Positions 1 to 64,000 of a DNA stretch of 64,000 nt are shown here, piece by piece. Within the stretch, counting starts at the first letter, position 1, and each line of letters starts with the position of its first letter. The DNA comes from an uncultured Nitrososphaerota archaeon (GTDB lineage Archaea; Korarchaeota; Korarchaeia; Korarchaeales; Korarchaeaceae). The DNA is taken from assembly GCA_964594835.1 (NCBI GenBank), contig CAZQNA010000004.1, forward strand, positions 106,450 through 170,449, in the 5' to 3' direction. The notes beneath the pieces are model-generated. The model worked only from the letters and a program-made list of their open reading frames with translations. It made no database searches and was not told the origin of the DNA. A program made the translations under genes and the position numbers.

Positions 1-22
1 TCCTGTACTCGCCCCCCTCCAA
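1..22 (-). CDS. probable 5' end of a gene running off the left edge of the window
   Basis: TTG at 22-20 on the minus strand is preceded by a GGTGAGGGG Shine-Dalgarno-like motif; only 7 codons are visible. Confidence 0.3.
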
Positions 23-92
23 CGGATCCCCTCACCCCGCCGCATCCTGCGACATTTTTAACCCCCCACGCGGGCGATGTATCGGAAAGGCG

Positions 93-1193
93 ATGTTCGA
101 GCCCCTCTTCGACGATCCGATCAGGGCCGTGTCGAAGCACTTCCAGGTCCTGGACGTCAGGGAGGTCGGAGGAGGATACGACTTCCTCGTGACCCCCCTC
201 CCGGGATCCGACGTGAAGAGCGAGTTTCGACTCCTCGTGAACGATCTGAGCGACATGGACATGCTGCCCAAGCTGGTTCGCTCCAGGGAGGGCCCCTACC
301 TCCTGCTGGTCAGGAGGATCAGGAGGCCGGGGCCGCTTGCGGCCTGGAAGAGCCTCCTCTCCCTAGCGGTGAGCGCCGCCACAGTCTGGATCAGCGGCTC
401 GATGCTGTCCTCCAGCTTCAGGGACCTCGTGACCAGGGTGGACGTCCAGTTCATCAGCGAGCTCGGGAGGTCCATGAGGCTCATCGACCCGATCTTCTTC
501 GTCATCCCCCTGTTCGCCATCCTGGGGATCCACGAGTTCGGCCACATGCTGGCGACCCGCAGGTGGGGCGGGGAGTGGGAGCCCCCCGTGTTCATTCCGG
601 GCCCGCCGCCGCTGGGCACATTCGGGGCCGTGATAAGGAGCGCCAAGGTCCCCGTGAACCGGGACGAGGTGTTCGACATGGGCCTGTCCGGCCCGATCTC
701 TGGCTTCATACCCGCCGTCGCCGTGACCGTCCTGGGTCTCCTGACCTCGCCGGTCCTCCCCTCAGAGGTCGCAGTTCAGCTGTCCAAGCAGGAGGGCCTT
801 CAGTTCGTCCCCACGCCCCTCCTCTTCGGACTCATCCAGAGGGGCCTGTCGGTCCCGGAGGGAACAGCCGTCATAATGTCCCCGATAGCCTTTGCCGGTT
901 GGGCGGGCCTAATACTGACGTTTCTAAACCTCCTACCGGCGGGTCAGCTCGATGGGGGGCACGTGGTGTACGCGCTGGTCCCTAACGCCAGGCTAAGGTC
1001 AGTCCTGGGCCTCACGGCGGTCCTCGTCGCGATGCTCTACAGCCCCTTCATGGCGCTCCTCGTCGCCCTGTTCACCTTCACAAGGCACCCTCCGCCCCTG
1101 GACGAGGTCAGCCCCCTGTCCACGTCCAGGAAGGTGGCGGGACTCGCGATCTACCTGGCGGTCCTCCTGCTCACGGCCCCGGTTCCCCTGTGA
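93..1193 (+). CDS. site-2 protease (peptidase M50) family membrane metalloprotease
   Basis: HEFGH zinc motif, NLLPAGQLDGGH motif, several hydrophobic segments. Confidence 0.92.
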   Translation: MFEPLFDDPIRAVSKHFQVLDVREVGGGYDFLVTPLPGSDVKSEFRLLVNDLSDMDMLPKLVRSREGPYLLLVRRIRRPGPLAAWKSLLSLAVSAATVWISGSMLSSSFRDLVTRVDVQFISELGRSMRLIDPIFFVIPLFAILGIHEFGHMLATRRWGGEWEPPVFIPGPPPLGTFGAVIRSAKVPVNRDEVFDMGLSGPISGFIPAVAVTVLGLLTSPVLPSEVAVQLSKQEGLQFVPTPLLFGLIQRGLSVPEGTAVIMSPIAFAGWAGLILTFLNLLPAGQLDGGHVVYALVPNARLRSVLGLTAVLVAMLYSPFMALLVALFTFTRHPPPLDEVSPLSTSRKVAGLAIYLAVLLLTAPVPL

Positions 1194-1650
1194 CTCCGGG
1201 CGCGGGGTCGAAGCGCGGGGCCGCGATGCCCCTCCTCAGACTCTCCTCCATCATGCAGACGCCCCATACCACCTTCATTCCGGCCCTCAAGCAGGTCAGG
1301 ATTGCCTCCTCGTCCTCAGATCCCGGCTGGAACCAGATCCTCTCCAGACCAAGCCTGACCGCCTCCGACGCAACGCTCCGGCTCACCTCGGGAGGGACCA
1401 CGACGTTGACCACGTCGGGCCTCTCCGGGAGGCTGCCCAGCGAGGGGTAGGCCCTGTCACCGTCTATGGAATCGGCCCTCGGGTTCACGGGGTAGACCCT
1501 CCTGTACCCGGCCTCCTTGAAGAATCTGTACAGCCTGTAGCCCCACTTCTCCGGGTTTCTGGATGCCCCCACCACGGCCACGACGTTGTTCACGTTCAAG
1601 AAATCGTCTAGGAGCTCTGAGAGGTTCTCTGGAATGCGGGGGAGTCCCAT
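1171..1650 (-). CDS. CoA-binding protein (YccU-like)
   Basis: VAVVGASRNPEKWG, YPVNP and WFQPG motifs; start moved to ATG 1650 because the longer ORF overlaps rps25e. Confidence 0.9.
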   Translation of the reverse strand: MGLPRIPENLSELLDDFLNVNNVVAVVGASRNPEKWGYRLYRFFKEAGYRRVYPVNPRADSIDGDRAYPSLGSLPERPDVVNVVVPPEVSRSVASEAVRLGLERIWFQPGSEDEEAILTCLRAGMKVVWGVCMMEESLRRGIAAPRFDPAPGVTGEPGP

Positions 1651-1682
1651 TTTCGGCTCCCGTCCCGGGCTGGGACGGCGGG

Positions 1683-1690
1683 TATATAAG
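1683..1690. promoter_or_regulatory. TATA box between the divergent CoA-binding and rps25e genes
   Basis: TATATAAG in a GC-rich background between divergent starts at 1650 and 1745. Confidence 0.55.
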
Positions 1691-1744
1691 CGGATCGGCT
1701 CCGCAAACCTCATATAGGCGGGGCGGGGGACCTCACCGATCGGC

Positions 1745-1984
1745 ATGAGTTCGCAGGTCGCGGAGAAGAAGGTGCGGGCCCCGGACGTCACTCCAGAGCT
1801 CCTAGAGGAGATAAAGAAGTACGTCCAGCGGGCGAAGGTCGTCACTCCCCAGTCGCTGGCGATCAAGTACGACGTAAGGGTCAGCGTGGCCAAGAGGCTC
1901 CTCCGTCAGTTTGAGAGGGACGGGCTGGTCGTCTACGTGGATGGAAACTCCAAGCTCAGGATATACCGGGGCGCCAAGGCGTAG
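1745..1984 (+). CDS. rps25e: 30S ribosomal protein S25e
   Basis: 79 aa basic protein; VVTPQSLAIKYDVRVSVAKRLLRQFERDG..LRIY matches the eS25 winged helix. Confidence 0.88.
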   Translation: MSSQVAEKKVRAPDVTPELLEEIKKYVQRAKVVTPQSLAIKYDVRVSVAKRLLRQFERDGLVVYVDGNSKLRIYRGAKA

Positions 1985-2067
1985 GGCCGGGCCCCGACCT
2001 GGGGCGAGTTTTTTATGGAGCCCAGCCCAATACCATAGGCAGGCCCCGCTTTTTCGCCGCCCGGGAG

Positions 2068-2469
2068 GTGTGGGGGCTGGTTGAGTCAGTTGAGAGCTAC
2101 TTGGTAGAGGTTGCGATGCCCTCCGGCACAGCTGAGGTGGAGATAAAGAGGCACCTGTCGCCTCTGACCGCCGAGAGGCTGTACAGGAGTCTGCCGAAGA
2201 GTGCTCTGGTGGTCAGGGACGGTCCGAAGGTCTACCTCTTCGTCGAGATGACCGCCAAGCTCGAGAAGGGCAGGAGGGAGCTTCGCAGGGGAGACGTGGC
2301 GTTCGTGCCCTCCAAGGGAGCCCTCCTAATAGCCCTCCGGAGGATGAGGCTCCCCTCCCCGGTGCTGATCCTGGGTGAGGTCGTGTCGGGCCTTGAGGTC
2401 CTTGAGTCGGCGGTGACCGGACAGACCGCCGAGGTTAGGAGGAAGGAGAACCGTGATGAGGGGAGTTGA
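2068..2469 (+). CDS. cyclophilin-like fold protein (DUF369-like)
   Basis: SPLTAERLYRSLP, RGDVAFVP, ILGEVVSGLEVL pattern. Confidence 0.7.
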   Translation: MWGLVESVESYLVEVAMPSGTAEVEIKRHLSPLTAERLYRSLPKSALVVRDGPKVYLFVEMTAKLEKGRRELRRGDVAFVPSKGALLIALRRMRLPSPVLILGEVVSGLEVLESAVTGQTAEVRRKENRDEGS

Positions 2470-3154
2470 GGCCATAGGCTGGGTGCTGGAGGAGCCGAAC
2501 TCCTTCTACCTGAGGCTGCCGTCCTGCGTGCTCCTGAACCTCGAGTCGCGCCTGGTCCTTGTGGATCCGGGGTCCACCCTGTCCCGAGAGGAGCTGGAGG
2601 CCATAGACAGGCTGGACGTCGTGGCGGTGACGCAGGACAGGAGGGATCACTACAGCAGGGACGCGGTCGTGCACCTCGCCAGGCGAACGGACGCCGCCGT
2701 GGTGACGAACAAGGCCGTGTTCAAGGACCTCAGGAGGCTCGTCCCGGATGAGAACATCGCGAGGCTCAGGCCGGGGGAGTCGGTCGACCTGGACGGGCTG
2801 AGGATTCACGCCCTGAGGGCAGTCCACCCCGGGCTCAACCCGCTCGTCCTCCTGATCGAGACCGACGGACTGGCCGCGTTTCACGGGTCTGGATCTGCGT
2901 ACTCCTCCGCGTTCAGGGCGTTCTCTCCAGTCGACATTGCGTTCGTCCCCGTTGGCGGGACCTCACCAACGGCGAGCGTGAACGACGCCATAAGGATGGC
3001 CAGGATCCTCAGCGCGACCGTCGCGGTCCCGATCAACGGGAGCGAGGGAGAGCTCACCACCTTCGTGGAGAGGGCCAGGAAGGCCCTTCCCGGAGTGAGG
3101 GTGATCCTGCCGGAGGACGGCGCAGCCTACAGGATCCGGCTACAGCCGGCCTGA
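2453..3154 (+). CDS. metallo-beta-lactamase-fold protein with degenerate metal ligands
   Basis: VLVDP, DVVAVTQDRRDH (THxHxDH-like), DIAFVPVGG, AVPING. Confidence 0.75.
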   Translation: MMRGVEAIGWVLEEPNSFYLRLPSCVLLNLESRLVLVDPGSTLSREELEAIDRLDVVAVTQDRRDHYSRDAVVHLARRTDAAVVTNKAVFKDLRRLVPDENIARLRPGESVDLDGLRIHALRAVHPGLNPLVLLIETDGLAAFHGSGSAYSSAFRAFSPVDIAFVPVGGTSPTASVNDAIRMARILSATVAVPINGSEGELTTFVERARKALPGVRVILPEDGAAYRIRLQPA

Positions 3155-4120
3155 CACGGAGTCCCAGCCGCCCTCTCTCAGCCCGATCAGCTCGCCCTCT
3201 CGCTCCAGGAACACCCCCTCTCCCGCCTCCACCCTGCCGATCCTGATGAGCCTGTACCCCCTGGAGCTGAGTTCCCGCTCGACAGAGTCGTAACTCTCCG
3301 GATCCACCGTCACGACCAGGTGAAACTCCTCGCCCCCGTAGAACACCGCCTCCACCGGGTCCACCCCACCCGCCGACGCGAGGCCGGCGAGCCGCGGGTC
3401 CAGCGGGGGTTCGTCCACGATCACCCTGACCCCGCTGGCCCTGGCAATGGAGTTCAGCGTCTTGAACAGGCCGTCGCTGCTGTCGGCCGAGGCCGTGACT
3501 CCCTCCATGGACCCGAGGAGGATCCCCTCGCCTATGGACGCCCTCGGCTCGTAGACTGCCCTTAGGGCCTCCACCCTGATGGGCTCCGGGACCTCCATGC
3601 GGCCGAGGGCCACCCGATAGCCGATCCAAGTCCAGCCGAACGTCCCCGTCACGGCGATCAGGTCTCCCACCCTGGCGCCGGCCCGCGGTATGACCCGCCC
3701 GGCGGCCCTCCCAACCCCGACGCCCGTCAGGACTATCTCGGTAGAGGAGTCCACGTCGCCCCCCAAGAGCTGAGCCCCAACTTCCTCCAGCCCCCACTCT
3801 ATCCCGCGGGCCACCTCCTCAAGATCCTCTCCACTGAACGTGCTGGGAACGCACATTGAGAGGAAGAAGTAGTCGGGCCTGGCCCCCTTGGCCGCGACGT
3901 CAGAGAAGGTCTGCACGACCACCTTCCTGGCCAGCCTGCGGAGGCCCATTCCGGGCAGGAGATCGGCGCCGCGCGTCACGGTGTCCACATTCACAACGTA
4001 GGTCCCGTCAAGCCTCACGGCAGAGGCGTCGTCTATCCCTATGGGAAGGAGGCCACCCCTGGCGGCCTGTTTGATCGATGCCAGCCTGGAGATTATCTCG
4101 CCCTCGCTCAAGCCCTCCAC
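3140..4120 (-). CDS. thiL: thiamine-monophosphate kinase
   Basis: SEGEII, IGIDDAS, SDVAAKGA, LLGGD, DSSDGL, GGEEFHL; GTG 4120 is preceded by GGTGA. Confidence 0.92.
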   Translation of the reverse strand: MEGLSEGEIISRLASIKQAARGGLLPIGIDDASAVRLDGTYVVNVDTVTRGADLLPGMGLRRLARKVVVQTFSDVAAKGARPDYFFLSMCVPSTFSGEDLEEVARGIEWGLEEVGAQLLGGDVDSSTEIVLTGVGVGRAAGRVIPRAGARVGDLIAVTGTFGWTWIGYRVALGRMEVPEPIRVEALRAVYEPRASIGEGILLGSMEGVTASADSSDGLFKTLNSIARASGVRVIVDEPPLDPRLAGLASAGGVDPVEAVFYGGEEFHLVVTVDPESYDSVERELSSRGYRLIRIGRVEAGEGVFLEREGELIGLREGGWDSVSGRL

Positions 4121-4190
4121 AGGATCACCGCGTGCGGTAGCAGCTAAAGATTTTGAGCACTTCGCGCGGCCGCCGCGCCGGTGTCTCGCT

Positions 4191-5528
4191 ATGGGTGAGC
4201 GGGTTCGGCGAGTCGTCATCATGGGGGCCGCCGGCAGGGACTTCCACAACTTCAACGTCTTCTTCAGGGACAATCCGGATTACAGGGTCGTCGCCTTCAC
4301 CGCGGCCCAGCTCCCCGACATCTGGGGGAGGAAGTACCCGCCCGAGCTGGCCGGCAGCCTCTACCCCGACGGAATCCCGATCCTGAGGGAGGAGGACCTT
4401 CCCGAGATAGTTAGGAGGGAGAAGGTCGACCTCGTGGTGTTCTCCTACAGCGACGTGTCCCACCAGTACCTCATGGAGAGGGCGGCCATAGCCCAGGCCG
4501 CGGGCGCGGACTTCATGCTACTCGGCCCGGAGAGCACCATGCTCAAGTCGAACAGGCCCGTCATAGCCGTGACGGCCGTCAGGACGGGCGCCGGAAAGAG
4601 CCCCACCAGCAGGAGGGTCGCCGCCATTCTGAAGGAGAGGGGGCTCCGGGTCGCGGTGATAAGGCACCCGATGCCCTACGGTGACCTGAGGAAGCAGATA
4701 GTTCAGAGGTTCGCCTCTCTGGAGGACCTCGACAGGCACGAGTGCACCATCGAGGAGAGGGAGGACTACGAGCCCCACATCAAGATGGGCAACGTCGTGT
4801 TCGCAGGGGTGGACTACGAGAAGATCCTGAGGGAGGCCGAGAAGGAGGCGGACGTGATACTGTGGGACGGCGGCAACAACGACTTCCCGTTCTACGTCCC
4901 GGACCTCTGGATCACAGTGGCCGACCCTCTGAGGGCCGGGCACGAACTCACCTACTGGCCGGGCTCCGTCAACGTCAGGGCCGCTGACGTGGTCATAATC
5001 AGCAAGGAGAACGTGGCCGGCGCCGACCAGATCGAGTGCGTCAGGAGCAACGTGATGAGGGTCAACCCGGGGGCGACGGTGATCGAGGCGGCCATGCCCT
5101 TGACGGTCGACGCGCCCGAGCTGATCAAGGGGAAGAGGGTCTTGGTGGTCGAGGACGGCCCCACGGTCACCCACGGGGAGATGGGCTACGGCGCAGGCTA
5201 CATGGCCGCCAGGAGATTTGGGGCTGCCGAGATAGTCGATCCAAGGCCCTACGCCGTCGGCTCCATCAGGGAGACCTACCAGAAGTACACCCACCTGGGA
5301 CCGGTGCTGCCGGCCGTCGGCTACAGCGACTGCCAGATGAGGGAGCTGGAGGAGACGATAAACAACGCCAACGCGGACTCGGTCATCCTGGGAACCCCGA
5401 CGGACCTCAGCAGGTACCTCCGGATAGACAAGCCCGCGGTTCACGTGAGATACGAGCTTCAGGAGATCGGCAGGCCGAACCTGGAGGACGTGATCGACGA
5501 GTTCCTCTCGAGGGTGGGCCTGAGGTGA
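4191..5528 (+). CDS. cyclic 2,3-diphosphoglycerate synthase-like P-loop protein (COG2403)
   Basis: IMGAAGRDFHNFN, AVRTGAGKS, RHPMPYG, WDGGNND, VEDGPT. Confidence 0.85.
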   Translation: MGERVRRVVIMGAAGRDFHNFNVFFRDNPDYRVVAFTAAQLPDIWGRKYPPELAGSLYPDGIPILREEDLPEIVRREKVDLVVFSYSDVSHQYLMERAAIAQAAGADFMLLGPESTMLKSNRPVIAVTAVRTGAGKSPTSRRVAAILKERGLRVAVIRHPMPYGDLRKQIVQRFASLEDLDRHECTIEEREDYEPHIKMGNVVFAGVDYEKILREAEKEADVILWDGGNNDFPFYVPDLWITVADPLRAGHELTYWPGSVNVRAADVVIISKENVAGADQIECVRSNVMRVNPGATVIEAAMPLTVDAPELIKGKRVLVVEDGPTVTHGEMGYGAGYMAARRFGAAEIVDPRPYAVGSIRETYQKYTHLGPVLPAVGYSDCQMRELEETINNANADSVILGTPTDLSRYLRIDKPAVHVRYELQEIGRPNLEDVIDEFLSRVGLR

Positions 5529-6307
5529 GCCGGTTGGAGGGCGAGAGGGAGCTTCGGATCTGGCGTCTCACCTGGCCGGAGTTCGCGAACCTGCTGGGGG
5601 ACACGGACCTGGTCATACTCCCGGTGGGGGTCGTCGAGGCCCACGGCCCCCACCTCCCCCTCGGCACCGACTTCATGCTCCCCGAGAGGCTGGCGCTGGA
5701 CCTGGCGCCCAAGCTCAACGCGGCCGTGGCGCCGGCGATTCCGTACGGGGTTGTGGGCTCCCTCTCGGCCTATCCCGGCACCATGGGGATCTCCCAGTCG
5801 ACCTTAGAGTCCCTTCTGTTCGATGTCCTCAGGGGGCTGGCGGAGAACGGCTTCGAGAGGGTGATCCTGATCAACGGGCACGGGGGGTCCGAGCACGTCG
5901 CGGCCCTCAAGTCCGCGACTAGGCGCGCGTGGAGGGAGCTGGGCGTGAGGACCGCCGTTGTCCACTGGTGGATCTACGCCGAGGGTCTCGCCAGGGAGTC
6001 GATCGGCGGAGGCCACGCGGCGGGGGTGGAGGCCGCAGCCGTGATGGCCACTTACCCAGAACTCGTGAAGACCCGCAGCCCGGCTGCGAGGGAGGTGTAC
6101 AGGGTGCGGGAGGGAATAGAGCCCTTCCCGGCCCCCGGGTCCGTCCTCCTGTACAGGGACCAGCCTGCCGACGTCCCGGACGAGGGGGTGTCCCGCGAGT
6201 TCTACTCCAAGCTCCTGGACAGCCTGACCGCCGAGCTGGGGCGGATCCTCGGCGGTTGGGACTACCAGGAGATTCCGATCGGTGAGGGGCTTGAGGAAGA
6301 GGGCTAA
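5525..6307 (+). CDS. creatininase / creatinine amidohydrolase family protein
   Basis: PVGVVEAHGPHLPLGTD, INGHGG, GHAAGVE; GTG overlaps the upstream stop. Confidence 0.88.
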   Translation: MSRLEGERELRIWRLTWPEFANLLGDTDLVILPVGVVEAHGPHLPLGTDFMLPERLALDLAPKLNAAVAPAIPYGVVGSLSAYPGTMGISQSTLESLLFDVLRGLAENGFERVILINGHGGSEHVAALKSATRRAWRELGVRTAVVHWWIYAEGLARESIGGGHAAGVEAAAVMATYPELVKTRSPAAREVYRVREGIEPFPAPGSVLLYRDQPADVPDEGVSREFYSKLLDSLTAELGRILGGWDYQEIPIGEGLEEEG

Positions 6308-7676
6308 GATCGTCGCCACCCTCGGCCCGGCGTCGTCGAACGAGGACACCGTGGCTGCGATGATGAGGGCCGGAGCTGACGCCTTCAGGGTGAACTTCTC
6401 TCACGGGAGCGAGGAGGACTGGAGGGCCTACGCCAGATCCGTCAGGGCCGCCGAGCGGAGGCTGGGCAGATGGGCGGCGCTGATAGGGGACCTCACCGGC
6501 CCCTCCGTCAGGCTTGGCGAGATGAGCAAGCCCATCTACGTGAAGAGGGGGGAGGTCCTGGAGCTCAGGATGGCCCAGCGGTCGGACGGGGGCTTCGTCC
6601 CGGTGCCCGTGAGGGAGTTCTTCGACGGGGTGGAGGAGGGCGACGAGCTCCTCGTTGACGAGGGGAGGGTCAGGCTCAGGGTGATGGAGGTGGGCCTGGA
6701 CCTGGTGAGGGCGCAGGCCGTGGTCGACGGGGTTGTGAAGCCGAAGAAGAGCCTGGCCATATTCGGGAAGGAGCTTGACATACCGACCTTCACGGAGAGG
6801 GACGCTCGCTGCGCGGAGTTCGCCGTTGAGCAGGGCTTCGACTACCTCGCCATGAGCTTCGTGCGGTCGGGCTCAGACGTCAGGCTCCTCAGGGACTTCC
6901 TCTCCGGGAGAGGCGGGGACGACGTGAGGATCATATCGAAGATAGAGACGAGGGCCGGGGTGGAGAGGCTCGAGGACATCGCGAGGGAGTCGGATGCCAT
7001 AATGGTCGCCAGGGGGGACCTGGGGAACTTCTTCCCCCTGGAGGACATCCCCGGACTTCAGAGGGAGATAATCGGGAAGTCTCTGTCCATGGGGAGGCCG
7101 GTCATCATCGCAACCCAGCTCCTGGAGAGCCTGATGTACAGCCCGGTGCCCACGAGGAGCGAGGTGGTCGACGTCATGGTGGCCGTGCGGGAGGGCGTCG
7201 ACGCCCTCATGCTGGCCGGCGAGACCGCGGCCGGGAGCTACCCGGTTGAGGCCGTGAGGTGGATGAGGAGGATCGTGGAGAGGGCCGAGCACGGGCGCCC
7301 CCCCGCCAGGGTGTCCGAGGGGGCAGAGAGCCTATACGACAGGTTTGCGAGGGGCATCGCACTGCTGGCAGAGAGCCTGGGGGCGAAAATAGCCGTATAC
7401 ACGAGGAGCGGGAGGACTGCGGCCAGGATATCGAGGTACAGGCCCATGACGGCCATCTACGCTGGATCCCCGAGCCAGCGCGTGGCCAGGCAGCTCTCAG
7501 TCCTGTGGGGCGTGTCTCCCATGGTCTTAGATGGTTCTTCGGGGAGAGAGGAGGCCCTGGAGGCCCTCTTATCGAGACTCCGCGAGATCCGCGAGGTGTC
7601 GTTTGGCGACATAGTCGTGGTCGCCTATGGAATCAGAGAGGGGGCAACGGAGGTAGTCAGGATAGTCCAGGTGTGA
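6282..7676 (+). CDS. pyk: pyruvate kinase
   Basis: KIVATLGPAS, RVNFSHG, SKIET, IMVARGDLG, ATQLLES, PTRSEV, GETA. Confidence 0.96.
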   Translation: MRGLRKRAKIVATLGPASSNEDTVAAMMRAGADAFRVNFSHGSEEDWRAYARSVRAAERRLGRWAALIGDLTGPSVRLGEMSKPIYVKRGEVLELRMAQRSDGGFVPVPVREFFDGVEEGDELLVDEGRVRLRVMEVGLDLVRAQAVVDGVVKPKKSLAIFGKELDIPTFTERDARCAEFAVEQGFDYLAMSFVRSGSDVRLLRDFLSGRGGDDVRIISKIETRAGVERLEDIARESDAIMVARGDLGNFFPLEDIPGLQREIIGKSLSMGRPVIIATQLLESLMYSPVPTRSEVVDVMVAVREGVDALMLAGETAAGSYPVEAVRWMRRIVERAEHGRPPARVSEGAESLYDRFARGIALLAESLGAKIAVYTRSGRTAARISRYRPMTAIYAGSPSQRVARQLSVLWGVSPMVLDGSSGREEALEALLSRLREIREVSFGDIVVVAYGIREGATEVVRIVQV

Positions 7677-8191
7677 TCCGCCCGAACAGGCCTCGGAGGA
7701 TAATTATCCAAAACCACCGTTGTGGGGCCATCTCGAGCGTAGGATAGCTCTCCAACGGGATAAGATGGCATATATCTGTTCGTATGATTAATTTCCTTCA
7801 GCGCCTCCAGGGACGGATCGATCGGCCCGGCGGCTCTGGTTCGAGCCTCAAACCATTAGTCGATCGACGTAATTACTCGGCCGACGGTGTTAAGGATGAG
7901 ATCGGTGAGTTGGATTGAGACGACCCGAGTCGGTGACTCGACCGCCATGGGGCGCCCCTAGAGTGGGTTGAATAACTCAACCAGTTAACGGGCGATTAAC
8001 GCTTTTTTGACCTTTAAATTCTCCCATATATTGGATATTAGTCTACCAAGATGTCCGATTAAGCCTTCGCAATGTGTTCGCGCCAGAGAGCACTCGGAAT
8101 CACGAGTCGATTCCGGTGTGAAGACCTGGGCCCAAGCGGCCAACCCCCTATTTTGCAATTGACGATTAGAACTGCCTTCGGGAGCACTATC

Positions 8192-8208
8192 AGAAGAGCT
8201 TAAATATA
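8192..8208 (+). promoter_or_regulatory. BRE/TATA promoter of the histone gene
   Basis: purine-rich AGAAGAG followed by TTAAATATA about 70 bp upstream of the start. Confidence 0.65.
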
Positions 8209-8280
8209 GCAGTCCCTCTTACTGATCAGGCCCCGTGTGAACGGGGTCAAGGTGTGACAGGATATAGGGGGTGTATGTAT

Positions 8281-8511
8281 ATGCCTCAGAGGTCTGCCAA
8301 GCACCTGCCCCTGGCTCCGGTCTACCGGATAATCAAGGAGGCCGGCGCCGAGAGGGTGAGCGACGCCGCCAAGGAGAGGCTCGCCTACTACCTCGAGAAG
8401 TTCGGGTCCGAGGTCGCCAAGTACGCGGCCGACCTCGCCCGGCACGCCAAGAGGAAGACCGTCACCGACAGGGACATCGAGCTGGCCGTGGAGGCCGTCT
8501 GGAAGAAGTAA
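8281..8511 (+). CDS. archaeal histone (HMf type)
   Basis: LPLAPVYRIIKEAGAERVS..A.HAKRKTVTDRDIELA histone fold; alternative ATG at 8275. Confidence 0.95.
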   Translation: MPQRSAKHLPLAPVYRIIKEAGAERVSDAAKERLAYYLEKFGSEVAKYAADLARHAKRKTVTDRDIELAVEAVWKK

Positions 8512-8528
8512 GCCGGCCTCCAACCCTC

Positions 8529-8543
8529 CTTCTCTTTTTTCTT
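8529..8543 (+). terminator. oligo-T archaeal terminator after the histone gene
   Basis: pyrimidine/T tract TTCTCTTTTTTCTT shortly after the stop. Confidence 0.6.
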
Positions 8544-8580
8544 GCCCTGGCGGGCTCCTTCAGCGAAAAGGCAGGTTGGA

Positions 8581-8976
8581 TCATCTTGGTCTACTGAGGA
8601 CCCCCTCCACAAGCTCCACGATCCTCTCCGCTGCCTTCACGGCGGCCTCTGAGTCAAGGCTCGTGCATGAGCCCTCCCTTGGACCCTCCACGCTCTTCTC
8701 CAGCCTGGCCTCGCAGGCCAGCGTTATCCACTTGGACCCCTCGCAGGCCTCTCTGAGCGCCCTCTCGAACTCCTCCCCAAGCCCCCTGGAGATCCTGTCC
8801 ATGTGATCGACCACGGCCCCTGTCGGCTCCAGCCCGAGCGATGCGAGGAGGCTCGTGAGTGCGACCTTGGCGGCCTCTTGAGCCTTCCTTATGGACGAGG
8901 CGCACCTCCCCTCGGCCTGCAGCCTCCTGGCCTCCTCAAGGATCCGCCTCGCCTCGTCCAACCTCAGGGGGCCCAC
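8581..8976 (-). CDS. HEPN-domain-like helical protein
   Basis: LDEARRILEEARRL..AQEAAKVALTSLLASLG..EAAVKAAERIVELV resembles archaeal HEPN; start uncertain (GTG 8976 or TTG 8961). Confidence 0.6.
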   Translation of the reverse strand: MGPLRLDEARRILEEARRLQAEGRCASSIRKAQEAAKVALTSLLASLGLEPTGAVVDHMDRISRGLGEEFERALREACEGSKWITLACEARLEKSVEGPREGSCTSLDSEAAVKAAERIVELVEGVLSRPR

Positions 8977-9040
8977 CTCCCGGGCGACAGGTGACGGTCT
9001 CCGTAATAAGCTCTGCACGGCCCCCCTCACGGCGCCGAGG

Positions 9041-10090
9041 ATGCCCAGGTTCCCCAACGTCTCCAAGAGGAGGCCCAGGCCCTGCGGCCTCACCATACAC
9101 CCTTCGCTGGGATGCAGCCTCGGGTGCGCCTACTGCTACCTCTGGGAGATGGGCCTGATGGTGCACTCTCCCGCCCCCAACCCGCTCCCCCCGGATCGGC
9201 TGGTGCGCGACCTGAGGAGGAACCCCTACTTCGTCGAGTCCAGGATGGGCACCTTCCTGGCGCTGGGGAGCCTCGGGGAGCCCTTTCTCACGCGAGAAAT
9301 AGCCGAGAAGACTCTGCGTTACCTGGACGCCCTGAAGACCCTGGGAAACCCGCTGCAGGTCTCGACGAAGTTACCTCCACCGGCGGACCCCAGGCTGGCC
9401 GACGTCAACGTCCTAGTCACGGTCGTGGCGTGGGACTCCCACGCGCTCCTAGAGCCTGGGGCGCCGCCCCCGTGGGACAGGATCCACTCCGCTGGGGAGC
9501 TCGCGGATGTCGGAGCCGCCCCGACGCTCTTCGTGAGGCCCATCATACCGGGCGTGACGCTCAGCGAGCTGCCCGAGATCCTAGACTGCGCCAGGGACGC
9601 GGGGATAGAGTCCGTTGTGTTCGGCTCGCTCAGGGCATCTCCAGAGGTACTCAAGAGGCTCAGGAGGGCCGGAGTCGACACGTCCGAGATAGAGCGAAGG
9701 CTGGGGAGGAGGCCGGCGCCGGGGGAGCAGCTCCACGTGCCCTCCTCGGACCTCAAGGCCCGGGCGATAGAGGAGGCGTGCAAGAGGGGCCTAATTCCGC
9801 TCGGCTCAGCCTGCTGCGCCAGCGCGCTGTCTCACGGCGTGCCCTGCTTTGACGTCAGGTGGCTGCACAGGATGTGCACCGGCTGCCCGAACGACTGCCA
9901 GACCAAGCTGCCCAGCGAGCGGGAGGTGCAGGGCGTCCTGGAGAGCTGGGGCGTCAGAGGGAGGGTGGCCGGCGACTCGGTGGTCCTTGAGCCGGAGTCG
10001 TGGAGGGCCCTTGGGAGACCCGGGAGACACAGGCTTGAGGTGCTGACGAGGAGGATCGTCGTGAGGGGTGGCGGGCCCGGCGGGACTTGA
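9041..10090 (+). CDS. radical SAM protein (SplB/Rv2578c-like)
   Basis: CSLGCAYC CxxxCxxC motif, EPF, QVSTK, RPIIPG, extra C-terminal Cys cluster; start set at ATG 9041. Confidence 0.85.
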   Translation: MPRFPNVSKRRPRPCGLTIHPSLGCSLGCAYCYLWEMGLMVHSPAPNPLPPDRLVRDLRRNPYFVESRMGTFLALGSLGEPFLTREIAEKTLRYLDALKTLGNPLQVSTKLPPPADPRLADVNVLVTVVAWDSHALLEPGAPPPWDRIHSAGELADVGAAPTLFVRPIIPGVTLSELPEILDCARDAGIESVVFGSLRASPEVLKRLRRAGVDTSEIERRLGRRPAPGEQLHVPSSDLKARAIEEACKRGLIPLGSACCASALSHGVPCFDVRWLHRMCTGCPNDCQTKLPSEREVQGVLESWGVRGRVAGDSVVLEPESWRALGRPGRHRLEVLTRRIVVRGGGPGGT

Positions 10091-10172
10091 ACCCGCGACC
10101 ACCGGCTCCGAAGGCCGGCGCTCTGATCCGTGCTGAGCTACGGGCCCCAGCCAGTGGGGGCGGGTCCAGTAT

Positions 10173-11387
10173 TTACCCTTCTCCCCTCCCCCTCACCAGC
10201 CGCCTCAGCCTCCCCCTGGCCGCGTACGCGGCAGCGCTCCCCAGGATGACGACCAGGAGGAGGACGACGGGCCAGACCTTTCCCCTGGAGAGGAGGTTTC
10301 CAATGTAGCCGAAGAGGGCTGCCCTAGGTATCAGGGCGACCAGGTTGGCGGCGAAGAAGTGGAGGGGGTTCATGCCGGTCAATCCGGCGGCGTACGAGAT
10401 AAGGTCTATCGGGCTGAAGGGGATCAGCCTGGCGATCACCACCGCCAGGGGCCCCCACCTCGCGAACCACCTGTCGACGGCGTCCAAGACCTCGCTCCTG
10501 AATGCCCTCTCGACGAACGGCCTGCCGGCCAGCCTGGCTATGTAGAAGTTGGCCATGGCCCCCAGGGCTGAGCCTATCCCGCCGACCACGCCCACAGTCC
10601 AGGCGTCCATCCCAAGGGCCCCCGCCGCCACCAGGATCGCGTCGGCGGGGATCGGGGAGATGACTGACTGCACGACCATCGCGAGTATCAGGCCCGAGGG
10701 CCCCCACCTCCTCACCCAGGACGTCACCCTCTCGGTGAGCTGGTCGTAGTAGAGGCGCCTCTCCAGCAGCACCCTGACGCTCCCGGCGTTGGCCACCACG
10801 ACCGGGACGGATATGGCCAGGGAGATCGTCGTCGGCTTGACCGTCTCCAGGGCCCTGGACGCCGCGAGGACTCCCGCCGCCGAGGCGGCCAGCGGGAGGA
10901 TCGAGTCCCACCCCACGCCGGACGCGAGGGCGACGGGGATGCCAGCCGCGGAGGACACTATCAGCGCCTCCCGCAGCCTCACCCCCATGGCAGTCAGGGC
11001 GGCGACGCTGACGCCAGATCCACCGAACCCGAGCATGCTCACTCCCTGTATTATGCCCGCCACGGCCCCCTCGACCACGCCCACCCGGGAGAACTCCGAG
11101 GTCTGGAGCAGCTCGAGCCTGGTCATCAGGGCGCCGGCGGCGGTTATGACGCCGAGCCCGAGGAGGGCGACGCCCCCCAGCACCCAGTCGGGCCTGAACC
11201 CGAGCCTCACCCAGACGAGGGTGATGGCCATTGAGGTGACGAGCGCCGAGGCCTCCGCCGGGAGGAGTTCCCCGGACAGTACCAGCCTCGGGTCGACCAG
11301 CAGGCCGGCGACGGCCTGGGATCTCTGGGTCAGCTGAGCGGTCAGAGGGATCCACTCAAGCGCAGCGTCGATCAGTAGCCTCCACAT
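10173..11387 (-). CDS. membrane protein with N-terminal UppP/BacA-like region and C-terminal DedA/VTT (TVP38) domain
   Basis: C-terminal SPIPAD, NFYIARLAGR, ARLIPFSPIDLISYAAGLT (DedA); N-terminal LEWIPLT and GIIQGVSMLGFGGSGVSV resemble BacA motifs. Confidence 0.75.
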   Translation of the reverse strand: MWRLLIDAALEWIPLTAQLTQRSQAVAGLLVDPRLVLSGELLPAEASALVTSMAITLVWVRLGFRPDWVLGGVALLGLGVITAAGALMTRLELLQTSEFSRVGVVEGAVAGIIQGVSMLGFGGSGVSVAALTAMGVRLREALIVSSAAGIPVALASGVGWDSILPLAASAAGVLAASRALETVKPTTISLAISVPVVVANAGSVRVLLERRLYYDQLTERVTSWVRRWGPSGLILAMVVQSVISPIPADAILVAAGALGMDAWTVGVVGGIGSALGAMANFYIARLAGRPFVERAFRSEVLDAVDRWFARWGPLAVVIARLIPFSPIDLISYAAGLTGMNPLHFFAANLVALIPRAALFGYIGNLLSRGKVWPVVLLLVVILGSAAAYAARGRLRRLVRGRGEG

Positions 11388-11444
11388 TCCCGTCGCGGGA
11401 GATCGGCAACCTACTTAAGATCATGCGCGGCGGGCTCAGAGGAA

Positions 11445-12245
11445 ATGCCCCTGAAGTTCGGCGCCATGAACAATCCTGCCAACGACGTGCTCGACGACGT
11501 CAGGGCTCTCCTGAGCCTTGACCTAGACTACATTGAGCTGACGGTGGAGTGGCCCGGCGCTGGGCTGGACAGGGTGAGGGAGGCCGCCCGCGAGATATCC
11601 GACATCCTGTCGACGGCCGACCTGGACGTGGTGCTCCACGCCCCCTGGTACCTAGAGATAGCCAGCCCGTACGAGGGGGTGAGGGAGGGGGCTATGAGGT
11701 ACGCCGAGGATCTCCTGACCCTGGCCGCGGAGCTGGACGCGCCATTCCTGACGATACACCCGTACACGCCCGGCTGGCTCTCTAGGTACAGGGAAGAGGC
11801 CAGGAGGCTCAACCTCGAGGCCATGAGGAGGCTGTCGGCCAAGGGCCTAGAGGTCGGGGTCAGGGTCCACGTGGAGAACGTGGACCACGGCGCCTTCAGC
11901 TCGGTCTCCGACATTCTCTACCTCCTGGGCGCCCTCCCGGAGCTGGGGTTCACGCTGGACCTGGGCCACGCTTTCTTGGGTGGGGTGGAGAAGGTCCAGT
12001 CCTACATCGAGAAGGCGGCGAGCAGGATACTGCACGTCCACGCCCACGACAACCACGGCAAGGGGGACGACCACATGCCCATCGGCGCCGGGAGGCTCCC
12101 CTGGGACAGGGTGCTCGCCCTCCTCAGGGGGACAGGTTACGAGGGGACGGTCACGCTGGAGATACACTCCAGCGACTTGGAGTACGTGGAGATATCGAGG
12201 AGGAAGTTCCTGGAGCACTGGGAGGCGGGGGGTGAGCGGGGCTGA
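11445..12245 (+). CDS. sugar phosphate isomerase/epimerase (AP endonuclease family 2 TIM barrel)
   Basis: HAP, VENV, TLDLGH, HVHAHDN, DDHMPIG, TLEI. Confidence 0.88.
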   Translation: MPLKFGAMNNPANDVLDDVRALLSLDLDYIELTVEWPGAGLDRVREAAREISDILSTADLDVVLHAPWYLEIASPYEGVREGAMRYAEDLLTLAAELDAPFLTIHPYTPGWLSRYREEARRLNLEAMRRLSAKGLEVGVRVHVENVDHGAFSSVSDILYLLGALPELGFTLDLGHAFLGGVEKVQSYIEKAASRILHVHAHDNHGKGDDHMPIGAGRLPWDRVLALLRGTGYEGTVTLEIHSSDLEYVEISRRKFLEHWEAGGERG

Positions 12246-12256
12246 GGATCGATAGG

Positions 12257-13084
12257 GTGGCATTCGTGGCCTCTAGGGTCGATCCGGCTGCCAACCTGAT
12301 GGCGGAGGAGCTCCTGGCAGAGGTGGGGGACGAGGAGTTCAGGGTGGGCCGAGTGAGGGCCTGGCTCTCTCGCCCCGACGGGGAGGTCCTAAACGTCAGG
12401 AGCGAGGGCGAGCTGGGGGCCGACGGGGCGGACCTGATCGTCATACTGTCGAGGCACAGCGGGGTCCCGGGGACCCCCGTGGTGACCACGCACGTGCCGG
12501 GCAACTTCGGGCCCGCGCCCTTTGGCGGGGAGCCCGAGACCCTCTCGACGGCCTGCCCCCCATTCATGAAGGAGTTCCTCCGTGCGGCGGCCAGCGGGGC
12601 CCGGGAGATCGGGTTCGAGCCCGCCCAGGAGCCCACGCACCACGGCCCCACCCTGGGCACCCCGCTGGCGTTCGTCGAGGTGGGGTCCAGGCCGGAGCAC
12701 TGGGAGGTGAGGGAGGCGGCCAGGGTGGTCGTCAGGGCGTCTCTGGAGGCGCTCAGGAGGCTGGGCGAGCTGGGATCGGAGGGGGAGTCTGGGGGGTACA
12801 CCCTGGCGGTGGGGTTCGGCGGTCCCCACATAAACCGCTACTTCACGGAGATCCAGATGAGGTCCTCCTACCTCGCCGTCGGGCACATACTCAGGAGACA
12901 CGACGCGGCAGCCGCCACGGAGAGGACGATAGCCCTGGCCTTCGAGAGGAACTGCGGGCGGACAGACACAGCCATCGTCGACTGGAAGGGGCTCAGGGGT
13001 GAGGAGAGGTCCAGGATACTGGAGGTGCTGAGGGACCTCGGGGTGACCGTTCTGAGGGCGAGGAAGGTTGCCCACTCGCTCTGA
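12257..13084 (+). CDS. dtdA: D-aminoacyl-tRNA deacylase (archaeal DTD2)
   Basis: LSRHS, THVPGN, EPTHHGPT, FVEVGS, GFGGPH, DWKG; a CTG start at 12242 is possible. Confidence 0.9.
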   Translation: MAFVASRVDPAANLMAEELLAEVGDEEFRVGRVRAWLSRPDGEVLNVRSEGELGADGADLIVILSRHSGVPGTPVVTTHVPGNFGPAPFGGEPETLSTACPPFMKEFLRAAASGAREIGFEPAQEPTHHGPTLGTPLAFVEVGSRPEHWEVREAARVVVRASLEALRRLGELGSEGESGGYTLAVGFGGPHINRYFTEIQMRSSYLAVGHILRRHDAAAATERTIALAFERNCGRTDTAIVDWKGLRGEERSRILEVLRDLGVTVLRARKVAHSL

Positions 13085-13478
13085 CCCCAGGGTGGGGCGC
13101 CTCCCCGATCGCGGGGGGAGGCCGGGCCCGAGGTACAAGACCCTCTTCATGTTCGACCGGACCGTCCCCAGGGACCTCTACTACTCCGTTCAGAGGAGGC
13201 TCAACTACATGGGCTACGGGGCCGTCTGGGCCCCGAGGTCGGCGGTCAGGGGCAAGAGGAGCCCGGAGGAGCTGGTGGACTACTGCCTCCACAGGGGCAT
13301 ATTGGTCCTGGCCACCTTCGACAGGAGGGCCCGGCTGCCCGAGCGGGCCAGGGGCAGGCTGGCCCTGCTTAGGCTGAGGGGCGGGAGGTCCTGCACCGTC
13401 AACAAGATAGTGGCCAGCATCTTCGCGGCGGCGAGGGACCTCAGGGGCACTCCGTCAAGCGAGAGGCTGGACTGCTGA
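13068..13478 (+). CDS. PIN-like (DUF5615/Mut7-C-like) protein
   Basis: FMFDRTV..LNYMGY..EELVDYC..LATFDRR pattern; start uncertain. Confidence 0.55.
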   Translation: MPTRSDPRVGRLPDRGGRPGPRYKTLFMFDRTVPRDLYYSVQRRLNYMGYGAVWAPRSAVRGKRSPEELVDYCLHRGILVLATFDRRARLPERARGRLALLRLRGGRSCTVNKIVASIFAAARDLRGTPSSERLDC

Positions 13479-13552
13479 GGAGGACGGCGACCGGGGCACC
13501 GAACTTATATATTGTGTCCCCGAGGCGGCCGAGAGGAGGGGAAGGAGGGCCG

Positions 13553-13870
13553 GTGTTCGGCTCTAGGTCGTCGGCTGAGGAGGACTCACAGGTCTCGGAG
13601 AAGGAGGTTCGCGTAGTCAGACTGGTTCTCGACATCGTCAAACCCCACAACCCAACGATAATCGAGCTCGCAGAGGCTCTGAACGAGCTGCCCGGCGTCT
13701 TCAAGGTGGAGATCGACGTCCAGGACTACGACACCAACATCGAGCGCCTGAAGGTCATACTGGAGGGGGAGGACCTGGACTACGAGGAGATAAGCAGGGT
13801 GGTCAAGTACTACGGCGGGAACATCGCCAGCCTGGACGGGGTGACCTCCACCTCGGAGGAGTCCGATTAG
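13553..13870 (+). CDS. DUF211 family protein
   Basis: RLVLDIVKPHNPTIIELAEAL..EGEDLDYEEI..GGNIASLD; GTG 13553 follows GGAGG. Confidence 0.85.
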   Translation: MFGSRSSAEEDSQVSEKEVRVVRLVLDIVKPHNPTIIELAEALNELPGVFKVEIDVQDYDTNIERLKVILEGEDLDYEEISRVVKYYGGNIASLDGVTSTSEESD

Positions 13871-13932
13871 GCCGCTCGAGCCCTGTCCCGCCAGAACTCC
13901 TTATAACCCGCCGCGCCGCCGGCGGCGCCGAG

Positions 13933-15264
13933 ATGGGGAGCCCAGCCAGGGTGTACATCGAGACCCACGGCTGCACGGCCAACAGGGCGGACTCCGACGT
14001 GATGGCCGCCCTGCTCCAGGGGGCGGGCTACGAGCTGGTGGGCTCCCCCGAGGAGGCCGACGTGATCGTCCTCAACACGTGCAACGTGAAGAAGCCGACG
14101 GAGGACAGGATGGCGCACAGGATCTCCCGACTGGCTGAGCTCGGCAGGCCCGTGGTGGCCGCGGGCTGCATGGCGCTGACCCAGCCCTCGAGGCTAAGGG
14201 ATCACGCCACAGTACTCCTGGGGCCGAAGTCCATTCACAGGATAGTGGAGGCGGTTGACCTAGCGAGGAGGGGCTCGAGGGCGGAGTTCCGCGACACGTC
14301 CCCCATAGACAAGGCCGCCCTCCCGAGGAGGCTGGGGTCGGGCGTGTCGGCCCCCCTGCCGATAGCCGAGGGGTGCCTTGGGGCCTGCACCTTCTGCATA
14401 ACCAGGTTCGCCCGCGGGAGACTCAGGAGCTTCTCCCCCCGCCTCATAGTCGAGAGGGCCTCTGAGTTCCTCCGGGCGGGGGCGGTCGAGCTCCAGATAA
14501 CCGCCCAGGACACGGCCGCATACGGTCGGGACATAGGGTGGGACCTCCCGAGGCTCCTCAGGAGTCTCCTGGAGCTGCCGGGGGAGTACAGGGTCAGGGT
14601 GGGCATGGCGAACCCGAACACCCTGGCCAGGGTGGTGGACGACCTCCTGGGGGTCATGGGGGACCCCCGGGTCTACAGGTTCCTGCACGTCCCGGTCCAG
14701 AGCGGGAGCGACGAGGTTCTGAGGAGGATGGCCAGGGGCTACAGGGCGTCGCTCTTTGAGGAGATCGCCTCCAAGTTCCGGACTGCCTTCCGAGACACAA
14801 CGCTCGCCACCGACGTGATAGTGGGCTTCCCGGGGGAGACCGAGGACGACTTCGAGTCGACCCTGAGGCTGCTCGAGAGGACGAGGCCCGAGATCGTCAA
14901 CGTGAGCAGGTACGGACCCAGGCCCGGGACCCTCGCATCCAGGTGGAGGCCCCCAGACCCCAGGGAGGTCAAGAGGCGCAGCAGGACGCTCTTCTCCCTG
15001 GTCAGAGAGCTGGGCCTGAGGGCAAACGAGGCCTACGTGGGCAGGGAGCTCACGGCGCTCGCACTGGAGCGTGGCCCCAAGGGGTACCAGGGGAGGACTG
15101 ACTTCTACAGGCCCGTGGCCCTGCTCGGGGATGACGTGAGGCTCGGGGTCTTCTACGACGTCGTCGTCGAGGAGGCCAGACCCAGCTACTTGGTCGCCAG
15201 GGTGCTGGCCGCCAGGGAGCCTGCCGCCCCGACCGCGGGGGGAGCTCACTCGGTTGGGAAGTAG
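13933..15264 (+). CDS. mtaB: tRNA t6A37 methylthiotransferase (MiaB/MtaB family radical SAM)
   Basis: THGCTAN, NTCNVK, GCLGACTFC, PVQSGS, IVGFPGET, C-terminal TRAM-like domain. Confidence 0.9.
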   Translation: MGSPARVYIETHGCTANRADSDVMAALLQGAGYELVGSPEEADVIVLNTCNVKKPTEDRMAHRISRLAELGRPVVAAGCMALTQPSRLRDHATVLLGPKSIHRIVEAVDLARRGSRAEFRDTSPIDKAALPRRLGSGVSAPLPIAEGCLGACTFCITRFARGRLRSFSPRLIVERASEFLRAGAVELQITAQDTAAYGRDIGWDLPRLLRSLLELPGEYRVRVGMANPNTLARVVDDLLGVMGDPRVYRFLHVPVQSGSDEVLRRMARGYRASLFEEIASKFRTAFRDTTLATDVIVGFPGETEDDFESTLRLLERTRPEIVNVSRYGPRPGTLASRWRPPDPREVKRRSRTLFSLVRELGLRANEAYVGRELTALALERGPKGYQGRTDFYRPVALLGDDVRLGVFYDVVVEEARPSYLVARVLAAREPAAPTAGGAHSVGK

Positions 15265-16340
15265 TCGTATATGGGCCACTGGGCCGGCCTGAACCCCTCC
15301 GCGGCCTCCGGCTCCTTGAGCACGAGGACGTAGAGGTTGCTGGAGTAGCCGACGACCCTGTCCGCGAGTTCGGGCCTGCCCATCTCCTGGGCGACCTCCT
15401 CTGCCAGCCAGTATATCGGGCTGTCCCTTGCCACCACGTATCGGTTCAGTCCCACGACCACCCTCTCAACCGCGAAGCCCATCTCACCGAAGCTCCTGAA
15501 CACCCGGCTCATGTGAGAGCCGAGCTCGTCGGGCAGCAGGCAGACGTACCCCCTCCTCCCCCTCTCCTTCACCAGGGCCTCCCAGCCCCTCAGGGTGAAG
15601 GTCTGGACGCCCGGGAGCGTGTACGTGGGGTCCGCCAAGAAGACGTCGTGCCGATCCCTGAGCCCCTTGGGGATCGGCCTGGTCAGGTCGTGCCTGACGA
15701 CCCTGATGTCCAGCCCCCTCTCCCTCGCCAGGTCCTCTATCCTCCTGATCACCCTCTCGTCTAGCTCGAAGACCGTCACCCTGACGTCGAAGCTGCTGGC
15801 GAGGACCAGGCTCTGAAAGTCGTCGTCTCCCATGATCGCCACGCTCTTCCCGTCCAGGGGAACGTCCGAGGCCACCTCACTCAGCCTCCTGAGGAGGCTC
15901 TCCCTAGACACCTGGAGCTGGTCGAACTCGTAGTTGACCTCTATCCTGGGCACGAGTTCGACGGCGGACTCGTCCGGCGCCTGCCTGCCGAACGGGTTGA
16001 CCCTGAACCTCACCCCACCGTCGTCGTCAACCTCGGCCAGGCCGGACTCCTCCAGGGCCCTCGCCAGGTTAAGGGCCCTCTCGGGTATCAGGGGCCCCTC
16101 CCTCACGAGCCTGTCCAGGCGACCGAGCCTGAAGAGCCGGTACGCCAGGACCTCGAACTCGAAGGGAGACAGTCTGTGGACCCTCTCCCAGGACACCCTG
16201 CCCTCCTCGGGGGACTTCCTCCCGTAGACTGTGCCGGCCGCCTTGACCGTGGACTCCAGGTCGTACTTGGAGAAGAGCAGGAAGGCCCTCCTCAGCGCCT
16301 CCCGGCCAGGCGGGTGACCCCCATCCAACCGCCCACTCAT
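15246..16340 (-). CDS. bpsA: branched-chain polyamine synthase (BpsA/DUF43 aminopropyltransferase)
   Basis: EFDQ, IMGDDDFQSL, ELDERVI, HDL, DPTYT..G..F motifs of the DUF43 family. Confidence 0.82.
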   Translation of the reverse strand: MSGRLDGGHPPGREALRRAFLLFSKYDLESTVKAAGTVYGRKSPEEGRVSWERVHRLSPFEFEVLAYRLFRLGRLDRLVREGPLIPERALNLARALEESGLAEVDDDGGVRFRVNPFGRQAPDESAVELVPRIEVNYEFDQLQVSRESLLRRLSEVASDVPLDGKSVAIMGDDDFQSLVLASSFDVRVTVFELDERVIRRIEDLARERGLDIRVVRHDLTRPIPKGLRDRHDVFLADPTYTLPGVQTFTLRGWEALVKERGRRGYVCLLPDELGSHMSRVFRSFGEMGFAVERVVVGLNRYVVARDSPIYWLAEEVAQEMGRPELADRVVGYSSNLYVLVLKEPEAAEGFRPAQWPIYDYFPTE

Positions 16341-16708
16341 CTCCCCTGTCTTTCTCGGGCCCTGCCGGTCTTTATCTCGACGACGCTGTCGTTCTCTGGT
16401 CTAAGCCTCTCTCTCAGGAACTCCAGGGCCCTCTCCTGCCAGTCCGACCTCCCGGGGGCGAAGTCGACTATGTTCACCGTGGCGTAGTCGTGCTCGGGCC
16501 AGGTGTGAAGGGCGACGTAGCCCCTCTCAGTGAGCAGGAGGGAGCTAACGCCGTAGGGCTCGAACTCGTGCACGTGAAGGGCCTTGACCTCGAGCCCGAG
16601 AGCCCTCGCGAGGTCCCTCAGCATGGACTCCATCAGGGCGGGGGAGTCGAGCGCCTCGGACTCCCCCACGTTGTAGAACTCCACAATCACGTGGCTCTCC
16701 AGCGACAT
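16337..16708 (-). CDS. S-adenosylmethionine decarboxylase-like protein lacking the pyruvoyl-forming Ser
   Basis: HVIVEFY, FEPYGVS and HTWPEHDYA are present, but ESH is replaced by RGY and TCG by DFA. Confidence 0.85.
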   Translation of the reverse strand: MSLESHVIVEFYNVGESEALDSPALMESMLRDLARALGLEVKALHVHEFEPYGVSSLLLTERGYVALHTWPEHDYATVNIVDFAPGRSDWQERALEFLRERLRPENDSVVEIKTGRARERQGR

Positions 16709-16755
16709 CCCGTTTTACCGGATCTCTCGCCCTAAAAAAGGCTCGGGGGCGGGGT

Positions 16756-17421
16756 CTACAGCCCCGCGGAGGAGCCGGGGGACAGCTCGATGACCTCGAC
16801 GTCCAGCCCCCTGGCCTTGACCTCCTCTCTGAGCTGACCTGGGGTTCCCCATAGGACGGGGAACGTCCCGTAGTGAATCGGCAGGACCCGCGGGCTCCCC
16901 AGCATCTCCAGCGCCTTACCGGCCTCCCTCGGACCCATGGTGAAGTGGCCGCCTATCGGGAGGATGGCGAGCTCCGGGGAGTAGAGCTCTCCGATGAGGC
17001 TCATCCCCGGGAAGATCCCAGTGTCCCCCGCGTGGTACACCGTGAGCCCGTCGGGGAACTTCACCACGGCCCCCGTGGGGGCCCCGAGCGGGGAGCTGTG
17101 GAGAGCCTCGGTCAGGACTACCTCGACGTCCCCGACCTTGAAGGGCCCGCCTATGTTCGCCCCGACCGCGTCGGCCCCCCTCTCCGAGGCGTGGTTCGCC
17201 AGCTCGAATATCCCCACGACCTTGCCGCCCCTCTCCTTGGAGAGCCTTATCGCGTCTTCGAGCCCGTGATCTCCGTGTCCGTGCGTGACGACGTACGCCA
17301 ACACGTCCCCCGGCACCTCTACGCCCCTCGGATACGCCGGGTTGTCCCTTATCCACGGGTCGAACAGGACCCTGACGCCCCCGGACTCGACCAGGACGTT
17401 AGCGTGGCCTAGGAATGCCAC
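16756..17421 (-). CDS. metal-dependent hydrolase (UPF0173, MBL fold)
   Basis: LGHA, THGHGDH, ALHSS, YHAGDTG, PIGGHFTM, PIHYGTF; a CTG start at 17430 is possible. Confidence 0.92.
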   Translation of the reverse strand: MAFLGHANVLVESGGVRVLFDPWIRDNPAYPRGVEVPGDVLAYVVTHGHGDHGLEDAIRLSKERGGKVVGIFELANHASERGADAVGANIGGPFKVGDVEVVLTEALHSSPLGAPTGAVVKFPDGLTVYHAGDTGIFPGMSLIGELYSPELAILPIGGHFTMGPREAGKALEMLGSPRVLPIHYGTFPVLWGTPGQLREEVKARGLDVEVIELSPGSSAGL

Positions 17422-17477
17422 CCTACCCAGGACCCATCACCCCCCGGGCCCCTCCAGACCCCAAATTTAATCGAGAC

Positions 17478-18101
17478 TCAGCGGTCCCCGCGTTTCAGGA
17501 GCGAGAGGAGTGCGGAGACGATGCCCAGCCTAACCTCGGGGTCCCGCTCCCTGGGGAGCAGGCTGGCCAGCTCGGAGGTCACCCTGTCCCTTAGGTCCCC
17601 CCGCGACGCCGCGATCCCCCACAGGCTGCCCAGCGCCGCGAGGCGGACCCTCCTGACCTCTCTCCCCGTCCTCAGCACCTCAAGGAGCTTATCCAGCGCG
17701 GCCTCCTCTCCCCCCTCCGCGAGCGCCCCCAGGACCTTTACGGCCGCGACCCTCAGGTCTGGCTCCACGCGATCGAGCCATCGGAGGGCGGATCTTAGGG
17801 CCTCCCCCCCGGCCCGGGGAGCAGAGTCCACGAGCAGGACCGTGGCGGCCGCCCTAAGCCCCCGTTCCCAACCCTCGAACTCCTCGTCCACGATCCTCGA
17901 CAGGTCCTCCCAGCCCGAGAGATACGCCAGGCATAGCCTGGCGAAGGACTCGCCACCGGCCGTTCTGGCCCTGGGGACCTCCCCCCTGGAGACGGCCCGA
18001 GCTATCTCCGACAGCTCCTCCACGTCGACCGTCTCTCCGTCGCTCGCCGACGCGGCTTCGGCCGCGAGGCGTAGGATTTCGGCGAGGCTCTCGTCGCTCA
18101 A
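17478..18101 (-). CDS. HEAT-repeat-like helical protein
   Basis: repeated DLRVAAVKVLG / RVRLAALGSL / DPEVRLGIVSAL units. Confidence 0.6.
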   Translation of the reverse strand: MSDESLAEILRLAAEAASASDGETVDVEELSEIARAVSRGEVPRARTAGGESFARLCLAYLSGWEDLSRIVDEEFEGWERGLRAAATVLLVDSAPRAGGEALRSALRWLDRVEPDLRVAAVKVLGALAEGGEEAALDKLLEVLRTGREVRRVRLAALGSLWGIAASRGDLRDRVTSELASLLPRERDPEVRLGIVSALLSLLKRGDR

Positions 18102-18278
18102 GTCGCTCCCTCCAAAAAACTCTTAACGGTGATGATGGGAAAATACGATCTCTCAGAGGTCAACTCGGCGCCATGGAGTGTCAAAAGGCCCGACAGACTT
18201 TAATTACTTATCGCGGGGGGATAGTGGAAATCGGCCCGCCACCCGCTCAGACCGGCGGGCGGAGGGAGTTGGGGAGAT

Positions 18279-19991
18279 ATGGTGGAACAGAGCGTAGCAG
18301 GGAGGGTAATCAGGGTAGCAGAGAGAGACATACCCATAGGGGGGCCCTCGCCTCCGATTAGGGAGGGAGAGAAACTTCTGAGGAGGACGCTGTCACTCTG
18401 CCCCGAGTGCTACAGGCTTCTTCCGGCCGTGGTGTTCGAGAGGGACGGCAAGGTATTCATAAGGAGGGTCTGCCCGGAGCACGGGGAGGTCGAGGAGCTC
18501 TACTGGGGGGACGCCGGGTTCTACGAGAGGGCCCTCGGGTTCGAGGCCCCGCCCATGAGGATAGAGCCCATCGTCCCAATGACGGCCCCGTGCCCCTTCA
18601 GCTGCGGGCTCTGCCCGGCCCACGGCGACATGACCGCGCTGGCCAACATAGTCCTCACCAACAGGTGCAACCTCGACTGCTGGTACTGCTTCTTCTACGC
18701 CGAGAGGGCTGGCTTCGTGTACGAGCCCTCGCTTGAGCAGATCAGGCGCATGATCCGCGTACTCAGGAGCGAGAGGCCAGTCCCCGGGCTGGCGGTCCAG
18801 CTGACCGGGGGAGAGCCGACCCTGAGGGACGACCTGGTGGACATAATCAAGATGATCAAGGAGGAGGGCGTCAGGCACATTCAGCTGAACACCCACGGCA
18901 TAACCTTCTTGAAGAGGCCCGAGCTCATGAGGCAGGTCAGGGAGGCCGGGGTCAACACGATGTACCTCAGCTTCGACGGCGTCACGCCGAGGACCAACGT
19001 GAAGAACCACTGGGAGATGCCCTACATCCTCGACATCGCCAGGAAGTCCGGCATGACGAGCATAGTCCTCGTCCCCACCGTGATAAACGGGTTCAACACC
19101 CAGGAACTCGGGGACATAATCAGGTTCGCCGCCCTCAACATAGACGTCATCAGGGGGGTCAACTTCCAGCCCATATCCCTGACGGGCAGGGTCCCCAGGT
19201 CCGAGAGGGAGAGGCTCAGGATCACCATCCCCGACGTCATCAGGCTCATCGAGGAGCAGACCGACGGCCAGATCCCGATGGACTCGTGGTACCCCATCCC
19301 GTTCGTAACGTTCCTAAGCGACCTCGTCGAGGCCCTGACGGGCAAGCCCCAGTTCAGAATGACGAATCACCCCGCCTGCGGGGCCGCGACGTATGCGTTC
19401 CCCGAGTACGAGCGCGTCGACGGAGAGAGGCGGGTGAAGAGGTTCGTCCCGATCACGGACTTCATAGACGTGGAGGGGTTCAGGGAGTACGTCCTGGAGA
19501 AGGTGGAGGAGCTCAGGTCGGGGGCCAACAGGTGGGTCACGCTCCTCAAGATAGCGGCCAACCTCTCTAGGTTCATCGACAGGGAGAGGCAGCCGGAGGG
19601 CATCAACGTCCTCTCCCTGATGAGGCAGGTGCTCATGAGGAGGAACTACGACGCCCTGGCGGAGTTCCACTACAAGTCCCTCTTCCTAGGGATGATGCAC
19701 TTCATGGACCTCTACAACTACGACGTCCAGAGGGTCATGAGGTGCAACATACACTACCTCTCCCCGGACGGCAGGGTCATCCCGTTCTGCACGTTCAACG
19801 TACTCCCCGACCTCTACAGGGACTACGTTCAGAGACAGTACGGCGTCCCACTGGAGGAGTACGCCAAGGCGCACGGGACCGGGGCCATCGGACCCGAGAG
19901 CAAGTACAGGAGGGACGTGAAGAGGCTCGAGTCGGGAGAACCCTACAAGAGGACCTACGCCCCCTTCATGCACCTGTGGAGGGAGTCCTGA
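18279..19991 (+). CDS. tes: tetraether lipid synthase (Tes / GDGT-MAS, MJ0619 family radical SAM)
   Basis: CPEC..CPEHG N-terminal metal site, CPFSCGLC, TNRCNLDCWYCFFYA, HPACG, MHFMDLYNYD..RCNIHY..IPFC. Confidence 0.9.
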   Translation: MVEQSVAGRVIRVAERDIPIGGPSPPIREGEKLLRRTLSLCPECYRLLPAVVFERDGKVFIRRVCPEHGEVEELYWGDAGFYERALGFEAPPMRIEPIVPMTAPCPFSCGLCPAHGDMTALANIVLTNRCNLDCWYCFFYAERAGFVYEPSLEQIRRMIRVLRSERPVPGLAVQLTGGEPTLRDDLVDIIKMIKEEGVRHIQLNTHGITFLKRPELMRQVREAGVNTMYLSFDGVTPRTNVKNHWEMPYILDIARKSGMTSIVLVPTVINGFNTQELGDIIRFAALNIDVIRGVNFQPISLTGRVPRSERERLRITIPDVIRLIEEQTDGQIPMDSWYPIPFVTFLSDLVEALTGKPQFRMTNHPACGAATYAFPEYERVDGERRVKRFVPITDFIDVEGFREYVLEKVEELRSGANRWVTLLKIAANLSRFIDRERQPEGINVLSLMRQVLMRRNYDALAEFHYKSLFLGMMHFMDLYNYDVQRVMRCNIHYLSPDGRVIPFCTFNVLPDLYRDYVQRQYGVPLEEYAKAHGTGAIGPESKYRRDVKRLESGEPYKRTYAPFMHLWRES

Positions 19992-20045
19992 CACCCTCGG
20001 CGGCCTCCACACCCCTCTCTTTCTCTGGACGTCCAAGTCGGGAGC

Positions 20046-21194
20046 GTGGGCGGATTGGGCTCAGGTGAGCGTCGCCAAGTTGCCGTCGTCGGGGCGGGGC
20101 CGGCGGGCGTCGCGGCGGCCAACCTCCTGGCGGAGTCCGGCGCGGACGTCGTCCTCATAACCCGTGAGAGGGAGCCAGGGAGGCCCACGATCTGCGGAGA
20201 GTTTGTTCCCGAGCCCGACTGGGCCAGGTCCATCCTCCCGGAGCACCTCTGGTGGTCGGTCGACTTCACCTACGAGCTCCTGGACCTCCCGAGAACCACC
20301 CTAACGCGCATAGAGACCCTAGAGCTGAGGCTCGGGTCGAGGAGAACCGTCGAACTCGAGTTCCCCTCCAGGGTCCTGGACAGGGCCGAGTCCATAGGGA
20401 CGGCCGCCTCTCGGGCGGGGAGGGCGGGGGCCCAGCTGATGCTTGGGACCACCCTCGTGGACCTATCCGTGGAGGGCGGCGGCGTGGAGGTCCGCCTGAG
20501 GAGGGAGGGGAGGCCCCTCTCCCTCACCGTCGACTGGCTCGTGGCCGCGGACGGGGTTCCCTCCACGGCCGCCAGGTCGGCGGGCCTCCCACCCCACAGG
20601 GAGGTGGCCCTGGCCGTCAACCAGAGGAGGTCAGGGGTGGAGTACCCCGAGGATCGCCTGCTCATGTGGGTCGACTCGAGGGTGGCCCCCGGGGGGTACG
20701 CCTGGATAATCCCGCGGGGGGGCGGCGTGGCGAACGTGGGCCTGGGGTACCCCGTGCCGGGGGGCCGCGGCGCCGGCGAGTACTTCCGCAGGCTCCTGTC
20801 CTCCCTGCCCGAGCTATCGGCATCGTCCCCAGAGGGGGACCTCAGGGGGCGTCTGCTCCCGGTCGCCGGCCTGAGGGGGAGACTGCACGCGGGCCGACTG
20901 ATCCTGGCCGGAGACGCCGCGGGGACCTGCATCCCGTCCAACGGAGGGGGGATAAACACAGCCATGATATCCGGCGCCCTCGCGGCCCAGTCCGTCCTGA
21001 ACCGAGGGGGCGGGTCCGCCTACGAGTCGGCCGTCAGGGCGAGCCTGGGGCCTATCCTGGAGAGGGCGCTGAGGTTCAGGAGGCTGGCGACGTTCCTGAT
21101 GAGGTCAACCCTCCTCTGGGATCTCGTCGGCGTCCTCCTACCCGAGGGGCTCATCAGGTCGGCGGTCACTCTCTCGAGCTGGCCCTCGGGCTGA
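20046..21194 (+). CDS. geranylgeranyl reductase family FAD-dependent oxidoreductase
   Basis: VVGAGPAG, ICGE, AADG, GGYAWIIP, ANVGLG, GDAAG, GGGI. Confidence 0.88.
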   Translation: MGGLGSGERRQVAVVGAGPAGVAAANLLAESGADVVLITREREPGRPTICGEFVPEPDWARSILPEHLWWSVDFTYELLDLPRTTLTRIETLELRLGSRRTVELEFPSRVLDRAESIGTAASRAGRAGAQLMLGTTLVDLSVEGGGVEVRLRREGRPLSLTVDWLVAADGVPSTAARSAGLPPHREVALAVNQRRSGVEYPEDRLLMWVDSRVAPGGYAWIIPRGGGVANVGLGYPVPGGRGAGEYFRRLLSSLPELSASSPEGDLRGRLLPVAGLRGRLHAGRLILAGDAAGTCIPSNGGGINTAMISGALAAQSVLNRGGGSAYESAVRASLGPILERALRFRRLATFLMRSTLLWDLVGVLLPEGLIRSAVTLSSWPSG

Positions 21195-22386
21195 GGTCTC
21201 TCAGCCGGACCCTCGCCCTGCGGGTCGGGCTCCCCCACACCACCAGCACCTCGTCCTCCCGGAGCCTCTTGAGCTCGCGGATGCTCTCGCCGTCCAGCTG
21301 CCTGAGCGACCCCAGGATCTGGGACTGCCAGGAGGCCCTCAGTCCCGGGCACAGCACCAGGACCGGGAAGACGTCCCAGAACCTTGCGTCCGCCGCAGAG
21401 TCCACCGCCAGGACTACCCCCCTACCCGCCAGCCTGGTCAGCAGGTCTCCCACCTCGGCGCGGAGGCGGCGATCCGAGTCCCTGGAGACGCTGGAGGAGA
21501 GGGCCGTCGCCACCAGGAAAGACGGGTGATCCGTCGAGAGGGACTGCATTGCGGCCAGGAGCGCCGCGACCTCCCTCGCGCTGGTTGGCTCGACGCCCGA
21601 CAGGTCCACCAGTAGTGCGCCGAACCTGGGCATCGCGTCGATGACGGAGACCCTGACCCCGCCGGAGAAGCTGCCGGCCAGGACCCTCAGGTCCTGGGGG
21701 GTGGTGAGGTTCCTGGCCAGCGCGTCCAGCGTCCTGTTCCTCAGGGCGGCCTCTATAGAGGAGGCGTTTCCGCCGCACGCGGCAGAGACCAGCCAGGCCG
21801 CCTTGACGTAGTGCTCAGGGGGCGCCGTCGGGCTCATCAGGTCCAGGTCCTCCGGGCCAACCTCGGTGTAGGCGGAGCCCACCTCGTCGAACTCCTCCCT
21901 CGCCACCCCGACGGTGTCCACCACCACGACCCTGAGAGGGAGGGCGGCCGCGGTGGCCGCCAGCCTGAACGCCACCCTGGCCGCCGATCTGATGTCCGGA
22001 CCCACGACGAGGACGGACTCTGGGCCCTTAGGCGGGAGCGGAGGCTGCGCAGAGCCGGTAGTCTCCTCCCCGCTCGAACTCGGACCAGCCCCCGCCGCCC
22101 TCTCAACCCGGGGCCAGAGCCTCAGCCCCGCCGCGGCTCCCAACGCCGATCCCAGCAGGGGAGACAGGAGATAGGCGACGACCGAGCCCAGAGCGAGGCC
22201 AGCCAGGTCCCTAGCCCCCACTCGGCCGAGCCCGCCCGATATCCAGGCAGACGTCACCCAGGCCGCCGAGACTGCCAGAGCGGGAGATATGGCCAGCCTC
22301 ACCGGAGAATAGTGGACCTCAACGCTCGCGACGAACAGAGAGACGCCCAGCGCGGCCGTGACCTTGACGATCCTGCTCGGGCTCAA
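21166..22386 (-). CDS. hypothetical membrane-anchored protein with a degenerate HerA/VirB4-like ATPase region
   Basis: N-terminal hydrophobic helices; SVLVVGP..VVVVDTVG and C-terminal ELKRLREDEVLV resemble HerA-family motifs but there is no GKS/T. Confidence 0.5.
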   Translation of the reverse strand: MSPSRIVKVTAALGVSLFVASVEVHYSPVRLAISPALAVSAAWVTSAWISGGLGRVGARDLAGLALGSVVAYLLSPLLGSALGAAAGLRLWPRVERAAGAGPSSSGEETTGSAQPPLPPKGPESVLVVGPDIRSAARVAFRLAATAAALPLRVVVVDTVGVAREEFDEVGSAYTEVGPEDLDLMSPTAPPEHYVKAAWLVSAACGGNASSIEAALRNRTLDALARNLTTPQDLRVLAGSFSGGVRVSVIDAMPRFGALLVDLSGVEPTSAREVAALLAAMQSLSTDHPSFLVATALSSSVSRDSDRRLRAEVGDLLTRLAGRGVVLAVDSAADARFWDVFPVLVLCPGLRASWQSQILGSLRQLDGESIRELKRLREDEVLVVWGSPTRRARVRLRDLSPRASSRE

Positions 22387-22525
22387 CCCGCCGCACCGCC
22401 TCGCCTTCCTCCCCGCGATGTACAGATTACAAGGCTTGCGGGTGGGCCGGGAGGGACCGATGACTTAATAAGTCGCCCATAAAACGGGCGTGATATAACC
22501 TAAAACCCCGTGAAGGTGAAGGAGC

Positions 22526-22966
22526 ATGATCGCCCAGCCCTGCGAACTCGTCGTGAAGACCCTCATACCGGCGATAAGGGCTATGGTGGCCAGAGAGCTG
22601 GTTTTGAACGCCGGGAAGAAGCAGGTTGAGGCGGCGGAGCTCCTGGGGGTCACCCAGGCCGCCATAAGTCAGTACCTCCGCGGGACCAGGGGGGGTAAGC
22701 TGAGGCTGGATCGGTATCCAGAGGTGACCTCCATAGTGAAGAGGCTCGCCCACGGTCTCGCCGAGGGGAAGCTGGACAAGGACGAGGCCGCGATACTGGT
22801 CTGCGAGGCATGCTACACGGCGAGGAAGCTGGGAGTCTTCTGCGACTCGAACGTCGGGGCGAGGGAGAAGTACGCCGAGACGGCCCAGCTCATATGCAAG
22901 TACGACACCATGAGGCCCCAGCTGCTCAAGAAGGTGGCCTCGGGGGCATCCCTAGACCCGAGCTGA
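22526..22966 (+). CDS. XRE-type HTH transcriptional regulator (COG2522-like)
   Basis: PCE..IPAIRAMVARELV..QVEAAELLGVTQAAISQYLRGTRG. Confidence 0.88.
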   Translation: MIAQPCELVVKTLIPAIRAMVARELVLNAGKKQVEAAELLGVTQAAISQYLRGTRGGKLRLDRYPEVTSIVKRLAHGLAEGKLDKDEAAILVCEACYTARKLGVFCDSNVGAREKYAETAQLICKYDTMRPQLLKKVASGASLDPS

Positions 22967-23110
22967 GGCCTCATCCGCCGGAGAAGGCTCACTCCGCCGG
23001 CCGGGGGAAGCACCACAGGATCGGGCTCCAAGGGACCGGGAGACGGGCCCACACTTCAAAGGGGAGAATATTTTTACGATTGATCTGGGGGCGGCCCCGG
23101 GTGTGACTTC

Positions 23111-24457
23111 TTGGAGGAGGCCCCCAAGATCGTGGTCGAGCCGCCCGGTCCCAAGGCCCGCGAACTCCTCGAGCGCGATCAGCGCGTGATCTCTCCGTCC
23201 TACGTGAGGTTCTATCCCCTCGTGGTCGACCGCGCGAAGGGCGCCCTGATCTACGACGTAGACGGCAACGTGTACATAGACCTGAACTCGGGCCTGGCGG
23301 TCATGAGCGTGGGTCACGGTCACCCAGAGGTCCTCAGGGCGATAAAGGAGCAGGCGGATCGCCTGCTTCACTACTCCAACACCGACTTCTACTACGAGCC
23401 CTCCGTACGGCTGGCTGAGAAGCTGGTGCAGATAACCCCCGGGAACTTCGGGAAGAGGGTGTACTTCGGGAACAGCGGGACCGAGGCCGTCGAGGCCGCC
23501 ATGAAGATGGCCCGCTGGCACACGAAGAGGCAGTACTTCATCGGCTTCATAGGGGCGTTTCACGGGAGGACCCTCGGCTCGCTCAGCCTGACCTCCAGCA
23601 AGCCCGTCCAGAGGGGGAGGTTCTCGCCCCTAATACCTGGGGTCGTGCACGTGCCCTACCCCTACTGCTACAGGTGTCCGTTCAGGCAGCAGTTCCCCGA
23701 CTGCGGCCTCTACTGCGTCGACTTCATCGAGGAGTGGGTCCTGAAGAAGTACGTCCCGCCGGACGAGGTCGCGGCGTTTGTGATCGAACCGATCCAGGGA
23801 GAGGGAGGCTACGTCCCTCCCCCCGAGGGATACTTCGAGAGGCTCAGGAAGCTGGCCGACGAGCACGACATCCTCCTGATATTGGACGAGGTTCAGTCTG
23901 GGACGGGGAGGACTGGAAAGTGGTGGGCGATTGAGCACTGGGGCGTCGTGCCGGACGCGATCACCTCCGCCAAGGCCCTAGGGGGAGGTCTGCCGCTCGG
24001 CGCGCTCATAGCCAGGGAGGACCTCATGGACTGGGTCGGCGGGTCCCACGCGAGCACCTTCGGCGGGAACCCTGTCTCGTGCGCCGCCAGCCTCGCCACG
24101 ATATCCGTCATAGAGCGGGAGAACCTGCTCGAGCGGGTTGCCAGGCTGGGGGAGGAGGTCAAGAAGCGGTTCAGGGACGCGATGAGCGAGCACCCGCTCA
24201 TAGGGGACGTCAGGGGGAAGGGCTTCATGGTGGGAGTTGAGCTGGTCAAGGACAGGGAGACGAAGGAGCCGGCGAAGAAGGAGGCCGCCGAGGTCATGAT
24301 GCGGGCGTGGAAGAGCGGAGTGGCTGTCATCACGGCCGGAGTCAGCACCATAAGGATAGCACCACCGCTCAACATCCCTGAGGACCTCCTCTGGAGGGCC
24401 ATCGACATAATTCTCGACAAGATGGGCGAGGTGGAGCGGGAGAAGGGGCTCTCGTGA
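23111..24457 (+). CDS. class III PLP aminotransferase (acetylornithine/4-aminobutyrate family)
   Basis: NSGTEA, FHGRT, EPIQGEGG, DEVQSG, SAKALGGG, STFGGNP. Confidence 0.93.
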   Translation: MEEAPKIVVEPPGPKARELLERDQRVISPSYVRFYPLVVDRAKGALIYDVDGNVYIDLNSGLAVMSVGHGHPEVLRAIKEQADRLLHYSNTDFYYEPSVRLAEKLVQITPGNFGKRVYFGNSGTEAVEAAMKMARWHTKRQYFIGFIGAFHGRTLGSLSLTSSKPVQRGRFSPLIPGVVHVPYPYCYRCPFRQQFPDCGLYCVDFIEEWVLKKYVPPDEVAAFVIEPIQGEGGYVPPPEGYFERLRKLADEHDILLILDEVQSGTGRTGKWWAIEHWGVVPDAITSAKALGGGLPLGALIAREDLMDWVGGSHASTFGGNPVSCAASLATISVIERENLLERVARLGEEVKKRFRDAMSEHPLIGDVRGKGFMVGVELVKDRETKEPAKKEAAEVMMRAWKSGVAVITAGVSTIRIAPPLNIPEDLLWRAIDIILDKMGEVEREKGLS

Positions 24458-24520
24458 CCCCTCACCTTCATTAAGGCGGGCGTCGAGCGCCCGTCTTTTT
24501 CTTTCAAACCCCCCTCACCA

Positions 24521-24784
24521 TTGGTGTCCCGCATGGGAGGGTGGCCCAGGAGGCTGGCCGCCGCGGTGCTCGTGGCGGCCGCGCTGGGGATCTCCGTCGC
24601 ATCCGCGATCCCCTATCAGGTGGTGGTCGTCTACCTGCCCTACGAGAGGGTCCCCGAGGAGCACGTAGTTCACTGGACGGGCGTCAGTCCACCTCAACCT
24701 CCTCCAGATCCTCCAGCTCCGTCAGAAGTCCCCCAGCTCGCCCCGGGGTTTAGGATCCCGGCGTCCTCGCTCATCCCCCTCTAG
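24521..24784 (+). CDS. small hypothetical secreted/membrane protein with a Pro-rich segment
   Basis: RR plus hydrophobic signal-like N-terminus ending ASA; SPPQPPPDPPAP linker; T-tract downstream. Confidence 0.45.
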   Translation: MVSRMGGWPRRLAAAVLVAAALGISVASAIPYQVVVVYLPYERVPEEHVVHWTGVSPPQPPPDPPAPSEVPQLAPGFRIPASSLIPL

Positions 24785-24897
24785 GCCCGGGTTCACCCCA
24801 ATTTTTTATTTCAGGCCGGGCGTTTGTGAGCTGCCGGGGGAGTTTTCTCCCCTGAAGGACAAATTGGAGGGAGGGAAGGGACGTGGAGGCAAAGTTG

Positions 24898-25098
24898 ATG
24901 TCCGACGACATCTCAGCCCGGCTCAGGGAGAAGGGTTACGTGATCAAGCGGTACCCAACCAAGACGGTAGCCGAGTCCGAGGATGGAAGGGTAGTCGTCT
25001 TCGGCCACGGAGGCTGGGTGCTGATGTCCTACCAGGGGAGGGCCGTGAGCGCCTCCCTCTCGCTGGACAGGGGGAAGCTCGAGGAGGAGGTCCTCTGA
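24898..25098 (+). CDS. small hypothetical protein
   Basis: GGAGG upstream, host-like codon usage, T-tract downstream. Confidence 0.5.
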   Translation: MSDDISARLREKGYVIKRYPTKTVAESEDGRVVVFGHGGWVLMSYQGRAVSASLSLDRGKLEEEVL

Positions 25099-25123
25099 CC
25101 CTCCTCTGACCCTCCTCTGACCC
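25091..25123. repeat. tandem repeat (TCCTCTGACCC)x3
   Basis: three exact 11-bp units at 25091, 25102 and 25113. Confidence 0.9.
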
Positions 25124-25262
25124 ACTCACCTTTCTTTTCAGTTTCGAGCCGAATCACAACCCGTCGGGTCAGGTGGGGCCCTCTCAGCCCGTGGCGGGCG
25201 ATCTTACATGACCACATAATATAAAAGCGGGAGTCTTATGCTTTTGACACGGGGGTGATTGG

Positions 25263-26342
25263 ATGGGAAAGGTCAGGGTTGCCTTGGCGGGCATCGGGAA
25301 CGTCGCGTCCTCGATCGTTCAGGGGGTCTTCTTCTACAGGGATGCCCCGGATGACAGCTTCGTTCCGGGGCTGATGCACGTGAGGTTCGGCCCGTATCAC
25401 GTCTCGGACATAGAGTTCGTGGCGGCCTTCGACGTGGACGAGAGGAAGGTCGGTAAGGACCTGTCGGAGGCGATATTCTCGCCTCCCAACTGCGTGCCCA
25501 AGTTCGCCGACGTTCCCAGGCTGGGGGTCGAGGTCCTCAAGGGGCCCGTGCTGGACGGAGTGGCCCCACACATGAGGGAGTTCAAGTACGGCGAGGGCTT
25601 CAGGGTGAACGACTCCAGGCCCAGCGTCGACGTGGCCGACGTCCTGAAGGAGGTCGGCGCGGACGTGCTCGTGAACCTGGTCCCCGTGGGATCCTACGAG
25701 GCCAGCAGGGCCTACGCCAGGGCGGCGCTGGAGTCGGGCACCGGCTTCGTCAACGGGATACCGGAGTTCATAGTCAGCGACCCCGAGTGGGCCAAGAAGT
25801 TCGAGGAGGCTGGCGTGCCCGCCGCGGGCGACGACTTCAAGAGCCAGCTCGGCGCGACGATCCTCCACAGGGCCATAGTCGACCTGGCCGTGGCCAGGGG
25901 TCTCAAGGTGATCGAGACCTACCAGCTGAACATAGGCGGGAACACGGACTTCCTCAACATGATAGAGGAGGACAGGCTGACCACCAAGAGGATCAGCAAG
26001 ACTCAGGCGGTCACCAGCCTGGTGCCCTACGACGTGAAGGCGAGGATAGGCCCGAGCGACTTCGTCCCATTCCTCGGGGACAGGAAGGTTATGTACGTCT
26101 GGCTGAAGGCGGAGCAGTTCGGGGGCTTTCCGATATACATCGACGTCAAGCTGAGCGTCATGGACTCGCCGAACGCCGCAGGCGTTGCGATTGACGCCAT
26201 CAGGGCCGTGAAGATAGCCAGGGACAGGGGGCTCGCGGGGCCGCTGGTCGGGGTTAGCGCCTACTTCTTCAAGCACCCGCCCGAGCAGTACCCCGACTCG
26301 GTGGCCAGGCAGATGGTCGAGGACTTCATCAGAGGAGGCTGA
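25263..26342 (+). CDS. ino1: myo-inositol-1-phosphate synthase
   Basis: GIGNVASS, GDDFKSQLGAT, YQLNIGGNTDFLN, KRISKT, DSPNAAG. Confidence 0.95.
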   Translation: MGKVRVALAGIGNVASSIVQGVFFYRDAPDDSFVPGLMHVRFGPYHVSDIEFVAAFDVDERKVGKDLSEAIFSPPNCVPKFADVPRLGVEVLKGPVLDGVAPHMREFKYGEGFRVNDSRPSVDVADVLKEVGADVLVNLVPVGSYEASRAYARAALESGTGFVNGIPEFIVSDPEWAKKFEEAGVPAAGDDFKSQLGATILHRAIVDLAVARGLKVIETYQLNIGGNTDFLNMIEEDRLTTKRISKTQAVTSLVPYDVKARIGPSDFVPFLGDRKVMYVWLKAEQFGGFPIYIDVKLSVMDSPNAAGVAIDAIRAVKIARDRGLAGPLVGVSAYFFKHPPEQYPDSVARQMVEDFIRGG

Positions 26343-26438
26343 GCCTCCCACTCCCTTTTTGGAACGATCTTTTCCAACCTCTGGCCCGCCCGGGCCGACG
26401 GGGTGTTAATATATTCGGCTGACCGCTGACAATCCAAC

Positions 26439-27443
26439 ATGCCCCTCAGGGCCAGAGCGTCAGCTCCCTCCCAGGCTTTCCTGCTCGGAGAGCACGCGGT
26501 ACTTTATCGCCAGCCGGCGCTGGCCGCCTCCATAGACGTCAGATCCCGAGCGTCTGCGGAGCTGACCTCCACGCCCCAGGTCATCGAGATAGAGTCCACC
26601 GCCTTCGAGGGCGGGCTCAGGGCCAGGCTGGCCGAGGGGACCTCCCTGGCCGTGGCCAGGGGTCATCCCGCGCTCGAGCCACTTGCCAGGGGACTCGCAC
26701 GCTTTCTCGAGCGTCACGCCCCCGGAGACGTCGGGCTGAGGGTCAGGATAGACTCGGACGTCCCGGTTAACAGCGGGATGGCGAGCTCCGCGAGCGTCTC
26801 GGCGGCCGTCGTGGCCGCCGCCTCGGGCGCGCTGGGGCTGAGCCTCTCGCGCGAGGAGATCCTCGAGGAGACCTACTCTTTCGAGACGATGATCCACGGC
26901 AGGGCCAGCAAGACCGGGCCGGCGTGCGCGGTCTTCGGCGGCATCATATGGATCGAGTGGAGGGACGACGGCATGGTGGTCGAGCCCCTCCCGGAGGTCC
27001 CGGGACTGAGCTTCGTCATGGGCCTGACCGGAGAGCCCAGCAGGACCAGAGAGATGATAGAGAGGGTCTCGAGGCTGGCGGACCTGGTGCCGGGGCCGCA
27101 CGCCAAGATAGTGTCCGCGATAGGGGATCTCGTCCGCTCCGGCAGGGAGGCGCTCGAGTCCGGCGACGCCGAGGCGCTCGGCCGTCTGATGAACGTGAAC
27201 CACGGCCTCCTCGCGGCCCTGGGGGTGTCCACCCCGGAGCTGGACCGCATAGTCTGGGCAGCCAGGTCGGCCGGGGCCCTCGGCAGCAAGCTCTCGGGGG
27301 CAGGGGGAGGGGGGTGCGCCGTCTCCCTGTGCGAGCGCGGCGGGGCCGAGAGGGTGGCCTCCGCCATCGAGGAGAGCGGATACAGGTCCCTCCTGGCCCC
27401 CCTCGCCCGGGATGGAGTTCTGATCGAGGAGGTGAGTTCATGA
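26439..27443 (+). CDS. mvk: mevalonate kinase (GHMP family)
   Basis: ASAP..LLGEHAVLY, PVNSGMASSAS, HGRAS, SKLSGAGGGGC. Confidence 0.85.
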   Translation: MPLRARASAPSQAFLLGEHAVLYRQPALAASIDVRSRASAELTSTPQVIEIESTAFEGGLRARLAEGTSLAVARGHPALEPLARGLARFLERHAPGDVGLRVRIDSDVPVNSGMASSASVSAAVVAAASGALGLSLSREEILEETYSFETMIHGRASKTGPACAVFGGIIWIEWRDDGMVVEPLPEVPGLSFVMGLTGEPSRTREMIERVSRLADLVPGPHAKIVSAIGDLVRSGREALESGDAEALGRLMNVNHGLLAALGVSTPELDRIVWAARSAGALGSKLSGAGGGGCAVSLCERGGAERVASAIEESGYRSLLAPLARDGVLIEEVSS

Positions 27444-29287
27444 GGATTTTCGCCCTTCACTCCGACTGGATCTGGTACAGGGTCAGGGAGAGGGCCGTCG
27501 CCTCTGCGCCAGAGCCGGAGGTGCCCGAGGCCCGCTACGAGGAGGTTCTGGTCCTGTTCACCGCCTTCGAGTCCTTCGACGGGCGGACCTCCGTCGAAAG
27601 GGCCGTCTCCGAGATAAGGACCCTGGCGGGCCGCCTGGGGGTCGGCGAACTGGTCCTCTACCCCTGGGTCCACCTGACCGATCAGCCGGCGCCCTTCCAG
27701 AAGTCGGTGGACCTGTACGAGTCCCTGCGAACGGCCCTCGCGGGGGCTGGCTTCACGGTCCACCCGGTTCCGATAGGCTGGTACAAGGAGTTTGAGATCA
27801 GGGTGAAGGGCCACCCGCTGGCGGAGTCCTTGAGGACCATCGGCCCGGAGGGCGAGGCCCCGGTCGAGGCCGGGGTGGAGGAAGAGGGGGAGGAGGGAGA
27901 GGGGAGGTTCATCATCCTCTTCCCAGACGGGAGTGAGAGGGAGGTCGACGGGTGGCAGTGGATCGAGGACCCCGAGCTCAGGATAGTCGTTCGGAACGAG
28001 GTCTTCGGCAAGCCCCCCTCCGGCAGGGAGCCGGACCACATACGCCTCATGAGGAGGCTCGAGCTGGTCGACTACGAGCCCTCCTCCGACGTGGGGAACT
28101 TCCGATTCTATCCGGAGGGAACGCTGGTCAAGAGGCTGATAGAGGACCTCGCCTTCGAGGTCGCTCACAGGATAGGGGCCATGGAGATTGAGACCCCGCT
28201 CCTCTACAGGCTAGACGATCCCGCGATAGCGGGCCAGGCCGCCAAGTTCAGGGAGAGGAACTATCAGATCCCAATGGGGAAGACCACCCTGATCCTGAGG
28301 TTCGCCGGGGACTTCGGGCTCTTCTCGATGATGAGGGACATGGGCATCTCCTACAGGGACCTGCCGCTGAGCTTCTACGAGATCTCTCCCTCCTTCAGGC
28401 TGGAGCAGAGGGGGGAGTGCGTCGGCCTAAGGAGGCTCAGGGCCTTCACCATGCCCGACATCCACTCCTTCGTGGCGGACGTGGACCAGGGGATGGAGAT
28501 GTACGAGAGGTACTTCATGGAGTATCACCGCCTCCTCCGAGATCTCGGCGTCGACTACGCCGTCGTGTTCAGGGTGGTGGAGAGCTTCTACGAGAGGCTC
28601 AAGCCGGCCATAGTCTCGATGCTCTCCGCCGTGGGGAAGCCGGCCCTCATAGAGCTTCTCCCGAAGATGAAGCACTACTGGGCCCTGAAGCACGAGTTCC
28701 AGGTCGTCGACACCTCGGAGGGAAACGGACAGCTGAGCACGGTCCAGCTGGATGTCGAGGACTCGGAGAGGTACGGGATCTTCTACGTCGACAGGGACGG
28801 GAGCAGGAGGCCGGGGGTGATAGTCCACACCTCCATGGGGAGCATAGAGAGGCTGATCTACGCCATCCTGGAGACCGCGGCCAAGGCCGCGGCCAGGGGT
28901 GAGAAGCCCTCCCTGCCGCTGTGGCTCTCGCCCACCCAGGTGAGGGTGATCCCAGTCTCCCCTGAGAACGTGGAGTTTGCCGTCTCCCTGGCCGAGAGGC
29001 TCAACGCAAGCGGGATCAGGGCGGACGTGGACGACAGGGATCTGACCCTCGGCAAGAGGGTGAGGGAGGCCGAGAGGCGCTGGGTACCCTATGTGGTGGT
29101 CGTGGGGAAGCGGGAGCAGGAGACCGGCAGGCTCTCGGTGAGGAGGAGGAGCGACGGGTCTGAGTACGAGGCCACCCTGGAGGACCTGATCTCAGAGGTC
29201 AGGTCCCTCACGGAGGGCAAGCCGTACAGGCCGCTGAACGTCCCGATGAGGCTGAGCAGGAGGCCGGTGTTCGTCGGGTCGTCCTGA
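27440..29287 (+). CDS. thrS: threonine--tRNA ligase (archaeal type with N-terminal editing domain)
   Basis: MRIFALHSD, PIGWYKEF..KGHPLAE, FRLEQRGE, RAFTMPDIH, GSIER, LPLWLSPTQVR; ATG overlaps the mvk stop. Confidence 0.95.
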   Translation: MRIFALHSDWIWYRVRERAVASAPEPEVPEARYEEVLVLFTAFESFDGRTSVERAVSEIRTLAGRLGVGELVLYPWVHLTDQPAPFQKSVDLYESLRTALAGAGFTVHPVPIGWYKEFEIRVKGHPLAESLRTIGPEGEAPVEAGVEEEGEEGEGRFIILFPDGSEREVDGWQWIEDPELRIVVRNEVFGKPPSGREPDHIRLMRRLELVDYEPSSDVGNFRFYPEGTLVKRLIEDLAFEVAHRIGAMEIETPLLYRLDDPAIAGQAAKFRERNYQIPMGKTTLILRFAGDFGLFSMMRDMGISYRDLPLSFYEISPSFRLEQRGECVGLRRLRAFTMPDIHSFVADVDQGMEMYERYFMEYHRLLRDLGVDYAVVFRVVESFYERLKPAIVSMLSAVGKPALIELLPKMKHYWALKHEFQVVDTSEGNGQLSTVQLDVEDSERYGIFYVDRDGSRRPGVIVHTSMGSIERLIYAILETAAKAAARGEKPSLPLWLSPTQVRVIPVSPENVEFAVSLAERLNASGIRADVDDRDLTLGKRVREAERRWVPYVVVVGKREQETGRLSVRRRSDGSEYEATLEDLISEVRSLTEGKPYRPLNVPMRLSRRPVFVGSS

Positions 29288-29312
29288 CCCCCCCTAGGGC
29301 AGAAGTCGCCTG

Positions 29313-29389
29313 TGGCGGCGGGGGTGGGACTCGAACCCACGACCGCCCGGTTAACAGCCGGGCGCTCTACCTAGCTGAGCTACCCCGCC
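29313..29389 (-). tRNA. tRNA-Asn(GTT), intron-less, CCA encoded
   Basis: acceptor GGCGGGG/CCCCGCC, anticodon arm CCCGG-CTGTTAA-CCGGG, GGTTCGAGTCC T arm, 3' GCCA; TTTTTAT box about 25 nt upstream. Confidence 0.97.
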
Positions 29390-29431
29390 CGGAGGGGAGG
29401 GGAGGAGCCCCGCATAAAAAGGGTTTCCCCC

Positions 29432-31696
<2,265 letters not shown>

Positions 31697-31713
31697 TTAA
31701 TAAGGGGTTCCTC

Positions 31714-32826
31714 TCACGCCGAGGAGATGACGGGCTTCCCCCTCGACTCGAGGTCCCTCACCATCTGGGGCATGACCGCCCAGGTGCTGTGGGCCACTAT
31801 CTCCTCCCACTCGTCCTCCACGAACCCGTAGTGTATCGAGGCCATCAGGAGGGGGTCGAACCCGTCGAAGTTCGCCATGAACCTCTCGTCGCTGAGCGCC
31901 AGTATCACCCTGGCGGCCGCCAGGGACTCGTCGAGCTCGCCGTAGATCGGCCGCTTCCTCCGCACGTCCGCCCTGGAGCGCGCCTCCCTCACGAGGGACT
32001 CCTCCAGCTCTGCGACCCTCCTCCTGGCCCAAGCCGAGAGTTCGGCCTCTATGGGCATGAGCCTGCTCCTCTCCTCGTCTATGGGGAGGTTGGCCGACGC
32101 GATCCGCCCCTCCCTCCGGAGCAGGTCCCTGACCCTCTCCGAGTCCCCCAGGCGCTCGGCGGCCCGGGACTTGATCGAGTTGAACTCCTCCCACCTGGAG
32201 ATATGGACGGTCTCCTCCGGAGTCAGAGCCTCTGGAGGGACCTCTAGGTCCCCCTCGGCCACCATGTAGTCCAGCAACTCGTCCATTCTGAAGAACACGA
32301 GCGCCTCCCTCACAGCCGCGGCCGGGTCGTCAGAGGCGTGCACCAGGTTGAGGACCCTGTTGACACCTTTCAGGTCGTACCTTATCTGACCTGGCCTCCC
32401 AGCGTCCGGGGTCGTCGGTCCGAGCAGGTCCCTCAGCCTGCCGGCCAGGTGCTCGTGCCCCCCCGGGTCCCCCCTCAGGATCAGGGCCACGGTGGGCGAG
32501 GTCGTGTACACCTTCTTCATTATCCACCAGGAGTCGGAGTACTTCCTCCTCACGAACTCGTAAAGCTCGTCTATCACCTCCGGAGTGAACCTGGCGAGCC
32601 TGTAGCCCGTGACCCGGAGCCCCGCCGACCTCAGCCTCCTCAGAACCTCCGGGGCGAGCCCCCTCGCGTAGCACCCGGGCTTTATCAGGGCGAACGCGAA
32701 GTTCCGGAGCTCCCGGAGGTGGCGCGGGGAGGCCTCCGCCGCGAACCTCTCCCTGAGGTCGGCGAAGGCGTCCCTCTCCACCGCGTCCTCCCGGTCGAAG
32801 TACGACAGTGGATCAGGATCCGCCAA
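31714..32826 (-). CDS. nucleoside-diphosphate kinase domain protein with a long C-terminal extension
   Basis: FALIKP, LRDLLGPTTP..PGQIRYD, NLVHASD (phospho-His motif); 370 aa. Confidence 0.8.
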   Translation of the reverse strand: MADPDPLSYFDREDAVERDAFADLRERFAAEASPRHLRELRNFAFALIKPGCYARGLAPEVLRRLRSAGLRVTGYRLARFTPEVIDELYEFVRRKYSDSWWIMKKVYTTSPTVALILRGDPGGHEHLAGRLRDLLGPTTPDAGRPGQIRYDLKGVNRVLNLVHASDDPAAAVREALVFFRMDELLDYMVAEGDLEVPPEALTPEETVHISRWEEFNSIKSRAAERLGDSERVRDLLRREGRIASANLPIDEERSRLMPIEAELSAWARRRVAELEESLVREARSRADVRRKRPIYGELDESLAAARVILALSDERFMANFDGFDPLLMASIHYGFVEDEWEEIVAHSTWAVMPQMVRDLESRGKPVISSA

Positions 32827-34873
32827 GCCCCTTCACCCTGAAGACCGCGACGTTCGGCACCCCGAGGGACCTGCCGCCGATGTGCGCCAGCTCGAACATC
32901 TCGGGCCTCGGTCCGTAGGTCTGGTTCTGGAACTCCGAGAAGGCCTCGAGGCTCAGCTTGAAGAGGGACTTCTCCAGGGCGTAGTCCGACGGGAAGTACC
33001 TGTTGGCCTGCTGCGAGTACTGGAAGAGCCTCGGGATGTCGTACTCCCCGAACCTGTAGGGCTCCGTGTAGGGGCTGTACTCGAACTCCCCGGCTATCCA
33101 CCCTATCGCGAGCCACTTGCCCCCGTACGGGGTGAAGCACTGACCGGTCGTAACCTCGCAGACCTCCTGGGCCAGGTCTATCACGACGTAGCTCGCGTTG
33201 AACCTCATAGCCAGGTCGAAGAGGTCCTCCTCCGTCCCCATGAAGCCCCTGGCGATCAGGCGTATCTGAGAGCTGTTGATCGTCAGCCCGTCCGCCAGGG
33301 AAACGACGCCCGACCCGTAGGCGAGCCAGTACCCGTAGTCCCACCAGGAGATGGCAGTCTGACCCTCGGCGTTCTCCCTCATGTAGGAGAGGGCGTCGTC
33401 CCAGCCTGGCGTGAAGCCCAGCCTGTACCTGGTGGCGAGCTGGTATGACCTGTAGGCGGTTCCGACCGTGGGTAGCACGGCGACGAGGAGGAGCATAAGT
33501 ATGGGGAGCGTGAGGACCTTCAGCTTACGTGACAGGCTGATCTTCTTCGCCTTCCTCCTCTTGACAGCCGTGAACCTCCTCGCCCTCGACTCCCAGGCGT
33601 CCCACGCCCTGTTGGTCAGGTAGGCCATGGAGAGGGCGGCGAAGGGCGACGCCAGGGGAGGGAGCCTGACTATTGAGTAGGAGAAGTAGAGCGTGAGGGC
33701 CGTGAAGTAGACGAGGAGGAGGTGATCCTTCTCCCTCCTCCTCTCTATGAACATCAGCGCGAGCCCCAGGAGGGTCGGCAGCAGCACTATCCTCATGCTG
33801 ACGCCTATCTCCCCCGGCCTGTGCTCCGCGACCGTCTCCACGACGCTCCCCCTGGGGAGCTCGATCCACGGAAACACCACCCTCGCCAGCCTTGCGGTCA
33901 GGGGGCGGTACACACCGAGGGTGAACAGGATCGCCACTACCCCACCGAAGGCGGCCAGGGCCGCCACCCTCCTGTCTATCTGCCCCGCGACCCTGTCCCT
34001 CACCCTCGGCCACGAGAAGTAGACCGCGCCGGCCGCGAGGGCCCCGTAGACCAGGGTGGTCTCCATACCGATGTAGATCTTCCTCTGGTTGAGGTGGGGG
34101 AACAGCGCCAGGGACGAGAGTATCACGTAGCCCGAGGGGAGGGCCAGGGCGAAGTAGTCCCCCAGATCGGCCCTGTCAAGAGCCATCAGGGCCAGGAGGA
34201 ACAGAGGATAGCCGTCGTACAGGGACCTGAAGCCGGCCCAGAGCCCGGCCGCGCAGACGAGCATGAGCCCGCTCCCTGCGGCGAAAATCAGGGCCCTCGA
34301 GTGGTCCTCCTCCCTCATCGCCCTCAGCGTGAGGTAGAAGCTGGCGGCCAGGAAGGGCAGGGCGAACTGCTCGTGCCTGTAGAAGCCCGCTATCGTCCTC
34401 ATGACCGCCGGATAGCTCACGCTGGCGAGCATGGCCGCGGTGAACGCCGGGACCCTCCTCCCACCCCAGAGGAGCTTGGCCGAGTAGTAGATGGGGATGA
34501 CGACGAGGGGGGCGAAGAACGCCGGCGTGTACACCGTCACCTCTAGGAGGGAGACGTCCAGCCTGAAGAGGGTGGCCACGCGGTATATCAGGGCCCCAAG
34601 GTAGTAGTGCAGGACCGGCAGGACCCTTGCCGGGTCGTACGACCACGGGTGCCACCCGAGCGGCCAGTAGTGCGGGAGGGACCCGTGCTCCACCAGGTGC
34701 TTGGTGATCATGTAGTGGAGTAGCGGGTCGTCCGATGTTAGCTTGACCCCGTACTTCAGGGCGCTCTGGGCCCGTATGAAGACGCCAGCGGCGTAGGAGG
34801 CTAGTATGAGCGCGAGGTCCAGGGCGTAGCCCCTGAGTACTACGTGACCATCTCCCTTCGCTTCGACCGGCAC
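32813..34873 (-). CDS. aglB: oligosaccharyltransferase AglB (STT3 family)
   Basis: DDPLLH, TVAEH (TIxE-like), WWDYG, many transmembrane segments. Confidence 0.93.
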   Translation of the reverse strand: MPVEAKGDGHVVLRGYALDLALILASYAAGVFIRAQSALKYGVKLTSDDPLLHYMITKHLVEHGSLPHYWPLGWHPWSYDPARVLPVLHYYLGALIYRVATLFRLDVSLLEVTVYTPAFFAPLVVIPIYYSAKLLWGGRRVPAFTAAMLASVSYPAVMRTIAGFYRHEQFALPFLAASFYLTLRAMREEDHSRALIFAAGSGLMLVCAAGLWAGFRSLYDGYPLFLLALMALDRADLGDYFALALPSGYVILSSLALFPHLNQRKIYIGMETTLVYGALAAGAVYFSWPRVRDRVAGQIDRRVAALAAFGGVVAILFTLGVYRPLTARLARVVFPWIELPRGSVVETVAEHRPGEIGVSMRIVLLPTLLGLALMFIERRREKDHLLLVYFTALTLYFSYSIVRLPPLASPFAALSMAYLTNRAWDAWESRARRFTAVKRRKAKKISLSRKLKVLTLPILMLLLVAVLPTVGTAYRSYQLATRYRLGFTPGWDDALSYMRENAEGQTAISWWDYGYWLAYGSGVVSLADGLTINSSQIRLIARGFMGTEEDLFDLAMRFNASYVVIDLAQEVCEVTTGQCFTPYGGKWLAIGWIAGEFEYSPYTEPYRFGEYDIPRLFQYSQQANRYFPSDYALEKSLFKLSLEAFSEFQNQTYGPRPEMFELAHIGGRSLGVPNVAVFRVKGLGGS

Positions 34874-34918
34874 GAGCCAGGCCGCCCGGCGGTCTATAAA
34901 TTACTTGTCTCCGTGGTG

Positions 34919-35227
34919 TCACCGGCCCTCCACGCGCCTGAGCTCCTCCTCTACGGACTCCCTCAGAGACGAGAACTCCTCCCTCAGCCTGTCGAGGGCC
35001 TCAAAGATCTTCCTGACGGGATCGCCCTCCCTCGACCTCACGTAGAGGACTCCCTCCTCCTTCAGCGGATGAGGGACGTCGTATCCGGCGAAGTCGACCC
35101 CCACCTGATGGAGGGCCTTCACCAGCGGGTCCAGCAGGGTGTAGGTCTCTCCCCGCACCCTGACGGTGACGAGGTCCCCGTCCCTCTCTATGGAGACCTC
35201 CATCCTCTCCTCACGCTCGGCGCTCAC
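34919..35227 (-). CDS. rpoL: DNA-directed RNA polymerase subunit L (Rpo11)
   Basis: GETYTLLDPL..FAGYDVPHPL; located next to csl4. Confidence 0.9.
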   Translation of the reverse strand: MSAEREERMEVSIERDGDLVTVRVRGETYTLLDPLVKALHQVGVDFAGYDVPHPLKEEGVLYVRSREGDPVRKIFEALDRLREEFSSLRESVEEELRRVEGR

Positions 35228-35859
35228 GCCCCCTCACCCCCTCCTCCCTTCAGCCTCCTTATGACCTCCTCGGGGGAGGTCCTGAACCAGAAAACGCCAT
35301 CCTCGTCCTCCTCTATCAGGCCCTCCTCGAGGGCCTCCTCCAGGACGTCCAGAAAGGGCCTGCCTGACGCGTAGGCCGCGGCCACGAGGGTCTCCCTCAC
35401 CTTCCTCTGCCTGACCTCCACCCTGGCCTCGGTCACGAGGTCCTGGAGCTCGGTCACCATCTCCTGGAACTCCTCCGGGGAGACGTCCGTGATCAGCTCG
35501 TCACCCGACCAGCCCACGTGGTGTCCCGAGGCCTGGAGGGCCGCGGACAGGAGGCTGTAGGAGACGCCCCCCCTCCGCTCGTCTATCCAGTCCCTCGGGT
35601 ACCTCCTGGTTGGCCCCTCAGCGTGGACCAGGGCGAAGTTCCTGTACGCGGATCGTGCGACCATCTCGGCCCTCGCCATCTCCTCCCGCGTCCCGTAGAC
35701 CGTGACGTAGAGCTTGCCCGGCACGGCGAACCTGTAGCTGTAGTCGAGACCCTCCATCTTCCTCTCGAGGTAGTCCAGGAAGTCGGACAGCTCCTCCTGG
35801 TTCACGTTGAGCACGAAGCTCCTCTTCTCGATCCTCCTGAGTCCGCCGTGCCTCACCAA
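35224..35859 (-). CDS. DUF2067-like conserved archaeal protein
   Basis: EELSDFLDYLER..KLYVTVYGT pattern and position between csl4 and rpoL. Confidence 0.65.
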   Translation of the reverse strand: MVRHGGLRRIEKRSFVLNVNQEELSDFLDYLERKMEGLDYSYRFAVPGKLYVTVYGTREEMARAEMVARSAYRNFALVHAEGPTRRYPRDWIDERRGGVSYSLLSAALQASGHHVGWSGDELITDVSPEEFQEMVTELQDLVTEARVEVRQRKVRETLVAAAYASGRPFLDVLEEALEEGLIEEDEDGVFWFRTSPEEVIRRLKGGGGEGA

Positions 35860-35860
35860 C

Positions 35861-36427
35861 TCACACCGACTCCCTCAGCGGGTTCCGCCCATATAAGTCG
35901 CTTACCCTCCTGTCCAGGACGACCCTCCCGCACTCCTCGCACACGAGGGTGTACCCGACCCTCTTGAGCGCGGACCCGCACCTGGGGCACCTCGCCAGGA
36001 TGACCCCGAGCGAGGGGCCTGCCATCGTCACGACCACCTGCTCGGAGTCCGACCTCATCACCCTCGCCAGGATGAGGTCTCCGGGCCTGGCCCCCTGGTT
36101 CGCCGGGTGAGACTTGAGCATGATGCCCGAGATGGGCCTGTGAAACCTCACAGGCCTCTTCCCGGCAATCCCGACTATCTTGACGTGATGGAGGGCCCTC
36201 TCCGTGCTCCAGACTATGCCGACGACCTCCGTCCCCGGCCTCAGCGGGAGGGAGGGCACCTTGATGGGCTCCACACTAACCTTCCCCTCCCTCCGCCTGA
36301 GGAGGCCGAGCCTGGTCGACCTCACCCTGCCCCTCCTGTCCACGTAGGCCCCCTCTCCGGGGAGGACCTCCTCAATCACCCCAAGCTGATCTCCCGGGAG
36401 CACGAGCTTCTCATCACCCCTCGACAT
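35861..36427 (-). CDS. csl4: exosome complex RNA-binding protein Csl4
   Basis: VLPGDQLGVIEE..PGEG, PGDLILARV, LGVILARCPRC..CEECG zinc ribbon. Confidence 0.92.
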   Translation of the reverse strand: MSRGDEKLVLPGDQLGVIEEVLPGEGAYVDRRGRVRSTRLGLLRRREGKVSVEPIKVPSLPLRPGTEVVGIVWSTERALHHVKIVGIAGKRPVRFHRPISGIMLKSHPANQGARPGDLILARVMRSDSEQVVVTMAGPSLGVILARCPRCGSALKRVGYTLVCEECGRVVLDRRVSDLYGRNPLRESV

Positions 36428-36438
36428 GGAATCACCCC

Positions 36439-37074
36439 TCAGGCAGACTCATTCCCGCGAGATCGCTCGAACCTGAGCACCTCTACGCCTATCTCTACAC
36501 TCCTCCTCCTGTGAAACGGGAACCTCTTCGAAATGGAAAAAGGATATCGCCAGACGTCGGTGAGCCTGCAGCCGTACCGCGAGGCCACACCGGCCAGGAA
36601 CTCCCGGTTTCCCTCTCTGTGAATGGAGTAGACCACCCTGGCGGACTGAAGGGCCCTCACGAGGAACGTCAGGTCGGGGGTTCCCCCCCTCAGGCCGAAG
36701 GGAGGGTTCATCACGACCGTGTCGACGCTCCCCCTGAAGTCGACCACGTCCATCTCCACGATCTGGACCCTGTCCGACACGCGGAGCCTCTCCGCGTTTC
36801 TCACGGCGACTTCAACCGCCCTCGGGTCAACGTCCAGACAGATCACCTTCCTGGCGCCAAGGAGGGCCGCCCCCAGCCCGAGGATGCCCGATCCGCAGCC
36901 GAGGTCGGCCACGGCCCTCCCCCGGACGTCCCCCATGTCGAAGGCCCTGATCAGGACCTCCGCGGCCAGCTCTGGGGGCGTCTCGTACTGCTCCAGCTCT
37001 GGCCTCGGATGGGGGAGTGGCTCCAGGGAGGAGAGGAGCCTGGCGAGCTCCCTCTTGCTGGGCCTACTCGCCAC
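36439..37074 (-). CDS. METTL5-family SAM-dependent methyltransferase
   Basis: LEQYETP, DLGCGSG, MNPPFG, FHR. Confidence 0.92.
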   Translation of the reverse strand: MASRPSKRELARLLSSLEPLPHPRPELEQYETPPELAAEVLIRAFDMGDVRGRAVADLGCGSGILGLGAALLGARKVICLDVDPRAVEVAVRNAERLRVSDRVQIVEMDVVDFRGSVDTVVMNPPFGLRGGTPDLTFLVRALQSARVVYSIHREGNREFLAGVASRYGCRLTDVWRYPFSISKRFPFHRRRSVEIGVEVLRFERSRGNESA

Positions 37075-37576
37075 CTGAGATCCTCTCTACCACCAGCCTC
37101 GTCATGTGGGGGAGCTTCCTCTTGCCTATGCTCAGGCAGTACTTGCCCTCCTCTAGGTCCTCCTCCCTGACCCTGAGCAGGAGGATGGTCTGGCCCCTCC
37201 TGACCTGGGCCGCCCTCCCGTCGGGCTTGCCAAAGGCGAGCCTCATGCCCTTCTGGAGCCTCTCCGCCTTGTGGACGCCGGCCATCGCGTGCTTCCTCAG
37301 TATGTGGTGCGGGTAGGGAACCACCTTGAAGAAGTACTCGCCGCTCACGATCCTCTTCCTGAGCTGGGAGAGCACGGCCATCCTGGCTGCCTCCATGGCG
37401 TTCGCCCTCAGCTGGAAGCTGGCGGTGGCCTCCACCCTGATCTCGTAGTCGTAGTCCAGGTTCGGGTCGCCGTGGTCGAACTTCTGGATCTTGCTGTAGG
37501 GTATGCTCTTGATGTACTCCTTGCGGGTGTAGGGCCTCTGTATGGCCCTGTAGTTCCGGGCCGGCCTCAGCGACAT
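37064..37576 (-). CDS. rpl10e: 50S ribosomal protein L10e/uL16
   Basis: RPARNYR..YTRKEYI, MEAAR, YPHHILR, GMRLAFGKP, KLP. Confidence 0.96.
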   Translation of the reverse strand: MSLRPARNYRAIQRPYTRKEYIKSIPYSKIQKFDHGDPNLDYDYEIRVEATASFQLRANAMEAARMAVLSQLRKRIVSGEYFFKVVPYPHHILRKHAMAGVHKAERLQKGMRLAFGKPDGRAAQVRRGQTILLLRVREEDLEEGKYCLSIGKRKLPHMTRLVVERISGGE

Positions 37577-37577
37577 A

Positions 37578-38288
37578 TCAATCACCCACCAGCGCGTCCC
37601 TTATTCTCCTGACCAGCCCGAGCGCGTAGAGGACCTCCTCCTCGGTGAGCCCGCAGGGGAAGGCCCTCCCCACCACCCGTCGGGCCATCAGGCGGAGCCT
37701 CCGCCTCTTGTGCCCGGGCAGGTCTACGCGGTCGATGATGTCGTCGAGGTACTTAAGCATTATCTCGACGGTCTCCCTCCCAGGGGGCCTCAGCCTCGCC
37801 TCTCCCGACTCAAAGGCCATCCTGAACTCGTACAGCACGACCGCGACGGCGTTGGCAAGGTTCAGCGTCGGGTACTCCGCGGAGGTCGGTATGGTCACGA
37901 TCACGTCGCACTTGGCGAGCTCCTCGTTCGTCAGGCCGGTGGACTCCCTGCCAAAGATCAGGGCGTACTCGGCGTCCCACCGGAGACTCTGGGCGTACTG
38001 CCTGAGGGGGATGACCTGCCTCAGGATGGAGCCGGGCGGGCCGGGCTTGGCCGTCGTCCCCACGACGACATCCGCCCCCTCGAACGCCTCCTCCAGGGAC
38101 GTCACGACCCTGGCAGCCTCGAGGACGTCCCTGGCCCTCATGGCCGCCGCGTAGGCCCTGTCGAAGGACTCGAACATGGGGTTCACTAGGTAGAGCCCGT
38201 CGAACCCGAAGTTCTTCATGGCCCTCGCGATCGAGCCAACGTTTATTGCGTTCTCGGGCTCGACCAGGATCACTCTCAGCGAGGCCAA
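37578..38288 (-). CDS. TrmJ/LasT-type SPOUT RNA methyltransferase
   Basis: VILVEP..NVGSIARAMKNFG, FGRESTGLTNEEL, YPTLNLANAV; start TTG 38288 or GTG 38294/38297. Confidence 0.92.
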   Translation of the reverse strand: MASLRVILVEPENAINVGSIARAMKNFGFDGLYLVNPMFESFDRAYAAAMRARDVLEAARVVTSLEEAFEGADVVVGTTAKPGPPGSILRQVIPLRQYAQSLRWDAEYALIFGRESTGLTNEELAKCDVIVTIPTSAEYPTLNLANAVAVVLYEFRMAFESGEARLRPPGRETVEIMLKYLDDIIDRVDLPGHKRRRLRLMARRVVGRAFPCGLTEEEVLYALGLVRRIRDALVGD

Positions 38289-38310
38289 TGGCACCACCGG
38301 GTGGTCAGGG

Positions 38311-38991
38311 TTGCTCAAGCACCTGCCAGACTTAATAACGCTCGTCGGGCTCGAGATAGGCTTCCAGTCCATATACATGGCCGCCACCGGCAGGTTCCAG
38401 CTGGCGGCGAGGCTGTTCTTCCTCGCACTGTTCTTCGACTACCTGGACGGGCTGGCGGCCAGGCTCCTGGGCGCCGGGTCCCCCAGGGGGGAGGTCCTCG
38501 ACAGGGCCGTCGACAGGATCAACCAGTGCGTCGCCCCGGCGGTGCTCTACGCCGCTGCCGGGGGGATCTTGGACAGCGCAGTGGCCTCGCTGCTCGTGAT
38601 CATAGGGATAGTGAGGCTCTCCATCCCGAAGGATTCCCGCTACTTCAGAGGGGCCCCCCTGTTCATACCGGCGCTCCTGATCGAGTGCTCCGTCCTTGCC
38701 GGCATGGACCTGCATCCCCTGATCCTCCTCCCCTTCATACTGGTGACCGGCCTCCCGATCCCCTACCCCAGGTCCCAGGTGACGTCCGTCGGCGAGGGGG
38801 GAGGGTGGAGGAGACTCGTCTGGGGGATGAGGCCGATCGTCCCCCTTGTTATGGTGCTCGGGCCGGGCGGCCTGGTAGCCCCTCTGTCGAAAGCCGTCGT
38901 GGCCCTGGCGGTTGCGTACACAATGGCCGGGCCCGTCCTGGCGAGGATGAGGTGGGTGGGGGAGCCCGTCTGGGCCAGGAGGTCCGAGTGA
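38311..38991 (+). CDS. CDP-alcohol phosphatidyltransferase (archaetidylserine synthase-like)
   Basis: LPDLIT, DYLDGLAAR..G..LDRAVD motif, FRGAP. Confidence 0.85.
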   Translation: MLKHLPDLITLVGLEIGFQSIYMAATGRFQLAARLFFLALFFDYLDGLAARLLGAGSPRGEVLDRAVDRINQCVAPAVLYAAAGGILDSAVASLLVIIGIVRLSIPKDSRYFRGAPLFIPALLIECSVLAGMDLHPLILLPFILVTGLPIPYPRSQVTSVGEGGGWRRLVWGMRPIVPLVMVLGPGGLVAPLSKAVVALAVAYTMAGPVLARMRWVGEPVWARRSE

Positions 38992-39037
38992 TCGCCCCCC
39001 GGGGCGGACGAAGGGGGAGAGAGGGGGGAGGGGGTGC

Positions 39038-41257
39038 TCACAGGCGGTCGATGTAGTCCTCGGCCCTCGGGAGCTCCTCCTTCATCCCCTTCCTTCTCCT
39101 GATCTCCAGGATCACCTGCTCCATGAGGGACTTCGGCAGGGGCTCCCAGTGGGAGAACTTCGTCTGCCAGAAGGCCCTGCCCCCGGTGACGCTCCTCATC
39201 TCGTTGCTGAAGTCGCCCAGGGTCTCCCTGACCGGGATGTACCCCTTGACCAGGCTGATCCTTCCCCTCTCCTCCACGCCCGTGACCTTCCCCCTCTTCT
39301 GCGAGATCAGGCCTATCACGCTGCCGATCAGCTCCGGCGGGACCGTCACCTGAATCTCGTAGACCGGCTCCAGCAGGACCGGCTCGTCGCTGAGCATGGC
39401 GCCGAATATGGCCCTCCTGGTGGCCGGGACCAGCTGGGCCGGTCCCCTGTGGGCCGGGTCCTCGTGGATCATGGCGTTGACCAGCCTTATCACCAGTCCC
39501 ATCGAGGGCTCGCCGGCGAGCGGGCCCTCCTTCATGGCCCACATGAAGCCCTGCTTCAGGATCTCCCTCACCTCGTCCAGCCTCTGGACGCCGACGGTCC
39601 TGTTGATGAACAGGTTGTAGTTCTCCTCGTCGATCTTCCAGACGTTCCTGGCGTCGTCGGTCTCCATGCCGCCCTCCTCCCTCAGGATCTTGGCGATGGA
39701 CCTGCTGTCCATCCTCTCGTGCACCTTCCTCTCCCTGATGAGCTCGATGACCTTCTCCGGCAGCCTCTCGGCGGTGATCCAGAGCCTGTTCAGCTTGTTG
39801 GGCGACTTGGCCAGCACGGGCTCCGGGGAGGAGGACTTCATGCTCTCCCTGTATACGACGGTAGGTTCGCTGACCTCGAACTCGAGGCCTGACTTCTTGA
39901 TGTCGTAGAGCGACACCTCCAGGTGCAGGGCGCCGGTCCCCTTGAGGAGGATCTCGCCCGTCTCGGTGTTGTGTATGAGGATCAGGTTCGGGTCCTGGAG
40001 CGTGAGCTTCCTGAGGGAGTCGACCAGCTTCGGCAGGTCAGACGGCCTCTTGGCCTCTATCGCCACCGTGACCACCGGCTCAGTGACGTAGTGCATCGCC
40101 TCGAAGCCCGCCTGCACCCTCTCCCTGACTGAGGGGAGCACGAGGGTCTCGCCCGAGCTGGCCGCGTCCACGCCGAGCAGGGCGGCTATGTTCCCGGCGG
40201 GGATCTGCTCCATCCTGACCCTGTAGGGCCCCATGTAGATGGCGGTCTGCTGGATCCTCTGGGTCTTCTTAGCGTTGAGCAGGTATACCTCCTGCCCCTC
40301 CTCGACTGTCCCGCTGAACACCCTGCCGGTGACCACGACCCCGGCGTGCGGGTCGACCTTGGCGGCGTTGACGCCTATGATGAGCGGGCCGTTGGGGTCG
40401 CACCTCTTCAGGGCCTCGAGAATCTCCTCGTCGTGCTTGTCCTTCCAGATCCTGTCGATCCTGTACTGCTGGGCCTCTATCGGGCTGGGGACGTGCTTCA
40501 CCACCATCTCCAGGATGGCCTCGTGAACCGGCAGCTCGTGCTTGAGCCTGACGTGGTCGTCCTCGGCGTAGGCCTTCAGGATGTCCGCGAAGGTGACGCC
40601 CTTCCTCTTGGAGATGGACGCGTTGAGGCCCCAGCCGTGCAGGCCCGATCCCAGGGCCACGGTGTCGTTCTCCCACCTGACCTTCCACTTGTCCCTGAAC
40701 TCCGGCTCGGCGTAGGCCTCTATCAGGTCGTTGAACTGGGTTATGATCCTGGCGATCTTCTTCTGGGTCTCCTGCGGCGTGAGCCTGAGTTCCTTGATGA
40801 GCCTGTCGACCTTGTTGATGAACAGGAGCGGCCGAACCCTCTCCTCCAGGGCCTGCCTGGTCACCGTCTCTGTCTGGACCATGACCTCCTCCACCGCGTC
40901 GACCACCACTATGGCGCCGTCTATCACCCTCAGGGACCTGGTGACGTGCCCGGTGAAGTCGATGTGGCCGGGCGTGTCGACCATGTTGATCGCGTACTCC
41001 CTCCCCTCGTGCTTGTAGTACAGAGAGACGTTCGCGGCCTTTATCGTGATCCCCCTGGCCTGCTCGAGCTCGTGGTAGTCGAGCCACCTCATCTCGCCGG
41101 CCATCTTGGTGCTGATCATGCCCGCGGAGGAGAGCAGGTTGTCCGAGAGCGTCGTCTTGCCGTGGTCTATGTGGGCGATGATCCCGATGTTCTTTATGTT
41201 CTGGGGATCCATCATAAGGCCCTGGAGGTGCTCTACGATCTTCTTGTACTTCTGCAA
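39038..41257 (-). CDS. fusA: translation elongation factor EF-2
   Basis: AHIDHGKTT, RGITI, DTPGH, NKVD, SPNKLN, HEDPAHRGPAQ. Confidence 0.97.
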   Translation of the reverse strand: MQKYKKIVEHLQGLMMDPQNIKNIGIIAHIDHGKTTLSDNLLSSAGMISTKMAGEMRWLDYHELEQARGITIKAANVSLYYKHEGREYAINMVDTPGHIDFTGHVTRSLRVIDGAIVVVDAVEEVMVQTETVTRQALEERVRPLLFINKVDRLIKELRLTPQETQKKIARIITQFNDLIEAYAEPEFRDKWKVRWENDTVALGSGLHGWGLNASISKRKGVTFADILKAYAEDDHVRLKHELPVHEAILEMVVKHVPSPIEAQQYRIDRIWKDKHDEEILEALKRCDPNGPLIIGVNAAKVDPHAGVVVTGRVFSGTVEEGQEVYLLNAKKTQRIQQTAIYMGPYRVRMEQIPAGNIAALLGVDAASSGETLVLPSVRERVQAGFEAMHYVTEPVVTVAIEAKRPSDLPKLVDSLRKLTLQDPNLILIHNTETGEILLKGTGALHLEVSLYDIKKSGLEFEVSEPTVVYRESMKSSSPEPVLAKSPNKLNRLWITAERLPEKVIELIRERKVHERMDSRSIAKILREEGGMETDDARNVWKIDEENYNLFINRTVGVQRLDEVREILKQGFMWAMKEGPLAGEPSMGLVIRLVNAMIHEDPAHRGPAQLVPATRRAIFGAMLSDEPVLLEPVYEIQVTVPPELIGSVIGLISQKRGKVTGVEERGRISLVKGYIPVRETLGDFSNEMRSVTGGRAFWQTKFSHWEPLPKSLMEQVILEIRRRKGMKEELPRAEDYIDRL

Positions 41258-41373
41258 GGCCTTTTCACCCTTCCAAGGCCAGCCCTCGCGCCCGCGTTAA
41301 AAAAGAATGCCCCCGCCGCCGGGAGACGCTGGCCTATTATATAGCCGTGGGCGCCGCATCCGCGGTGGATTGA

Positions 41374-42651
41374 TTGGCGGGCCTCGCCGGAAGGGAGAGG
41401 AGCCTCGAAGTCATCCTCGGTCTCTCCAGGAACCCGTTCACCCCACTAGCCGACTTCGATCCCGAGCTGGCCAGGCAGATGTTCGTACCCCTCCAGCCAG
41501 ACTCGGGCCTGTTCGCCATGGCCAGCGATACCCTCGCCGGCACAGGGTCGGCCTTCGTGGCGGTGGTCGGGGAGCCGGGGATGGGTCGGACCTCGAGGCT
41601 CAACGTGCTGGCGCACGACTTCTGGGAGTCCGAGGGAGAGTACATCCTCTACGAGGTCAACCCCCTGGAGGGACCCGACGCGATAGACGATCTCCTAAGC
41701 TTCACGTACGAGCGAAGCCGGAGCATCAGGAAGGCGCTCAAGAGGCTGGTCCTCGGCGTCTCGGAGCTCAGCGACGAGGAGCTGGAGAGGCTCAGGAGGT
41801 CCCCGGCGAGCGTCGGGGAGGCCTTGGTCGACTACCTCGATCCCATAAGGCCCGTCGCACTTCTCCTGGACGACGCCCACAACATGCTCCTCGGGGGAGA
41901 CAGGTGGTCCTTCTTCTTCTTCGAGAGCATCAGGGAGCTGGTCTCGGTCATGCCGGAGGGGATCATGGTCGTGATGACCATGAGCCCGGACGCCTTCAAC
42001 GCTCTGAGGAAGAGGCACTCCGCCCTGATATCTAGGATGCACGACAGGGTGGAGCTGAAGCCCCTGACCAACGAGGAGGCTATCCAGATAGTGGAAAAGA
42101 GAGTCTCGACGTTCAGGGTCAGGGAGCCGAGGTTCGAGCTGGACCCGTTCACCCCGGAGGCGGTGGAGGCCGCCAACGGCTACGCGCGCGGGGTGCCCAA
42201 GAGGCTGATGGACATACTCTCCCAGGCCCTGGAGGCCGCCGTTGCCCTGAGGAGGACCACGGTCACGGAGGTGATCGTGGACGACGTGATGGAGCCGGAG
42301 GCCCCTCTTCTGGAGTTCCTAGAGAGGGTTCCGGAGAGGTTCAGGAGGGAGGTGGAGACGCTGATCAGGGACTTCGGCGGCGGGCCGATAACCCTCGAGA
42401 AGCTGGCCCTGGCCGCGGAGGTCCCAGTGGACGAGGAGTACAGGAGGCTTGAGACCCTGGTGGCGGCCGGGTACCTCTCGAAGGACGCCGCCGGCATGTA
42501 CTACCTGCCCAAGGATGTCCTCGAGTCTGCCGAGGCCAGAGAGGAGCCGACGAAGAGGAGACCTTCCAGGGCCCGTCCCAGGGAGCAGGAGAGGCCGAGG
42601 AAGATCTCCAAGTCCATAGAGAAGCTCCTGAGGAGGACCAAGAGGCGCTGA
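41374..42651 (+). CDS. AAA+ domain protein (ExeA/Cdc6-like) with C-terminal wHTH; Walker A Lys replaced by Arg
   Basis: LGLSRNPF, GEPGMGRT, LLLDDAH, ALISRM, LKPLT, GVPKR. Confidence 0.75.
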   Translation: MAGLAGRERSLEVILGLSRNPFTPLADFDPELARQMFVPLQPDSGLFAMASDTLAGTGSAFVAVVGEPGMGRTSRLNVLAHDFWESEGEYILYEVNPLEGPDAIDDLLSFTYERSRSIRKALKRLVLGVSELSDEELERLRRSPASVGEALVDYLDPIRPVALLLDDAHNMLLGGDRWSFFFFESIRELVSVMPEGIMVVMTMSPDAFNALRKRHSALISRMHDRVELKPLTNEEAIQIVEKRVSTFRVREPRFELDPFTPEAVEAANGYARGVPKRLMDILSQALEAAVALRRTTVTEVIVDDVMEPEAPLLEFLERVPERFRREVETLIRDFGGGPITLEKLALAAEVPVDEEYRRLETLVAAGYLSKDAAGMYYLPKDVLESAEAREEPTKRRPSRARPREQERPRKISKSIEKLLRRTKRR

Positions 42652-42711
42652 GGATCTGTGGGATAATCTTTTAACGGATTGGGCCGGAGCCTGCCGCGGT
42701 GACGTGCGTCC

Positions 42712-43407
42712 ATGTCCAGGGGGAGGGAGATAATCCAGGGGGCCATCTCCGAGGGCAGGAAGGTCCTACTGGAGCCCGAGGCGAAGGCCCTGGTCGCCGA
42801 GTACGGAATTCCAGTCACGAGGGTCAAGGTGGCCAAGTCCGAGGATGAGGCCGTTCAGTTCGCCAGGGAGATCGGCCTGCCGGTCGTCCTCAAGATAGTC
42901 TCCCCGGACGTCCTCCATAAGAGCGACGTGGGCGGAGTGAAGGTGAATCTGAAGACCGAGGAGGAGGTGAGGAGGGCCTACAACGAGATCATCGAGTCCG
43001 TGAGGTCCAGGGTGCCCAACGCCAGGATCGTCGGGGTGCTCATCCAGGAGTTCGCCCCCTCCGGCGTGGAGGTCATCATAGGCCTGATCAGGGACCCGCA
43101 GTTCGGCCCCACCGTCATGTTCGGCCTCGGAGGGGTGTTCGTCGAGGTCTTCAGGGACGTGTCCTTCAGGGTGGCGCCCCTGACCGAGAGGGACGCCGAG
43201 GAGATGATCAGCGAGATCAAGGGGAGCAAGCTCTTGGAGGGCTACAGGGGAGCGGAGCCGGTGGACAAGAGGGCCCTCGTGGACGCCCTCGTCCGGGCGG
43301 GCCAGATCGGGGTGGATCACCCTGAGGTGAAGGAGATGGACCTCAACCCCGTGATGGCGTACCCCAGCGGACTTAAAGTGGTGGACGCCAGGGTCATACT
43401 GGGGTGA
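42712..43407 (+). CDS. acdB: acetate--CoA ligase (ADP-forming) beta subunit
   Basis: LLEPEAK, PVVLKIVSPDVLHKSDVGGV, DPQFGP..FGLGG, EMDLNP, VDAR. Confidence 0.93.
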   Translation: MSRGREIIQGAISEGRKVLLEPEAKALVAEYGIPVTRVKVAKSEDEAVQFAREIGLPVVLKIVSPDVLHKSDVGGVKVNLKTEEEVRRAYNEIIESVRSRVPNARIVGVLIQEFAPSGVEVIIGLIRDPQFGPTVMFGLGGVFVEVFRDVSFRVAPLTERDAEEMISEIKGSKLLEGYRGAEPVDKRALVDALVRAGQIGVDHPEVKEMDLNPVMAYPSGLKVVDARVILG

Positions 43408-43411
43408 TGGA

Positions 43412-43621
43412 TTGGCCAGGAGGGTGTCGGAGCTATACGACATGGAGGTCTACACCACCGACGGCAAGTTCGTCGGGACGGTGGACGACATAGTGTTCGA
43501 CGACGCCGAGGGCCGACTCGCCGCGATAGTCGTGGCCCTTGACGAGAAGGGTAGGGAGAGGAGGACGATCCCGTACCCGGCCATAAGGGCCTGCGCCGAC
43601 ATAATCCTCGTGTCGGTGTGA
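43412..43621 (+). CDS. PRC-barrel domain protein
   Basis: SELYDMEVYTTDGKFVGTVDDIVFD..IPY..IRACADIILV. Confidence 0.88.
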   Translation: MARRVSELYDMEVYTTDGKFVGTVDDIVFDDAEGRLAAIVVALDEKGRERRTIPYPAIRACADIILVSV

Positions 43622-43734
43622 GCTGGCCCCCCGGCGGCGAACCTTTTTAATCTCCTAACACCGGCCCGATCCGAGCACGCTTGGTGGCGGGCGATCTTTC
43701 GGGCAACGCAACGGCTGAGAGAGGAGGAGCCCCC

Positions 43735-44649
43735 ATGGGAGCAGCACAGGCGCAGGATCTTGATGTCCTCCGGCGTAGGGTTGAGGATCTGAGGGCGAAA
43801 CTTCTCTCGATACGCGACGAGAGGAGGGCCATAATAGAGGTTCTCAAGGGTCTGAGGGAGAAGAGGAGAGAGCTCATCGAGCAGGTGAGGGGAAAGAGGG
43901 CCAAGATAAGGGAGCTCATGGAGGAGAGGAAGAAGATCAGGGAGGAGGTCGAGAAGCTCTTCGAGGAGAGGAGGAGGGTCATCGACGAGTACAGGAAGGC
44001 CAGGCAGGAGGCCATGGAGATCAAGAACAAGTACGAGAACCTCATCGCCGAGGTCGGGGTCCCCGAGCGCGTCCTTCGGAGGAGGATAGCCGCCCTGGAG
44101 AGGAGGATCGAGACCCAGCCCCTGTCCAGGGACGCGGAGAGGGACCTGGTGGTCAGGATAAGCCACCTGGAGGCACAGCTCCAGACCCTCGTCGAGGCCA
44201 AGAAGCTGAAGAGGCGCTACATCGAGATCATGGCCGAGGCGGAGAGGTGGAGGTTCTTCATCAGGGACACGGGGGAGAGGATCAAGGAGCTGAAGTCCAA
44301 GATATCCGAGATAAACTCGGAGATATCGCAGATCATAAAGGAGCTGGACGAGATCCGCCCCCAGATCGACGAGCTCAGCAAGGAGATAGAGGAGAAGAGC
44401 GGCAGGGTGGACGAGATGAAGGCTCAGATGGACGAGATATTCCAGGAGATAACTCAGACGAGGGAACTCCTGAAGAAGGCCTACGAGGACATTCAGGCCG
44501 CCGCCAAGCTGACGGAGGAGCAGATAAAGACCAGGCTGGCTCAGGAGGCCCTGGAGAAGTACAAGGCTGGAGAGAAGCTGACCCTCGAGGAGCTGAAAGC
44601 CCTCATGGAGGCCGGCCTCCTGGAGGGCGGCCCCGCCTCCTCGAGCTAG
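43735..44649 (+). CDS. archaeal coiled-coil protein (COG1340-like)
   Basis: long heptad E/K/R-rich helix, IETQPLS..ER.LV, C-terminal KYKAGEKLTLEEL. Confidence 0.82.
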   Translation: MGAAQAQDLDVLRRRVEDLRAKLLSIRDERRAIIEVLKGLREKRRELIEQVRGKRAKIRELMEERKKIREEVEKLFEERRRVIDEYRKARQEAMEIKNKYENLIAEVGVPERVLRRRIAALERRIETQPLSRDAERDLVVRISHLEAQLQTLVEAKKLKRRYIEIMAEAERWRFFIRDTGERIKELKSKISEINSEISQIIKELDEIRPQIDELSKEIEEKSGRVDEMKAQMDEIFQEITQTRELLKKAYEDIQAAAKLTEEQIKTRLAQEALEKYKAGEKLTLEELKALMEAGLLEGGPASSS

Positions 44650-44702
44650 CCGGCTCCGACCCACATTTTTAATTCCAGCCGGCCCCGGGCAAGCGATAGG
44701 AC

Positions 44703-45800
44703 TTGGTCACCAAGGGCCCCGAGGGAACTCCGCGGCGAGTGCTGGTTCTCTGCGTTGACAGGGACGACGATCTCGGCCTTAAGACTGGCCTGAGGGGCCC
44801 CGTGGTCGGACCTGACGCGAACACAGAGGCCGCTACGAGGCTGGCGCTCGCCGACCCCCAGGAGGCCGACGCGAACGCGATCTTCGGAGCGGTGAAGGTG
44901 GCCGAGGAGGTCAAGCGCGAGCTCCCTGAAGCCGAGGTCCTGGTGGCCACGATAACGGGTCACCACACCAGCGAGCTGATAGCGGACCAGGAGATCATCA
45001 GGCAGATGGCGGAGGTCACCTCCACATTCCGCCCCGACCACGCCATACTCGTCTCGGACGGCGTCGACGACGAGAGGGTGATCCCCCTCCTCCTCAAGTT
45101 CGTCCCGACGATTAGCGTGAGGAGAGTGGTGGTCCAGCAGAGCCCCCAGCTCGAGGAGACCTACCTGCTCATAAGGAGGTACATAGAGAGGCTCCTTGAG
45201 AGCCCGGAGGCCAGGGCCTACGCCTTGGGAGTGCCGGGGGCCCTTCTGGCGCTGGCCGGGATCCTCTCGCTCCTGAACCTCCAGAGGTACCTCACCACGG
45301 GCTTCATACTCTTCCTAGGCGCGCTGCTAATGGAGAAGGGGTTCTCCATAACTGGCAGGATCGTCAGGGCGGTCAAGTACTTCGGGGGAGCCATGGGGAT
45401 ATTCTCCCTGTTCTTTGGACTCACTGGGGTGGCTGCGAGCGCGTTTCAGGCCTACAGGACCGCATCAAGCATGATAGAGAGCAACCCAGCGAGCGTGGTG
45501 GTGGGGACGGTCCTGAGGAGCACCTCTCACCTGTTCTTCCTCTTCACGTCGGTGGCCTTCCTGGGGAGCGCGATAGAGTCCTACGCCATGAAGCGCGGGG
45601 ACTATCTGGAGAAGCTCATAGCCGTACCCGTCTCCTTCTCGGCCTGGCTGGTCACCTACTACGCGGGGGAGTACCTCCTTGGGAGGATAGGGGCGGTCAT
45701 CCTGGGCCTCGGCCTGACGGCCTCGCTGCTCTTCTCGATAGCCTCACTCTTCTTCCTCAGAGCCCTCGTAGGGAGGAGAAGGAGATCCGACGGTGAATGA
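44703..45800 (+). CDS. DUF373 family membrane protein
   Basis: VLCVDRDDDLG.KTG..GPVVG, ADPQEADAN, VSDGVDDE, VVVQQS..LEETY. Confidence 0.92.
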   Translation: MVTKGPEGTPRRVLVLCVDRDDDLGLKTGLRGPVVGPDANTEAATRLALADPQEADANAIFGAVKVAEEVKRELPEAEVLVATITGHHTSELIADQEIIRQMAEVTSTFRPDHAILVSDGVDDERVIPLLLKFVPTISVRRVVVQQSPQLEETYLLIRRYIERLLESPEARAYALGVPGALLALAGILSLLNLQRYLTTGFILFLGALLMEKGFSITGRIVRAVKYFGGAMGIFSLFFGLTGVAASAFQAYRTASSMIESNPASVVVGTVLRSTSHLFFLFTSVAFLGSAIESYAMKRGDYLEKLIAVPVSFSAWLVTYYAGEYLLGRIGAVILGLGLTASLLFSIASLFFLRALVGRRRRSDGE

Positions 45801-46250
45801 GGCGTCGGCCGCCTTCCTGAGGGCCACGCTGAAGCCCGGCTCCGCGCCTATCACGGCCACCTCCTTTCCCGCCTCCTTCGCCCTGTAGACGAGCGGGAGG
45901 TAGGCGGCCGACCTTGTGGCGAGGGCCAGGGCGTCTATCTTCTCGTCGTGTATGGCGTCCATGGCGGCTATGGTGAGGTCCACCTCCGGCTTGCCCGGGG
46001 ATATGAGGGCCTTGTATCCGGCGTTCATCACGGCCTCCACGAGCTTCTCGGGGGCCTTCCTGTCGAGGACGACCACCTTGACCCTCACGTTCCCCAGATC
46101 AGAGGCCACCTTGGATATCTCCTCCAGGTCAACCCCTAGCTCCTTCCTCAGCATGTTGGGGCCGTCCACTATTACGGCGACTCGCCTCCTCCTGTGCCTC
46201 GAGGGAAGTCTGAGCGGTACTCTGGGGACGGAGACGCGGCGGTGGCTCAT
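45744..46250 (-). CDS. NYN domain protein (TIGR00288-like)
   Basis: VDGPNMLRKE, KLVEAV, DALALATR, EPGFSVALRKAAD. Confidence 0.88.
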   Translation of the reverse strand: MSHRRVSVPRVPLRLPSRHRRRRVAVIVDGPNMLRKELGVDLEEISKVASDLGNVRVKVVVLDRKAPEKLVEAVMNAGYKALISPGKPEVDLTIAAMDAIHDEKIDALALATRSAAYLPLVYRAKEAGKEVAVIGAEPGFSVALRKAADASFTVGSPSPPYEGSEEEE

Positions 46251-46347
46251 CGGACCACCCCTTCCCAGGACCTAATTAACGGTTGGCCCGTCGCCCGCGC
46301 AAACTAGATTAATCGCCACGCCCGGGGAACGGACCCGAGGGATAGGG

Positions 46348-46674
46348 TTGATCTGCCCGAAATGCGGCGCGCTGATGTCTCCCAGGGTAGTGGACGGCAA
46401 GGTCGTGTTCAAGTGCCCCAGGTGCGGGTACGAGGGGACCGAGGGGAGGGCCCTCAACATAACCAGGAGGGTCGCCGGCAGCCCGGAGAACAAGGTGGTC
46501 GTGATAGAGAACCCGGAGGATCTGATCTCCCTCCCCAAGGTGAAGGCGGTCTGCCCCAAGTGCGGGCACACCGAGGCCTACCTCAGGATAGAGCAGACCA
46601 GGTCGGCGGACGAGCCCCCAACCAGGATCTACACCTGCGTCAAGTGCAAGTACACGTGGCGGGAGTACTCCTGA
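46348..46674 (+). CDS. tfs: transcription elongation factor TFS
   Basis: two zinc ribbons and QTRSADEP. Confidence 0.95.
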   Translation: MICPKCGALMSPRVVDGKVVFKCPRCGYEGTEGRALNITRRVAGSPENKVVVIENPEDLISLPKVKAVCPKCGHTEAYLRIEQTRSADEPPTRIYTCVKCKYTWREYS

Positions 46675-46833
46675 ATCTCTCAGACTCAAATCGTGGTTCT
46701 TTGGGGTAGTGGATTGCGCTAGGCTGTGATGTTGGGTATGATTTGGGCGGCAAGCTCGAACTTCCGTCGGCCGCCACCTTCTCGGCCGATAATCAAAGAG
46801 CGGCTTGGGCGGGCTGGGTCAACCACCGGCGGC

Positions 46834-47193
46834 CTACACTACTCTGACCTTCCTTTCCGATACCACGACAAGCCTGCCTCCCACCTCTGATAAGCTCACC
46901 GACCTGAGCAGGCGAGACGTAACCTCTACAATCCTCTCTGGGGTTGGGGGGTCGACTCTGATTAGGACTATCGTGATCCTGCCCTCATAGAGCCGCCTGT
47001 AGAGGAGGCCGAAGTCCTTGTCGAGCGTGACTAGGATCAGCCCGCGGTCGGCAGCGTACTCGGCCACGGCTCTGTCCTCTGCCCCTCTCAAGCCAACTTC
47101 TGCGAGTCGCCTAACCTCGTATCCTCTCTCCAGCAGGAACTTTGCAAGGGAAATTGGCACGTTCTCGTCTAGGAGGAAAGCGGGCTCACTCAA
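46834..47193 (-). CDS. DUF5615 PIN-like toxin (VapC45-like)
   Basis: FLLDENVP, GAEDRAV, LVTLDKDFG. Confidence 0.9.
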   Translation of the reverse strand: MSEPAFLLDENVPISLAKFLLERGYEVRRLAEVGLRGAEDRAVAEYAADRGLILVTLDKDFGLLYRRLYEGRITIVLIRVDPPTPERIVEVTSRLLRSVSLSEVGGRLVVVSERKVRVV

Positions 47194-47404
47194 GGGCCAC
47201 GATTACCTCCTCTCCAGCTAGCTTGGCCGCGTACCTCAGGGCGGCCCTCACATCCTCCAGGGTGAGTTCGGGGTACTCCCTCACGATCTCCTCTGGCGTC
47301 ATCCCCTCAGCCACGAGCCTGACAATGAGGGCTACCGGGATTCTGGTGCCCCGTACGACTGGCTTCCCCCCAAGCTTCTTCGGGTTGACCTCGATCCGCT
47401 CCAT
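47186..47404 (-). CDS. DUF433 antitoxin
   Basis: GGKPVVRGTRIPV..GMTPEEIVREYPELTLEDVRAAL.YA. Confidence 0.93.
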   Translation of the reverse strand: MERIEVNPKKLGGKPVVRGTRIPVALIVRLVAEGMTPEEIVREYPELTLEDVRAALRYAAKLAGEEVIVALE

Positions 47405-47519
47405 CCTCCCATTTGGAGACCCGGCCGTGTCTATTAAAGTCGCCCGCCGACAACCTTTGGGTTAGCGCTCCTCTGCGCAAGCCTACGCGCAAGTCTGTTC
47501 CCAGACTCTTGTGGCGACC

Positions 47520-49004
47520 CTATCCTCCCACGTACTTCCTCCTGACGTACCTCACGAAGCTCTCGGGGTCGATGTCCCCTCCCAGGGCGCGCCTCACCAG
47601 CTCCTTAGGCGAGTACACGGAGCCCCACCTCTGGATTCTCTCCCTCAGGAACTCCATGATCTCCCCAAATCGCCTCTGGGCTATCTTCTCACCCAGCCCC
47701 GGTATCTTGGATCCGAGCTGGGCGGCCAGGACCGTGCCCACGAAGTACGTCGGGAAGTAGCCCACGGACCCCAGGGACCAGTGGACGTCCTGAATGACGC
47801 CGTCCGCGTATCCCCTGGGCCTCACCCCTATCAGACGCTCCATCTCGTCGTTCCAGAACTCCGGAAGTTCCCTCACCCCGAGGGAGCCCTCCAGCACCGA
47901 CTTCTCGACCTCGTACCTCAGGTAGATGTGGAGGCCGTAGTGGACCTCGTCCGCCTCGACCCTGATCAGCTCGGGCCTCACCAGCGTGAAGTACTCGTAG
48001 ACATCCCCTGGCGCGTACCTCCTCAGGAACGGGAGGGCCAGGGCCATCTCGTGAAAGGTGGCCTCCACGAACTCCCTGCTCCTGCCGACCACGTTCTCCC
48101 AGAACCTCGACTGCGACTCGTGTATCCCGTATGAGGCTCCCTCCTGGACCGGCGTGGCCCAGTAAGACCTGTCTATGTTCATGTCGTACGTGGCGTGCCC
48201 GAACTCGTGCACCACTGCCAGCAGGGACCTCCTGAAGTCCCTCGGGTGGTACCACGTGGTGATCCGGACGTCGTCGAGACCTATCCCCGAGGTGAACGGG
48301 TGGGGGGACACGTCCATCCTGCCGCGGTTGAAGTCGAACCCGAGAACGTGGAGGATGTGCTCGTTCAGCCTGCGCATGGCCTCCCTGTCGTACTCCTCCC
48401 CCTCGAGCGGGTGCTCCCTCGGCCTCCCCTCGGTGATCCGCTTGAACAGGCAGGAGAGATCGTCCACCACGGAGAAGAGGCGCTCGCAGTCCTTCACCGT
48501 GAACCCCTCCTCGAACCTGTCCAGCAGGGCGTCGTACGGGTGGTCCTCGTACCCCAGGTACTCGGCCTTCCTCCTCTGGAGATCGAAGACCCTCTCCAGC
48601 GTGGGGGCGAACGACTGGAAGTCGTCCCTGCCCTTGGCCCTCACCCACTCGGTGTAGGCCCTGGTCGTCACCCTGGCCTCCTCCTCCACGAACTCGGGCG
48701 GGAGCTTGGCGTAGTACTCGATGTCCCTCTTCAGGACCCTGATCACGCCAGCCTCGAAGTCGTTGGCGGGCCTGGCGGACTCCACCAGGGACACGAACTC
48801 GGGGTGCGTCATGAGCCTCTGCACCATCCTCCGGAGGACGGCCCTCGCCTCTCCCCTCTCGACGGCCGAGCCAGGGGGCATGTACGTCTCCATGTCCCAG
48901 CCCATGAGCGAGAGGCCGTAGTAGACCGCCCACAGGTCCCTGTACCTTGAGAGGATCTCCCTGACCTCGGGGGTCTCGACGGGGGGCTTGAACTCTGCTT
49001 CCAT
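47520..49004 (-). CDS. carboxypeptidase Taq (M32)
   Basis: HPF, DVRITT, HEFGH, HESQSRFWEN, IRVEADE, QDVHW, GYFPTY. Confidence 0.95.
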   Translation of the reverse strand: MEAEFKPPVETPEVREILSRYRDLWAVYYGLSLMGWDMETYMPPGSAVERGEARAVLRRMVQRLMTHPEFVSLVESARPANDFEAGVIRVLKRDIEYYAKLPPEFVEEEARVTTRAYTEWVRAKGRDDFQSFAPTLERVFDLQRRKAEYLGYEDHPYDALLDRFEEGFTVKDCERLFSVVDDLSCLFKRITEGRPREHPLEGEEYDREAMRRLNEHILHVLGFDFNRGRMDVSPHPFTSGIGLDDVRITTWYHPRDFRRSLLAVVHEFGHATYDMNIDRSYWATPVQEGASYGIHESQSRFWENVVGRSREFVEATFHEMALALPFLRRYAPGDVYEYFTLVRPELIRVEADEVHYGLHIYLRYEVEKSVLEGSLGVRELPEFWNDEMERLIGVRPRGYADGVIQDVHWSLGSVGYFPTYFVGTVLAAQLGSKIPGLGEKIAQRRFGEIMEFLRERIQRWGSVYSPKELVRRALGGDIDPESFVRYVRRKYVGG

Positions 49005-49104
49005 GGCGGGTCGCGCCGTCCGCCTCTCCCAAGTAAAGGAGTTTGCCCCGAGCCGGGGCCCGGCGAGCTATAATATCGCCCCACCCCGTGACCCCGGAGA
49101 GGCC

Positions 49105-50076
49105 TTGGAGAGGTTCCCCGAGGGCGTCCTGAAGAGGTCGTTTGAGGAGAGGTACCGCAGGCTGATGGGGGAGGAGTACGCCGAGTTCCTCAGGTTCATG
49201 GCCACGAGGCCGATCCCCTCCATCCGCCTCAACCCGATGAGGGCGGATCCGGACGCCCTCAGGGCCAGGCTGGAGTCGAGGGGGTGGGTTCTGAGGCCGA
49301 TCCCCTGGTACGAGCACGGGTTCTGGGTCCTGAGGGGGCCTGAGAGGCTCGGAGCCACTCCAGAACATCAGCTGGGGCTCTACTACGTCCAGGAGGCCGC
49401 CTCCATGGTGCCGCCCGCGGCCCTCGCCCCGTCACCCGGGGAGAGGGTCTTGGACATTGCCGCGGCCCCGGGGTCCAAGACCACCCAGATGGCGGAGATG
49501 ATGGGGTGGAGGGGCGTCGTCCTGGCCAACGACTCGAACCCAGGCAGGGCAAACGCCCTCTCGGCCAACGTCCAGCGGATGGGCTGTCCGAACGTGGTCG
49601 TGACCGTCAGGGACGGGAGGCGCCTGCCAGAGGTCCTGGGGGAGGGGAGGTTCGACAGGGTGCTGGTCGACGCGCCCTGCTCGGCGGTCGGAGAGGCCAG
49701 GAGGAGCTGGGGATCCCTGCGGAGGTGGAGCCTGAGGGCCGTCAGGAGGATCTCTCGGCTCCAGACCTCGCTGGCCCTCGCCGGCTACAGGCTCCTGAAG
49801 CCCGGGGGGCTGATGGTCTACTCCACCTGCACCCTCGACCCGGAGGAGAACGAGTTCGTGGTTCAGAGGCTCGTCCAGGAGGGGGCCGAGCCCGTCAGGC
49901 CGAACCTGAGGGGTCTGAGGTCGAGGCCGGGCCTCACCAGGTGGGAGGGGGTCGAGCTCGACCCCTCGCTGGCGAGGACGCTCAGGATCTACCCTCAGGA
50001 CAACGACACCCAGGCGTTCTACGTCGCCCTCCTTCGGAAGCCCCTGGACGCCGGAGGGGGAGGTGCGCGGGTGTGA
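49105..50076 (+). CDS. RsmB/NOP2-family RNA m5C methyltransferase
   Basis: YVQEAASM, DIAAAPGSKT, VDAPCS, YSTCT..EENE; start set at TTG 49105. Confidence 0.92.
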   Translation: MERFPEGVLKRSFEERYRRLMGEEYAEFLRFMATRPIPSIRLNPMRADPDALRARLESRGWVLRPIPWYEHGFWVLRGPERLGATPEHQLGLYYVQEAASMVPPAALAPSPGERVLDIAAAPGSKTTQMAEMMGWRGVVLANDSNPGRANALSANVQRMGCPNVVVTVRDGRRLPEVLGEGRFDRVLVDAPCSAVGEARRSWGSLRRWSLRAVRRISRLQTSLALAGYRLLKPGGLMVYSTCTLDPEENEFVVQRLVQEGAEPVRPNLRGLRSRPGLTRWEGVELDPSLARTLRIYPQDNDTQAFYVALLRKPLDAGGGGARV

Positions 50077-50567
50077 GCGGGCGGGACAGGGAGGACAGGC
50101 TGCTCTCCGCGCTGAGGGAGAGGTTCGGGATAGAGGGGATGCCGGAGGGGCTTTCGCTCCTCGCCTCCGCGAAGAGGGCCAGGCTGGTCACGAGGGAGGC
50201 CCTAGAGTTCCTCGAGGTCGCCTCCGTGGCCGGGGTGTACGCGGCCAGGGAGACCCCCTTCGGCGTCCACCTCAGCATAGAGGGGACGGCGCTCCTCGGT
50301 CCGCTGGCCAAGAGGAACGTCGTGGGGATCCCCGAGGATCTCGTTGACGCCTGGATGTCGGGCTCCGACCTGGAGCTCGGCGGGCTCCCGGAGGTCGAGC
50401 CGGGCCCGGTCATCCTGAGGTGCGGGGAGGTGTACCTGGGCTCTGGGATCTACGACGGCCGGAGGATCAGGAACATGGTGTCCCGAGCCAGGAGGTCCGA
50501 GCCGGGGCAGGGGCTCATGGACTACGCCCTGAGGAGGGAGAAAGAGGAGGCGGGAGGGGAGGCCTGA
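50073..50567 (+). CDS. Nip7/RsmF C-terminal PUA-like protein
   Basis: ERFGI..GVY..LSIEG..A.RNVV..WMSG..YLGSG..IRNMV; GTG overlaps the methyltransferase stop. Confidence 0.7.
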   Translation: MSGRDREDRLLSALRERFGIEGMPEGLSLLASAKRARLVTREALEFLEVASVAGVYAARETPFGVHLSIEGTALLGPLAKRNVVGIPEDLVDAWMSGSDLELGGLPEVEPGPVILRCGEVYLGSGIYDGRRIRNMVSRARRSEPGQGLMDYALRREKEEAGGEA

Positions 50568-50576
50568 CGGCCCGGC

Positions 50577-53018
50577 TCAGAGGAGGTCGAACTCGAAGAC
50601 GTCCTCGGCCTCCTCGAGCTTGGCCAGCCTCTCGAGCACGAGCCTCCTCTCTATCCTGGCGACGAGCCTCCTGGTGCTGATCACCGCGTCCGGGTTGACG
50701 CTGATGCTGTCGATGCCAGCCCTGACCAGGAACTCGGTGAAGTCCGGGTAGACGCTCGGGGCCTGCCCGCAGATGCTGACGGTCCTGCCGTCCCTGTGAG
50801 CCACCTTGATCAGGTGCTGGATCATCCTCTTGATGGCGAGGTCCCTCTCGTCGAAGTACCTCGGATCTATCTTCGGTAGGACGCCGCTGTCCCTGTCGAC
50901 GCCCAGGGTCAGCTGGGTGAGGTCGTTGGAGCCTATGGAGTAGCCCTGGAAGTACCTGTTGAACTGGTCCGCGAGCACGACTATGCTGGGCACCTCGGCC
51001 ATGGCCCAGACCTGGAAGTCCCTGCCCGGCCTGAGGCCCTCGTCCTCCATGATGGCTATGGTCTTCTCTGCCTCCCAGACGGTCCTGACGAAGGGTATCA
51101 TGACCCAGACGTTCCTGAGGCCCTGCTCGTGGAGGGACCTGATGGCCCTGAGCTCCAGCCTGAAGGCGGGCTCGAACTCCTTGCTGATGTACCTGGAGGC
51201 GCCCCTCCAGCCTATCATGGGGTTGGCCTCCTCTGGCTCGTACTCGGCCCCTCCCTCCAGCTTGGCGTACTCGTTGGTCTTGAAGTCGCTGAGCCTGACG
51301 ACGACCGGCCTCGGGTAGATGGCCCTGGCCACCGTGCCTATGCCCTCTGCGAGCTTCTCGACGTAGAAGTCCTCCTTGCCTATGGACATGGCGTAGAGCG
51401 GGTGCATCTTGATCCAGCTGGCTATGATGAACTCGATCCTCATGAGGCCGATCCCGTCGATGGGCAGGTCCTTGTACTGCTCGATCTTCTCGGGGATGCC
51501 GAGGTTCATGTAGATCTTGGTCCCGGTGACCGGGATCTCGAGCGTGGGGCCGGCCACTATCACGGCCTCTCCCGCGGCCGTGGGCGCGGCAGGCTTCTTG
51601 ATGAGGTCCTCCCTGACCCCCTCGTACACCACGCCGGTACCGCCGTCGACCGTGTACTTCTTCCCCGTCTGGAGGACCTGGGTGGCCTTCCCGGTCCCGA
51701 CTATGCACGGGATGCCCAGCTCCCTGCTGACTATGGCGGCGTGGCTGGTCATGCCTCCCTCGTCGGTCACTATGGCGCTCACGATCTTCATGTAGGGCTC
51801 CCAGTCCGGCGTGGTCATCTTGGTCACGAGGACGTCGCCCTCCTTGATCATCTGGGCGGCCTCGTCGACCGTGAGGGCGACCTTGGCCACGCCCGCGGCC
51901 ACTCCGGGGCTGGCCGGGAGGCCCTTCAGGACCGGCTCACCCTTGGCCGCCTCGACCTCCTCCACGGCGGCCGAGGACCCGGACCCCGCCTCGGCCTCGA
52001 CGGCCTTGAGGCTGTAGACCGTCTCCGGCCTGGCCTGAAGGATGAACACGTTCTCGGGCCACTGGAAGTCCTTGTCTATCGCCCACTCGACGTCCATGGG
52101 CCTTCCGTAGTGCTCCTCTATCTTCACTCCATACTCAGCGAGCTTCCTGATCTCCTGATCCGACAGGGAGAACTGCTGGCGCCTGTCGGGCTCTACCTCC
52201 CTCTCCTCCGTCCCTCCGTTCGAGAGCATCACTATCTCGATCCTCTTGTCCCCAAGGTGCTTCTCCTTTATCTCCAGCGTCTCCTTGTCGACCACGAAGG
52301 TGTCCGGCGTGACCTTCCCGCCCACGACAGTCTCGCCGAGCCCGTAGCTCGACTCGATGACCAGCTCGTCCATGGCGCCCGTCACCGGGTTGATTGTGAA
52401 CATGACGCCGGCGCTCCTGGAGTTGACCATCTTCTGGACGGCCACGGAGATCAACACGTCCTCGTGCCTGAACCCCTTGTCCTCCCTGTAGGATATGGCC
52501 CTCGCCGTGAACAGGCTGGACCAGCACCTCCTCACCTTGTCGATGAGGTCGTCCTCGCCCCTTATGCCGAGGTAGGTGTCCTGCTGGCCCGCGAAGCTGG
52601 CGTCCGGAAGGTCCTCCGCCGTGGCCGAGCTCCTGGCCGCGACGAGCGGGTTGGGGATGCCTATGAGGTCTCCCAGCCTCCGGTAAGCAGCCTTTATGGC
52701 CTGCTCGATGTCCTCGGGGATGGGCGTGCTCTCTATGAGCTGCCGGATCCGCCTGGACGCCTCCTGGTACTCCTGAGGCTTCTTCTCCTTCACGACCTCC
52801 TTTATGATCCTGTAGATCTCGTGGGCGATCCCGGTCTCGGTTATGAACCTCTGGTACGCGTAGGCGGTGACCGCGAACCCTGGGGGAACGGGGAGGCCGA
52901 AAGACCTCATCTCTCCCAGGTTGGCCACCTTGCCCCCGACGAGGGGGACGTCCTCCTTGCGCACCTCGTCGAACCACAGGACGAGTGCCCTCTCCTTGGC
53001 CTGACCCAAGTAACCCAC
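50577..53018 (-). CDS. ppsA: phosphoenolpyruvate synthase
   Basis: VGGKVANLGE, RSSATAEDLPDASFAGQ, TSHAAIVSRELG, EANPMIGWRG, SIGSNDLTQ, CGQAPS; start GTG 53018 or TTG 53009. Confidence 0.96.
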   Translation of the reverse strand: MGYLGQAKERALVLWFDEVRKEDVPLVGGKVANLGEMRSFGLPVPPGFAVTAYAYQRFITETGIAHEIYRIIKEVVKEKKPQEYQEASRRIRQLIESTPIPEDIEQAIKAAYRRLGDLIGIPNPLVAARSSATAEDLPDASFAGQQDTYLGIRGEDDLIDKVRRCWSSLFTARAISYREDKGFRHEDVLISVAVQKMVNSRSAGVMFTINPVTGAMDELVIESSYGLGETVVGGKVTPDTFVVDKETLEIKEKHLGDKRIEIVMLSNGGTEEREVEPDRRQQFSLSDQEIRKLAEYGVKIEEHYGRPMDVEWAIDKDFQWPENVFILQARPETVYSLKAVEAEAGSGSSAAVEEVEAAKGEPVLKGLPASPGVAAGVAKVALTVDEAAQMIKEGDVLVTKMTTPDWEPYMKIVSAIVTDEGGMTSHAAIVSRELGIPCIVGTGKATQVLQTGKKYTVDGGTGVVYEGVREDLIKKPAAPTAAGEAVIVAGPTLEIPVTGTKIYMNLGIPEKIEQYKDLPIDGIGLMRIEFIIASWIKMHPLYAMSIGKEDFYVEKLAEGIGTVARAIYPRPVVVRLSDFKTNEYAKLEGGAEYEPEEANPMIGWRGASRYISKEFEPAFRLELRAIRSLHEQGLRNVWVMIPFVRTVWEAEKTIAIMEDEGLRPGRDFQVWAMAEVPSIVVLADQFNRYFQGYSIGSNDLTQLTLGVDRDSGVLPKIDPRYFDERDLAIKRMIQHLIKVAHRDGRTVSICGQAPSVYPDFTEFLVRAGIDSISVNPDAVISTRRLVARIERRLVLERLAKLEEAEDVFEFDLL

Positions 53019-53117
53019 CGCACGGCTGCGGTCAACCACGCTTATAAAGGATTTTGATCGATCCACGGCGCGCCCCAACCGGCCCAGAAGCCCGCTCCGA
53101 CCCGAGATCGGCCCAGA

Positions 53118-53920
53118 TCATCCCTCAGGGCGGCCTCGTCTGGCCCTGGATATCGTGATCCCGTCCCCTACCCCCAGCCCTGAGGCGGCCGAGGCGCTGG
53201 CCATGTTCGAGGCGACCTCCATCAGGCCGACGCTCCCCCTCACCAGGAGGAGCCCCCCCTTCCCCCCTCCGCAAAGCACTCCGCCATTCTGACCGTCCAC
53301 TCCCGCCCCAGGGCCCTCAGGCAGAGGTCCTCCCCGCACCAGTCGGGAAGCCCGTCCGCGGGCACGTTGGTCACCAGGTTCCCGAACCTGTCCACGTGGA
53401 TCACCTCGCCCTGCACAGAGTCGGACGAGACCTTCGCCACCCTGACCGTCAGCCTCCTCATCTCCCGTAAGGCCGGGCCGAGCTCCCCGATCGGGGCGCC
53501 GGCCGCCAGCCGACCCGCGGCCGGGGCGACGAGGAACCTCCCATCGAACGTTCGGGCCCGCCCGGGGTTCCCCGAGAAGGCCTCGACCGCCCTGACCTCC
53601 TCTACTCCGAGGGACTCCGCCGCCATGTAGAGGAGGCCGTTGTCCGGCCCCACGAGGTAGTGCCCGCCAGCCCTGACGGCTACGACCCTCCCCACCCCGG
53701 TCTCCGGGAAGACCACGGCCGCGTGCACGGTTCCCTCGGGGAAGCAGGGCGCGGCCTGCCACAGTATGAGGGAGGCCCCCCTCACGTTGAAGGGCTCCAG
53801 GTCGTGGGTCACGTCGACTATGCGGGCGTCCGGACACTCCCTTAGGATGGCCCCCTTGACGCCCGCCGCGTGGTAGTCGCGAGTTCCAAAGTCCGTGGTC
53901 AGGGTGACTAGCTTTGACAA
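53118..53920 (-). pseudogene. DUF62 / SAM hydrolase-halogenase family gene with a frameshift near 53253-53267
   Basis: TLTTDFG, GPDNG, HVDRFGN; the family C-terminus (LLLVRGSVGLMEVASNMASA..LGVGD) continues in another frame after a G7 run. Confidence 0.8.
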
Positions 53921-54565
53921 CGGGAGGGGCCTTCGGCCGACCGGCCGCCGGGTGGTAATAAGGGGGGCGGGCCCGGCGGGGGGACTGAGAACCCCTCCCT
54001 CCGCCGGATCGTCCGTCAGGACAGGATCAGCCTGACGCGGGCCCCGGGGCGGAGGCCGAGGAGCTCCGCCGCGCTGCCCCTCCTCACGGAGAGTTCGAGG
54101 AGTCCGCTGCTCCCGGGGATCAGGAGGAGTTCCCGGGGGCCGCCCTCCTCGTAGTGGGAGGCGAGCCTGGCCTCAAGGGCCTCCCCTCCCTCCGGCTCCA
54201 CCGTAAGGCGGTGCGGGAGGTCCGGGGGGAGCGCGTCGAGGGGGACATCCAGGACGACGTTTCCGAACCTGTCCACGTGGAGGACGTGGCCCGCTATAGA
54301 GTCCACCCCGACCTCGTACCTGAATAGCTCTAAGCGGACGAGCCCGTCCTTCCTCGGCCCGACCCTCTCCATCGGGACGCCAGACACCAGGTGGGCAGCC
54401 ACCGGGGCGAACACGTCTCGTCCGTCGAAGGTTCCGGACCTGGGGAGGGTAAGCTCACCCTCCCCTATCCTCCTGACCTCCTCGATCCCCAGGGAGGCCG
54501 CTGCGGGGTACAGGGCCCCGTTGTCCGGCCCCACGAGGTAGTGCCCGCCAGCCCTGACGGCTACG
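53637..54565. repeat. 48-bp exact direct repeat shared by the two DUF62 genes (53637-53684 and 54518-54565)
   Basis: CCGTTGTCCGGCCCCACGAGGTAGTGCCCGCCAGCCCTGACGGCTACG occurs in both. Confidence 0.9.
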
Positions 54566-54804
54566 GCGTCCCTCTCGCTCCCGACACCCGGGTCGACGAC
54601 CAGCACGTGCACCGTCCCCCTGGGGAACCACCTGACGGCCTGCCAGAGGACGAAGGCCCCCTCAAGTATGGAGAAGGGCGTGATCCGGTGGGTCACGTCG
54701 ACTATCTGCGCCTCCGGGGCTATGCCCAGGATGACCCCCTTCATGGCCGAGACGTAGTAGTCCCTGTCGCCGAAGTCCGTCAGCAGCGTGATTATCGGCC
54801 TCAA
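54016..54804 (-). CDS. DUF62 / SAM hydroxide adenosyltransferase family protein
   Basis: TLLTDFG, VVDPGVGSER, GPDNG, TFDGRDVF, HVDRFGN, GSSGLLEL. Confidence 0.92.
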   Translation of the reverse strand: MRPIITLLTDFGDRDYYVSAMKGVILGIAPEAQIVDVTHRITPFSILEGAFVLWQAVRWFPRGTVHVLVVDPGVGSERDAVAVRAGGHYLVGPDNGALYPAAASLGIEEVRRIGEGELTLPRSGTFDGRDVFAPVAAHLVSGVPMERVGPRKDGLVRLELFRYEVGVDSIAGHVLHVDRFGNVVLDVPLDALPPDLPHRLTVEPEGGEALEARLASHYEEGGPRELLLIPGSSGLLELSVRRGSAAELLGLRPGARVRLILS

Positions 54805-54827
54805 CGCCCCTCCCCCGAGATCTTCGG

Positions 54828-55715
54828 CTACCCAGAACCCCTCTCAGCCCCCGTCTTCCTGAGCCACTCCTTCACCATCTCGAGCAGCTCCACTGGCAGC
54901 AGGATCTTCGTCGACTCGCCAGCGCCTATGGCCTTGAGCCCCTCCAGGTACTGGAGCTTCATGGTGTTCTCGTCCAGCTCCTTGGCCACCTCCGATATGG
55001 TCTTCAGGGCTATGGAGTAGCCCTCGGCCCTGAGTATCGCGGCCTGCCTGTCTCCCTCGGCCTTCAGTATCGCGGCCTGCTTCTCGCCCTCGGCCACCCT
55101 TATGGCCGCCTCCTTCTTGCCCTCCGCCTCGGTCACCATGGCCCTCCTGTTCCTCTCCGCCGCCATCTGCTTGATCATGGCCTCCTGGACCGGCCTGGGC
55201 GGCAGGATCTCCCTGATCTCCACGTTGGTTATCTTGACGCCCCACCTCTCGGTGACCTCGTCCAGCTTGACCCTCAGGATGTTGTTGATCTCGTCCCTCT
55301 TGGCCAGGACCTCGTCCAGGAGCATCTCGCCTATGACGGCCCTCAGGGTCGTCGTGGCTATCCCTATCGCGGCCCCCCTGAAGTCGGAGACGTTGAGGAC
55401 CGACGCCGCCGGGTCGACGACCTTGTAGTAGACGATGAAGTCTATGTCGGTCGGGGCGTTGTCCTTGGTTATGCAGGTCTGGTGCGGCACGGTGAAGTAA
55501 CTCTCCCTCAGGTCGACCCAGAGCAGCTGGTCGATTATCGGGATCCTGAAGACTATCCCCGGACCCCTGACGCCGATGAACCTGCCGAGCCTCAGTATGA
55601 CCAGCCGCTTGAACTCCGGGACTATCTTGATGGCCGAGGCCACGAGGGCCACGACCACAAGGGCCACGATTATCAGGAACAGGTCCCCGAACACCGCCTC
55701 CACCGGCTGGAGCAT
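54828..55715 (-). CDS. SPFH/band 7 (stomatin/QmcA-like) protein
   Basis: N-terminal TM, RLGR, ITKDN, TTLRAVIG, WGVKI, QMAAER, AEG repeats. Confidence 0.95.
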   Translation of the reverse strand: MLQPVEAVFGDLFLIIVALVVVALVASAIKIVPEFKRLVILRLGRFIGVRGPGIVFRIPIIDQLLWVDLRESYFTVPHQTCITKDNAPTDIDFIVYYKVVDPAASVLNVSDFRGAAIGIATTTLRAVIGEMLLDEVLAKRDEINNILRVKLDEVTERWGVKITNVEIREILPPRPVQEAMIKQMAAERNRRAMVTEAEGKKEAAIRVAEGEKQAAILKAEGDRQAAILRAEGYSIALKTISEVAKELDENTMKLQYLEGLKAIGAGESTKILLPVELLEMVKEWLRKTGAERGSG

Positions 55716-55734
55716 CCAAACACCCCCTCAACCC

Positions 55735-56967
55735 TCAGCTTGCCCTCGCCCTCCTCACCACGAGCTTGAACCCCTCCACCCCGGCCACCTCCACGGCCTC
55801 CCCCTCTTCCACCTCCTCCCCCGACTCCGAGACCGCGGTCCACAGCTCGGAGCCCACCAAGACCACCCCCTCGCCGCCCGGGGGTATCCTCCTCTTTATC
55901 ACCCCCCTCCTCCCGACGAGCTCGCTGAGGTCCCCCCACACCCTCCTGAGCCTGAGGGTCTCCCTTATCTTGTAGAGGTAGAACCCGACGACGCCGGACG
56001 CGATGACGAGCCCCGCTACGGTGGCCCCGACGCTCACGCCGGCCTCAAGGAGTGGGCTGGACCTGTAGACCATCATGAGCCCCACGGAGGTCATGAGCGC
56101 CCCTGTGAGGGCCAGGGCCCCGTGGCCCGTCTTCAGCTCCAGGAACATGGTCACGACGCCAGCCAGCATCAGGGCCGCGGCGGCCAGGCCCACCCCCATG
56201 AGCCCCATCCCGGCCAGGCCCAAGACCAGGAGGCCCGTCCCGACGCCCTCCATGACGAATGTGGGGTGGGAGAGGCCGGCCAGCAGGAGGAGCCCCCCGA
56301 AGATCACCAGCGCCCAGGCATGGAGGGGCTCTGTTATCAGGATCAGGATGGCCGTCCGCGGGCTTGGGGTCACCTCGGCCGCCGGGGCGGGCCAGCCCAG
56401 CTCGACTAGGAACTCGTCCAGCGTGGCCGCGACGTGCTCCACCACGCCGAGCCTGAGGGCCTCCTCGGCGGAGAGGGCCAGGTTCTCCTTCACGAAGGCT
56501 TCCGCGGCCGTGGAGTTCCTCCCGGAACTCTCGGCCAGGCTCCTGAGCCAGCTCGCCACGGCGTTGGCCACCTTCTCGTCGTAGGGCCTGGGCTCAGCGG
56601 CCCCCAAGGCGGAGCCCGGCCCCATCCCGGCGTGGTCCGAGGCCATGAATATTATCGAGCCGGCGGAGAAGGCTCTCCCGCCCGGGGGGACGTAGACCGC
56701 GACGGGGACGCTGGCCTCCCTGATGGCGAGGACCACGTCCTCTGTGGCGGAGAGGAAGCCCCCGTCCGTGTTCAGGGATATGACCACGCCCGTCGCGTTG
56801 ATGGACTCGGCGTACTCCAGCGTCTCCCTGATGTAGTCCGCGACCCCCTGGGTTATGGGACCATCGACCGTCGCCTGGACGACCACCTCGCCGGGGGAGC
56901 CCAGGGCGGCGAACAGGGGGATCAGGGCGAGGGGCAGGAGGAGGGCGACAATCAGGCTCTTGGTCAT
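55735..56967 (-). CDS. long-form NfeD membrane-bound serine protease (stomatin operon partner)
   Basis: NTDGG, AFSAG, LGAAEP, GRN, TM region, C-terminal OB fold with ELW.A. Confidence 0.92.
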   Translation of the reverse strand: MTKSLIVALLLPLALIPLFAALGSPGEVVVQATVDGPITQGVADYIRETLEYAESINATGVVISLNTDGGFLSATEDVVLAIREASVPVAVYVPPGGRAFSAGSIIFMASDHAGMGPGSALGAAEPRPYDEKVANAVASWLRSLAESSGRNSTAAEAFVKENLALSAEEALRLGVVEHVAATLDEFLVELGWPAPAAEVTPSPRTAILILITEPLHAWALVIFGGLLLLAGLSHPTFVMEGVGTGLLVLGLAGMGLMGVGLAAAALMLAGVVTMFLELKTGHGALALTGALMTSVGLMMVYRSSPLLEAGVSVGATVAGLVIASGVVGFYLYKIRETLRLRRVWGDLSELVGRRGVIKRRIPPGGEGVVLVGSELWTAVSESGEEVEEGEAVEVAGVEGFKLVVRRARAS

Positions 56968-57019
56968 GGGGCCTAAGTCTGGGGGAGCGCCCGGCGTAAT
57001 AAACCTGATCCCGCCCCCC

Positions 57020-57595
57020 TCAGCCCCCTCCGGCCGGCAGGGGTATGGAGGCCAGGGTCTCGTATATGGGCCCCCTGGGGGTCAGGGTGCTCTTCTTCAC
57101 CCTGATCTCCCTCACCTCAATCTCGCCGAACTCTGTGGACGTCAGCGAGGAGAGCACCCTCCTGAGCGCCTCCCTGTCTCTGAGCCACTTGACCCTGGCG
57201 ATCGTCAGGTGGGGGTGAGGCTCCCTCTCCTCCCTCGGAAAGCCGAGCCTCCTCAGCCTGGAGTCCACCCACCTCATCAGTCCGATCAGCTCCTCCCTAC
57301 CCTCCTCGAAGCCCACCCATATCACCCTGGGCCGGCTCACGCTGGGGAAGGCCCCGACGCCGAAGAGCCTGGCCCTGAAGGGGCCCACCTCAGGCCCGCT
57401 CAGGAGCCTCACCACCTCGGGTATCGCGGCCTCGTCCACCCCCCCGAGGAACTTCAGGGTGACGTGGAGGTTCTCCGGCTCGACCAGCTTCACGCCGTTG
57501 TCCGTCTCCTGGATGCCCCTCTGGACCTCGGCTATCCTGGCGGCGACCTCGGGGTGCTCCAGGTCCACGGCAACGAAGGTCCTGATCCTCCCCAT
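57020..57595 (-). CDS. thpR: RNA 2',3'-cyclic phosphodiesterase (2H family)
   Basis: RTFVAV, HVTLKFLG, PRVIWVG, HLTIARVK, STLTPRGPIY. Confidence 0.95.
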   Translation of the reverse strand: MGRIRTFVAVDLEHPEVAARIAEVQRGIQETDNGVKLVEPENLHVTLKFLGGVDEAAIPEVVRLLSGPEVGPFRARLFGVGAFPSVSRPRVIWVGFEEGREELIGLMRWVDSRLRRLGFPREEREPHPHLTIARVKWLRDREALRRVLSSLTSTEFGEIEVREIRVKKSTLTPRGPIYETLASIPLPAGGG

Positions 57596-57704
57596 GGCCG
57601 GTCGCGCGGCCGGCGCGCCCAACGATAAAAGCCGGGGGGTCGGCCGCGACGGCGCGAGTCGGTTATATACTTCCCAGGACCCGGATGTCCACGGAGGCAG
57701 GCCC

Positions 57705-58661
57705 TTGAACGCGAGGCGAGGATCCGGGGGTGCGGAGATAACCAGGCTGGAGCTCGAGGAGTTCCTCCTCAGCGTGCTCTCCGATCAGGGCCCCTGGATC
57801 CTGGATCCCCACGAGCTGTCGACCTTCAGGTTCCAGAGGGGGCTGAGGCCCGGCGAGCTCATCGTGGGGCTCCTGATCGCGGTGGGAGACGGCCAGCCCG
57901 ACGTAGGCTCCGGGGGGAGGGTGGCCCCCCTGATCTTCTACAGGGAGGAGGACTCCTGGTACGTCTCGGCCGGCTTCGAGCCCCTCCACGGTTGGGCGGG
58001 CTACTACCTGGCTAGGAGGGTGTCCGACTCCCCCGAGCTGATGCTGTTCCCCAGCGAGGTCCTCCGCGACATAGCCGAGAGGGCCAGGTGGCTCCCGACC
58101 ACGGGTGCCAGCGTGGAGGACCCCGAGCTCTTCGAGATGGAGCTCTCGAGGTTCGAGGAGGCGGACTCCAGGTGGGCTAGGGCCGTCCTCCGGAGGATCG
58201 TCGAGCTGGGGGCGGTCAGGGACGAGGGCGTCAGGGTCGACGGTAGGGTCTCCTTGGTGCTCGGAAGGTGGTCCGCCGACGAGTTCAGGAGGGGCTACGG
58301 CCTCTCCACAGAGTTCACAGACAGGGTGGAGGTGGCCGCCAGGAGGGGGGCCGGCGGGGGCGACGTCTCCGGGGTGTCTGAGTTCGTCCTCGTCGGCGAG
58401 CTCTCGTTCGAGGCCAGCTGGGGGAGCGACAGGGCGGCGGTCTCGGCGGACGCCTCCCTCAAGGGCGTCGGCTTCGAGCTGAGGGGAGGAGGGCCCGGCC
58501 AGCCGAGGATGGTGGAGAGGAGGGTCCCCCTCGGCAGGGTGAGCCTCTCCATGCCCCCGTCCCCGGGCGAGGACCTCGGCGGGTGGCTCGCGGAGCTGAA
58601 GAGGGCGATCAGACGCATCCTGGTCGCTTCCCTGGAGAGCGACATCGCCCCGACCGCCTGA
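57705..58661 (+). CDS. hypothetical protein
   Basis: TTATATA box at about 57663, GGAGG before TTG 57705, host-like codon usage; no family recognised. Confidence 0.65.
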   Translation: MNARRGSGGAEITRLELEEFLLSVLSDQGPWILDPHELSTFRFQRGLRPGELIVGLLIAVGDGQPDVGSGGRVAPLIFYREEDSWYVSAGFEPLHGWAGYYLARRVSDSPELMLFPSEVLRDIAERARWLPTTGASVEDPELFEMELSRFEEADSRWARAVLRRIVELGAVRDEGVRVDGRVSLVLGRWSADEFRRGYGLSTEFTDRVEVAARRGAGGGDVSGVSEFVLVGELSFEASWGSDRAAVSADASLKGVGFELRGGGPGQPRMVERRVPLGRVSLSMPPSPGEDLGGWLAELKRAIRRILVASLESDIAPTA

Positions 58662-58909
58662 AAACGATAGAAGGGCCGGCCAAAACGTGACTCGATTTGG
58701 CTGGAGCGGTCCCGAAGGGTCCCATCTCGGGGGGAGGGGGGAGGGGGGTCCCCCCCTCGTCAATACGGTCTCGTTGGAAATCCATTTTGGCGAGAAAAGA
58801 CAGCATTTGACCGCTCCGTTCAGCGTGTGGCTCGGCCAGGCGCAGCGGGATCAAGTTTTTATTGCCCTGCTCCGGCGCCTCCACGTGCGGACGACGGAGG
58901 TGATGCCCC

Positions 58910-59296
58910 ATGCCCGAGGCCTTTGAGTTCCACGTGATCGGTGAGCTCAGGGGGGTGGAGGAGAGCTACCTCACGGACGAGGCTTTCGTGAGGGACGCGC
59001 TCGTTCGCTCGGTGGTCGAGGCGGGCCTGACGCTCTTCGACGTCTACGTCCACCGCAGGGGCGAGGGGGTCATCGGCGTGGCGGTCATAGGCGAGAGCCA
59101 CGTGGCCGTCCACACCTGGCCGGGGCACGGGCTCGTGACGGTGGAGGTCTCCTCCTGCAAGGACCCGGAGAGCACCTGGGAGGTCTTCGCCCTGCTCAGA
59201 GAGGCCTTCGGGGCCGAGTCCTACAGCGCGGTGGACCTGAGGAGCGGGATAGCCCTCATGGAGAGCCTGAAGGGCGCGGCGGGCGCGGTCGGCTGA
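58910..59296 (+). CDS. speD: pyruvoyl-dependent S-adenosylmethionine (or arginine) decarboxylase proenzyme
   Basis: HVIGEL, GVIGVAVIGESHVAVHTWP, SSC; the self-cleavage motif is intact. Confidence 0.85.
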   Translation: MPEAFEFHVIGELRGVEESYLTDEAFVRDALVRSVVEAGLTLFDVYVHRRGEGVIGVAVIGESHVAVHTWPGHGLVTVEVSSCKDPESTWEVFALLREAFGAESYSAVDLRSGIALMESLKGAAGAVG

Positions 59297-59365
59297 GCCC
59301 GACCGCCCTGAGGGGCCGGTCGGTCCCCCATGATTTGAGCCCCATCCCCCAGCACAGCTGGCTAG

Positions 59366-60193
59366 CTAGCTCTTGGGGGAGAACCTGATTATCCCCAGGC
59401 CGTTCTGCCTGTGAGCCCCGACCCCGACGAGCTCACCCAGCCTCATGAGCCTCCCGGCCCAGGTGGCCATCTCCTCGTGCTGCTTCGGGGACCAGTTGGG
59501 GTGCATTATGCACTTGTAGTGGGCCCACCCGACGAAGCCCACGACGTTCTCTCCCCCCACCTCTATGGGCCTCGACGTGCACAGCTCGTGCCCGGTCTCC
59601 ACCACGCTGAGCCTCGCCCAGGAGACTATGTCCCTCATCCTCGGGCCGTCCCCCCTGAGCCTGTTCCAGCTGCTCGCCAGGCTGTGGATCAGCATGGAGG
59701 GCAGGGGGAAGAGCCTGCAGTACGGCGTGGACTGCCTCCTGAACAGGGTGGGGGTGAGGAAGTTGACCCTGAAGGCCTTGACGGGCTCGTCGACGAGTAT
59801 CTCGTCCCAGTCGAGCCTATCGGCCTCCACGGAGATGACCTCGAACTCCATCCCGGAGAGCCTCACCCTCGGGCTCCTGGCGGCCCAGTTCCGGATTATC
59901 GTGGAGGCCGCGTCGCTGAACGTCACGACCCTGGCCCTGTAGGTGGCCCCCCTGGAGATCCCCACGGCCCTCTCGCTGCACTCCACCAGCGGCCTGGCGC
60001 CCGTGTACAGGGGGGAGGCTATCACCTGCCCCCGCGGCCCTGCCATCCTGATGGCCCTGGCGGTCAGCGGGTCGGCGGAGGACATGGCCCTGAGGACGGC
60101 CCTCCTGAGCGGCTCACCCGTCGCGGTCAGCTCTCCGTCCTCGTGGGCTGTTAGCTCCAGAAAGATCGTCCATATTGGTGGGGGTTGCACCAA
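59366..60193 (-). CDS. cas6: Cas6-family (RAMP) endoribonuclease, orphan
   Basis: VNFLTPTLFR, LFPLPSMLIHSL..W, GFVGW, C-terminal G-rich loop GVGAHRQNGLG. Confidence 0.85.
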   Translation of the reverse strand: MVQPPPIWTIFLELTAHEDGELTATGEPLRRAVLRAMSSADPLTARAIRMAGPRGQVIASPLYTGARPLVECSERAVGISRGATYRARVVTFSDAASTIIRNWAARSPRVRLSGMEFEVISVEADRLDWDEILVDEPVKAFRVNFLTPTLFRRQSTPYCRLFPLPSMLIHSLASSWNRLRGDGPRMRDIVSWARLSVVETGHELCTSRPIEVGGENVVGFVGWAHYKCIMHPNWSPKQHEEMATWAGRLMRLGELVGVGAHRQNGLGIIRFSPKS

Positions 60194-60260
60194 ATTAGTT
60201 CACCCTCCAGATCAGGCGCCGGACGGGCCTTTCCATTAATCTTTTATCACCCTCCTCCCG

Positions 60261-60863
60261 TTGAGGAGCGTGCGACGAGGCGTCCCCGGGGCCTACAGGT
60301 ACGTCATGCTGGTCGGCCTTCCGGGCTGCGGGAAGAGCGCCGTGGCCTCCATTCTGAGGGAGGAGCTCGGCTACGAGGTCATAGACATGAGCGACCTCGT
60401 GAAGGAGGAGGCCAGGAAGAGGGGGCTGGGGGTCGACAGGGAGAGCCTCAGGAAGACCGGTGAGGCCCTGAGGCGTGAGATGGGCCCCTCTGCCGTCGCC
60501 AAGCTCGTCCTCAGGAGGGTTGATGAGCTCGAGGCCCAGGCCCCCAGGCCGGGCTACGTGATCTCGGGGATCAGGAACCAGGAGGAGGTCGACGAGGTCA
60601 AGGCCCGATTCAGGGACGAGGCCGTCTGCGTGGCCATACACGCGCCCAAGAGGCTCAGGTACCTGAGGATGCTCAGGAGGGGGAGGAGGGGGTTCGACGC
60701 CCCCACCATGGAGGAGATGGAGAGGCAGGACAGGAGGGAGGTGGAGCTCTTCCGGATGGGGGAGCCCTTCATCCTGGCCGACGAGCTGATAGTGAACTCC
60801 GGCTCCCTGGAGGAGCTCAGGTCCAGGGCCTTGGCCGTGGTCCTCAGGATCCCGTCCGCCTGA
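60261..60863 (+). CDS. UPF0200 / dephospho-CoA kinase-like nucleotide kinase
   Basis: GLPGCGKS, MSDLVKEEA, LRREMG..AVA, GIRN..EV, ADELIVN. Confidence 0.85.
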   Translation: MRSVRRGVPGAYRYVMLVGLPGCGKSAVASILREELGYEVIDMSDLVKEEARKRGLGVDRESLRKTGEALRREMGPSAVAKLVLRRVDELEAQAPRPGYVISGIRNQEEVDEVKARFRDEAVCVAIHAPKRLRYLRMLRRGRRGFDAPTMEEMERQDRREVELFRMGEPFILADELIVNSGSLEELRSRALAVVLRIPSA

Positions 60864-60883
60864 GCCTTCGCCAGTAGGCGGGG

Positions 60884-61975
60884 TCAGCTGACGGACCTCC
60901 ACCTCAGGCCGAGTCTCTCGGCCTCGGCCCTCGCCCTGGCCACCTCGTCGCGGCTCGGCCTTCTGGCTATCTCGGGGAACCTGCTGGCCCTGTACTCCGG
61001 CCTGTACTGCTCCATGACGTTTACCAGCGCCCCCGGGGTGTTCTCGGCTATCCACCTGAGGATGGGCAGGGTGCAGCACTCCACGTGCCCCGGCATGACA
61101 AGGTGGCGGATCACCATCTCGGGCCAGTAGCCGTACGCCACCCTGAGGTTCCTCGTGACGACCTCCCTGTACCTGGGGGCCGAGCTGTACCTGACAGCGT
61201 GCGAGTCGTCCCAGTACTTGAAGTCAGGAAGCCAGAGGTCCACCACCCCCAGGAGGAGCTCCGCGGCCCTCTCGCCCATGTACATGTTGGAGTTCCAGAC
61301 GACGGGCACGCTCACCCTGGTGAGGGAGAGGGCCTCCAGTATCCAGGGCAGGTTCGGCGTGGGCTCTCCCCCCACGAGGTTCACGTTCCTCGCGTCCCTG
61401 GCCCGGAGCGCCTCGAAGAGGGAGGCAAGGTAGGCCGGGTCGGCCGGCCTCCCGGAGGCGGGCTCCTGGGAGATGTCCCAGTTCTGACAGAAGACGCACC
61501 TGAGGTTGCAGCCGGCGAAGAAGACTGTCCCGGAGGGGGTTATGGGGGGCTCCTCCCCCATGTGTATGAAGGCCGAGGCCACCCTCGGCAGGGGGCCGAC
61601 GCCGCACACCCCGACGGCCCCCGACAGCCTGTCCACCCCGCAGGCCCTCTCGCAGAGCTCGCAGGGGCTCAGGAGCCTCCTGGCAAGTCTGACCTTCAGG
61701 TCCAGGAGGCTGAACTCCGGCCTCTCCGGGGGCTCGGAGCCCGAGTCCACCTCCCTGATCAGGTCCCTCAGCTCCCCCAGGAGGGCCCGGTGCTCCGACC
61801 AGGCGTCACCCTCGGAGAGGCCCGCGGGGGCCCTCAGCCTGGATGCGAGGACGAACTGGGCCGGAATCTCCCCCCTGGCGGCCCTCACGTACCTGGGCAG
61901 CGCCTCGAGGATCTCCCGATCGCGGAAGGCCATCGCCGCGTCCGGTCGGATCACCCACCAGCTGGCGACCTCCAA
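60884..61975 (-). CDS. PflX-type radical SAM protein
   Basis: CELCERAC, HMGEE, GCNLRCVFCQN, VGGEPTP, WNSNMY, PDFKY, IRHLVMPGH. Confidence 0.92.
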   Translation of the reverse strand: MEVASWWVIRPDAAMAFRDREILEALPRYVRAARGEIPAQFVLASRLRAPAGLSEGDAWSEHRALLGELRDLIREVDSGSEPPERPEFSLLDLKVRLARRLLSPCELCERACGVDRLSGAVGVCGVGPLPRVASAFIHMGEEPPITPSGTVFFAGCNLRCVFCQNWDISQEPASGRPADPAYLASLFEALRARDARNVNLVGGEPTPNLPWILEALSLTRVSVPVVWNSNMYMGERAAELLLGVVDLWLPDFKYWDDSHAVRYSSAPRYREVVTRNLRVAYGYWPEMVIRHLVMPGHVECCTLPILRWIAENTPGALVNVMEQYRPEYRASRFPEIARRPSRDEVARARAEAERLGLRWRSVS

Positions 61976-61984
61976 TCAGACACC

Positions 61985-62226
61985 CTGCCCCCGAGCCTGC
62001 GAGGATCGGTTCCGAAACCCAGGGGGTGCCGGGGGATTCCCCCCGGGCGGACGACGGAGGCGACCCCCCGGAGGGCCGCCGGCGGCCCCTCTGTGAGGGC
62101 CGTGTCCCGTGCGGGGTTACCCCGCAGAGGGGGGGCCAATTCGGGGCCCCCTTACACCCCCGAGGGGGCAGCGTGCGCTGGCCGCCCCGGTGGGGCTGCG
62201 GGCCCTGCCGACCGCCGACGGCCCGC
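61985..62226 (-). ncRNA. candidate structured RNA or long 5' leader of pflX (family unknown)
   Basis: about eight adjacent stem-loops starting about 23 nt downstream of a TTTATTA box (62255-62249). Confidence 0.4.
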
Positions 62227-62329
62227 TTGTATATGGGGCCGAGGGGGGTAATAAAGGCTCCGGGGGGTCTCGAGAGGGTGGGTTAATTCTTTTTGCGACC
62301 CGGCCAGGCCTGGACCCGGGGCCCCGACC

Positions 62330-63292
62330 TTGGAGGTCGACAGGGTGAGGTTCGGTCCCGCCGGGTTCCCGCTGGACGCCAGCAGGCAGGAGGCCTTCGA
62401 GCACCTCGAGAGGCTCGGGCTGGACGCCATGGAGTACCAGGCCGTGCGCTCCGTCCCCAAGAAGGAGGAGACCCTCAGGGCCATCGGGGAGGGGGCGAGG
62501 GAGCACGGGGTCCTGCTCACCCTCCACGCGCCCTACGCCCTGAACCTGGCGGCTGAGGACGAGAAGAAGAGGGAGGGGAGCATCGAGAGGCTCTTCAGGG
62601 CCTGCTGGGCGGCCCACGTCATGGGCGCCGGGCACGTCACCTTTCACCCGGGCTACTACGGAGGATTGGACCCCTCTGAGGCCCTGGAGAGGACCGTGGA
62701 CGCGATAGAGCGCGTCGTCGAGATGATGAGGGATGCTGACTTCTTCGTCGAGCTGGGCCCCGAGACCACGGGCAAGCCGTCTCAGGTGGGCTCCCTGGAC
62801 GAGGTCATAGACCTGGCCCGGCGGTTCGACGAGGTCTGGCCGACCGTGGACTTCGCCCACCTCCACGCCCGGGAGGGCGGCTCGATCAGGGGGAGGGGCG
62901 ACTACGCCCGAATACTGGACCGCCTGGAGGACGGGCTGGGCACGCTCGACGGCCTCGTGATCCACTTCTCTGAGATAGAGATGACCAAGTCTGGGATCGG
63001 CGAGAAGATGCACCACGACCTGGGCTCGGGCTACGGCCCCGAGTTTGAGCCCCTGGCGATGGAGATGGCGGAGAGGGGCGTCAAGTGGGTCGTGATATGC
63101 GAGACCCCCCTCCTGGAGAGGGACGCCGTCAAGATGAAGGAGATCTACGAGAGGGTGGCGGGCGTCCGGGGGAGGGGAACGAAGGCCAAGGCCAAGGCCA
63201 AGGCCAAGGCCAAGGCCAAGGCGAGGGCAAAGGCCGGAGGAGGCCGAAGGAGGGGGGCTGGGGCCGGAAGGAGGCGGGGCAGACGCCGCTGA
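62330..63292 (+). CDS. nfo: endonuclease IV (AP endonuclease) with a basic C-terminal tail
   Basis: RFGPAG, LHAPYALNL, FHPGYY, GPETTGK..QVGS, DFAHLHAR, HFSEIE..GEKMH, ICETP. Confidence 0.9.
   Translation: MEVDRVRFGPAGFPLDASRQEAFEHLERLGLDAMEYQAVRSVPKKEETLRAIGEGAREHGVLLTLHAPYALNLAAEDEKKREGSIERLFRACWAAHVMGAGHVTFHPGYYGGLDPSEALERTVDAIERVVEMMRDADFFVELGPETTGKPSQVGSLDEVIDLARRFDEVWPTVDFAHLHAREGGSIRGRGDYARILDRLEDGLGTLDGLVIHFSEIEMTKSGIGEKMHHDLGSGYGPEFEPLAMEMAERGVKWVVICETPLLERDAVKMKEIYERVAGVRGRGTKAKAKAKAKAKAKARAKAGGGRRRGAGAGRRRGRRR
63182..63235 (+). repeat. (AAGGCC)x6 in-frame microsatellite plus three further units, two of them degenerate
   Basis: six exact hexamers at 63182-63217, then AAGGCG AGGGCA AAGGCC; encodes KAKAKAKAKAKAKARAKA. 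Confidence 0.92.
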
Positions 63293-63316
63293 CCCGCGCG
63301 CCCGGCCCGGGGCCCG

Positions 63317-64000
63317 TCACATCCTGCCAGCCGCCCTGAAGTACGCGAGCGGACCGATCACCCCGATCGGCGCGGCTAGGATGGCGCTCTGGGGCACGGG
63401 GATCAGGCTCACGAGCCATACGTAGCTGGCGGATGCTGCGACGAGGAGCGAGACCGTGAGCGCCCTGGCCCTCCTCAGCCCCAGGACCTGCGTGGTGTTC
63501 CTGACCCCCGCGAGCCGGTCCACCTCGAAGTCCCTGATCTGCTGAGATAGCTGGCTTGCCATGGAGAACAGGGCGACCATCACGGCCATGGCTAGGAGGG
63601 TTGCGTCCGGGGGCCTGAACGCCAGGTAGGTCACCGTGAGCTGGGGCACCCCAAGGGTGGCGGCGTGGGAGAGCAGGTCCAGGACCGGGACGGCCTTGAG
63701 CCTGATCCTGCGCCAGGAGTAGGCGGCTGAGTTGGCCGAGAAGAGCGAGCCGGACAGCAGGGACTCCAGGCTGAGGGCAGCCATCAGGGCCAGGCCCGCC
63801 GCCAGGAAGGCCAGGCTGATCGCGTATCCCGCCCTCCTGCCTATCAGGCCGGCCGACACGGGGTTCCTCGCGCCCTTCACCGGGTCGAGGGCGTCGTCCT
63901 CAGCGTCCTCCACGTCGTTGAAGGAGTAGGCGAAGGCGGTGTAGAGGAGGTTGGCAGCGTAGGCGAGGAGGGCCCTGACGCTCAGGAGGAGGCCCGGGGC
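63317..64000 (-). CDS. UbiA-family prenyltransferase (5' end outside the window)
   Basis: FNDVEDAEDD..RNP and QIRDFEVD..GVRNT Asp-rich motifs, TM helices. Confidence 0.88.
   Translation of the reverse strand, partial: APGLLLSVRALLAYAANLLYTAFAYSFNDVEDAEDDALDPVKGARNPVSAGLIGRRAGYAISLAFLAAGLALMAALSLESLLSGSLFSANSAAYSWRRIRLKAVPVLDLLSHAATLGVPQLTVTYLAFRPPDATLLAMAVMVALFSMASQLSQQIRDFEVDRLAGVRNTTQVLGLRRARALTVSLLVAASASYVWLVSLIPVPQSAILAAPIGVIGPLAYFRAAGRM

Follow-up and report, generated by a model that had tools for sequence, protein, structure and literature searches.

Why should a korarchaeal genome keep, next to a BpsA-family gene, a SpeD paralog that has lost the residues needed to form an active AdoMetDC, and which protein would it work with? 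Both questions are raised by a 64,000-nucleotide stretch of korarchaeal DNA (here the window), which contains this Ser-less gene (the dead paralog) and also a second SpeD paralog that has the serine (the Ser-bearing paralog). The features on which the argument is built are listed in Table 1; the open reading frames proposed earlier for the dead paralog and for the BpsA-like protein were both recovered with the same ends.

Table 1. Features of the window discussed in the text.
Feature	Position	Strand	Basis or remark
MiaB-like radical-SAM methylthiotransferase, convergent	13933..15264	+	Conserved downstream locus boundary in all four genera
Divergent BpsA-family (PF01861) aminopropyltransferase-like gene, 364 aa	15246..16340	-	HMM, fold
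ATGA stop/start overlap of dead speD and bpsA-like gene	16337..16340	-	Sequence
Ser-less, Cys-less SpeD paralog, 123 aa	16337..16708	-	PF02675, 1tlu alignment, AF2 model
MBL-fold metal-dependent hydrolase (NF001911/PRK00685)	16756..17421	-	Directly upstream, conserved neighbor
Ser-bearing SpeD paralog, 128 aa; proposed pyruvoyl 'N-half-type' subunit	58910..59296	+	PF02675, TIGR03330, residue columns

The dead paralog is a conserved member of the AdoMetDC family

The 123-aa protein matches PF02675 (AdoMet_dc) with 80.7 bits (cut-off 25) over profile positions 1-105 of 107, and phmmer aligns it to the T. maritima AdoMetDC 1tlu (E 2.9e-15) with a gapless core, in agreement with the gap-free alignment to the family core that had been claimed for it. 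Its AF2 model (pLDDT 90.4) gave Foldseek TM-scores of 0.79-0.83 against 1tmi/1tlu, and by sequence and fold homology it belongs to class 1b AdoMetDC/SpeD; with TIGR03330 it scores 70.9 bits, under the equivalog cut-off of 75.65. The phmmer alignment also bears out the predicted loss of the Glu-Ser self-cleavage site, the next His and the catalytic Cys: in T. maritima numbering, E62 is replaced by R, S63 by G, H64 by Y and C83 by F, and HTWPE is intact. In the dead clade (34 unique sequences), Gly63 stands in 34/34 in place of the serine that is the source of the pyruvoyl group, the column of the proton donor Cys83 holds Phe or Tyr in 34/34, and the His and Glu of HTWPE (H68 and E72) are retained in 34/34. 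The available part of Kozbial & Mushegian 2005 (PMC1282579) assigns the His to processing and the Glu to ribose binding.

The dead paralog is present in 30 genomes of family f1 that fall into four korarchaeal genera (g1 to g4). We looked for relatives with an intact ESH at this locus, a sign of recent decay, and found xGY in 30/30 orthologous loci instead. The dN/dS check that had been proposed gave a median of 0.135 over the 48 usable pairs (out of 435) of the dead paralog and of 0.142 over the 48 usable pairs (out of 171) of the Ser-bearing paralog. The 31-row alignment of the dead clade has 27 invariant columns, although its sequences are as little as 43% identical to the window protein. 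Recent pseudogenization is contradicted by these three results, and the 123-aa gene encodes an AdoMetDC paralog without the Ser and the Cys that is conserved and under selection and is not decaying. In the tree, the sequences of each paralog group in a single clade (SH-aLRT 99 and 100), and a constraint that joins the dead and the Ser-bearing sequences into a single clade was not rejected (AU p 0.897).

The two SpeD paralogs have complementary residue losses

The Ser-bearing paralog scores 93.4 bits with PF02675 and 79.4 bits with TIGR03330, above the cut-off. It had been taken for an intact SpeD, and its motifs GESH and SSCKD are indeed present, with E62, S63, H64 and C83 retained; however, the HxFxPxGVS block is missing and position 72 is Gly in the window genome, so that the protein is not fully intact.

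We compared the two paralogs at the columns that are conserved among 135 canonical SpeDs, a set made up of the top matches to the dead-clade profile, which may inflate conservation at the positions that the dead paralog kept. All 34 unique dead-clade sequences have H47, F49, P51 and S55, as they have H68 and E72 (each 100%), and at the remaining columns they carry K/R/E62, G63, Y64 and F/Y83. The 19 sequences of the Ser-bearing paralog have E62, S63, H64 and C83 (each 100%) together with Q/M/K/H47 and L/I55, and F49 and P51 are absent from them; H68 is found in 17/19 (replaced by Thr in g2 and by Arg in g4), and no more than 9/19 have E72, the others having D, N or G.

Class 1b SpeD is a face-to-face dimer in which both chains build each active site: one chain supplies the Glu-Ser pair, from which the pyruvoyl group is formed, and the proton-donor Cys, and the other supplies the strand-12 His and Glu of HTWPE as well as the aromatic and Ser residues ahead of this motif. 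From human F223 and S229 and the residue spacing, we take F49, P51 and S55 to lie in this trans half. The residue losses of the two paralogs are complementary, and the pair is therefore probably functional only together. Given that the Ser-bearing paralog has lost what the dead copy retains, it is the other SpeD and not BpsA that is indicated as the partner of the dead protein.

As laid out in the available part of Kozbial & Mushegian 2005 (PMC1282579), one half of eukaryotic AdoMetDC holds the pyruvoyl Ser with the adjacent Cys as well as the strand-3 Glu, the other half holds the His and Glu of strand 12, and the prokaryotic residue pattern is the union of both halves. Two-domain SpeD proteins that we collected in a search of 1.84 billion proteins show the same split between their domains: the domain with ESH and Cys is degenerate at positions 47/49/51/72 (E72 in 2/10), and the domain without the Ser or the Cys has H47 in 10/12, F49 in 10/12 and E72 in 11/12. 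In total, the division into a half with ESH and Cys and a half with the strand-12 His/Glu and HxFxP..S is seen in 34 dead, 19 Ser-bearing and 22 fused-domain sequences. Here the halves are not in one polypeptide; each has its own gene, one at 16.5 kb and the other at 58.9 kb of the window.

The Ser-bearing paralog was never found without the dead one, and the two are found together, as in a prozyme-type pair, in 24/30 genomes with the dead paralog. Where only the dead gene is found, the contig stops at or inside the conserved neighbor of the missing gene in G011, G016 and G018; G010, G036 and G032 are 72%, 82% and 63% complete, respectively, and contig ends do not explain these three. SpeE is also present in 4/5 genomes of g1, 1/1 of g2, 19/21 of g3 and 3/4 of g4. 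Genera g5 and g6 are without SpeE and without either SpeD paralog, and the sister lineages g7 and g8 have a single canonical SpeD with all residues. Class 2 AdoMetDC (PF01536) was not found in five genomes, by a search that was also silent in all 14 control genomes.

A proposed heteromeric AdoMetDC

On balance, we favor a model based on these residue patterns in which the two SpeD paralogs form a heteromeric class 1b AdoMetDC with one composite active site: (i) the 123-aa protein would be the non-processing 'C-half-type' subunit of this two-gene enzyme and would contribute His47, Phe49, Pro51, Ser55, His68 and Glu72, (ii) the product of the 58.9-kb gene would contribute Glu62, Ser63 (as pyruvoyl), His64 and Cys83, (iii) of the two sites of the heterodimer, one would be a canonical AdoMetDC site and the other would be dead, (iv) both the self-processing of the partner and the binding of AdoMet would require the dead subunit, and (v) the resulting dcSAM would be used by SpeE and, in the genus of the window, by the BpsA-like enzyme encoded downstream. 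The residue pattern with its conservation, the selection on the genes, their co-occurrence and their order are observed; we infer that the two proteins form a physical heterodimer, that this heterodimer is active and that processing depends on the dead subunit. Points against the heteromer are that the two genes lie 42 kb apart and are not co-transcribed, and that 6/30 genomes show the dead gene alone, three of them with no contig end to account for it. We found no published description of such a two-gene split AdoMetDC.

Alternatively, the Ser-bearing paralog could be self-sufficient and the dead protein a noncatalytic binder or sensor of AdoMet, dcAdoMet or MTA, probably as a homodimer, or a purely allosteric, prozyme-like regulator. 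The score of the Ser-bearing paralog above the NCBI AdoMetDC equivalog cut-off (79.4 vs 75.65) suggests that it may be self-sufficient, and the dead clade has lost the chemistry residues but keeps the ligand contacts E72 and F49 invariant. Moreover, in the protein P0045 a dead SpeD domain is fused to a SET domain, an example of noncatalytic use of the fold beside SAM enzymes. We nevertheless regard this alternative as rather unlikely: it leaves unexplained why the Ser-bearing paralog lost exactly the residues that the dead one kept and why its H68 and E72 drift, and besides these two paralogs the window genome has no further SpeD-family gene with a canonical site from which dcSAM could come.

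A variant of the heteromeric model, which we judge improbable, makes the dead protein a specificity switch. The homodimer of the 58.9-kb gene product would decarboxylate arginine or ornithine and, together with the dead subunit, would make dcSAM, so that the dead protein would set how much diamine is made relative to aminopropyl donor. Similarly improbable, in our estimate, is the chemistry that such a switch would involve, in which the pyruvoyl group of the homodimer would use its own altered trans residues, as in SpeD-derived ADC/ODC, and the dead subunit would add the canonical AdoMet pocket. The variant is compatible with the absence of PdaD from the window genome and the presence of an agmatinase-family gene; a divergent PLP-fold decarboxylase gene that adjoins the deoxyhypusine synthase gene could be an ADC/ODC, which weakens this variant.

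The BpsA-like gene and the gene neighborhood

The 364-aa protein encoded downstream of the dead paralog matches PF01861 (BpsA_C) with 100.8 bits (cut-off 27), covering only profile positions 13-184 of 243, and the BpsA structure 5xnc with E 1.2e-16, FDQ and GDDD being retained. The best fold matches of its AF2 model (pLDDT 85.9) are BpsA 6j27, 5xnf, 5xnc and 2qm3 (E 1e-16 to 1e-14). A C-terminal acidic cluster of BpsA (Glu339, Asp342-Glu345) underlies its ping-pong mechanism; the C-terminus of the BpsA-like protein is not aligned by HMMER and ends in ...PIYDYFPTE, where only Y358, D359 and Y360 are invariant. GDDD (Asp159/Asp160, by our own count of the offset between chain and native numbering in 5xnc) and the Asp of FDQ are conserved in the alignment to 5xnc and invariant in 11 sequences; the role of Asp159/160 in BpsA is described in PMC12979288. 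Only five close relatives of the BpsA-like protein were found among 5.8 billion proteins, a sign that, compared with the dead clade, this subfamily is younger or narrower.

The predicted ATGA overlap was found at the junction of the two genes, preceded by the purine-rich sequence AGGGGAG at 16341-16347, so that translational coupling of the dead speD to a BpsA-family gene holds in the genus of the window. The overlap is -4 or -8 nt in all five g1 loci. At the single g2 locus, the bpsA-like gene is again directly downstream; its longest open reading frame shares 91 nt with the dead gene, and a start at an internal Met would reduce the overlap to 1 nt.

This gene order led to the original prediction, according to which the BpsA-like aminopropyltransferase has the dead protein as a pseudoenzyme subunit that acts as a scaffold, a regulator or a channel for dcSAM. 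The overlap and the position of the gene in g1 and g2 speak for this idea, and the existence of SpeD-SpeE fusion proteins indicates that physical coupling of both steps recurs. Human spermine synthase has an N-terminal domain to which the dead model is also similar (3c6k, E 1.6e-6, TMq 0.60). In animal spermine synthase a dead AdoMetDC fold is tied to an aminopropyltransferase and has a role in dimerization; there it is fused to the transferase, whereas the korarchaeal dead gene is separate and has the transferase gene adjacent in 6/30 genomes. Among the 30 genomes with the dead paralog, a BpsA-like gene is present in g1 (5/5) and g2 (1/1) and absent from g3 (0/21) and g4 (0/4), where no PF01861 match reached the cut-off. 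In these 24/30 genomes without the putative partner the locus is otherwise alike, and the young or narrow subfamily of the BpsA-like protein also speaks against the idea. Moreover, a scaffold role leaves the invariant H47, F49, P51, S55, H68 and E72 unexplained. The predicted complex of the BpsA-like protein with the dead SpeD, run without control pairs, had an ipSAE of 0.00 in both runs (mark 0.32), which weighs neither for nor against binding. Given that the BpsA-like gene is present in only 6/30 genomes and that the supposedly intact paralog lost the residues kept by the dead one, a main function as BpsA subunit is not upheld, and we consider it quite improbable. Under the heteromeric AdoMetDC model, the adjacency is best read as a genus-level polyamine operon of speD and an aminopropyltransferase gene.

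In g3 and g4, the dead gene lies within the same MBL-hydrolase/MiaB-like context with no gene between. In G037, a TnpB-like open reading frame is inserted downstream of the gene. The hydrolase gene is directly upstream on the same strand in 28/30 loci, mostly with an 11- or 4-nt overlap; one of the two loci without a full upstream open reading frame is at a contig edge and the other has in-frame stops. This constancy would fit a partnership of the dead protein with the MBL-fold hydrolase (UPF0173/PRK00685), for instance as a nucleoside-binding accessory. We hold this to be very unlikely because the hydrolase is found in 38/43 genomes, including those of g5 (5/5), g6 and g7, all without the dead paralog. 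Hydrolase and dead speD do not co-vary, and a functional link drawn from co-distribution is contradicted. Finally, that the gene is a functionless relic of a duplicated speD, as the missing pyruvoyl Ser and catalytic Cys might suggest, is hardly credible for a reading frame that is open in 30/30 orthologs with 27 invariant columns in 31 rows, a median dN/dS of 0.135 and a model pLDDT of 90.4.

Comparison with known systems

The proposed pair resembles class 2 AdoMetDC (human AMD1 and potato; 1jen, 1i7b, 1mhm) in consisting of a processing half and a non-processing half, and the dead model matches the chains of these three structures with TMq 0.60-0.65. Unlike in class 2, the korarchaeal halves are separate proteins of 123 and 128 aa encoded by distant genes, with clear class 1b sequence homology and without the eukaryote-type dimerization extension.

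Bacterial fusions of the Victivallis vadensis and Desulfobacter types, as described in the available part of Li et al. 2023 (PMC10407285), similarly join a processing domain to a homolog without critical residues. In the same part of that paper, AdoMetDC activity is shown for a fusion of SpeD1 to a degraded SpeD2, with the N-domain carrying the activity, a dead fusion domain derived from ornithine decarboxylase (SpeDC) is reported, and no SpeD fusion was found in archaea. The fused proteins collected here match the korarchaeal pair column by column and may differ from those that Li et al. assayed. The bacterial proteins are fused; the korarchaeal pair is unfused and archaeal, with a dead clade that was not rejected as sister to that of its partner.

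The analogy to trypanosomatid prozyme, drawn already in the original prediction, pointed in the right direction. Prozyme (5tvm, 5tvf) is a dead, Ser-less paralog that is needed as heterodimer partner for the activity of the live paralog; it binds edge-to-edge to a complete class 2 enzyme and allosterically relieves autoinhibition (Volkov et al. 2016, PMC5201418). In both cases a dead paralog exists beside a live one, and the dead model matches 5tvm_B with E 1.1e-4. Unlike prozyme, the korarchaeal dead protein would itself supply half of the active site in a face-to-face arrangement.

Crenarchaea offer an archaeal comparison, and both of their SpeD paralogs reportedly self-process and are catalytic (a result attributed to Giles & Graham 2008), whereas one korarchaeal paralog is unable to form pyruvoyl. 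S. solfataricus, with its SpeD-derived arginine decarboxylase SSO0536 (cited in the available part of PMC10407285), carries, like the window genome, a pair of class 1b SpeD paralogs that have diverged in function.

Implications

These korarchaeal speD genes call for caution in annotation: dcSAM synthesis in these genomes probably cannot do without the 'dead' gene, and the 'live' gene may be inactive on its own.

Eukaryotic AdoMetDC is a pseudo-dimer that arose by fusion and has a single active site; in the available part of Li et al. 2023 (PMC10407285) its origin is traced to a bacterial SpeD-SpeDC fusion. If the heteromeric AdoMetDC model is true, specialization of the halves can precede fusion, and the split can come from plain duplication of speD, and in an archaeal lineage. 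If the dead protein were a specificity switch, the korarchaeal pair would represent, in a living archaeon and still unfused, the stage that preceded the eukaryotic AdoMetDC fusion.

A SpeD paralog without the catalytic residues

The gene referred to here as dead speD and its BpsA-like neighbor (see the table) correspond to the two reading frames of the original prediction, and their ATGA overlap at 16337-16340 was confirmed. The dead protein scores 80.7 bits against PF02675 (profile positions 1-105 of 107), matches the Thermotoga maritima enzyme (1tlu, E 2.9e-15) and gives an AF2 model (pLDDT 90.4) with TM 0.79-0.83 on 1tmi/1tlu. The core of the dead protein aligns without gaps to the T. maritima enzyme, whose residue numbers are used throughout; Arg-Gly-Tyr replaces Glu62-Ser63-His64, Phe replaces Cys83 and HTWPE is kept, so that the predicted loss of Glu-Ser, the next His and the catalytic Cys holds. 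Across the alignment of the dead clade, i.e. this protein and its orthologs, no conserved Ser, Thr or Cys lies near the cleavage position, which indicates that the pyruvoyl cofactor cannot form. The window's genome contains exactly two PF02675 genes, dead speD and a Ser-bearing paralog, and a single PF01861 gene above cut-off.

Coordinates of the features discussed in the window and in two other loci
Feature	Location	Coordinates	Strand	Length	Annotation
BpsA-like gene	window	15246-16340	-	364 aa	PF01861, fold match
Dead speD	window	16337-16708	-	123 aa	class 1b AdoMetDC/SpeD homolog
TTTTTTA box	window	16733-16739	-		25 nt 5' of dead speD ATG
Ser-bearing paralog	window	58910-59296	+	128 aa	second SpeD gene
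275-aa gene	window	59366-60193	-	275 aa	convergent to Ser-bearing paralog in g1-g4 (L001, L045-L048)
Deoxyhypusine synthase	L065 (G000 contig C6)	492-1433	+		NF002294, 338.7 bits
PLP decarboxylase	L065	1467-2522	+	351 aa	divergent, alanine-racemase fold
Transposase ORF	L014, G037 (g4)	1-1099	-		TnpB/OrfB-like, C-terminal zinc-finger motif

Two paralogs with reciprocal losses

We compared 34 unique dead-clade sequences with the Ser-bearing paralogs of these genomes (19 sequences) at the columns conserved in 135 canonical single-domain SpeDs, a reference set of top hits to the dead-clade profile that may be biased for this reason. The dead clade retains H47, F49, P51, S55, H68, W70 and E72 at 100% and has lost E62, S63, H64 and C83; these four residues are retained at 100% in the Ser-bearing paralog, which lacks F49 and P51 and has Leu or Ile at 55. 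Moreover, its His47 is present only in g1, g2 and g4 (g1-g8 being genera among 43 genomes of the phylum, with the window's genome in g1), its H68 is replaced by Thr in g2 and by Arg in g4, and E72 is found in just 9 of the 19 sequences. The window's own protein has Gly at this position and lacks F49 and P51; thus, contrary to what had been assumed, the second copy is not intact. Judged by these columns, the dead protein and the Ser-bearing paralog are complementary half-enzymes.

The distribution of the two genes points in the same direction. The Ser-bearing paralog was detected in 24 genomes (E 1e-50 or better), all of which carry the dead gene, and none of the genomes searched has the former without the latter. 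Six genomes have the dead gene only, and a recheck with PF02675 agreed in five. In three of the six genomes (G011, G016, G018) the contig stops at, or within, the 275-aa gene that is the conserved neighbor of the missing one and, therefore, these absences are assembly breaks; G010 (72% complete) and G036 (82%) lack the 275-aa neighbor as well, and G032 is 63% complete. The contig ends (L068, G011:C40; L069, G018:C13; L070, G016:C16) lie at or within ~50 nt of the 275-aa gene (cf. window 59297-59365), and this spot seems to break assemblies in three independent cases. A P-loop kinase-like gene of ~200 aa lies beyond the 275-aa gene.

SpeE tracks the SpeD pair (g1 4/5, g2 1/1, g3 19/21, g4 3/4); SpeE and both paralogs are missing from g5 and g6, and g7 and g8 each have a single canonical SpeD in which no residue is lost. 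Each paralog is monophyletic in a quick ML tree (SH-aLRT 99 and 100), and a joint clade of both is not rejected (AU p 0.897; the constrained tree gained 72 lnL over the quick search without constraint), a result compatible with, if no proof of, a duplication inside this korarchaeal family.

A model for the SpeD pair

Residue pattern, selection, co-occurrence and synteny are observed directly and make it probable that the dead and the Ser-bearing gene are partners. From the sequences we infer binding, activity and trans-processing of the pair, and suggest a model in which (i) the two proteins would form a face-to-face heterodimer, (ii) Ser55 and His68 of the dead subunit would aid self-cleavage of the Glu62-Ser63 bond of the partner, (iii) Phe49 and Glu72 of the dead subunit would hold the adenosine, and (iv) the pyruvoyl group and Cys83 of the partner would perform the chemistry, so that each dimer would have one working and one dead site. 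SpeE would receive the dcSAM and, in g1 and g2, so would the BpsA-like enzyme, whose gene directly behind dead speD would follow the familiar logic of speD-aminopropyltransferase operons.

Alternatively, the dead protein could be a stand-alone ligand sensor or a purely allosteric regulator; we consider this unlikely, because it leaves the reciprocal residue losses unexplained. A further possibility, quite improbable, is that the Ser-bearing subunit by itself decarboxylates arginine or ornithine and is switched to AdoMet by the dead subunit. The window's genome, in which PdaD was not found and which has an agmatinase-family gene, is compatible with this, but a divergent PLP-fold decarboxylase encoded 33 nt after deoxyhypusine synthase offers an alternative diamine source. 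With a lysA score of 77.6 bits (cut-off 297.9), this protein is a candidate arginine/ornithine decarboxylase of the pathway to hypusine and polyamines.

Locus context and selection

The neighbor of dead speD is a member of the BpsA family. PF01861 aligns to it with 100.8 bits, although just profile positions 13-184 of 243 are covered; the protein matches 5xnc (E 1.2e-16) with FDQ and GDDD retained, and its AF2 model (pLDDT 85.9) best matches BpsA 6j27, 5xnf, 5xnc and 2qm3 (E 1e-16 to 1e-14). The HMMER alignments leave its C-terminus unmatched to the acidic cluster that excerpts of a 2026 review (PMC12979288) describe for BpsA catalysis; this end reads ...PIYDYFPTE, with only Y358, D359 and Y360 invariant. 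Therefore, we refer to the protein as BpsA-like rather than BpsA. Only 5 close relatives were found among 5.8 billion proteins. The gene is confined to g1 (5/5) and g2 (1/1); with the protein as query it was found in 0/21 g3 and 0/4 g4 genomes, and a PF01861 search gave no above-cut-off match in either genus, with sub-cut-off, methyltransferase-like matches in 3/21 g3 genomes. In g3 and g4 dead speD is flanked as in the window, by an MBL-fold hydrolase gene on its upstream side and by a convergent MiaB-like gene on its downstream side, with no gene between. The pairing of a Ser-less speD with a bpsA-like gene is seen in g1 and g2 and does not extend to g3 and g4; the BpsA link is lineage-specific. 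The suggestion that the dead protein is a scaffold for BpsA, attractive from the gene overlap, does not fit this distribution and is very unlikely.

The hydrolase (NF001911, 206.6 bits) adjoins dead speD on the same strand in 28/30 loci, usually with an overlap of 11 or 4 nt, and could be its partner. The hydrolase gene is present in 38/43 genomes, including genera without dead speD; therefore, the two share position and not distribution, and with co-distribution failing we give this possibility hardly any weight. In the window a 47-nt gap follows the hydrolase gene, and the TTTTTTA box within it is a possible archaeal TATA element for a leaderless transcript of speD and the bpsA-like gene. 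Such a gap is missing from Korarchaeum-type loci, where the hydrolase and dead speD genes overlap. In one g4 genome a transposase ORF is inserted just downstream of dead speD.

A profile search detected dead-clade orthologs in 30/43 genomes (E 1e-42 or better), all of one family: g1 5/5, including the window's genome, g2 1/1, g3 20/21 and g4 4/4. The relatives with names in the GTDB contig set, "Thermoproteota archaeon" MAGs and Candidatus Methanodesulfokora washburnensis, place the window in Korarchaeia, and the next-best matches there are ordinary SpeDs with identity <=39%. Among 1.84 billion representative proteins the dead-clade profile found a single cluster above 86 bits (222.8 bits), which makes the dead clade a narrow one with a sharp boundary. 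The cleavage site is xGY in 30/30 dead loci, with no relative that has kept ESH, arguing against recent decay, and the proposed dN/dS comparison gave medians (pairwise NG86) of 0.135 for the dead (48/435 pairs) and 0.142 for the Ser-bearing paralog (48/171 pairs), using pairs with 0.1 < dS < 1.5 as the others were saturated or too close. The dead gene is selected and not decaying, and that it is a relic can practically be dismissed.

Comparison with known enzymes

Full-text literature searches retrieved no account of a dead SpeD in archaea, of a heteromeric AdoMetDC of class 1b or of a Korarchaeum S-adenosylmethionine decarboxylase, and Li et al. 2023 (PMC10407285) do not mention Korarchaeota. 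A division of labor between two AdoMetDC halves has been described in eukaryotes. According to excerpts of Kozbial & Mushegian 2005 (PMC1282579), both halves of the sandwich contribute residues, one the pyruvoyl Ser, the adjacent Cys and the strand-3 Glu, the other a strand-12 His for proenzyme processing and a Glu for the ribose hydroxyls; the residues conserved in prokaryotes are those of both halves taken together, and the T. maritima structure confirmed a sandwich of two identical chains. Likewise, according to excerpts of Volkov et al. 2016 (PMC5201418), the N-terminal sheet carries the pyruvoyl group and the C-terminal part the ligand-binding residue TbY243/HsF223.

Two-domain SpeD fusions serve as an independent check. 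Excerpts of Li et al. 2023 (PMC10407285) report by experiment that the N-terminal domain is the AdoMetDC and that a V. vadensis fusion with a degraded C-domain is an active AdoMetDC. In the two-domain database proteins compared here, which are not established as those assayed by Li et al., the domain with ESH and Cys is degenerate at 47, 49, 51 and 72 (E72 in 2/10), and the other keeps these positions with or without Ser (E72 in 11/12). Since the AdoMetDC domain lacks F49 and E72, which it would need for binding in cis, we infer that these residues act in trans.

Several further fusions were observed. An aromatic residue, Phe or Tyr, occupies the Cys83 column throughout the korarchaeal dead clade and in four Ser63-less fused domains (P0039, P0061, P0125, P0062; three Phe and one Tyr), and it may plug the unused site; the remaining fused non-catalytic domains have P, A, Q, S or a gap. 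A Ser-bearing SpeD is fused to a spermidine-synthase domain in five single polypeptides (P0012, P0014, P0023, P0031, P0147), and P0135 is a protein kinase fused to SpeD. P0045 (320 aa), a fusion of a SET methyltransferase domain (PF00856, 29.4 bits) and an AdoMetDC domain that has Ala for Ser and no Cys, appears by its residues to be a further non-catalytic use of the AdoMetDC fold beside a SAM enzyme.

In the excerpts, Li et al. 2023 (PMC10407285) state that SpeD fusions were not found in archaea. The two-domain P0018 (269 aa) bears the NCBI label "MAG: adenosylmethionine decarboxylase [archaeon]"; if this label is right, archaeal SpeD-SpeD fusions exist, contrary to that report. The korarchaeal pair would have the same arrangement as the SpeD fusions, but in Korarchaeia it is encoded by two genes.
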